A stretch of DNA of 62,886 nucleotides, filler included, from Platydemus manokwari (lineage: Eukaryota), in the NCBI GenBank assembly GCA_037951405.1. It is 6 parts of 6 records of this genome, joined end to end, with 100 filler letters (N's around TTAATTAATTAA, not from the genome) between each part and the next. Parts side by side here need not be neighbours in the genome. Positions count along the whole stretch, not along the records: positions 1 to 14,074 come from JBBMOY011543632.1; 5 more parts are not named here. One strand, written 5' to 3'. The notes beneath the pieces are model-generated. The model had not been told where the DNA came from. It saw nothing but the letters and a program-made list of their open reading frames with translations, and did no database searches. The position numbers and the translations under genes are program-made. Positions 1 to 62,886 of this stretch are shown one piece after another; within the stretch, counting starts at the first letter, position 1; each line of letters starts with the position of its first letter.

Positions 1-422
1 TTCGACTTTCTTGAATGATGAAATATTGAACTTCTTCAACTTTTTCTGATTATAACCCATCTCCAAATTTAATAAGGGTCTTATTTCATTTTCTAACATT
101 TGTAATTTTTCTACGTGTGACTTTCATCGCTATCATGTTGAAAAACTTTTCAAATTTTTGAAATCCGAAACGATTAATGATTGGAAAGAATTAATAGGAA
201 TGTCAGGATAGCACGGAAGATTCCAAGAAAATTATGCACGACCAGCAATACCGATTTATGAGTAAATAAAGGATAAGATCTAGAAATACAAACAAAGAAA
301 GAATATAAAGAATAAAGAAGGTCATTTATATTTTTAGCCAATAAGATATTTATTAAATAATTTTTATTAAAAATAATCCTTTATTCAAAGAAAATTAAAT
401 TTAATTAACTAAGTTGAATTTA

Positions 423-1799
423 ATGATGGAAGAAAATAATATTGAAGTAAAAAACGATATTGAACATTTACCAAACCCTCAACCAATGGCAACAATCATC
501 AATGTTGGAGACAAAGTAGAAGAATCAAACATTCCTGATGGAGGATGGGGTTGGGTCGTGTTGATTGCTGCTTTGGCTATCAGAATAGTATGTGGTGGAT
601 TACTTGTGACTTATGGATTATTTTTAAATCCTTTAATTTCAGAATATCAAACATCACAGACTACAATGAGTTGGTTGGCTTCATTGATGTCAGGCATAAG
701 TTTGGCATCTGCTCCAATTGCCGGTCTCTTATCAAGGAAACTGAGTAATCGAGTGATAGTATTTATTGGATCAATTTTTGCTGGTATTGCATTTGCAGCT
801 CCATATTTCTATTCACCATTGTGGTTTCTATTTCTATCTTCTATTTTGACTGGTACTGGAATGGGAATAGTAATGATGTGTACAACTGTTGTTTTGACAA
901 CATATTTCGATAAACGACTATCGATGGTTCTCGGAGTATTCACAAGTGGTACTGGTATTGCATCATTTGTAATTACACCAATATTTGGAAAGCTCATCCA
1001 TTGGTATGAATGGAGATTTTCAATGCTTATTTATGGATCATTATTTGTTGGTTGTGCAATAATCAGTTTGGTTTTCAAACCGATATCTAATAAGAAACAA
1101 AGTAACACACAAACCACTGATCAAGACAAAAAAGAAAATGTTGATGTCGAAAATAATGTCAATGAAGAATTTGAAAAAGAGAAAAATGTCGATAATTGTA
1201 AAAGAAATGAACTGTTGTTACTTTTGAAGAATCCACTTGTTTTGATATTCCTCATTGGAAACTTTCTCACCAATTTAGGACACGATACAACATTTATATT
1301 CGCTAAAGTAAGAGCGATGAATTCAGGAATCGAAGAATCAAAAGCTGGCTTATTATTGGTTTCAATTGGAATAGGAAACACATTTGGAAGATTGATATTT
1401 GGATTTTTAGGATCAAAACAGTGTATCAAAACATACATTTTATATTGTTCATCTTTGATATTGGCTGGAGGTTTCGTATTATTCAGTTCTATAGCCTTTA
1501 CTTATCCATTGATGTTAGTTTACACAATCGGGTTCGGATTATTCATTGGATCATATACAACTCTTACTCCGGTTGTATTATTGAAAATTGTAGGATTGAA
1601 CGATTTCAGTCGAGGTCTCGGGTTGACTTATTTGATACAAGCAGTTGGATTACTTTTATGTTCACCATTATCAGGGCTCATTTATGATATGACCAAAACT
1701 TTTAATTGTTCATTTATTATAAGTGGTTCTTTGATATTTGGAAGTGGTTTAATAATATTATTAGGATATTGTTCTAAGAAGTTCCGAGAAAGCCAATAA
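423..1799 (+). CDS. Monocarboxylate transporter (SLC16/MCT family, MFS), intronless
   Basis: SLC16 N-terminal signature PDGGWGWVV, YFDKRLS motif after TM4, about 12 hydrophobic segments split by a charged central loop, GRLIFG motif. The track start at 414 is TTG; first in-frame ATG is 423. AATAAA overlaps the stop codon. Confidence 0.95.
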   Translation: MMEENNIEVKNDIEHLPNPQPMATIINVGDKVEESNIPDGGWGWVVLIAALAIRIVCGGLLVTYGLFLNPLISEYQTSQTTMSWLASLMSGISLASAPIAGLLSRKLSNRVIVFIGSIFAGIAFAAPYFYSPLWFLFLSSILTGTGMGIVMMCTTVVLTTYFDKRLSMVLGVFTSGTGIASFVITPIFGKLIHWYEWRFSMLIYGSLFVGCAIISLVFKPISNKKQSNTQTTDQDKKENVDVENNVNEEFEKEKNVDNCKRNELLLLLKNPLVLIFLIGNFLTNLGHDTTFIFAKVRAMNSGIEESKAGLLLVSIGIGNTFGRLIFGFLGSKQCIKTYILYCSSLILAGGFVLFSSIAFTYPLMLVYTIGFGLFIGSYTTLTPVVLLKIVGLNDFSRGLGLTYLIQAVGLLLCSPLSGLIYDMTKTFNCSFIISGSLIFGSGLIILLGYCSKKFRESQ

Positions 1800-2420
1800 A
1801 AGAAATCAATGTATCTTTTTTTAAATAAATGTTGTTAATTTGAATTCTAGTTTTATTTTTTATTAGAAATTTAAAAATATTATTTAATAATGATTATTAT
1901 GGCAATTGATATTTAAAAAATTATGATTTTATTTATATTTAAATAATAATTATTAATAACAATTAATAATTATTATAAATAATTATAAAAAATTATTAGA
2001 AATTATTATTATAAATTAATAAGATAACAAATAAATTATTTAAATAATTATGTAATTTTTATTATATATTATATATTATAAAAATATATTATAAAATTAC
2101 AAAATAATTATTTAAAATTCGCATGTGGTTTTTATTCATTTATCTTGTATAATATTAATAATAATTAATATAATCAAATTATTTTGAAGTTAAGAATAAA
2201 GTTACTTACTTTAAGATGTTTTTATTTTATGTAAATATAATATAAAATATTCATATTTTGAAAAGATTACATAACTGTTGTTTTCATTATCAAGATTATC
2301 ATGTCTTTCCTTTTCATTTACAGGCTTCATATGACCAAAACATTTAATTATACTTGAATATTGAATAAAAAAATTGAATAATATATAAAAAATAAATTAT
2401 TAAAAATTAAAAAATATTTA

Positions 2421-2445
2421 ATATATATATATATATATATATATA
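2421..2445. repeat. (AT)n microsatellite within a very AT-rich low-complexity tract (about 1850-2520)
   Basis: Direct reading of the sequence. Confidence 0.9.
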
Positions 2446-3099
2446 ATAATTTTTATCTACATATTAAATATAATATATAAACTATATAACTAATAAATAA
2501 CAATCTTAATTAGAGAATGAAGTTTATTAGAACTACTAAACTTATTTAAATAGATATTAAAATTTTATTAGTATTCCAAAAGGATCATTAAAAAATAGAC
2601 CAAATGTACATAGAATATAACTCAAAATTTATTCAGATAATTGGCAATTATTGAACGATTAAATTGCAATTTGATACAATAAACAATAACCAAATAAAAC
2701 CATATTTAGCTTACTTCAAACAATTCAGAAACAAGCCACCAAACAAAAGCTATACTCAATATTTTGTTTAGTGTCCAAGATGAAACGTAAGTAATACATG
2801 GTATTAATTGAAAGAGATTCTTTAAAAGCTAAGAAAAACTATTGAAATATTAAGACTAATATTTTGTATTAAAAAATGTGCTTTTGAGAGCTTTTAATAT
2901 TTCTTTTCTCAAAAAAATGAGTTACGATGAAAACAAAAAATTAAAATCAATGGAGAAGAAATTTATCTAAGTAATTATTAATGAACTAGAAAAGATCATC
3001 GATAATAAAGACAATCGATTATAAAAAAAGATGATATTTCTCATTTATTAGAGAAGCGTTTAATTATGTTTGAATATTGAATAAAAAATTGAATAATTT

Positions 3100-3310
3100 A
3101 TAAAAAATCATTTATCAGTAAATAAAATAAATATCTCTGAGCTTACATCAATAGATGTTGAATGTTCTATAGCTGATGGAAGTCATGTATGTGGAAAAAG
3201 AACAAATATTATTTATAGTTTTCCAGCTAACAGTATTCCTTTTTCCCGATATTTCGTATTAGTATAATTAGATTTAAAATTACAGATCAAAATAGAAATT
3301 TAATAGAAGA
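3100..3310 (+). mobile_element. Degenerate Polinton/Maverick-like penton (minor capsid) gene fragment
   Basis: From 3121 reads NKINISELTSIDVECSIADGSHVCGKRTNIIYSFPANSIPF, then after a frameshift ISIIRFKITDQNRNLI. This resembles the pattern IxVxC..S..NG...IYSF and I.I..TDQ.G that I recall for Polinton/adintovirus pentons. Not checked by a database search. Confidence 0.6.
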
Positions 3311-3906
3311 TGTATAATTACGTTTTCAACTAAAATAAGTATTTAATTAAAAAATGGATGAAGTACCTTCGAATAAAGTTCCTTTGAGCGACGTTCCTTC
3401 GGATTTTAAAAGAATTTTTAGGAATACTTATAATTTTTATTTAAAAAATTTAAAAAATTATTCTAAATTACATATTATAATTTTCCATATCAATTTCCTT
3501 ATTAATTTCATTATTAATTTTAAGGTTTCTTCTCAATTCTTTAATCTCTTTATTACCTCTATTTTGGTGATTATTATTTGTACAATATTTGATTTAATAA
3601 TTATATATTTCGTTTATCCTTATTTGCTTATTTAGTTTTAAGTTGTTATCCTTGTTTCTATTACTGTTTCTATCAGACATAAGTCAAATACTAATATTAT
3701 TCTACTTTAACTAGCCAATACTTCTAGACTTTATCCATTTTAGAAAAAAACTTAAATATAATTTTATTTTGTAAAATATATTTTTACGAAATACATCAAG
3801 TTGTAATTGGAAAATTTTCAATGAAATGTAATGCAACATTTGAATTTATTTATTTTATCTCTTCACCATCTTTGTCATTTTCACATCCATTATCTTATTC
3901 AATAAT

Positions 3907-5634
3907 TTAGTCACAATCATTGAGGCATTCAAGTAAATGATCATTCATTCTACATTTTTTAATAACTTGTTGAAGATAATCATTAACAAAATTTTCTTCT
4001 AATTTCATTATTGATATTCCATATGATTTGCATAAATGAGGATTAAATCCATCATTCTCTATCGATCGATAAAGATAATTTTCCAAACCATTGAAAAAAT
4101 TAAACAATAAATTCAATATCCATTCACAATTCTCTTCCACGTATTCCACATCATACCGGAAACATATTTCCCATAATTCACCTTGGAAACTGTATAATGT
4201 GTCAATTAATCGATCCAAGTTTCTTTTATCATTCAATAATTCCTTCAATTTGTAGTAAGAATCTTTAATCATGTCATTCGATTTATCAGATTGAGTTAAA
4301 TTCTCGAGAAATAAATCCCAACATTCATTACTCACATCATCATATACTGTACGAAAAATCGATTGACTATTATCTTTTACAAATCTTGCAAATCCTTCTT
4401 TCAAATTTTGTAATTCAAATCGAAAACTGGTTTCAAGTGATCTCAACATCGACTTGTTTGATGGATATTTTGCTACTGTTTTCATAAAATTTTCATAAGG
4501 TGAAGACGATGAGATGATGTTTTTGATATTCTTGATATTAGTATTGATAATATTATTGAACAAATTCATCTCCATCAATGGCAATTGATTGATCAGATAT
4601 TCTGTCAGTATCTGAGATTTACCATCAATATCGATAATCATCAAATCATTATCAGTCTGATCCTTTTTCAAATTATCAAAACATGATTTTCCTTCATCTA
4701 ATGCATGATTACTATGCAGAGGACAATTACCATCAATAATTACAAACGTTTCTACACATCTTAAACATAACACGTGATCACAATGAGAAAATCTTGCCAA
4801 ATGTTTATCAATGATTGATTCATCACAAATCAAACATTTGTTCATCTCGTTTTCATCATTATTTGATTGGAGTTGTTTAAATGAATTAATGTCATCGCAT
4901 CCAAAAGAAATTATCAAAAATCGAATGAGTGATTTAATTTTCTTGATATTATTTAGATTGGATTGAGATTGTCTAACTAGTTTGGATAGAATCTGATATT
5001 GTGAACATTGTGGATTGGTTAAATATTTGAATGAAAACACTATTTCACGTTTCAATTTCTTAATCTGTTCATTGATTCTTTCCCATTTTCTGATTTTCAT
5101 GAAAAATGGATTGAAGCCATTATCAGTACATTCATCAATATAATTGTACAAAAAATTGAATATATTTTCTGAAAAGTCTTCTTCATGATTTTCATTGAAA
5201 GAATGAAATAATATCTGAACTGTTCCAATTTCTTCATCAGATATTCTGTCTCTTCTTTTAAGCCATTTGGAAATAGATTTGTGTATTTCAGTTAATATGT
5301 TTTCGTTCCAATTAATATATTTGGATAATTCTTTCAAAAATGTTGACCAATATTCAGACATCAGATCTTTAAATAAGCTTTGATTATATTTGATTATATC
5401 GTATTTGTATTGAGAAATATCTGGAATGACATCAGATAAATGTTTATTGGCAATAAGAAATGAATCATGGACATGAGTAACTGGTCTGTTATCAAGTGGA
5501 CAGAGAGGATCTTCATTAAAAATGATATTTATCGCACATACTGTACAAAAGTTATGATTGCAATCAGTAAATGTGACAGTGGTTTTGTTATCCAATTGTT
5601 CAAAGCAAATGGTACAGAGTTGTTCGTTTGTCAT
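3907..5634 (-). CDS. Intronless protein with two RING-HC-like fingers (putative E3 ubiquitin ligase)
   Basis: Uninterrupted 601-codon ORF in AT-rich DNA. RING1 is C-x2-C-x14-C-x-H-x2-C-x2-C-x11-C-x2-D (5616-5491). RING2 is C-x2-C-x14-C-x-H-x2-C-x2-C-x10-C-x2-H (4836-4714). Start is ATG 5634 (MTNEQLC) or the upstream ATG 5712. Confidence 0.88.
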   Translation of the reverse strand: MTNEQLCTICFEQLDNKTTVTFTDCNHNFCTVCAINIIFNEDPLCPLDNRPVTHVHDSFLIANKHLSDVIPDISQYKYDIIKYNQSLFKDLMSEYWSTFLKELSKYINWNENILTEIHKSISKWLKRRDRISDEEIGTVQILFHSFNENHEEDFSENIFNFLYNYIDECTDNGFNPFFMKIRKWERINEQIKKLKREIVFSFKYLTNPQCSQYQILSKLVRQSQSNLNNIKKIKSLIRFLIISFGCDDINSFKQLQSNNDENEMNKCLICDESIIDKHLARFSHCDHVLCLRCVETFVIIDGNCPLHSNHALDEGKSCFDNLKKDQTDNDLMIIDIDGKSQILTEYLINQLPLMEMNLFNNIINTNIKNIKNIISSSSPYENFMKTVAKYPSNKSMLRSLETSFRFELQNLKEGFARFVKDNSQSIFRTVYDDVSNECWDLFLENLTQSDKSNDMIKDSYYKLKELLNDKRNLDRLIDTLYSFQGELWEICFRYDVEYVEENCEWILNLLFNFFNGLENYLYRSIENDGFNPHLCKSYGISIMKLEENFVNDYLQQVIKKCRMNDHLLECLNDCD

Positions 5635-6253
5635 TTGGAAAATGAAATATTGAAAAATCAAATACAAACAAATTATATGAAAAGTGATTAGATGATGTTT
5701 TGAGGAAGACATTTAAAATCTGCGGAATAATCGAGGTTTATTACGGAAAAATCATATTGGTTGTAAGTGATGAAATAAATGGTAAAATTTACATAGACGC
5801 ATTTATTGATTCATATAACCACAGAATATATTTTCCACATTTTTGGTAAAGATAAAGACTTTTAGTGAGACTGTGTTACAGCTTATCCAACCAAAATATG
5901 ATTGAGATAAAAAGATAAAAATTATAAACTCATTATTTTTTAATTAAGAAGTTGTTAGCTGAGGAATATATTCTATTGATGAGATAAGTGGTAAATCGTC
6001 ACTGAAGAAATCTAGAGGTCTGAGTTATGAAATCACAAATTAAGTATAAATAATATGATAAAGAAATTTCACTGATATTGATCAGACTGAAATATAAAAG
6101 CACTTGTATCGAATACAATTTACCAATTTCAAAGTCATTTCATTTTATGGCTCTTGAAAGCATTTTACAATATCCGAATCATTTCATCTGTAGAGTTTCC
6201 ATGCAAATATTTTTCAGTGTCACTTTGTAGTAAATAACCTTAATTGTGTCAAA

Positions 6254-6429
6254 TAGGTAAAAAAATAATTAAAAATTTCTAAATAGATATACTTGGAAAT
6301 ATTCTAAAAAAAATCGTTTTCGTACAATTTTATAGAAATTTTAAGTTATATTTTTTCATTGACCTAAAATGAATGTGAGTGTAATTTGATATCAGTTTCA
6401 CAAAAAATAAATGTATGTTAAGATTACTT
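6254..6429 (+). repeat. Local duplication, contiguous copy
   Basis: 6254-6315 is near-identical to 7355-7416, and 6317-6429 is near-identical to 7835-7948. Confidence 0.9.
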
Positions 6430-7354
6430 TGTTAAGACATAATAATTTCATTCAATCAATTCAGAAATTTGCGAGAATTATTCCCAGTTCCTTAAACAGG
6501 TCGAATACACTAGCTTCTCTTACTAAACTGGAGTTTATTTCTCAGAATTTCATTGGTTCAAATTTATTCCATGCTCAATATTTTCTTAAAACTATCTATC
6601 ACTTTCGATTTGATTGGTGCATTTCATTTTAAAATGTTATTTGAATATTAAAATTATTTTTATTTTGTTGATATTATTGAGTTATATAAAAATAAAATTA
6701 AGGTTGAAACTTGGATTTGCGAAAATCTGGTGATACTCAGCACCTTCTTTCAAATAAAATAAATATAAGCATTTACCTTATTATCTGCTTCGACATACAA
6801 TAGATTGCCTTTATTATGTTATACTCGGAGCTGGTGTGTGTTTTCATTTGTCACATTTTAATTTAACATTCTATTTATCCAATTCCATTTAGATCTGTCG
6901 ATTTTCCGTGACTGTAAATGGTTACTCCTGATGTATGTCTATTATTATGTAGTTATGTGCTTCGTAGAATTGAAAGCTTCAATTTATTTCATCTCTGATT
7001 GACTACCTAGTATGCCTACATAGCCATGTAGAGACATGCATATGTGCAAACAGTCGAAACAAGAGTTAAAAGGTATCAAAATTGTAATTTTCTCTGATAT
7101 TCATCTTCACCCAACATATCTACATCTCCAGAAGATGTAGCCCCAAAAATGGCAATTTCATTTTCACACAACAATATTTCCATAAACAAACATAAATTTA
7201 TTGATTATTTTTATTATCGTGTGATCTATCAACATCTAGTCGTTAGTAATTAGACTTGACGGTGTAGCATTGACAAACTTTTTAAGAACATTACAACAAT
7301 CTTGTCGCAAAGAATATTCAAAATTCATATTTATTATTTGTATTTGTGCCATTG

Positions 7355-7948
7355 TAGGTAAAAAAATAATTAAAAATTTCTAAATAGATATACTTGGAAA
7401 TTTTCTAAAAAAAATCATTAATAATTTGCTTAAATCAAAAAATAAAAATTAATAGAATATTCCAGAACAAGCTGTTTAATTTAATCAATGTAATAATGTG
7501 TGTAGGAATAGTATAAAAATAGCCCATTTGTGACAATAATGGCCAGTAACTTGAGTGCTTAGTTTATGTGTGATTTTAGTAATCAATCTTTTGATTTACT
7601 TTTCATTTTGTTTTTGACTGATTCCTTCTTGAGTGATTTACTTTGTGAAAAGATTTGCTGTTGTTATTGTTGAGACTTTGAGTGTAATATTTTAGTTAAT
7701 ACAAACTTTCTGATCTAAATTGTTAATTGATAGACAAAAATTGACAAGTTAGACATTATCCCAAATAAACAATGTTCTTCAAAAAACGATGTAATAGTTC
7801 ATGCGTCTACTCCGTTTAAAAGGTATGACATTAATTTTCGTACTAATTTTATAGAAATTTTAAGTTATATTTTTTCATTGACCTAAAATGAATGTCAATG
7901 TAATTTGATATCAGTTTCACAAAAAATAAATGTATGTTAAGATTACTT
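7355..7948 (+). repeat. Local duplication, copy split by about 420 nt of extra sequence
   Basis: Both ends match 6254-6429; 7417-7834 has no counterpart there. Confidence 0.88.
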
Positions 7949-8612
7949 CGTTTAGAATAATAGCTTGAGAAATGGAAATAACAGACATATAAAAGACATT
8001 TTAAATGATGTTCCACAAATAAATAACAAATGCAGGTACTTAATAAAACTCGTAAAGGAAAGATTGAAAAGAAAATGTGGTAAAATAATCCTTTAGTGAA
8101 ATGAAGACAACAATTTAATATCACGAAATAAAATGTCTAATATAAACGATTATTACTAAATTATAAAAATTTAATTTTAGATAAAAATTGTATTTCCATT
8201 GTGCATCACAAGATTTTCACAACTGCATAGTTTCGACTACTTTATTTAAACAATTCGTTACAAATTTATTTTAATTATAAATCGACTAACCAACTCCTGA
8301 TATGTTCAATGTCATATTCATTTTGTAAAAAATAGTGTCTTTGCTTTGTCTTCTAATATAAAATTATGACATCTCACCTCCTTTCAAAAACTTTAATTCT
8401 TTAGAGATTACAAAATCTTCAAATGTTGTTAACAAATACAGATAAAGTTGCAATATTAATTAATTTTCAAATACAAACTACTAATTTAAAAATTTATCTT
8501 AAAAGCTTTTGACTTTAATCGAAAATATTGTAATCAATAAATAATTAAATCAATTTAATTTTGGTATGGTTTATCAAAAATTAAACAATCAATAATTTAT
8601 TTATCAAATGAC

Positions 8613-11600
8613 TCATGACCATAATTTCTGCCGACCACCCAATTCATATTCTCTGGTTTTCGTTGAATTTTTATCAGTGATAATCATCTTTATCTTTGGT
8701 AGATCGGATAAAGGCTTCTGATTGACTTCTGACAGCTCGGCTTTAGCAAATTTTTTATTGAGAACTAAATGGATTTTGCTACCACTTTTGAATAATTCTC
8801 GCTCATGTGCCAATGCCAATTCGTTGATTACTCGACGTTCAACCTGAACAGTTAAAATCCAATCAATCAAATGTTAACCTGAACCAATGAATGGCCAATA
8901 TTCATATTTTGTGGATTATTTAACCATATTGACAAGTAAAATAAACACCTGGAATCATCATTTTAGTTTAGTAGCTCCTTAAGAGAAGTGCCTCTGGTGA
9001 AATCTTTTGAAAATTTGAAAGAAATACAACTGACGAATCACAGCATTCGCAATCAGCAAAATCAGTGGGATACAAAGAGGGATATTTATATTGGAAAATT
9101 GATGTTTTGTCAGTAACAACAAAATGAGAATTGCTTATTGGAGATTAATTATCAATTTTGACAAATATAAAAAGAATTTAATTGGACACAGTAATTATCA
9201 GATAGATCCGATAATATCAATTAACTAAATATGACAAGATAAAGCTGAAAGTGGCGGAAGTCAGGCCGGCCAATATTGGTTTTGTCAAATTGGAGAATCT
9301 AATAAACAGATATGAAGGACTGTACAAGCTTATTTTGTAAAAAAGTAAATGGGAGTCACAATGAATACGCTACTATGCAAACTATTTAAATTTATTGTTT
9401 TCCAATTTGCTTTCATTGCATCAAGAATTAGCTAAAAATATTCACGACATTGTTGTGAGCATTATAAAGGGAATTAAATTTTTTAAGATTTAATTTTGAA
9501 TAAAATTATATGAATTTATTGAAATAATCGTATTTGAAAACATAATTCGATATCGAGACTTTTCCGTTCGTCTTGGATGCATGTTTTATAAAATAGTAGC
9601 GGCTTAAATGGCGATCACGTATCTGGATTCGATTATGAGAAGATCAATAACTGATAATTACGATAAAGAAGAAATATGTTGAGACTATATAGAGAATCTA
9701 TAAATAAGATGTAAAGAAGGCATAAGGGAAATAGAAAGTTTAAAATTTTTTATGTAAAGCATTCGATACGATTCCAATTAAAAAAAAAGGGGGGAGTGTA
9801 AGCTAAAAATTAAAAATTTAAAGATTGTTAATATAATTGGATTTAAATAATTCGGTGTCGTGACTTTTCAGTTCGTTTTGAATGCGTGTTTTATAAAATA
9901 GTACCGATTTGCAATTGTATTATTATTGATAGTTTTGAGCTCCGTTTTTATTTGTCGTTAAATTTGAATTGAACATATTTTGTACTGCTAATTTTCCTTT
10001 CTTATCTTCCAGATTAATGGAACTTATGATCGAAGGATCTTCAGTAATTATATAGAAGAATTCTCACCAATACACATTCATTAATAATCAATTATTTTAA
10101 CATCAATGACCGGATGGAGAAAATTTCATCAGGCTTTGTCAAAACAAATAATTTTCAACAAGACTTTTCAAGAAAAAATATCAGAATGCCAACCATACTA
10201 ATACTAACCCCGGATAGTCGGTAGAGTATCGGGCTTTTAATCTGAGGGTCCAGGGTTCGAGTCCTTGTTCGGGCGATATTTTTATCGATTCAATCTTAAA
10301 GGATTCAAACCAAATTCTCAATACCACCAAACGAATAAATTCCATAATTCAACTTTCAATCGATTATTACAAATTTTATCATAAAAAACACATTAAAATA
10401 TACACACATTTAACAAGAACCAAAAATATTGATTTTGATAAAATATTTTTGCTTATTTAATTTTGAAAAATTATCGTGGAAAAATGTTTTGATTAATTTT
10501 CTCATTGAAAAATAATCATTGGGTGTTGCTGATGAAGTAGGTAGGCTTTTTCTGTGCAACAACGGAACGAATGGAAATATAAAATCAATACAATAAACTA
10601 TTACTGCCTGCATATTTTTCGAAATAAATATAAATAATAATTTTTCAACTGTAAAATGATTTATTAATTCCAATATAAGTCATCTTTGTTATTGATTTTA
10701 ATTCCATCATAAATAAATGGATCCAGTATCGATTATAATCGCTCAATCCCACATTAACCACAAACAACACAAATTTCGATTACAATAACAACATTCAGAA
10801 TAGCTAAATATGGAGCGATTTTCATTGGATATTGGACGACATCCAATCAATATCTTTTATTTCAATAAATGCACACGCACACAATGCACAACCAAATATC
10901 AAGCCTATATGTATGGATTTTTCGCGAAAAACTTCATTATTCAAATCGATACCAGAGTAGATATAAGAGTCAACGCTACAATCGAAACATTAAATTACCT
11001 CATATTTGATAGAACGGGCACCGTAATAAATATTGTAACCATCGGCCAAGTAATCCACAACAGAATTATCCCATGTCAATTCAATGCCATGCTTGTCTAA
11101 TGCTCGTCCTTTCCAAATTTCCAACTCCACCTTGACCAGTCGTGCCAGTTCAGAATCGGAAAACGGTAGAAAGTAGACCATTTCATTGATTCGGCCGAGA
11201 AATTCATCGCGCAGAAAATGTCTCTAACGATGAATACTATTATTCGACGATCTTTCTCTAAATGCACAAATCAAACCTTTAAGATAGGTCTCATTATTTT
11301 CTCTTTGAATTCTCTTCCGATTTCAACATTATCCGAGCCTGAAACAGGTATAAAATTCAATGAAATATCATTTTCTCTGACACTCCTTTACCAGATTTGT
11401 TGGCAATTCTCAATTTTTGGGCATGATTCGCGATCTCTTCACTGGCCAAATTGGATGTCATAATAAATATGGCCTTTTTACATTCAATTGTCTTGCCTTG
11501 TCCATCGGTCATTCGGCCCTATAATGGGCATTTTATAAACATTGCAGGTCAACTGTCCCATAACATACCTCATCAAACAATTGTAATAGAATCGTCAAAA

Positions 11601-13817
11601 CATCAGGATGGGCTTTTTCAACTTCATCAAACAAAACAACAGCTTGGGGACAATTGGTTAAAGCTTTGGTCAATTGTCCACCTTGCTCATGCCCAACATA
11701 GCCGGGTGGTGATCCAATAAATTTTGCCACCTATAATTGGTTCGGATATACCACAATGAAAATTTCCACATTAATTGATAACGATTTGAATATATAAAAT
11801 CAAGCTTACTGGGTATATTAACCGATTTAGAAAAAATAATAAAAATCAATTATGAACTAAACACAAACAATGAGACATCTTAGATTCATCAATAAATAGG
11901 AAATGTTTTGATATCAGTTATCATCAGTTGAAATAAAATTGTCAATTTATTTGTCATTTACTATTGTAAATTGTGATCTATCAATCCAACCAATCAAATT
12001 TAACAAAATTAGATAAATCGATATTAAAATTTAGAGAGAAATTTTAAAATGATTTCGTGAAATTAACCTGAATAAATGATCGTCAAATGGCAAAAACAGA
12101 TTTATATTTGGTGAGTGAAATAGAAACGGTTACATGAAATTATTGATTTGTGAAGTGAGTGTCAGAAGATTTATAAAAATACAAATTTGGTTCATTTTTC
12201 TAGGCTAGATTTTGACCTGCAGGGGGTATTTATGAGATAATCGATCATAATAGTCGAATTTTATCCATTATTTTTACAATATTTAACACGATGTTATATC
12301 AATCAATAAACGATGATGAAACTAGGAAGTAACCTCGTGTTTTTGTTGATATTCGGACATATCTATTCGAATGAAACCCTTTTTCAAGTCGTTTTTGTGC
12401 AAATAATTGGCAATTTGCTTAGCAGTCTCCGTTTTACCGATTCCAGAAGATCCAAGAAACAAAAATACCAACGGATGTTCATCGTCAGTCCAACCGTTTT
12501 CCTTTCGTCGAATAGCTAAAATTAAGATCTAAAAACAACCAAAACCTAAATCAACTGAAAAATCTTTTACTGGCTGCAACAAGATCTATTGCGGCTTCTT
12601 GGCCGACGATATGTTTTCGCAATCGGTGTTCCAATGGAAATTTACGTCTTTCTTCGATTTCTTTTTCTCTTTTACTTTTCAAAAACTAAAAATATCAAAT
12701 TATGATTTTTAAATAACCAATCTAATTATTGTTATTATTATTTATTTGTATAATTATTTGAGAAACAGTTTCTCTCTGTATTCGTGACATTATGCAAATA
12801 AATATATCCCATAAATTAGCCTTACTTGTTCTTCCTTTGAAAGTAACAATTTCCTAATGGAATCCGATTTTGCATATTGTATAGGTGTATATCCTTTATC
12901 ATTTTCCATTGTTGGATCAGCATCTAATAGATATATTCCATTGTGAAACATATTAATGATAAGATTTACTATTATTCAACAATAATGCTGTCATGTCATA
13001 ATCGTCCAACAATACTGAATAATGGAGAGCTGTGCAGCCTTGAAAATTTGCCCGCGTATTAAATTCTGCACTGAACTCATTTTTTCGTATATAGTCGACT
13101 AAATAATTCAATGAAAATGTTGATCAATCATTTATATAAATATGTGATTATATCACATATAATCGTATTAAATCACAGTAAAACATTATATAAAGATTAA
13201 AATTATATTTATATAATTCGAAATGAATTTTTAATAATTATTAAATTTTACTTTATCAGAAAAATTTAATTAAAATTCTTTTTACTTTCTAAAGCATTCG
13301 TTTTCAAAATTTTTGACATTTCTAATGCACCACTATAATCATCCTTTTCGTTTACATTTGCACCTTTACCGATTAAGAATTTCGCACATCTATAATTAAA
13401 ATAACGAAAGTTACATTAATGCAATATTTTAATTTACTTTAACTGTCGATTAGCAACAGCAGTCATTAATAATGACCAGCCTAATGAATGCCGCTTTTCT
13501 AAATCTTCTTTCTGAAATCCTCTGATAAAGAAATTATATTTAATTCAATTAAATGTTAAATACTTTGATAGGTTATTTAAATCACCTATTCTAGCATAGT
13601 ACAAAACATCACCTAAATTCCATAATTAAACAACAATTAAAATAAAAATACAATACTTCGCAAATTTAGAATATTAGCTGATAATAAAAGAAGCGGTGAT
13701 GATTTAAAAAATATTTCACAGAAATTAGAACATTTATATTTGAATGGATAATTATATATCAATTTTTTTTACATTACAGCACAAACGTATATTAATAAAT
13801 ATTAAAACACTATTCAT
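8613..13817 (-). CDS. CLPB: Mitochondrial disaggregase CLPB/Skd3 (ankyrin repeats + single AAA+ domain), 13 exons
   Basis: Hand-built exons with GT-AG introns: 13817-13657 (tentative, needs a 1-nt correction), 13612-13564, 13521-13438, 13389-13286, 13098-12970, 12923-12826, 12685-12571, 12515-12334, 11730-11569, 11518-11392, 11338-11277, 11223-10999, 8843-8613. Motifs: [46 protein letters not shown], Walker A GSSGIGKT, pore loop GSPPGYVG, Walker [27 protein letters not shown]. These closely follow metazoan CLPB/Skd3. Confidence 0.96.
9556..9608 (+). repeat. Short dispersed repeat (other copies at about 9860-9905 + and about 38440-38500 -)
   Basis: GACTTTTC.GTTCGT.TTG.ATGC.TGTTTTATAAAATAGTA occurs twice in the CLPB intron; the reverse complement CGCTACTATTTTAAAAA...AAACGAACTGAAAAGTCACGACA occurs near 38445. 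Confidence 0.75.
10208..10275 (+). pseudogene. tRNA-Lys(TTT) pseudogene
   Basis: Matches canonical metazoan tRNA-Lys-TTT (CCCGGATAG..TCGGTAGAG..CTTTTAATCTGAGGGTCCAGGGTTC..TGTTCGGGCG) but lacks 5 nt (CTCAG) of the D-stem/A-box and has substitutions in the stems. 68 nt long, followed by a T5 Pol III terminator at 10279-10283. Confidence 0.9.
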
Positions 13818-14074
13818 CGGACATATTATAAAGTATTGTCACGCACTCTCCATCCCTACTCAACACCGTAAGACATACAGGGATTGAGAAAAGTAGTTAG
13901 GAAGCAGAAGCTTAAGGATTGGTCTAAAATGAACACGAAACAGGTTTTTAAATTTGAAAACGGCATTTGTATGACACAGACTGGATACTTTCTTAAATAC
14001 TTGAATTATTATATAAGCTAATTATTCTATAGTATTTATCAGTAAAATTATTTTACTAATAACTGTTTATTGTT

Positions 14075-14174
14075 NNNNNNNNNNNNNNNNNNNNNNNNNN
14101 NNNNNNNNNNNNNNNNNNTTAATTAATTAANNNNNNNNNNNNNNNNNNNNNNNNNNNNNNNNNNNNNNNNNNNN
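14075..14174. other. Artificial contig linker
   Basis: 44 N + TTAATTAATTAA (stops in all six frames) + 44 N = 100 nt. Confidence 0.97.
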
Positions 14175-14780
14175 CTGCATTATAAATAGCCATCTTTTAT
14201 CAGCTTTCCAAGATATTTAACAAAGCTTCATCTGGAAAATTATTAACTTCAATAACGACATACATTTGAGAGGATAGAAAAATATTTGCAACCGATATGT
14301 TTAGCTTGGTAACGATAATGAGAAAAATGAAGCAGAAATTTATTAAGGGTATAATTGTTTCAGAGAATTTGAATTGTTCGTTAAAGAAATGATGATGACA
14401 GTGTTACTTATTTAGTGTGAACATGAAAGTAATGAATAAGAATATTAGGCAACTCAAGTAATGGTAAAGATTTAAGAATATAATGTCTTAAGTTCGTCAA
14501 GAACTTTTTCTATGGATTGACTGCTTCTAGCAACGTTATGTACTTTAAAATGACTTAAAATTTCTTTTTACATAAATAATAAAATTTTAATCTGGATATT
14601 TCTAACTTTTCATCACGAAATCTTAAGCTAGTCAATAATCAATAATTTAAGTCTTTATTTCTATCTCAGAAAAATACAACCTGGACAGGTATCGTAACAA
14701 ATGAAAGTTCTAAACTAAATATTTTATTAGCTGCTAATTCTAATTGGATAATATTGTGTGTATAACTAAAATCAATTCCA

Positions 14781-15237
14781 ATGTTTGTAATTTTGAAAAT
14801 GATATTTATTGTTAATTTATTCTGATCCAACAAAAGGACAGCAGTGTCCAATTAATTACAAATCTTGTGGATCGATTTGTTATAATGATGAAGTTCCAGA
14901 ACAAACATTCTGTAAGGCCGCTGAAATATGTTCTTTAATAAATGGAAGATTGGCTTTGGACAAAGAAATACTAATGCTCTGGTCATGTTTAAAGAATGTC
15001 CCTAGATTCGTAACAGGAATGACAGATTTGTTCAATGAAAGATATACAAATAGAACTAAATGGCTAAATATCGATGAATCATTAACTGAACAAATTAGGT
15101 TTTGTGCCAACCAGGTAATTATGATAATTGAGAAGACTGAAATCGAAACTTTAACTGACATTCATCTTATGCAACAATAGCTATATAAGAAGAATTGGTG
15201 ATTTTATTGTGACGTCATTGTTGCTACTGGAAAGTGA
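14781..15237 (+). pseudogene. Secreted C-type lectin-like gene, disrupted
   Basis: CPINYKSCGSICY...TFCKAAEICSLINGRLA...VTGMTDL fits a CTLD N-terminal half. A signal-peptide-like MFVILKMIF from ATG 14781 is one base out of frame with LLIYSDPTKGQQCP. In-frame stops lie before a final FYCD. Confidence 0.6.
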
Positions 15238-16099
15238 CGGTATTTTAAGATATTTATGTAAAGGTCAGATTCTATTTTATAACGATTTTTGATAATCATT
15301 CCCTTTATTCGTTGATGATGACAGAAATTTGTTTTGATTTGATAAATGCAAATTATGAAGTCAAAAATATTTGTAGTGAAGAATTTTTAAGATGAGTTTC
15401 TATCGATATTTCGATAATATATTTTTAAAATAATATTTCTCAACAACGAATTACTGTAATTAACATAATTTTACAGAAAATTATGGACAATTATATTCAT
15501 TCATGTGAGGATTTTAAAAATCAATAAATGATCAATTCGATTTGATTGAATAATTTGCTCAGGTATAATTTTGTGTGGAACTTGTTGATTTGTTTGAGTC
15601 TTAAGTTTCTGGAAAAGTAATTCCAACCATGATGGTGATCGGTTGGGATTCGAGTCAGAAAATATCAATGCCATCAAAGCATAGAAAAATAGAATTTCAA
15701 CACAAAACCATAAAATACAAAAATGAAAATATGCAACGTTGACTCTGACACCGGGAGAATGGATTTTGGCAAGACACGCATAATGTTAAAATAAAAATAT
15801 ATATTATATATATAAAGTACAGAAAATACTTTATATATAATTTTATTCGGAGAATTCATAAAACAAATCGATAATTCGGTATCAACAAAGATGAAGAAAT
15901 CCTAGATTTTAAAGAATTAAGAATGTGAGGAATGTAAAGTCAGATAATTTCGAATCAATAACTGATCGATTTACTTTGTTTGAATATTTGGAATGAATGG
16001 ATTTCATTGGTTGAGCTTATTAATGCTTGTAAAATGCTCACAGGTATAAAATCAGATTTTAGTAGCTGACACATAACTGCAAAAAATGATTTTCAATGT

Positions 16100-19000
16100 T
16101 ATTTCCAAATCCAAATTCTGGACCGAATAATCAATATATTTTGTGAGAAATCAGCAAATGGATTAATGGAGTTATAAGAAAACAGATCAGGTTATACTAT
16201 AACAATTACATAATCTAATCATTGGTTTTTTAATGGTTCTATCTGATTGCGACTACAAAAATTAATCGACCTTTTGATGAATGAAATGAAATATTTCCAG
16301 TGATCCTTCATTAACCCAATCAATAGGATAATAAAATAATAAAATAGGATATCATTTATATTTACTTTTTGAAATCCATCTTCAGTCAATTCCAGGATGG
16401 ACAAATTGTAAACCTTCCTCTTAGCTGCTTCATTGAACACCAATGTTCCCGTCGATCCTTGAGCATTTGAAATCTGAATAAATCAATGTTAGCAGCCAAT
16501 ATAAACAAGTTCATGTTATTGAAATTATTTAATTTTAAAATTGTCCTGTCAAAGATTATTATTTTTCAATCAATAATTTTAATTCTTTAAAAAAAATGCA
16601 GTCAACCCCGTTCAATATGAATCCGGTTTAATATGAACGCGGTTTAATGTGAACGCGATTTAATGGGAACGTTTAAGTGAAAAATTATTGGAAATCATAT
16701 GGTTTTCACAGGAAATTATGTTTTATTATACGAGCACTGTTTATTTTGAACAATGAACAAGAAATAGTACAAAATAAATCAATAAATTATACAATTCCTG
16801 TTTAAATATCTAATTTTTAAATGTCATTTGTGAACATGAAAACACAAATTCAAAACGAAAGAGAAAAGATTTAAGTATCGAAGAGAAACAGAAATCGTTA
16901 AAATTATTCAATGAAGATAAAAGTTGTTCTCAATGCTTTCTTTCATCAAAATACAATCTTTTATTGGGTTGTATAAATAATCGAATGAAAGCTAAAGACT
17001 CCATTTTGAATTCAAACTCGAACATCAAACAAAAACGGAAAACACATTTACGTAATGAATATCAAGTTGATGGCACCTTATATGAGTGGTTTCAGATCCA
17101 GAGAACAAGAAATATCAGTGTTAGTGGTGATAAACTACAACAAAAACCATTAAAATTAGCAAATCACTTAGGAAATCATGATTTTTAAGCATCGAATGGT
17201 TGGCTTAATTTTTTCTTTCCAGATATATGATATCGTTGAAAAGAATTATTGGGGAATCTAAAACCGTAAATGAAAGGTATGTTCTTAATTTTAAGGAATA
17301 ATATGGAAAAGTTAAAAGAATATGAATATAGAAACACTTATAATTGTGACGAAACTGGACTGCTCTGGAAATGCTCATTAAACAGAACATATACAATTTC
17401 TAAAGAGAATGAGGCAAATGGTAAGTTTTCTAAAGATCAAATTATTATACTCTTGGGAGCAAACATGTTAGCAGAAAAATTAAAGCCTTAAATGATAGGC
17501 AAATAGAAGAAATCTCGTTTTTTAAAAAAATTTGATATAGGAAAACTGCCTACTTATTATTGTTGCAGTGCAAAATCTTGGATAACGTTGACAATTTTTC
17601 AAGATTGGTTAAAAGATTTAAACAATACAATGAAAGCAGGGGATCGGAAATTTTTATTATTGTCAGACAACGCATCTATTCACCCAAAGAACTTTGAATT
17701 GAGTAATATCGAATTATTCTTTTACCCACCAAACTCTTCATCTCTTACTCAACCTCTGAATCAAGATATTATAAAAATGTTTAAAGGCTATTATAAGAAT
17801 CTTTTGAGCCTATCAGTGAATTTTAATTTAGATAATAACGTTACACAAGAGATTTATATCAAGCAATAGTTTGGATTTTGGAATAGTGTAAAACTTGAGT
17901 CTATTTCTAATGGTTTTACCAAGTCTTTCGAAAATATGTAAGTTAAAGAAGTGAATGTGATGATTTTCCATGTTTTGAAATTAATCAAAAATTTGACGAA
18001 CATCTCTTATTTAATTGAGTGGAAAAGTATGATAATGAAGAAACAAATGATAATTCTGTTGAAGACGTGAAAGAAGATGCAGTAATAACAGGATTTGAAA
18101 TCTGAGTATACAAGAAAACTTGAAAAATACTTCCAAGCTAATATTCCTGATAAAATGAACAAAATAAGGGATTTGATTGAAGAAATTCAAGGAGAAAAAG
18201 CATCTAGGCAATCGAAAATCACAGACTTTATTATGTTGCCAAGAAAATTGTAATAAATAGGTATAATAAATACTTTTTTGTGAAATCTTTGATATTTTTA
18301 TGTTAATAACTGTTCACATATCTTTTAATATGACCATTTGACAAAATCGGAACGCTAGGATTCATATTGAACGGGGTTGACTGTATATCAATATCATCGA
18401 TTTCATTCAAACAAATCGAATGAAATTATCCAATCGATGAATTTATTGACTATCTAATGATATTAAAATGCTGCTATGCAGTTGTGATTGAAGTGTGCTG
18501 TTTTCGCGGTTTGATTGTTTCTGGTTTATTCACTTTTCTCTCGAGTAATGAAATAAATAATTAACTCGATTATTTATGTTTAAAAATGTCGATAAAGTTA
18601 TTTGATTGGTTTATCTGAGATGGTTATTCATTCGATTGAAGTCAAGCCATCTACCTGGATAATGTTATTAATAAATGATATCGTGACAACACACTGAATC
18701 GATGAAACCAATCAAGATCTTTCTACTCGACATCTGATCGAAATGATCTTCATAAGACTCATTAATGAACAATTGATATTAATCGATAGTAGAGGGAAAG
18801 AAGTAAAAAGCCAACACTCGTTTGCCTAAATAACACAGTGAATAAATTTATATATTATTTTATATATCATTTCCAGTTATATTCAAACATTATTCCCCAA
18901 TCTTATATCGAGGTAAGTGTTGGACTGCGAGAAGAGTATTCATGGCACAGTATTTTAATTTATATGAAGAGATAGCTTTATCTACTCAAATATAATTTTA

Positions 19001-22000
19001 TATTCGACTTTGTCTGGTGGCGAGGCTGTTTATACGCTCATACAGAGGCTATCAACCAACCAGATATACAAAAACCAGAGATTGAGTCCAGAATAAGTGG
19101 AAGATCAGACACAAATGGATTTTATTTATTTTAAAAATCATTATCATGCCAGAACACCATTTGACTAGAGCATCACTGACTAATACAGATGATACACAAT
19201 ATTAAATTCCTTAGAGACGAAAACCTCATACTACTACAAACAAAAAAAGATTTTAAAAAAACCTTAACTTAAACGATAATGAAAGGCATCTCAAGTGTAT
19301 TCCATGTTGATAACCTAAATATTGATTCAAAATTTTGATTATTATGGAGTTCATGTAATGCATTACAGATATGCGATACCTCACACTTATTAAGCTCAGA
19401 TATGACTCCAGAATTATTATCGCCTCATAATCTTGTGAATTATTGGGATAAGATAATTTTAATTTATCCCAACCATAATATCTTTATCTCGACTTATGGC
19501 ATTTTAAAGATATCAAAGATATAATTGATATAATTACCGAAGTCAAAGCATTCATTAAGCTAGGACCAAATTCCCATGTTTCATTCGAGGAACAATTCAT
19601 CTTGTGTCCTGATAATTGCTTAATCTGTCCTAATTTAACTAAAGCTTTGACCAAAAGATTTATGGAATCGAATATAATTGCAAGTCGAGCCTATTATATT
19701 ATAATTAATCAATTAATCAATCAATATAATTCTTCATGTACCATATAATTCTTTGATTGTGGTTTCTTGGTTTTGGAGTTTCTTCTGGTATTTACAATAT
19801 TGATAAGCGATTGTTGCAGACTGTCGCCATTAATTTGGATTTGCTCGAATATCGAAGAGTCAGAAATGATTGAAAATGTTGTCATGTTAGCTTTATTGTT
19901 GATTTTGAAGATGGCGATATTTACAAGATTGGAGTCCTTGCATAAAAAAATCAACCCAACAAATATATGATCAATAAACTCACCCAATCGGTAAACAGAA
20001 ATGAATTCCGTGGAATCGTCAAGTTGTGAACAGAAGCCTTGTTATAAATAATCAGTTATATTTATAATATAGAATTGGTTTTGATAATTATTTGTAATCA
20101 CGCCTTTTATCGGTAAGTGTTTTGTGTCAGAAAAAGTCAGATAAAAGATGAGGAAAAATTCCTATGGAAATAATATGTCTATATTCTGAATCATTCAGTT
20201 ATGTCAACTCTAGAACAATGCTATTTACGGATCAGTGATTTCATAAAATAGCTTCTCATTTTTCCTTTGTGACTATCATCACTATCGTTTCTAGTGGTTA
20301 TTAACAATGTGAAATTAACCGATATTAGCAATTTTTATAATTTTTTTGAACCGTAAAAGGATGATGAAATAAAATAGATATAATATATGTACCAAGGCCG
20401 GGATCGAATTTTAATAAAATAAAATGAACAGAGAATTTTAATTTGTAAAAATCGTGACTGAAAGATCCTTTTCAGCTTTATTATTTTTCAGGATTTTAAG
20501 ACCATTTATCGGAATTATCGATAATTTAATCATAAAATATCATGTAACCATGACAACAACTATGGTCTTAATAGAATTTCATGCGGACAATTTTTCAATT
20601 CCTCACTGAAAATCGTGAGAAAAATTGTACAAATATATTCATGATTAATAGAAATCAAAAACAATAAAAAAGATTTAATGAAAAATTTCTAAATCTAGCA
20701 AAACCCTAGATCAAAATTGATATGAAGTGTATCTATTTAAACATTAAAAAAAATAATTAAAATATAAAATTTAAAGAATTTCAAATAGAATGTCCCAAAA
20801 ATAAAGTAATTCTCAAAAGTTTTTAAAATTTCATGAACCACAATAAAATGTTTTTGTTTTGAATAACACAAGGTCATTGTGAAAGATTTAAAAGCGTTGA
20901 GAAAACTCAACCAAAATCTAAAAATAGAAACTAATTCATGTCTAAAAATAGAATAACATTAAGTTACTATAAATAACAATTGTTACTAGAATAGTGTGTT
21001 ACTAAAAATAGTAAAATTTAAAATAATGAATACAAACAGAGACAAACGAAATATTATATTAGCAACCACTTAAAATCATTATTCTCTTTCAAGCATGTTC
21101 AAGCATGAAATTTATTCCAAAATTATTAATTTAATATTTATTTTAATTTTTTCACAACTTATTTGAGCAAATCTAATTCCTTTACCTGAATGGTTTGAAA
21201 GTCAACATTAGATATCAAAACATCTTTACTGCTTTATCATCGACAATATATTTTTATTCCATGAGTTCATTTTACTGTCGTACATTTATATTTATTAATA
21301 TGAGTGTAAATCTCTTATAAAAACCCAATAGTAGAGTGATATTTTATTGATTATAAAGAATTGGTGTGTCTCAATGCTTCAAGATGAGATAAATCGTATT
21401 GATTTTGTCAAAATACTCAAACCGCATACCATGATCAAAAAGTCAGTTATTTGCCAATACGGAATATCCACCAAGAAATGACGATAAGTTTTCCATTTTC
21501 TGATTTGGTCAAAGAACTGCTTATTTTTCTGAAGATCGCTATGAATCCATTGCCAGGTTTTGAATCGATATTCATATTGATTTATAAGATATTCATATTT
21601 TCGAATACCTGTAAAAATCAATGAAAAGAAGCATCAATTAAAATTGCAGCCAATATTATGATCCTCATCGAAATAAAATTAAATTAAAAAAATAAGAACT
21701 CACTAGTTTCAGTTGAATGAAATATAATCATATCGTTCCACAGTTCGACATTAGAAATGTAATTGTATAATATGTTGGCATATTGATCACAATCTGGAGA
21801 GATAATAATATCCATGGGATAGGAATCATGTAGTTCTGCTAATTGACATTTCGTCACTAAATGAGGGATATGGAACCTGCTACATACAGACGAGATGTGC
21901 CTTGATGATACCTCAGAAATGGTATCAATTATGGCTACCACACCTTGTTGAAGAACATCACAAGCTAGGGAAGAAATGTTAGAATTAAATATTTTTATAA

Positions 22001-24011
22001 TACTTTCCAATTAGGCGTCCACACCTAATAAAGGCTTCATTAAAATTTTATATTTTAAGACAGGAATGTGATATTTGTAAAGGAAGTGTGAATCGCGTTT
22101 TGTGGGTCAATGATATGGAAATATTTATGCATGTTTGTGTTTGTCGAATTTATTGATTTAATTAATTAATAATTTTGATTGCGGGTTGCCTTTAATGGGC
22201 ATCATCTCATCTTCAACTCCGTAGCGGCATTTTAAGCTAAAAAACCAAAATATTTGTTCGTTTCGAGTTGTACGCTAATATTTCAGTGTCAATTTTATCT
22301 TGTGTTCTGTGATAAATGAGCGATTTCATTGTCGGAATCAAAACAGCATGTCATCACAGTTTCAAGCTCAAATCCATCAGCAAAACATTTCCGTCAACTC
22401 AGTGCTGGTTACAGTTCTTATAACTAACTGATGTAATCAATTTAATCTTGATACATTACCAAAAATCAATGAAGAAGCTCCACCTGTTGCTATATTTAGT
22501 AATTTTATTAGCTAGTTTATGTAATGATTTCTTAAGGCTTCCGCAAATTGGATTATTTCTGTGAATTATTTCATTATGCCGTTTAAACTTTTATTCTTTC
22601 ATTATTAGTGTAGTTTGTCTGCAGATGGTAATAATTAATATTAATTTATAATAATAATTTAATAATATATAAAACAAATATAAGCTTAATTATTATCTCC
22701 AAACAAGTAGAAATTTGTTTGTAAATATCTCTCTGAATTCAGGATAACAAAACTTTCACCACTAAAGAAACCATCTCTGGGGAAAATCTTTATGAACATG
22801 AAACGGCCAAATTATATTTTTTCATAATTGAAACCCAAGCCGCATTTAAGTGTTGCGATTTCGTGTTGAATTTATTGACAGAAATCCATTCAGAAACACT
22901 GTGGCATAAAATGGTGGTAAAACCAACAATTTCAAGAAATTAGAAAATATTTGTTGGACATAATATTTGTGATATCAGATATTATTTCTCGTATTCGAGT
23001 GTGTTTGATCCTGTTTTACGAGATCCATATCGATAAAATTATCAATTTCGTGATTGACGATTATTGTCTTTGATCTTTCAATCGATTTGCGTTCATATTT
23101 ATATTCACCCATGATAATTGAGCCAAAATAGTTGTACATTTTCAATACTCATCAAAAGGATTTTCCCCTTTTAATAAAAATTAATTATTATTCTGGATGA
23201 TTTTTTGGTAAGCACATGTTGATGAAGAATTTATTGATATTCAGGTTTTGGATGAGGCTTTGCCAATAGATTTAATATAATAAGATTATATCGATTCGTT
23301 ACGTAATAGTGCTACCTAATATACTTCAAGGTAGATCATAATCATCAAGCCTTTCCAACGACGAAATCTGATAATTATAATGCTAATGGATATATGCAAC
23401 ATCTTTTTTTAAGAAGAGCAAAATATGTCATGAAACCTGTGTTCGCAAAAAATTATCAAATCATGAATTGGTCTTGAAAATTTAAAGAATGAAGAAGATT
23501 TAAAGTTTAGGAAAGGTTTTGAATGAGCTCTGATTGCTCTATCCACTTCTAACGGTTTAAATATTTTAATATATAGTCGAGCCTTCAATACAATATCGTT
23601 TAGCTTAATTAAATTCATTATTTGTCTTCTCAAAAATGGTTTTAATCAATAAAAGAAAATTATCGGTTATCATTGTAAAATAGACGGCAAATATTGAACC
23701 CACAATAAGTGATGAAAGAAAACTGTGTTAGTCATTTATACTTATGAAGAATCAGTTCTAGTATTTTCTATATTTAAAATTTATTGTGAAAAATGGAGAA
23801 TGAACAGTTGATAAATAGTCGATAATAATGGAGAGAGAGATATTCGATAGTAAAATACTTTTCTTGATTGTATTCAGGCTATGAGTTTCTTCAATGACTT
23901 GAGTTTTCGCGACAAGCGTATAATTAAGGTTTATTAAGTCAGCATTGGCTTTCCGAATTGCAAAGTCGATCACCTTCCAAGAAATGTCATCATCGGCTTC
24001 GAGTATAGTTC
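16100..24011 (-). CDS. Ionotropic glutamate receptor (kainate/AMPA-like), amino-terminal domain exons only (partial)
   Basis: Phase-compatible GT-AG exons 24011-23859, 21964-21704, 21608-21430, 20037-19984, 19936-19742, 19690-19538, 16473-16366. Motifs: FAIRKANA, CDVLQQGVVAII, SSVCSRFHIPHL, FLFTDWD, NMTTF, IFDSINL, MNCSSNETWEFGPSLMNAL, GSTGTLVFNEAAKRKVYNLSILELTEDGFQK. Signal-peptide exon and LBD/TM exons not found; the 3' boundary is uncertain. Confidence 0.88.
16599..18383 (+). mobile_element. pogo/Tigger-family (Tc1/mariner superfamily) DNA transposon, full length, inactivated transposase
   Basis: Perfect 26-nt TIRs CAGTCAACCCCGTTCAATATGAATCC (16599-16624, 18358-18383); TA on the right flank, TG on the left. 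CENP-B-type HTH (LYEWFQIQR..SVSG..ASNGWL) and catalytic motifs YNCDETGL, LLLSDNASIH, PPNSSSLTQPLNQ, broken by stops and frameshifts. Confidence 0.96.
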
Positions 24012-24877
24012 CTAAATTTATTAATATTATTATTATTATAAAACTAATTATTACTAATAAATTTGATATAATAAATCAAAATAATAATAATTATTATTTA
24101 TTAAAATCTTTATTATTAAAATAATTCTCGTCAGGCAAGCATTATTTTAATTAAAATTTATCAAGCCGAAATAAAAAGTTGCTGTCGTTGTTAATCGACC
24201 ATTGGTTGGATAAATTGCACCGAAACAGTTCCTTTCACTAGTGATCGATATTATCGTTTATTTCATTCTAATATTATCACGTCCATTAATACGTCAAAAG
24301 TTTAATTTGGAAAATATTGGATGAAGGCCGCCCTGATAAGTTTCACAGTTATAAGGCGGAATATCTTTTATCTCGGTGAACAACAATAACTAGTAAACTT
24401 TTTGAGATGGATTTAAAAGATATAAATAACGATTGGGGAAGAACAAGAAATAGAGAGAGAAGGAGAGAGGCAGAGAGAGAGTATTGTTGACAAATAAATG
24501 AGTTCTATTCCATTATCGATTAATCTAAAACTCTGTTATAATATTGACACAATTTTGGTAAACTCACTGTGATGGAATAGATAAACAAGCACATCTTTTA
24601 TAAACAAATAAACCTCATATTTGCGACCAAATATGATATATTTGAATATTATCTTGTTGACGGTCAATGTTTTCAGGTCGTGAATGTTTCGAGTCGTGAT
24701 TCATAATTAATTAAAAAGTTGAAAAACTATCGATTTATTTTAAGAGTAAAGTTATCGAATAATCAAGATTTTATCGAATTTCAATACAGCACAAATTATT
24801 TATTACTTAAAAATGTGGTTAATTTCTTTTATATTATTGGCCAATAAAAAATTAGCAAATCACACGAGAAACTACTC

Positions 24878-24937
24878 GATTACATCATGCTTGGTTATAT
24901 AATGGTTGATTATATCATACTTGGTTATATCATACTT
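24878..24937. repeat. 15-nt tandem repeat x4
   Basis: GATTACATCATGCTT / GGTTATATAATGGTT / GATTATATCATACTT / GGTTATATCATACTT. Confidence 0.85.
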
Positions 24938-25164
24938 GAGTAGTTACAAGATTTATTAAAATACAAATATGGATTGTTCTGCTAGGATTGATTTCGACCT
25001 GCATGGGTCTTAAGGCTTGGATTTGTGACGTCATCGGCGCAGTAGAAGCACAGCCTGCTACAATGTTCCTTTTTTCTTTCACTCATCTCAGCTTTGCATT
25101 GGGTATTTTTCGATTGTTTTTTTGTTATTGGATAAAATCGATCAAAGCACCGGTCGAGTGGAAA

Positions 25165-25264
25165 NNNNNNNNNNNNNNNNNNNNNNNNNNNNNNNNNNNN
25201 NNNNNNNNTTAATTAATTAANNNNNNNNNNNNNNNNNNNNNNNNNNNNNNNNNNNNNNNNNNNN
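25165..25264. other. Artificial contig linker
   Basis: 44 N + TTAATTAATTAA + 44 N. Confidence 0.97.
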
Positions 25265-27089
25265 CTCATTATCCACTTTCAAAATACTTTCAGTGAAAAT
25301 TTTCTTTTTTTGCATTAAATTCATAAAACATAAATTTATTAAATATGAGAATTAACGGTAAAAACACTAAGCTAGAAAAATTATGATTTACATACATAGT
25401 TAATGCCACTGATATCTAAAACCAGTGGATTCAAGGTTTAATTAAATGGCATCAAACATATGCAATACATTTAATTCAATTGTTTACATGCCAGTTCCAG
25501 GCTCACTCCGAAGTTCAGTGGTTTATCATTTACATTTACGATTTACAAAATCTTGAAATTAAGATAACATATTTATGTGCGATTATGTGTATACTTGGTA
25601 CATCATTATCAAATTTTTAGCACATTTTTAATATTTTCTAGTTACTTGTTTGAAATTTATTTTTTGGAAACATTATTATCAAAATAATAACTATCTCATC
25701 TAATAAAACAACAGTACTTTAATAATAAAATTTAATATTCTTATCTAATAATATTTTCCCTGCATAATATACTCCATATCCCATGAAACTCTTAAGATTA
25801 GACTTAAAGTACTAAAATTTTAAAAAAAAAGTTATCGCTCTTCTATCCAACTATTTATTTTAAAAAATATCATTAATATATATTCGTTTTCATGAATATT
25901 AGAGGATAAAATATAAAATTTTATATTGAAATTTTACATGAAAAGTAGAAATTCATCGTTGATACTATTTATTTACAGCATTTATACTAAAATAGCTAAA
26001 TGCACAATTCAACAAAGGATTTCTCTTGATAATGTTCTGCAATGATAAATCCTTGCAGTCATTCTGTTTATGTTTATAGGTGAAAGGTATAAATAATTTC
26101 TGGAACCTCTTTTAATATTTTACATAAATAGATACATACGCAGTCATTTAGGCATGATAAACGATAAACAACAAAAAACAAAGATTTCAATCTGGTAAAT
26201 GCATGACGTTCACATATATCGTGATTATCCACTTCTAGTCATCATAAATCAGAACAACAAATACAAGTTGAGAGCATTGAATTTTGGCTATCAATTTCGT
26301 TTGATTTTTGGTAAAGACAGTCCTGAGTAGGAAGTTTTAAACACAAATCTTATCATCTACTTTTTTATAAATGTAGATGATAATGATGTTTATATTTCTG
26401 ATCATTGAAAAATATGTTATTCTTTTTTTTTAAACTTTTTTTAAAATTTTTCCTTTAACATTCAATTGAACAGCATATCCCAAAAAAATTTCAAAACCCA
26501 TAAACAACAAAAAAACCAAAATCTCAAATAAACAAATACTTTCAATAATCAGTAAATTCAACAGCATAATTTGATCGCAAATGAAATGCTCAAGCTTAGA
26601 GTTATTATAAATTAAAAAAAAATCTATCTCCGTATAGTTATTTGTAAATTTCTTAGTTCAAAATTTTTTGTTATTTCTTTAAAAATATCGAATAAAAAAA
26701 ATTTCCTATAAATCTCGAGAAATGTTTTAAAAAATTATTTTCTCAAAAATTGAGAAATACTAAATTTACTCTCACTGCACACACATACATTGTTGTACGT
26801 GGCCACGTAGTATGTCTCATTTTCATTTCCATTCACAGTTTATCTAGATTTATCGTTTCTTATGAGCTTATCTGCATATTTATTTACACTTCATCTCCAC
26901 ATTATCGTGCTTAAAACGAACAATTTAGTATTTTCCTTTGCAAATTTTCTAGGAACAAACTTAAATAAGGGCAAATAATATCTTCGGGTTAGTAATGGTA
27001 ACATTTGTTTTTTCCTGACACCCCGCGAATAATCTAATAATAAATATTTGTTTACTAAACAAGAGATTCAAATACCAAATTTGAACCAA

Positions 27090-27406
27090 AGTCATCTAAT
27101 TCAGTGATATTCAAAAGCGGAAGGCGAAAATTTTTTGGATATCTCGAGAAATTTCGACAGTGACTTATATTAGGATAAAATATCGATCCAATTTTAAAGA
27201 TCTGGAATTAGTACTGAGACCAGCCATCACCGAAATAGAGCCAAGACTTGATGTCTTATGCCAGAATATACCATATCGTTGCTATTATTAAATATGTATT
27301 TATTTTTTGATATTAAAAAGAACTTTTTTATTGAAAAAAATTACTTTATTAATTTTATTTTGGACTCGAAAAGTGGGTCGCAACACAGAAAGTGTGAAGA
27401 CCACTG
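27090..27406 (+). mobile_element. hAT (Buster/Charlie-like) transposon 3' end remnant
   Basis: Reads STVTYIRIKYRSNFKDLELVLRPAITEIEPRLDVLCQN, like the hAT C-terminal dimerisation tail (IKTKYRSRL..E.DLR.ALS.I.P). Ends in TGAAGACCACTG, whose reverse complement CAGTGGTCTTCA is a typical hAT terminus. Confidence 0.72.
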
Positions 27407-30400
27407 ATCTAATTCATTGATCTCATGATTCAATAGTGAGTTAATTATCGAATTAATCGAATCAGCGATTTAAGGAATTAGATACCACATGGGCATAACT
27501 CCTACCACTTATATTATCATTATATATGTTGGGTTTGGTATTATTCTTAGTTAAATATCAGTAAGCAAAACTTCCGTAACAGATACACTTACTTATATCT
27601 CCACCATACAATCATAACTATACTTGTTGAACTACTGGCACAATACATAATAGAGCAAAATTGTTTACAATCCCACAACTGCATTAGGTGAAAGAAAATA
27701 CACTACAAAGTGAAACATAAATCTCACCTATAATTTGATTCCGGTTGAAATGGTAATTTGCTCAGTTTGTTCTTTCTCTATATATACTAATTTTCGGAAT
27801 GGTTTTTTTGTGGAAATCAAAACACAATATCATCAAAATACTCATTTATCATTTGTTATGTTGTTTCATTTAGTGTAGGATAGCATTAATAAATTTATTA
27901 TCCTTAATTGGGGTTGAATTTCCAGTCCTATTCATTTGATGTCAGCAAAATTATCAAATACATTATTAATTATCTGTTCTTAATTTATTGTCAATTATTC
28001 CCTTTTCAGGCCAAACAATAATGAGATAAAGATCATTATTTTTATCTTCAGATGTCTTTAAGGGGATTATGATCTGATCTTTGGTTTTAGTTAGTAATCA
28101 ATATTTGTATTCACTAACTTATGTCTCGTTTATATAATCTCATTTTTCATATCAGAGTTCGATTCCACTGGTACGTTGATTTTCTGTTTATTTTATCGTT
28201 ATAATATAACAATAAAAATTTGAAGTTCAAGTGATTAGGAATAACGACGAAAGTAAGATTACATTGATTTTAAATTTAAGATGTATAGAATTCGGTATTA
28301 TGATATTGAATTGTTATTTTAAGAAATATGAGATATATGATTAGATTATTATCAAATTTATTAATGTTATCATTATTAAAAACCAAGCTTAAGCTGGGAT
28401 GCACGAAACATTTTTACTGGAATAAATTTATTGTAAAAGGCAAACAAATGATAAATAGATTGTAAATAATATCGCTTAATTGCATACAAAAATATAACTG
28501 CGACTCATGTGTTACAAACAAGTAATTTGTGTGTCGAATGTAACTTAATTTGATTTACAAATCTAGAGTATGCAAACTTAGTTACGCAATATGTTATATA
28601 AGGAATTATAAAAATATTTATCAGTAAAATATGCAAAACATTATAGATATTGTGATAGCTTAGTAATATAATTTATATTAATGGCAGTGTAAATTTCAAT
28701 GATTATTGTTGACAGGAAGCGAGATATTTCACTTTAAAATGAAAAACCGAATGAAAATGTAAAGAGACGTTTTTTGTTAAATAGAAATTGATTTTAACAG
28801 AAGTAAAATAATCAAGTGGAAATAACAGTATTATTGATTATATCTTAAGAAAGTAATTTATAATAATAGAAATATAATGCAAAGAGACGACTAACATTTT
28901 GTTGGAGCAAAACCCAGCTGAAACACATCATAAACATAAGCAAGATTATTGATCAAAAATTAGAGAAAATGCAAAATAGCTCCTAACCAATTTATTATTA
29001 TTTACTGCCTGCCAAATCAAGAGCTAATATTCAATAATATACGTCCTGTCAAATCAAAATCAGTATCCAACCCATAATTCAGCTTTGAATCAAACAAAAA
29101 TCAGCTAAATGGGTTCAGTCGTCAATTAATCATTGCTTAACTTTTAATTCAAATTACTTTAATTCAGTTGAGTTGACTTTTTAATCTGACTTCATTGATT
29201 AATTCTATGTTCAATTTGATTTAATTCAATTTTTAATAGCGGGTTTTTATTGAATTTCGATATTTAGATGTAAAGAAGAAGAATGCTTGGACAAATAATA
29301 ATGCAGGGAAAAATAATAACAATAAATAATATAAATCAATAAATTGATTATTGATAATAAAGAAAAATATAAAATATAGAAGAATAAATTAATAATGAAT
29401 AACAAGTTCAAAACATAAAATCGACTATAAATCCAAGAATAAAGATAGTATTAATATAATAACGAAAAATCAAGTGATACGACTCCATTCCGCCTTCAAA
29501 GCTGAGCAGTATAAATATAATCAATCGACACATTTCGCCGCCATACATACCACTACTAAGCGATCACCATCATCACGACTCAACAAGAAGGTGAAAATAG
29601 ACATTTGTTTGTAGAATTGTATTTCATTGATCGTCAAATCTCTCGCTATGTCCATCCGCTTCGGGCTTCCGATAATGTACTTGCATCAGAAACTTATTAC
29701 AATAATAATTGTTTATTCTTTTGTTTTTAAATTTATATTTTCGATTATTCAAAAATAAAAATTCGTTATTCAATGGTTGTTTTGTCTTAAACGAAACTAA
29801 GTCGATAATTATATACACTTTTAGCATTACAGTTCACAGCGAGACTTTGATTAAATTTCATTGGTTTTAGATCCATTAGAAGTTATATTCAGTTTAATAT
29901 GCACTTAGAGCTCAATTATTAATTTAAAATGAACCTTTAGAGAATTGTTACCGATAGTCCAGTCTTCAATACTTGCTATCGAAGCCCTTTGTGAATTCCA
30001 AAATAAATAATCCAAAATATTTGATAATTTGACAAGCAGGAAATATATTGTTATACTATAGTCAAGTTTGTGAGTAGTGAATTCATCTCAACGTTTAAAT
30101 CTGATTCAGTTTTTGTCTTGGGTTTTCAATGATAAACTGGTTTTATGTTTTGAAGTATATTTTATGACAATGATGAACATTGCCAAATTGGCACAAAATT
30201 GGCACAAGTCAAAATAGTAGTTACACATCAAGCGAATAAGATCCCTTTACGAATTTAAGTCTACCTCCCAAAGTTTTGTTCTAGTTGTCTATCTTTTATA
30301 CAAAAGCGTTAATATGCAAACAATTCATTTACAGAATAAAATTGAAAAATGATTGGAAATGTTCTTCGGCACTAAGATTAATAGGCAATGTATAAATCCA

Positions 30401-33167
30401 TGGCATTCGCCAGTACTTGGTTTAACCAAAAAATAAAATTCAACCAATGTGTGTCTGAATTCTTTAAAACTAAAGATTTGACTAAAAAATATTCATTCCC
30501 AGTGTCGATAGTGTTAGACTCATCAAAATGTAATAAAATTTTCAATTATTTATATCGGTCATGTTTATTACCGAGTAGCCCTGATTGATGACCCGAAGTT
30601 GAAAATGGTAATAAGTACAAAGCGAAGCAACTCTCTTTCAGTAGACTACCTTTCGAATGGTGTGTGGTAAAGATCGTTTTTCACGGTTTGATGAATTTAA
30701 TTTTAAAATTAAAAAATTAAAACATCCATGACTGAAGGTGTTTCTAGATTATAGATCAGTTTATATGAAATCGGAGGAAGAGAATGAATAGATTTCTCAT
30801 AAGGTTTTCAAATTGATCAAATACTCTTTTTTAAAGATTATTTGTGAAAAGTTCCTACATTAAGAGTTGTGTCAGTTGTTTCACGTTTTTATTATTTGTT
30901 GGGGTTTGGGGAAATCAAGCTGATAAAAATCAAATGTGACAATAATCTGGAGATATCGACTCCGTATTGTATATTTTCGCATGACATTTTTATCTTTATC
31001 TTGGTATAATGCACAAAACTCACCCTTGTATCACTGTACAGTAGTAGCAACTTTTATTCTAATTATTCTAATTATTCTAACCATTCTAAAAAAGTCTCTA
31101 TGGTTATTTATAAAAGTATAAATTAATAATTGCTATTACATTTTCTTGTTATAATTATTTAATTTAATCTTTCAAGAGATAAAGCCATTTTTAAATAAGT
31201 TCCTAGTAACTAATAAATCACCCTCATTAAATGTCAAAAAATCATCCTTATCGAAAATAAAATGGGATAGTTATAAAATACCTTATAAATAGAAATAATA
31301 AGTCGTCCATATAATCTGGTTTGGGAACAAATATAATAAATTAAGTCCTATTGGTCAAGATATTGATAACAATTTCCACACAATGTAAATCCCTATGTCA
31401 AAGATAATGACTCGCTTTAAAAACGAAAATCAATTAGAATAAATAAATATGACCCGCATTTCAATGGAAATTAGCCTTGAATAAAATCAGTATAAATAGG
31501 CTCATAACACTAGTAGCCATGCGCCAATATTAAAAACAACTAGATTTAATGAGTTATATACGAAGACCAAACATTCGAATTCGCAAGCCGTGATAAGCCA
31601 ATCAGATTCTCATCGATATTCTCAGAAGTTTATGCTGAGTTATTACTGGAAGATCAATTTAAATATTGATATCTATTCTGAGAAGTCAAAGCCACAAATA
31701 GTAGAAATAACAGTAAGAAACGATACCTGGAAAATCATACATCATTTATAATAATCGTATATTTCTTATTTAATCCCAACTATCTTGAACAATTGGTTCA
31801 ACTCCTCTTGGGAGCATTATAACCTGAGTTTCTTCCAGAAATGGTGTATAAAGCTTGTCGTTTACATGTATAAAAGTAAAATTTACAAAATTCATTGTCT
31901 CAAAGTAGTAACGTATATTTATAGTAATTTCTATATCAATAAAAGTATGTTCAGTTGCAAGTATAATTTTGATATTAGAAATGGAATCATTCCAGTGTTA
32001 ATAGCAATATCATTTCAATGGCAAGCTCATTAACTTTTTGGAAAACGCAAAAGAGGCATAACGAGATTGATGGTTTAGTAATTAGCTTTAGGACTATAGA
32101 AACATTGTATAGGGTCACTCATCCGGTCTACATACGTGGATTAGAGTCAATTGAGGCTTAAGAACACCATAACAATTAGGTTTAGTAGATACCTAGATAT
32201 TGTGAAACTGACAAGACTCAGATATTTTCAAAACAAGTTAAAATCAAATAGAGTGATAAAATAAACCGTCGACCCCAAAATCCTACACATTTATGACTTT
32301 AGATTTGAACATATAACAGAACTTAACCCTTTAAATAATGTATAACCTCACTAAGAATATCTGTAAATTTATTCCAATTGGGTTTTTGAGTGTTACATTG
32401 CTTACTACTATCAATATGAATACATGCAATTCTAGATATTATAAAATCAATTAATATAAATATTATATAATTATTGTTTCTTTCCAGTATATTCCAATAA
32501 ACCTAACACTAAATGATGTAAGGTAAAGCGATTATATATTAAGCAATCCCATTTTGAACTTGAAATCACCACAATTACCAATGAATTGTCATAATAAATA
32601 TGAATATTTGCTATACGACTCATTTTTTATCAGGGAAGTAGATAATAAGATTCATGCGAGAAAAATCACAATAATAAAACAGAATGTGAAGTTAGTCAAC
32701 ATACAATATTAGTTCTAACAGAAAATTAGACACAAGATCAATAAATCAGAAAAGAAAATTTTTAATAATTCCATGTAAATTGAACAACTACCAGTCATTG
32801 AGCAGATTAATTTTAGAAATCGTAATAATCGATAATAATAAACTAATTAAATTTTCCATTTCATGATTTATTGGTGAGGCAAAGGTATTGATTATAATTG
32901 TTATGGAAAGTAATTTTATCTTTTCATTCCACATAAAAATTACAGAACGGAAATAATTATAACTTGATTTTTTGAAAAAACTTCTTATTCTCTCACTTAA
33001 TAAATAAAATAAAAATAATAATAATAGTAATAATAAAATTAGGTATCTTTATTAACATTTCTCAATCCAAAAAAAACTTTTCAATATTTTGAAATCAATC
33101 TTATAAATATTAGATTTTGTTTAAGTAATCATTTTACACCAACATTTTCAATTTAATACATATAGCT

Positions 33168-33563
33168 ATGCCTCTCATAAGCATTTCTACGAATGTTTCT
33201 AAATCAAAAGTATCTGAAAACTTGCCTGTAGTTATTTCTCAAGAAATTGGTAAATTAATGGGTAAACCAATAGATTATGTTACTTGTTGTATTTCCCCTG
33301 ATAATGTAATGGCTTTTGGTGGTTCAACAGAACCATGTGCTATTGTTAATCTAACATTTATTGGCCAAACTAATGCTCAGAAACAAGCAACCTACTCGAA
33401 AAGAATAAGTGAATTATTAAAAGAACATCTTGGAATATCAAGTGACAGGTTATTCAATCTTGATTTGGTTGAAATTCATAATTTTATATTTAGATACTTC
33501 ATCCATTTTGTCGCGACTACTGCTGAAAACATTGGATATCAAGGACGCACTTTTGCATCATAA
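33168..33563 (+). CDS. MIF: Macrophage migration inhibitory factor family protein, 2 exons (33168-33448, 33494-33563), 116 aa spliced
   Basis: MP start (catalytic Pro1), STNV, GKP, MAFGGSTEPCA, LGISSDR, NIGYQG. Removing a 45-nt GT-AG intron restores DRYFIHF and normal MIF length. Confidence 0.95.
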   Translation: MPLISISTNVSKSKVSENLPVVISQEIGKLMGKPIDYVTCCISPDNVMAFGGSTEPCAIVNLTFIGQTNAQKQATYSKRISELLKEHLGISSDRLFNLDLVEIHNFIFRYFIHFVATTAENIGYQGRTFAS

Positions 33564-34481
33564 CTTATTTCCATTCATGAATTCAATAATATCCATTTAG
33601 ACTTATAAATAATGTTAATTTAATCTTTATATATTTTCATGTTTCATTTGATTTTATATTGATATCAAAGTGAACATGATGAAACAAGTATTAATATTTA
33701 TATGTCATGGAATAGAAAATGGTTTTAATATATTTCATAATTAATCTATGCTTGATTTTATTAAAAAGTGACTCGCTATTTTTTAAAATTTAATTACAAT
33801 TTAATTGGCTTCGAATTATCTATTAATTCGGCGTGGTTTTTCAATGTTTATAATTTTTTTTGGTGTTTTTGGGAAGTGCTGTGTTTCACTTGAAGTTTAA
33901 ATCAATTTATCCCTAAAAGGTGATAAATAATAAACTAGACACCAATTATAGCTATATAAAAAATTTGTTCGAAATTAATTTCATTGTCAAATAACGAAAA
34001 AGACATAAAAGTTTGCGAGATTTGGCCGTTAATTTGTAAGAGTTAAGTTCAGAATATTTTTGAAAGAATAATTCCTAAAACGTCAGGGACTTTTTATTAA
34101 GGTTTCAAGCTGTTAGTATGCACTGAGATGTTAAGCGTTGTCATAAATAAAATTATAAAATAGTGATAAAAAGCATAGAGTCCCAATGAAAAATAGTGTC
34201 TTGTGGAGACAAATATATTTAATTTATTTTTTATTGATTTTCCAACTTGGTTTATGAAGCTCTGTTATGGAAATTTATGGACAGGGATTGTGACAGAATC
34301 TATCAAGTTGTTAGGTTTCAGCTGTGTGTCAGTCATATCATTGAGACAGTCAAAATCATTGAAATTATTCTTATGCTCTTAAATGATAAAACCAGATGAA
34401 AAGTTTTTCCGTCAGTCAACAATGCAATTCTATTCGTCATACTGGAAAAAATGGGACTCAGTATGACATCAATACAAATCA

Positions 34482-34581
34482 NNNNNNNNNNNNNNNNNNN
34501 NNNNNNNNNNNNNNNNNNNNNNNNNTTAATTAATTAANNNNNNNNNNNNNNNNNNNNNNNNNNNNNNNNNNNNNNNNNNNN
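34482..34581. other. Artificial contig linker
   Basis: 44 N + TTAATTAATTAA + 44 N. Confidence 0.97.
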
Positions 34582-35355
34582 AAGCTTATTATCCTTAATG
34601 ATAAAGTGTTATGTGTGTTAGTCTTCTGATTTGTTTAAAAATAGTTGTATGTGATATATTCAACATTGGTTGTTGTTTATTACAGTGCAGTTTTGGAAAT
34701 TTTCGAATCATAAAACAAGTAGTAATTTAATTCTCTTTTATTTTAACATCAAAAGTTATTTTCATAGAATATTACAAATAACTATTTAATTCTACATATA
34801 ACATATATAATTAAATTAAATTGCTTTTTTCCAAGAGATTTCCAGAAAATTTGCCTAATATTTCAGTTTTTTGGGAAATTATGAGGAGTTTTTTTATCAC
34901 ATCAATTCTTTATAGGCAATAAAATAATCAATTTATTGTTCAGATGAACATAAATCAAACATTATGCTTGGAAAATAGTTGTTGAAGAAATTATATTATT
35001 TCCTTTAACAAAGCTGAAACCATTAATTAATTAACTTAGTTCCTCTATGACATGATTGATCGGTAGAACGTTTGTCATTACCATAATTAATTTCAAATGC
35101 CTTATTTACATAACTGACTTTCTTTGAAAAATTAAGACTGTTTAAAGCGAATGATTAATTAACTTTGTCAAATTTTAGAGATTAAGCTTTGCAACCAGTT
35201 AGCAACTTATTCAAATTATATATTTATAAATAATCATTTTTTATCAGTAGATATTATTGCTGTACTAGGTTTTTTAATTCTAATATTTATCAATGCACAT
35301 AATTTTTCATAAAATTTAACAACTGGTAAAGACACATGTTTTAATTGAAAAATGG

Positions 35356-35565
35356 ATCAATTGAAGAATCTTTCCATATTTATCAATTGAAGAATTCCCT
35401 CCCCTTCAACATTAATCCATTGAAGAATCTCCCCTTTATTAATCAATTGAAGAATTTCCTCTCCCAAAATTAATCCATTGAAGAATCGCCCATCTATATT
35501 AATCAATTGAAGAATGCCCACCACCCAACATTAATCAATTGAAGAATCTCCACCCCAAAATTAAT
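35356..35565. repeat. Minisatellite: 7 copies of ATCMATTGAAGAAT with C-rich variable tails (units 26-33 nt)
   Basis: Unit lengths read directly as 26, 33, 27, 31, 29, 32, plus a final copy. Confidence 0.9.
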
Positions 35566-38500
35566 AAAGAATAAATCACATATGAATTCCAAATAAGAAT
35601 AATGGGTCAAAGTGTGTCCGAATCTCTTTTATCCACAATTTATAAAGCTTTGCCTTCATCAAGGTTTAAAAAGATGTCATCAAATGATAAGATTGTGTAG
35701 AAAATATTAATAAATTTAGTATTTTAATCATGTTTGTTGTATTATCCATTTAGAGCCAATAGTTTCAGTTGTTAATTGTTTTATATGACTGTATACAGTA
35801 AATTGTTTTGAAAGAACAAATTTGAATTATCGATCAGCTAGGTGATTATTATAATTATGAGAGTGAATTTCAAAATATGAATACAACAGAAAGCTTGAAG
35901 AAATTGTGAATTAATTAATTAATTAATTAATATAATTATATTTTTGAAAGTTTAAAATAATTAAGTTTCAAAATAATTACCACACACAAGCCAATTTATG
36001 TATTATTATTATTATTATTATTTATTTCAAAATTTATAATTATATTTTGTTAATAAATCAAGTTTAATGAACTAATTGGTTTACTGTTAATGGTATCAAT
36101 TTTAATATATTGAATATGATTTTACTCAAGAATCTAAATCAAAATATCATAATATATCAAAACATGTCATAAATTAAGATGAAAATAATAAATTCAATGA
36201 CATGAATATATTGGAGAGGAGTTAATGGTTCAAAATTTATTCTAGATCGTTGAATCAATTGATTTTCTCCCATTCTTTTCTAGCTATATTATTTATAAAT
36301 TCGATTAATAAGTATTTAATGCTTGTGTTCTCTATTGAAACAAATATTTGTATAGATAAAACAGGGTACAGAAATTGCATTGATTTTGAAAAATTGAGAT
36401 TTGTTGAGACTTGCATTTTGAAAAATGATTCTCCAAGTAAAATAACGATTTTTCAAGTTATAAATCTTAATAAATTCAACCATTTTGTTGTCGATATTAC
36501 AGCGGAAAATTTAGAATTATTTAAACATTATTTTTATAATAATTTTCGCCATTTTTTCCCTCTTTTCATCTAAGAAAGTTATATTGTAAAATTAATCAAT
36601 GAAATAAGACACGTTGTAATGGTTGACTGAAATTTTTTCCAGTTTCTAAATTAAATATAATGAATTTAATAAAGTCCGGAATTTTCCTTTTTTTCAAACT
36701 TCCAGTTTTAAAACACAAATCACGATTTCTATCAATGAACTGAGACAAATTTATGTTTGCTTATAGAAAGGAGATTTGAAACGAAATAAAATAACTAAAA
36801 ACGTTACTGCTACTTTATTTCACGAAATATTGAATAAAAATATGAAATATCTTTAGTGGTAGAAAAATATTTATTTATTTATTAGTTATAAATAATGGAG
36901 TACCAATAATATTTTTGAATTAGATTCCGCATGTAATGCAAATAATATATTAACGATTTATACACAGTAAAATTTTTTAAAAACTATGTATTCCAAATCA
37001 AATTGTTAAATAATTGAGATGTAGATTCATGATTTTGATGGTGATCCAGAGTAGACATTGAAAAAAAATAAATTAATGGTTGAAATAGATTTTAATGAGG
37101 CGAAAAATTGTCAGTTAAAAAATTTCAAGTAAAATAGTGGTTCGTAATAAAAATTTAAATAAAACTTTTAATATGCTTATGTAAGGTTGTTAGTTAATAT
37201 TTATCGAATTTGTGGATAAAATCTAAAAACCCAGAAATTTGTAAAGAAATTAATTTAATTGTGATAGATTGGCATTTATTGTTAACAATCTTATTATTTT
37301 CTCCATTTAATAAGCAACTTATGAATTCCCCTCGCAATAGATGTTTACTTTACTGCTACAAAAAATCAGACACTGTCTTATCAAAGCCATCTTTAGAAAA
37401 AAAAATTTCTACTTAGATAATTTAGAAGAGATCAAAACAGATAAAAGTTCGATGGTGCAAAATCAAGAGAATATTGTTGAATTCAGAGAACTTTATTGAC
37501 AAACTAATCCAATGCAAATTATGACAATTTATTGACTGAATTATTAAGAATTTCAACGAATTCAACACTGATATTAAAATTTCATAATCTTTTCTACCCC
37601 AATATGTTACAGTTACGAATTGACCATTCCATAATTAGGTCATCATTGAATTCGAAACTCCAAGCACTTCTAATTTACCATTGAATCTACTAGGATTTGT
37701 TTTATTTCATATTCGTCAAAATAATGTTGAACGATGATACTTTTTCGATAATGATTTGCAGATGTTTTGCTTTATTTCAGGACTAGCTAATTGTTTTCAT
37801 AGAAAGAAGAATTCCAAAATACAAACTGGTAGTAGTTTTTCTTTATTCGTGATAGGTTGAGAAATAGTTTGAGTTAATTAATTATGCACACGCACACATG
37901 ACTCGTCAGGTTGATACATAAGTTTCATTTTTCATCAACAGTTGCCAAACAATCCACAAATGCTTTGTTTGTATCATACTAACAGGTGAGAATATTTGAT
38001 AATAATTTATATAATGTTCATCTCCTTGCAATTTTTGAATGGACCTTGAATTGTTGCATGATCAAAGCCCGATTTTCCGTTATAATCTGTTAGATAGCAT
38101 AATACAAATTTAGATTTTATGCTTGTACTCAGATCATTTTTCAAGTGAATACACCTATTCCGATACGTTGTACTTCATTTCAGAAATTTTCGAATTAGGG
38201 AAACATTTGTTCCAACCATTTATATTTGGTTTTGGTAGCTACATCATGATGGATATATCAATAATAGTATTAACAATTTAAAATTATAAAGAATAATAAA
38301 CAAAGAATAAATGAATTCATATGAAGTCAACTGGAGATGCTGTTTCAGAAAAGATGAAAGTAATAATATAAAATACGACATCAATCATACTATGTCCTTA
38401 TATATGATAAATGGAATGGAAAGGCAATATAATGATTGTAAGCCGCTACTATTTTAAAAATCACTTTAAAAACGAACTGAAAAGTCACGACATCAAATTA

Positions 38501-53642: not shown

Positions 53643-53742
53643 NNNNNNNNNNNNNNNNNNNNNNNNNNNNNNNNNNNNNNNNNNNNTTAATTAATTAANN
53701 NNNNNNNNNNNNNNNNNNNNNNNNNNNNNNNNNNNNNNNNNN
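53643..53742. other. Artificial contig linker
   Basis: 44 N + TTAATTAATTAA + 44 N. Confidence 0.97.
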
Positions 53743-56700
53743 AGTAGTTTTTAAAAAATTTTGATTTAAAGTTCAATATATAAAAATCGGACATTTCATA
53801 TGGGACAACCTAATATATGATTATTTGAGTTTTTAAATTTTCATAATTATAAATTGAGTTAGTTAATTACAGACATGTTTAATAATATCATTGCCTAATT
53901 TTATAAAATAATTGTAAAATAAAAAATTCAAAATGTTTTTAAAGAACATAATAGAATAAACTATATAGAATTTTGCAATACACTCGACACATTTAAAATT
54001 TCATTTTAGAGCCCTTTTTCAATTTTATATCAATTGAAATAATAACTTAAAATAATATTAAAATCGTCATTAAAATTATTATTAAACACCATTTCTAATC
54101 TTTCACATTTTAAAGATATTTACTAATGTGTTTCAAATTTATTCAAGATAAGCTTTTGAACACATTTTTAATCAGAATTTCAAAAAACCTTTCTTTTAAA
54201 CGCTCAAAAACGTTCTCCATTCTAAATAAGAATCTTCTTCGATTTTTATTAATCTATTGCACCCATTAGCCATTAATATTTCATTAAAGATTCTACCCTT
54301 TTGGAATATTAACTGTATTCGTCCTTTTCTTTAAGAAATTGACTAAAAATTAGTTATCAGTCTCTAATCTACTTATTAAATATAGATCTTTTTCACTTGA
54401 TTAAAGTTAACTGTAGCATACAGAATGTTCGATTTGACTCAGTAAAGTTTTGCGTAGTTTTGCTTTTATTAGATAAGTTTGAACTTTACTAATAAAATTC
54501 TCTAGAATGACAACCAGTTTGTTCTATTTAATTACTAAACAGCGAAAACATTGCGGATATCAATGAATTTGTGAAATATAAATCCCAATGACACTAAAAG
54601 GAATTAAATAAAATATATACTTCTCATGAATGTATGGTAAAACGAATTATAATTAAATTATCCTGAGAGATTAATGGAAAAATTATAAGTTTATTCTTTT
54701 TTGTTGATAATGATAGGCTATTTATATTGGTTTCTTTTTGTTTGTTAACACAAGTAATCTCATCTTTGTAAAGATCGAATAGAAGAAAAGCTACTTTTGT
54801 TAATGAATTTGAATGTTTATTTTCTGGCTTAATTTTGTTATCGATTAAATCACTTTTGAGAAATCTCTTGTGGTGTCTTTCTAATTTAATATGGAATCTA
54901 AGCTCATAAAGCCATTTATTTCATAAAATTTCAGTTTTGTGTTTGAAGTTTTTTAACATTGAATCATTTTATAATCTTTATAATTTTAAAGGAACTTTAC
55001 TAAATAATCAATGACATCTATTAACTTATCGTTCTTGCAATACTAAAATGTCTGATTCTTAGGCAACATAAAATTATAAAGAGACCGTCAAGGAAAAAAT
55101 TCTTCAAAAGAAATATAACCAACCTCTACAAACCAAATGATGAACTAGATTTTGAAAAAGATAGGCTGGAGAGTGTGTGGAACACAATTTCATTATTCAT
55201 GACTTGATGCAGAAATATCGTGACCGATATAATTTGTCGATGTATGTGAGATTCCTAAAAATTTTTTCTATTATTCGCCTAGAAATAATAAATATCTTCG
55301 AAATCATAAGGATGGAGAAAGAATCTATCAAAAACATTTGTTATAAATGAGACACAATAGTAATCAATAATTTAATTAATAATTTGGGAACCAAGACCAT
55401 CCATATCAATACAGGAGTCGGATAATTTACCCACTTTCTAAGATATTATTATATAACATTATCAAGCCAATGTTATGTAAATTTGATACATTTTGAACAA
55501 GAAGCTTTCCTAACCGATTGCTACCTTATGGCTTTAATCGCTACGGAACTCAAGCCTTGTTAGAATAAATCACAAATTATGCCAATATAATTCAATCCGA
55601 CAAAAGGCGGATAACTGTAATGAGGAGCTCTGATGAGATGCGAATTACTGAAAATCCCTGAGAATCAATCAATCATCATAACTTAATTCTAGAGGAGGTT
55701 ATCGCATCAGAAATTCATGACAATGAAGATTAATACAATTTTCCAAACTTAAAGGCATGGATTACTTTATCAATTTATCTCATTGACATCAAATAGTCAT
55801 TAAATAATATTAAGAACTTGAAATTTTTAAACTCATAAAACATTTTTCATTGTTTAAACTTCAAGAAAGAAATTAGTCTCATATTACACTCTTGATCAAT
55901 ATTCCTTGCAAATATCGTAATTGAATCCTTGTAAGTTCAGTGATCAATAATGGTAATCTAAATACACTAAACAAATAAAATAAAGATAATGCCTGAAGAA
56001 TTTCGATCCAATCAGAGAATGATTACTGAAATCGAAAGAACCAAGTGATTCAAAATAAAAGAAAGCTCCGATACTACTGGACAATCTCAATCAATGAAAT
56101 TTCCCCAATATATATATATAGTCGACAAAGAAGAAATATCAAAATAGAAGTTCAAAAGAAAAGAAAAGAGAAGGAGTAAAACATATGTAATGCGGTCCTT
56201 GAAATAAAAATGTATATTTATGAATGTGAAACAATTTGTTCCAAATACACAGCTTTGATCAATTTGTTGTAAAATCGTCAATAACAGAAGATCATACATC
56301 ATTAATTTTATTATATAAATGTTGTAGCTAGACATTTCATATCAGACATCACTGGTTCTAGAGACCTTCGGTAATTTTTATAAGGACGAAATTAATGGGG
56401 AAAAGTAATTTGAACTTATCCAAACTTAATTTTGTTAAAAATAGGGCTGAAAGCTAAATATTTTTAATTGTGAAATTTGGATGTTTACAGCTTACAAGTA
56501 ATAAATTTTGAATTGATAGTTTCTGCATTGCGATTACAGAAGAATATTTTTAAAGAGGATGGGTTCAAATCCAGATCAACTTCCCAGTTTATGAAATACT
56601 CTGGAGATTCAATGAGAATTTCGGATAAATGATGCGATTTCAATTCTCGAATTACTTTTTCAGAAAATTTTTTGAGTTTTTGTCACTTTTGTCACTAATA

Positions 56701-56865
56701 TTTTCATTTTGATAATATATAATTTTATCAGGTGATCTGAACAGTTTATTTGGTAAACGATGATAACGAATCCAATTTATTTTGTATGTCACAAAAATTG
56801 ATTGGGTAATTTAGTTTTCTGAAATTACATGATAATTTTATCCAAATTTCAGCATTTATCAAACA

Positions 56866-57948
56866 ATGAAAAATCTGGTTGAATTGAGAACTAATTATGC
56901 ATTTATCGATACACCTTACGATTTGATTTATGCTTGTAATAATATGAATTCATCTAGTATCTACTTCTACATGGAATTCACTCTATGCATTATGAGTCGT
57001 GTTTTAGGTGTGATATCAGCTTACATTTTTCCTTTTGTTGGATGTTTTGGATTGATAAATCATTCAATAATTATTTACATTTTCATGATAAAATATAAAA
57101 AGAAAACTCGTCAAACTATATTTCTAACGTTCTTGGCTATTGCAAATTTTTTGTTCCTTTTTCATTATGGTTGGTTGTGGATATTTCCAGCAAAAGGGTT
57201 ACCTTATGCCAGTGAAGGAAAAATTTATTTTTTCATAATTAACGCAGGCGATAGATTATGTTCAGTATTTAGAGGTTTAGATACAATATTTTTTTCATTT
57301 ATTTATTACATATTTTTGTTGATGAGTTTAGATCGAACAATATCCATTTATTGGCCTTTACAAATGTTAAAATTTAGATATAAATCTGCAATATATAGTT
57401 CACTTTGTTTGCTGGTTTTGTGTGTTGGTTTTAGTTTTGTACATAACAGTTTTATGGTATCAAGAAAAATAGATACAAAGATATTTTGTTCTTCAACTGT
57501 ACATCACGATCAAAAAACTGTGGACTTTGTTAAAATTTGGCGATTGCTATTTTTAAAATCTGGAATCATTGTAATGACATTGATTTTGATTTTTAATTTT
57601 TGTCTGATTTGGAAAATATTTAAACATCGCATACAAGCAAAGAAATCAATTGGAATCACCTCGAAGTCGTTACAGAAAGATCTCAAATCAACCATAATTA
57701 TTTTAATATCAACAGTCTTGATGTTAATTGGAAGTGTACCAGAAATGTGTATCGCCCTATGTGTTATCTGTTTAGAAAATAATTTCTCTAATCAAAACTC
57801 TTTAGAAGTAAAACTTCGAATCCTTTACAATTCAGCAGATATTTCAGTCCATGTCATTTTTTTAATGGAATCTATGAATATTTTGATTTATTACTTTAAG
57901 ATGAAAAGTTTCGAAAATGAATTTAAGGGACTATTTTTTAGAAAATGA
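56866..57948 (+). CDS. Intronless orphan rhodopsin-like (class A) GPCR
   Basis: Seven hydrophobic segments; TM1 G..N, TM2 FLAIAN, Cys at the top of TM3 (DRLC) and in ECL2 (IFC), MSLDRTISIYWP (DRY variant), TM6 Pro, TM7 MNILIY followed by a helix-8 Phe. Confidence 0.9.
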   Translation: MKNLVELRTNYAFIDTPYDLIYACNNMNSSSIYFYMEFTLCIMSRVLGVISAYIFPFVGCFGLINHSIIIYIFMIKYKKKTRQTIFLTFLAIANFLFLFHYGWLWIFPAKGLPYASEGKIYFFIINAGDRLCSVFRGLDTIFFSFIYYIFLLMSLDRTISIYWPLQMLKFRYKSAIYSSLCLLVLCVGFSFVHNSFMVSRKIDTKIFCSSTVHHDQKTVDFVKIWRLLFLKSGIIVMTLILIFNFCLIWKIFKHRIQAKKSIGITSKSLQKDLKSTIIILISTVLMLIGSVPEMCIALCVICLENNFSNQNSLEVKLRILYNSADISVHVIFLMESMNILIYYFKMKSFENEFKGLFFRK

Positions 57949-58949
57949 ATTAGTGTTTGATCATCAATTAGTAAAGTATTCTGATTTCTAATAATGACAT
58001 TATTATGTAGACACGGGTTATTCATATCATTAATACATTTATATTCAGAATTACTGGTATTATTTTTATATTTAGAAAATTTTCGACATGAAGTTGAAAG
58101 TATTTTTCATTAAATTAATAATTTATTAATAATCATGTTTTAATATTAAAAATTAATATTTTTTAGATGAAAATAGTTATATTAATTATATTATAACATT
58201 AAATTTGTTTAACATTGTTATGTAATCCAAAATATTATTAAGGACAAGTTGTAGTCAATAAAATCAAATAATATTGATAATATAATGATGAATAATTAAA
58301 ACTCCAGTTGCCAACAATTCAGTCGATGGTTTCTGACAAAATGCTATCGCTGTTAATTTTTTCGTAAGTTTTTGAATTTAATTTGGTGATTTGTGTTAAA
58401 ATTTGTTATGAATTTGTAATGAACCATTTTGATGACTATCAATCTAATTTTGATTTATTCGATCATTTTACTCATGATTCTAAAAATTTAAAATATTTCT
58501 ATAAAAATACTTCTATATAAAAATATATAAGTATTTCATTAAATTTCAAATATCTGTTGATAGTGCTATTGGCATATGTATTCTATGTTATATTCAAGCA
58601 TACGATCGTCCTTTTTTATAAGTTTTGTTTATATTTATCTCTACTTTATTTCTTTTGTTTTACTTTTAATCATTATTGTTGCTATTCTGAATTGAACTGT
58701 TAATTTGATTTGTAAATCCGTCAAACTGTGTGAATATTTATCACAAATATTTCTTGAGAGTATATATACTTTTTCACGATTAAAACTGTTTCTGAAATTT
58801 TACACGCAGACTACTAAGATCATTGAACCAGATCTGAAATTGTGGTGTTATTGGATTCTTTCTTAAATTTGCATTTTGATTGGTTCTTAGTGTTATTCTT
58901 TTAATATGTAAGTAATAATTGAAATGACAATAATAATATTTTGCCAATA

Positions 58950-59350
58950 ATATAGTATTAGTGATGCATCATACTTTCTCGTGTTTGTTCCTTGCATGAG
59001 ATCGGTATGTAATTATACACGTATTCAATAAGCCATCATTTTGCTCTTAGAACTACTATATTGTATCAAAACTATATTGTATCTGAAAATATCACGATTA
59101 ACGCTTCTGTCAAAGCTTTGTTGATTTCTTGGAATTATTTGTGTCACTTGTTTCGTTCTAGTCTGGATTTTCTTCATTTTTTTTACATAACTCTTCTAAC
59201 GCAATAATAGGAATCTTCTATAATAGTTACGAATTCTTACTAATATTAATAGATTTTTTAAAACTTTTCGATTGCTCAATTTTATATGGGTCTATTTTGA
59301 TAGTTTTTTCAGTGATCATGTGTCTAAGAAACTTGATTTCTTTACTAATG
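58950..59350 (-). mobile_element. Gypsy-type reverse transcriptase remnant
   Basis: EIKFLRHMITEKTIKIDP (59340-59287) resembles the RT motif V.FLGH.IS..GI..DP. Confidence 0.55.
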
Positions 59351-60599
59351 TCGTAGTTTTTTGTTTTTATCCGTTATCCATTTTTCCTATTCTCTGTATT
59401 ACCTTTTTAGTTTTTGTAGTGATATTCCACTATTTATAAAAATATTAGTATGTCGTCTAAATAAATCACTGCACTTTTGTCTAACATACCTTCTAGTAGT
59501 TTCTTCTAAATTTACTGGTTGTTTCTGCATTTTGGGTTTTTCTAAGTTTATTATCAGTAACTTAGCCTCACATTATCCTGATCAAGATCATTATTATCGC
59601 CTGATGTATTGCTCCTATTCACTATTATGAGGTCAGAGCTTTGAGGTTTTGATACTATATGTAGCTATGGTTCTCTGGTCCATGGTTTCCTTGTGTAATA
59701 TTTGAGTTTTTGGTATTAATCTTATTTTAATACTTTCCCCACTGTTACTAATTGTTCCGGCACCTTTAACTTGTTGCATATCACTATAAATCTTTCTTAA
59801 CTGAGATGTCCGTCTCTATCATAGTTCAATTCAAGAATACTTTAATTAACACTCGTTCAATTAAAGCTAAAATTTATGCGGCTACTTTTAATGATCCATT
59901 TTGTCTGATTTCGTGAGAACTCTTAGATATTTGTAAATCAATGCACTCTCGATTTCAACAGATCGTTTGGTAGCTGGTGCCTAGATTCAAACAATGTGAA
60001 TTTACCTTTTAACCTGAGAGGTGGATTATATTGTTAAATTTTTTTAATAAAATTAGTATTTTATAATTAGTTCAATCTGGATGGAATCAATTTAAGACTT
60101 TTGTGATTCTGAAAGTAAATATAAATGATTCAGAATAAATTTTTAAATGGTAGCCGATATATAGCTGGAAAAATTTCATGCCGTTCTAGTTGATTTTTAC
60201 TGCATTAGTAAAAACACTGTAAAATATTAATTCCTTAAGACAGGGCATAACATATTTTGTATTTAACACAAATAAATCTTGAATGCTGCATTTAAGCATC
60301 ATAAAAGTATCAATAAATGAGTCGAGATTGAGTTACTCGATAAAGCGTTAGTGCGCCTTCTACGCGCTCTTATTTTTTCTAATCATAAGTCAAGTTTTCA
60401 AAACATGGGTCATTTTGTAATGGCTTTCATGTCGATCCTCAATTTCTTTTGAATTTTTATCGGTACACTTTGACTCACCTTGTATTTTCTTTCCGTCTGT
60501 TCTTCCTCGTTTCTCTTATAATATCTAGTCTCCAATCTTTTTTCAATATTTCTTAGTTTCTGTATTCCCTGAATTTCTATTCGATGTACAAGTTTTCTT

Positions 60600-61480
60600 C
60601 AATCCTTTTGTTTTTATTCCCATTCTTTGCAAATTTGTCTACCAAAAACTATATCTACTGGTGAAAATGTTGTAATGCGTTGGATTGTATTGTTTAAAAA
60701 CATCTCAATATATGGTCAACCCAATTTTGTGTTTCTTATCTTAAACACTAATCGATATTATTCAAACTTGACGTTCGACTAGACTATTTATGTTATGATT
60801 GGTTGGTTGGACACAATTTTAACGTGTTTGTTTTACTGGAATTCCACTACTGTTTTTTTTCAGCCTGATATATTGCTGTTTTCAATGAAATATTATATAA
60901 TAAACAAAACAAATTATGGCTCTCAAAAATCTACATAAACATTTTTAAATGTTCCTTTGAAATTTTAGCTAAGTTCCACTTTTTTCTTTTTTCTCGTCTT
61001 TGTTTTTACTTTGATATCTCTAGCATTTTCAATTGATTTCCAAATTTATTTCTATTACTGGATAGTCAATATTCTTCTCCCTATTTGTTTGTCTTTGTGA
61101 CCTTATGTATTGTCTGGCATTGATTACACACACTACAATTCTTGTGAGACGTTGCTTCAGTGTTGGTATGAAGTTCACTCTTTATATATTTTATCTTCAT
61201 ATTAAGCCTACTTGAAAAAGTCTATCCAATTGTTAAATAGATTTGTTTGACAATAACGTAAACGTTGTGGCCTTGTGATCAGTTATCAAATTCAATCTCA
61301 ATATTTAAGAATAAAGTTTGAAGTTTTGGTCACAGTTCTTTATGTAAAATTGAAGTACTTAACTTAATGCTTATTCATCGATTCGAATCTAAATGATATC
61401 ATTATTTTGTTGTCTTTTACCCAGAAAAGTAGTGCTTTAATTGTTTCAAAACCAGCATCAGTGTCTAAAATGGAATCTTT
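60600..61480 (-). mobile_element. Gypsy-type LTR retrotransposon pol remnant (RNase H then integrase)
   Basis: Collinear motifs ILDTDAG (about 61460), LITDHKA (61289-61269), CSVCNQCQ (61137-61114), NSLVERQ (about 60780), LNNTIQRITTFSP (60697-60659). Confidence 0.78.
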
Positions 61481-62194
61481 GTATTAAATAATGTTGGTTG
61501 TTTTATTTTGTTTTGTGTTGAGTTATTGATTCAATTTATTTCTCTTTCCGTTGTCAATTATCACCGATACTAAGAGATTTCAATAACGGGTATGAAGACC
61601 ACGCTATTGGTGAAATATTTATGACCTAATTAATCTAAAGGTTACTAAAGCTGAGTTATTGATTTTAGATTTTAATTTAATGTTTTAAATTATTAATGAA
61701 AAAACTCAGTACAAACTTCCTAAATTACATATATGTATATATCGGTACATTTCCGGGCTACAGCAGATACTAAGGGTCGAAATAATGATATTGTTATTCA
61801 AATTTGTGGTTCAAAATTTTAATTTAAACTCATACAATAATATTCCAAAATGGCTTCAAAATTGTTTGTTAAAACGGTTTGTTTTGCTATTTTAACGGTC
61901 ATATGACAATGTCATGTATTTTCTTGAATAATTGAATTTTTTTATGCTTATTCATGTTTTTTTTCAAAATATTGATGTATTTTCTAAATATTCTTTGTTT
62001 TTTCCACGTATTTTCTAAATATGGTTTATCTTCCTTACAACTTTTACTTTAATTTCAATTAATAATTATATTAAATTATTAATCAATATTTCATATTATA
62101 TCATAGTTCTTACAATTATTCATAAAAATAACAACAATATTCGAGCAATATTGACAACAATTGATATTGTGATAATAAATAATGCCTTGGTGTT

Positions 62195-62598
62195 TTGATT
62201 AATAAACAATATTTGAATTTTAGGAATAAAATAGTTAGTAAGTCTAAATCTTATTTACAACAAAATGAGGTTGATTATGATAAAATATTAGTAGGACAAC
62301 CTACAGGAAAAATATTAGAAGATTTTAAGAACAAAATGAAGGGATGTAAAAACTATAATAAAAAACAATTAAAAATATTAATAGATGATTATAAAAAACA
62401 TTAAATCCAGAAATAAAAAATAATATAAAAACCCTATTTAATGAAATAATAGTTAAATATAATAGGGAGTTAACTGAGAAAATAACAAGAGTTAACCATG
62501 GCTTAAGGTCTAATCTTCATAAAATTAAAGTTTATGACCAGGAAAAAATAGGACTATCGCCATTTAACGATAAGAGACTTGGTCATCAAATAAAATGA
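62195..62598 (+). mobile_element. Polinton/Maverick-like protein-primed family B DNA polymerase C-terminal remnant
   Basis: SKSY...KMKGCKNYNKKQLKILIDDYKK, then after a frameshift RVNHGLRSNLHKIKVYDQEKIGLSPFNDKR. This fits the KxY, KxKG and RS..H.I.....K..LS..DDKR C-terminal pattern of Polinton pPolB. Confidence 0.75.
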
Positions 62599-62886
62599 GA
62601 TGAATGTGGTGAATGGGATCTAAAGAAATAAAAAGAACCCATAATTGTTAATTATATTGTTAAGAAAGTTCGTTATTTAGATATTTATTTATTTAGATAT
62701 TTTTTTTAGATTGAAGATGGTGGGATAAAAATTAAACCTTGGTCTAACCACTGTAAATAATTATTTACAATCTCTGTCTCTTTAACATATTCATTTTCGA
62801 AATTTTTCTCTTTTAATATTTGATTATTTATCATATTTAAAATAATTTTATTACTTTTTCTTATGTTTTCTCTAGCTTCTAACGGT

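Follow-up and report, generated by a model that had tools for sequence, protein, structure and literature searches.

A probable single-exon RING-type ligase of Platydemus manokwari in a large, fast-diverging family with two RING fingers and two helical bundles

A gene in the flatworm Platydemus manokwari (NCBI GenBank assembly GCA_037951405.1) probably encodes a cytoplasmic RING-type E3 ligase of about 575 aa from a single exon, and this protein belongs to a large, old and fast-diverging family with a fixed architecture of two RINGs and two helical bundles. The assignment is read from the sequence. The gene lies on the minus strand of the first of six parts that were joined end to end, with 100 filler letters between each part and the next, into the 62,886-nucleotide stretch analysed here (the window). 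RING ligases as such are ordinary; what stands out is the amplified two-RING, two-bundle architecture, which is fixed in about 80 or more divergent intronless genes and is apparently undescribed, as judged from full-text literature, Pfam, PDB and BFVD. Full-text literature searches retrieved no description of a planarian double-RING family. A survey of planarian RING and U-box proteins covering 393 transcripts, 376 of which were classed by human homology and 17 of which lacked a human homolog, describes no double-RING family of this kind (PMC8807557).

Translation of the minus strand at 3907-5712 gave one frame of 601 codons without interruption, followed by TAA. Together with the Pfam matches described below, it confirmed the first-pass annotation, which had proposed an open frame with two RING fingers at this place. 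The DNA around the gene has a GC content of 25-30% and that of the frame 27%, at which about 8% (roughly 1 in 12) of random codons are stops; a chance origin of a frame of some 600 codons is therefore excluded. The N-termini of all aligned paralogs (27/27) lie 5-10 residues ahead of the first cysteine, and the true start is therefore probably Met27 (nt 5634), which gives a likely single-exon CDS at 3907-5634 on the minus strand (575 aa plus stop). The family profile covers 3952-5634, and an AATAAA lies about 60 nt beyond the stop. The 26 in-frame codons upstream of Met27 (5635-5712, minus strand) are hydrophobic and T-rich, have no counterpart in any paralog and are probably a 5' leader in T-rich DNA; alternatively, they could encode an N-terminal membrane anchor and thus a membrane-tethered isoform unique to this copy. 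If translated, the strongly hydrophobic product of 5635-5712 would resemble a signal anchor.

RING fingers follow the consensus C-x2-C-x(9-39)-C-x(1-3)-H-x(2-3)-C-x2-C-x(4-48)-C-x2-C/D/H with eight zinc ligands, and the ligand spacing of both fingers falls within it. Direct reading of the translation gave C-x2-C-x14-C-x-H-x2-C-x2-C-x11-C-P-L-D for RING1 (nt 5616-5491) and C-x2-C-x14-C-x-H-x2-C-x2-C-x10-C-P-L-H for RING2 (nt 4836-4714). In the numbering of the 575-aa protein the ligands are C7, C10, C25, H27, C30, C33, C45 and D48 in RING1 (5491-5616, minus strand; C3HC3D) and C267, C270, C285, H287, C290, C293, C304 and H307 in RING2 (4714-4836, minus strand; C3HC3H in this copy). The first-pass annotation had described two fingers sharing a first loop of 14 residues, with atypical endings (CPLD and CPLH) in which Asp or His is the last ligand; all of this holds, and both fingers are genuine. 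A Pfam search of the protein returned zf-RING_2 (E 6.7e-10) and zf-C3HC4 (E 1.2e-6) in two stretches, of which the zf-RING_2 match supports RING1 and the second RING stretch supports RING2, and nothing credible outside these two stretches.

Conservation of the fingers was assessed in an alignment of 28 intact copies from the same genome (A1) and in a larger set of 59 sequences comprising own and external ones. The RING1 ligands are invariant in 28/28 copies, and in the larger set they read C, C, C (58/59), H, C, C, C and D (58/59). Seven RING2 ligands are invariant or nearly so in the 59 sequences (H287 in 58), while the eighth is variable (D in 28, H in 19, C in 3, E in 3 and other residues in 6) and the position following it is Cys in 11. 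The C-x-[I/V]-C position is occupied by Ile or Val in 55/59 sequences for RING1 and 54/59 for RING2, and Pro follows Cys7 in 57/59 and 59/59, respectively; the Ile in C-x-I-C and the Pro after Cys7 are present in both fingers of the copy described here. The residue after the RING1 Asp, the linchpin position, is Arg or Lys in 41/59 sequences; the RING2 family consensus has no basic linchpin residue, and Gly is most often found there. Two possibly important positions of this copy differ from the family consensus, with Asn after D48 and with Val at position 288, where 55/59 sequences have Lys. The solved RINGs nearest in sequence are RING1B (best match), LNX, RNF4 and TRAF6 for RING1, and TRIM32 and RNF38 for RING2. 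C3HC3D is a recognised minor RING class, found in 5 of 139 RING domains in Drosophila and represented structurally by the TRAF6 RING (3HCT) (PMC3166285). RING1 and RING2 are thus unusual without being new. The subclass is defined by Asp as the eighth metal ligand, which is D48 in RING1; RING2 of this copy has His there.

An AF2 model built with the 28-row paralog alignment reached a mean pLDDT of 80.9 and a pTM of 0.84 and was confident over both fingers. The predicted order is RING1, a bundle of long helices, RING2, a spacer, a beta-hairpin and about nine helices, in agreement with the earlier expectation that the regions following both RINGs are helical. Helical module 1 (aa 58-255; 4870-5463, minus strand) is this bundle of long helices; outside the RINGs, the final helix of the module and the linker leading into RING2 are what the family conserves best. 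The spacer after RING2 (aa 309-329; 4648-4710, minus strand) is predicted with low confidence (pLDDT below 50), and its length varies in the alignment. Helical module 2 (aa 333-572; 3919-4638, minus strand), with a short beta-hairpin followed by about nine helices, shows the greatest divergence within the family. A structure search superposed RING1 on MEX-3C with an rmsd of 2.0-2.8 A over 53-54 residues, with further matches to RING1B, TRAF5/6 and TRIM RINGs; the confident model over both fingers and these superpositions of RING1 on solved RINGs agree with the beta-beta-alpha RING fold. Searches of Pfam, PDB and BFVD matched the RINGs and detected no known fold or family beyond them, as had been anticipated for the non-RING parts. 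Module 1 resembles four-helix bundles and module 2 resembles spectrin/GAT-like three-helix bundles. The ESM Atlas yielded nothing but giant-virus RING clusters (0.86-0.89, below the trust threshold), and these were rejected as effects of the RING and of AT-rich composition.

The genome itself (911 Mb assembly, about 2 million contigs) contains numerous relatives of the gene. A search with the single protein gave 74 matches, and one with the family profile found 81 (E<=1e-10), corresponding to about 78 loci, from 79 of 379 candidates scored. Family size is thus at least about 78 dispersed intronless loci, and the gene, which had been put forward as a single novelty, is one member of this family and has relatives in other organisms as well. 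The copies are mostly uninterrupted frames of 490-600 aa, introns are absent from all of them, and the order RING1, helical bundle, RING2, helical bundle is constant throughout. Identities within the family range from 17 to 40% (17-34% between the query and its paralogs), and no two paralogs share more than about 40% identity, save one pair at 72%. Mean pairwise identity among the 28 paralogs is 38% in RING1 and 43% in RING2, 26% in the linker into RING2, and 17% and 15% in helical modules 1 and 2. For the closest pair, dN/dS is 0.46 (dS 0.34), and five other pairs gave 0.28-0.56 (dS 1.1-1.8); a ratio of about 0.5 indicates moderate constraint only. The flanks of the paralogs have nothing in common beyond short repeats, so that no shared mobile element carries these genes, and transposon cargo was ruled out on this ground. 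One family copy (G000:C1174211:4543-6120) carries at least eight in-frame stops (TGA and TAA) and is clearly a pseudogene, unlike most paralogs, which are intact.

Relatives beyond this genome were sought with an exhaustive profile search across 1.84 billion representative proteins, which yielded 568 hits at E<=1e-3, 64 at E<=1e-10 and 34 at E<=1e-30. The best external relatives are full length (500-660 aa), as are most of the 34 at E<=1e-30, and the ten that were looked up all lie on ENA or Logan contigs of 1.8-3.7 kb. The best of them, P0001, the one relative compared in this way, shares no more than 46% identity with any copy in the P. manokwari genome and is therefore from another organism. 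In a FastTree phylogeny of the 59 sequences, external and own sequences interleave: the supported branches require at least 11 changes of label, and own-external pairs such as L031/P0009, L017/P0003 and L023/P0015 have 99-100% support. Several subfamilies are therefore older than the split of these organisms. The strongest matches clearly outside the family cover the RING only and are mixed (RBR-like, RING-PHD, Deltex). Word-index searches of proteins retrieved no relatives, whether the query was the single protein or the 28-row alignment; as the exhaustive profile search did find them, these blanks reflect low sensitivity. The searches agree with the earlier view that the gene is lineage-restricted, and the double-RING family is probably restricted to flatworms.

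The protein shares features with several known ligase families. As in TRAF6-type RING E3s, RING1 has Asp as eighth ligand in a C-P-x-D ending, and TRAF6 RINGs are among both the sequence and the structure matches; here, however, a second RING lies in the middle of the protein and the remainder consists of helical bundles of no recognised family, with no Pfam match at E<=10 to TRAF zinc fingers or a MATH/TRAF-C domain. The TRIM family is similar in outline, with an N-terminal RING, a long helical region, a fast-diverging C-terminal part and a large number of paralogs, and the RINGs of TRIM32, TRIM21 and TRIM69 are among the matches. It differs in that the proteins described here have a second true RING in place of the B-box and PRY/SPRY, for which Pfam gave no match and, after RING1, no Cys/His cluster was found, and in that their genes are intronless. 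RBR ligases likewise carry two RING-like fingers in one chain, but about 200 helical residues separate the fingers here where RBRs have the IBR, and RING2 shows a canonical C3HC3-type pattern with Pfam RING matches rather than that of an Rcat. No IBR was found between the RINGs (Pfam IBR_1 scored E 3 and 8.2 bits, inside RING1), and the earlier statement that the protein is not an RBR is therefore correct. RING1B-BMI1, BRCA1-BARD1 and multi-RING ligases such as Mind bomb likewise combine, within one complex or chain, an active RING with another that may be supporting, whereas in comparison with the heterodimeric pairs both RINGs here are in one polypeptide with a helical bundle between them.

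If the protein is an E3 ligase, sequence patterns suggest that RING1 would recruit the ubiquitin-charged E2 and that the variable helical bundles may bind substrates, which would give each paralog a different target; RING2 could serve as a second or supporting RING, like the inactive partner in heterodimeric RING pairs. Across the family, the residues associated with activity are more complete in RING1, and RING2 is adjoined by the best conserved linker. We regard it as improbable that the RINGs are structural or protein-interaction zinc modules of a scaffold without ligase activity of its own. Such a scaffold would fit the missing basic linchpin after RING1 in this copy and in the RING2 consensus, and many RING-containing proteins are inactive partners (BARD1, BMI1 and MDMX, for example), but in both fingers the 59 sequences conserve the E2-contacting Ile/Val and the Pro that follows Cys7, 41 of these have Arg or Lys after RING1, and the nearest solved RINGs are those of active E3s. 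Very improbable, in our judgement, is a decaying or selfish multicopy ORF without host function, be it a retrocopy or derived from a transposon or virus. Against the intronless, multicopy state of the genes, the few matches broken by several stops (e.g. C1174211) and the high-copy repeat about 500 bp downstream stand the paralog flanks without common sequence, dN/dS values below 1 and the orthologous subfamilies kept across organisms. Moreover, copies of 17-40% identity are mostly uninterrupted over more than 500 codons at 27% GC, and structural comparison with viral proteins by Foldseek against BFVD gave no fold match beyond the RINGs. The only sequencing run that covers the locus is genomic, with an even depth of about 20 over 2400-7400; among the sequencing runs found, there was no RNA run with the locus.

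The first-pass annotation had further proposed an internal tandem duplication of a full RING and helical module with a shared GFNP domain, producing a single-chain pseudo-dimeric E3 whose RINGs are paired like the protomers of dimeric ligases. In family profiles, significant similarity of the halves is confined to the RING and a short tail, and we consider the complete scheme unlikely. Both RINGs share the loop 1 of 14 residues, a loop 2 of 10-11 residues and a C-P-[LF]-[DH] ending. A profile-profile comparison of the two halves gave E 2e-13 with the 59 sequences, aligning columns 2-74 with 4-77, i.e. the RING and about 25 residues beyond it; with the 28 sequences it gave E 3.5e-10, and the alignment drifted to column 145. 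The pTM of 0.84 would be consistent with a fixed overall arrangement in the predicted structure. Profiles of the helical parts only (hhalign) scored 13.1-15.0, and thus no better than reversed controls at 12.6-13.3 (14.9 versus 13.3 for the 59 sequences, 13.1 versus 12.6 for the 28), with column shuffles at 5-9 and E 0.09-0.25; for the query's own clade the score was 19.3 forward and 20.6 reversed. Outside the RINGs the halves do align in the query alone, with a blastp E of 2e-5 without composition correction and a Smith-Waterman score of 74 between helical-1 and helical-2 (nominal z 4.4; reached by 1 of 300 shuffles). The same shuffle test in 11 other paralogs gave z of -1.4 to 2.6, and no similarity of helical-1 and helical-2 reproducible across the family was found with the hhalign profiles or in the shuffles of these paralogs. 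The dissimilar bundle types of modules 1 and 2 also argue against a duplicated module.

The two GFNP sites are located exactly where the first-pass annotation had placed them, at 5118-5107 and 4050-4039. Site 1 (5107-5118, minus strand) is in the loop between helices H156-168 and H176-195 of the AF2 model, and site 2 (4039-4050, minus strand) in the loop between H504-519 and H532-549. In the close clade of 8 paralogs from the same genome, GFNP at site 2 occurs in this copy only and site 1 reads NPFF in 4 of the 8, which does not support a shared GFNP domain. At the level of sequence, homology of the helical modules and of a GFNP domain is thus not supported. A RING1 profile scored a median of 36.8 bits on the RING2s of the family, whereas unrelated database RINGs, in rows that are clearly not family fragments, reached up to 54 bits, a comparison that suffers from selection bias, the pool being billions of sequences, and from contamination by likely family fragments. 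Since unrelated RINGs outscore RING2, the two RINGs are not demonstrably each other's closest relatives; their likeness in loop lengths and ending would be compatible with an ancient duplication.

The size of the family, its intronless dispersal, the moderate constraint and the combination of a conserved core with variable surfaces recall, by analogy and as speculation, E3 families that act in immunity or conflict. That the genes form an undescribed, flatworm-restricted repertoire of about 100 or more intronless double-RING ligases, with conserved catalytic fingers joined to fast-diversifying helical recognition surfaces and acting as an intracellular restriction or immune system or in genome conflict, is a tentative idea that we hold to be rather unlikely as a whole. 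Its logic would be comparable to that of expanded vertebrate TRIM families, but the architecture would be a different and new one. If expressed, the family would be a candidate lineage-specific repertoire for substrate targeting in animals studied for stem cells, regeneration and innate immunity, and it would supply two helical domains without recognised relatives.

Several further features were observed around the gene. The neighbouring uninterrupted frame of 461 codons at 414-1799 (plus strand), apparently without an intron, encodes an SLC16A-type monocarboxylate transporter (Pfam MFS_1, E 5.5e-40). Its best named relatives, slc16a-20 and slc16a-9 of Schmidtea mediterranea, match at 50-51% identity, and a Logan protein matches at 70%; the next named matches are from insects (26-33%). 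Together with the base composition, this one gene points to a planarian-type flatworm other than S. mediterranea as host. About 500 bp downstream of the stop of the double-RING gene, a repeat of very high copy number occupies 3068-3401, where summed contig depth in run X1 rises to 23,842 versus about 20 in the flanks, with many loose ends and, at 3135 and 3149, variant letters. Closer to the stop codon, directly beyond it, 3715-3873 is identical to a 159-nt contig of depth 2.7 in run X2, which is labelled as another organism and contains almost none of the remaining double-RING locus; this match could reflect either sample carry-over or an element that is conserved or repeated. At 10208-10275 (plus strand), Rfam gave a borderline tRNA match (29.4 bits versus a gathering score of 29, E 0.01) where ARAGORN predicted no tRNA; it probably stems from a tRNA-derived relic or from chance. 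GC content in the window is highest at 10400-11800 (34-35%), a single-copy region that has no Pfam match and contains three consecutive plus-strand ORFs of 81-96 aa, which may be exons of an unrecognised gene.
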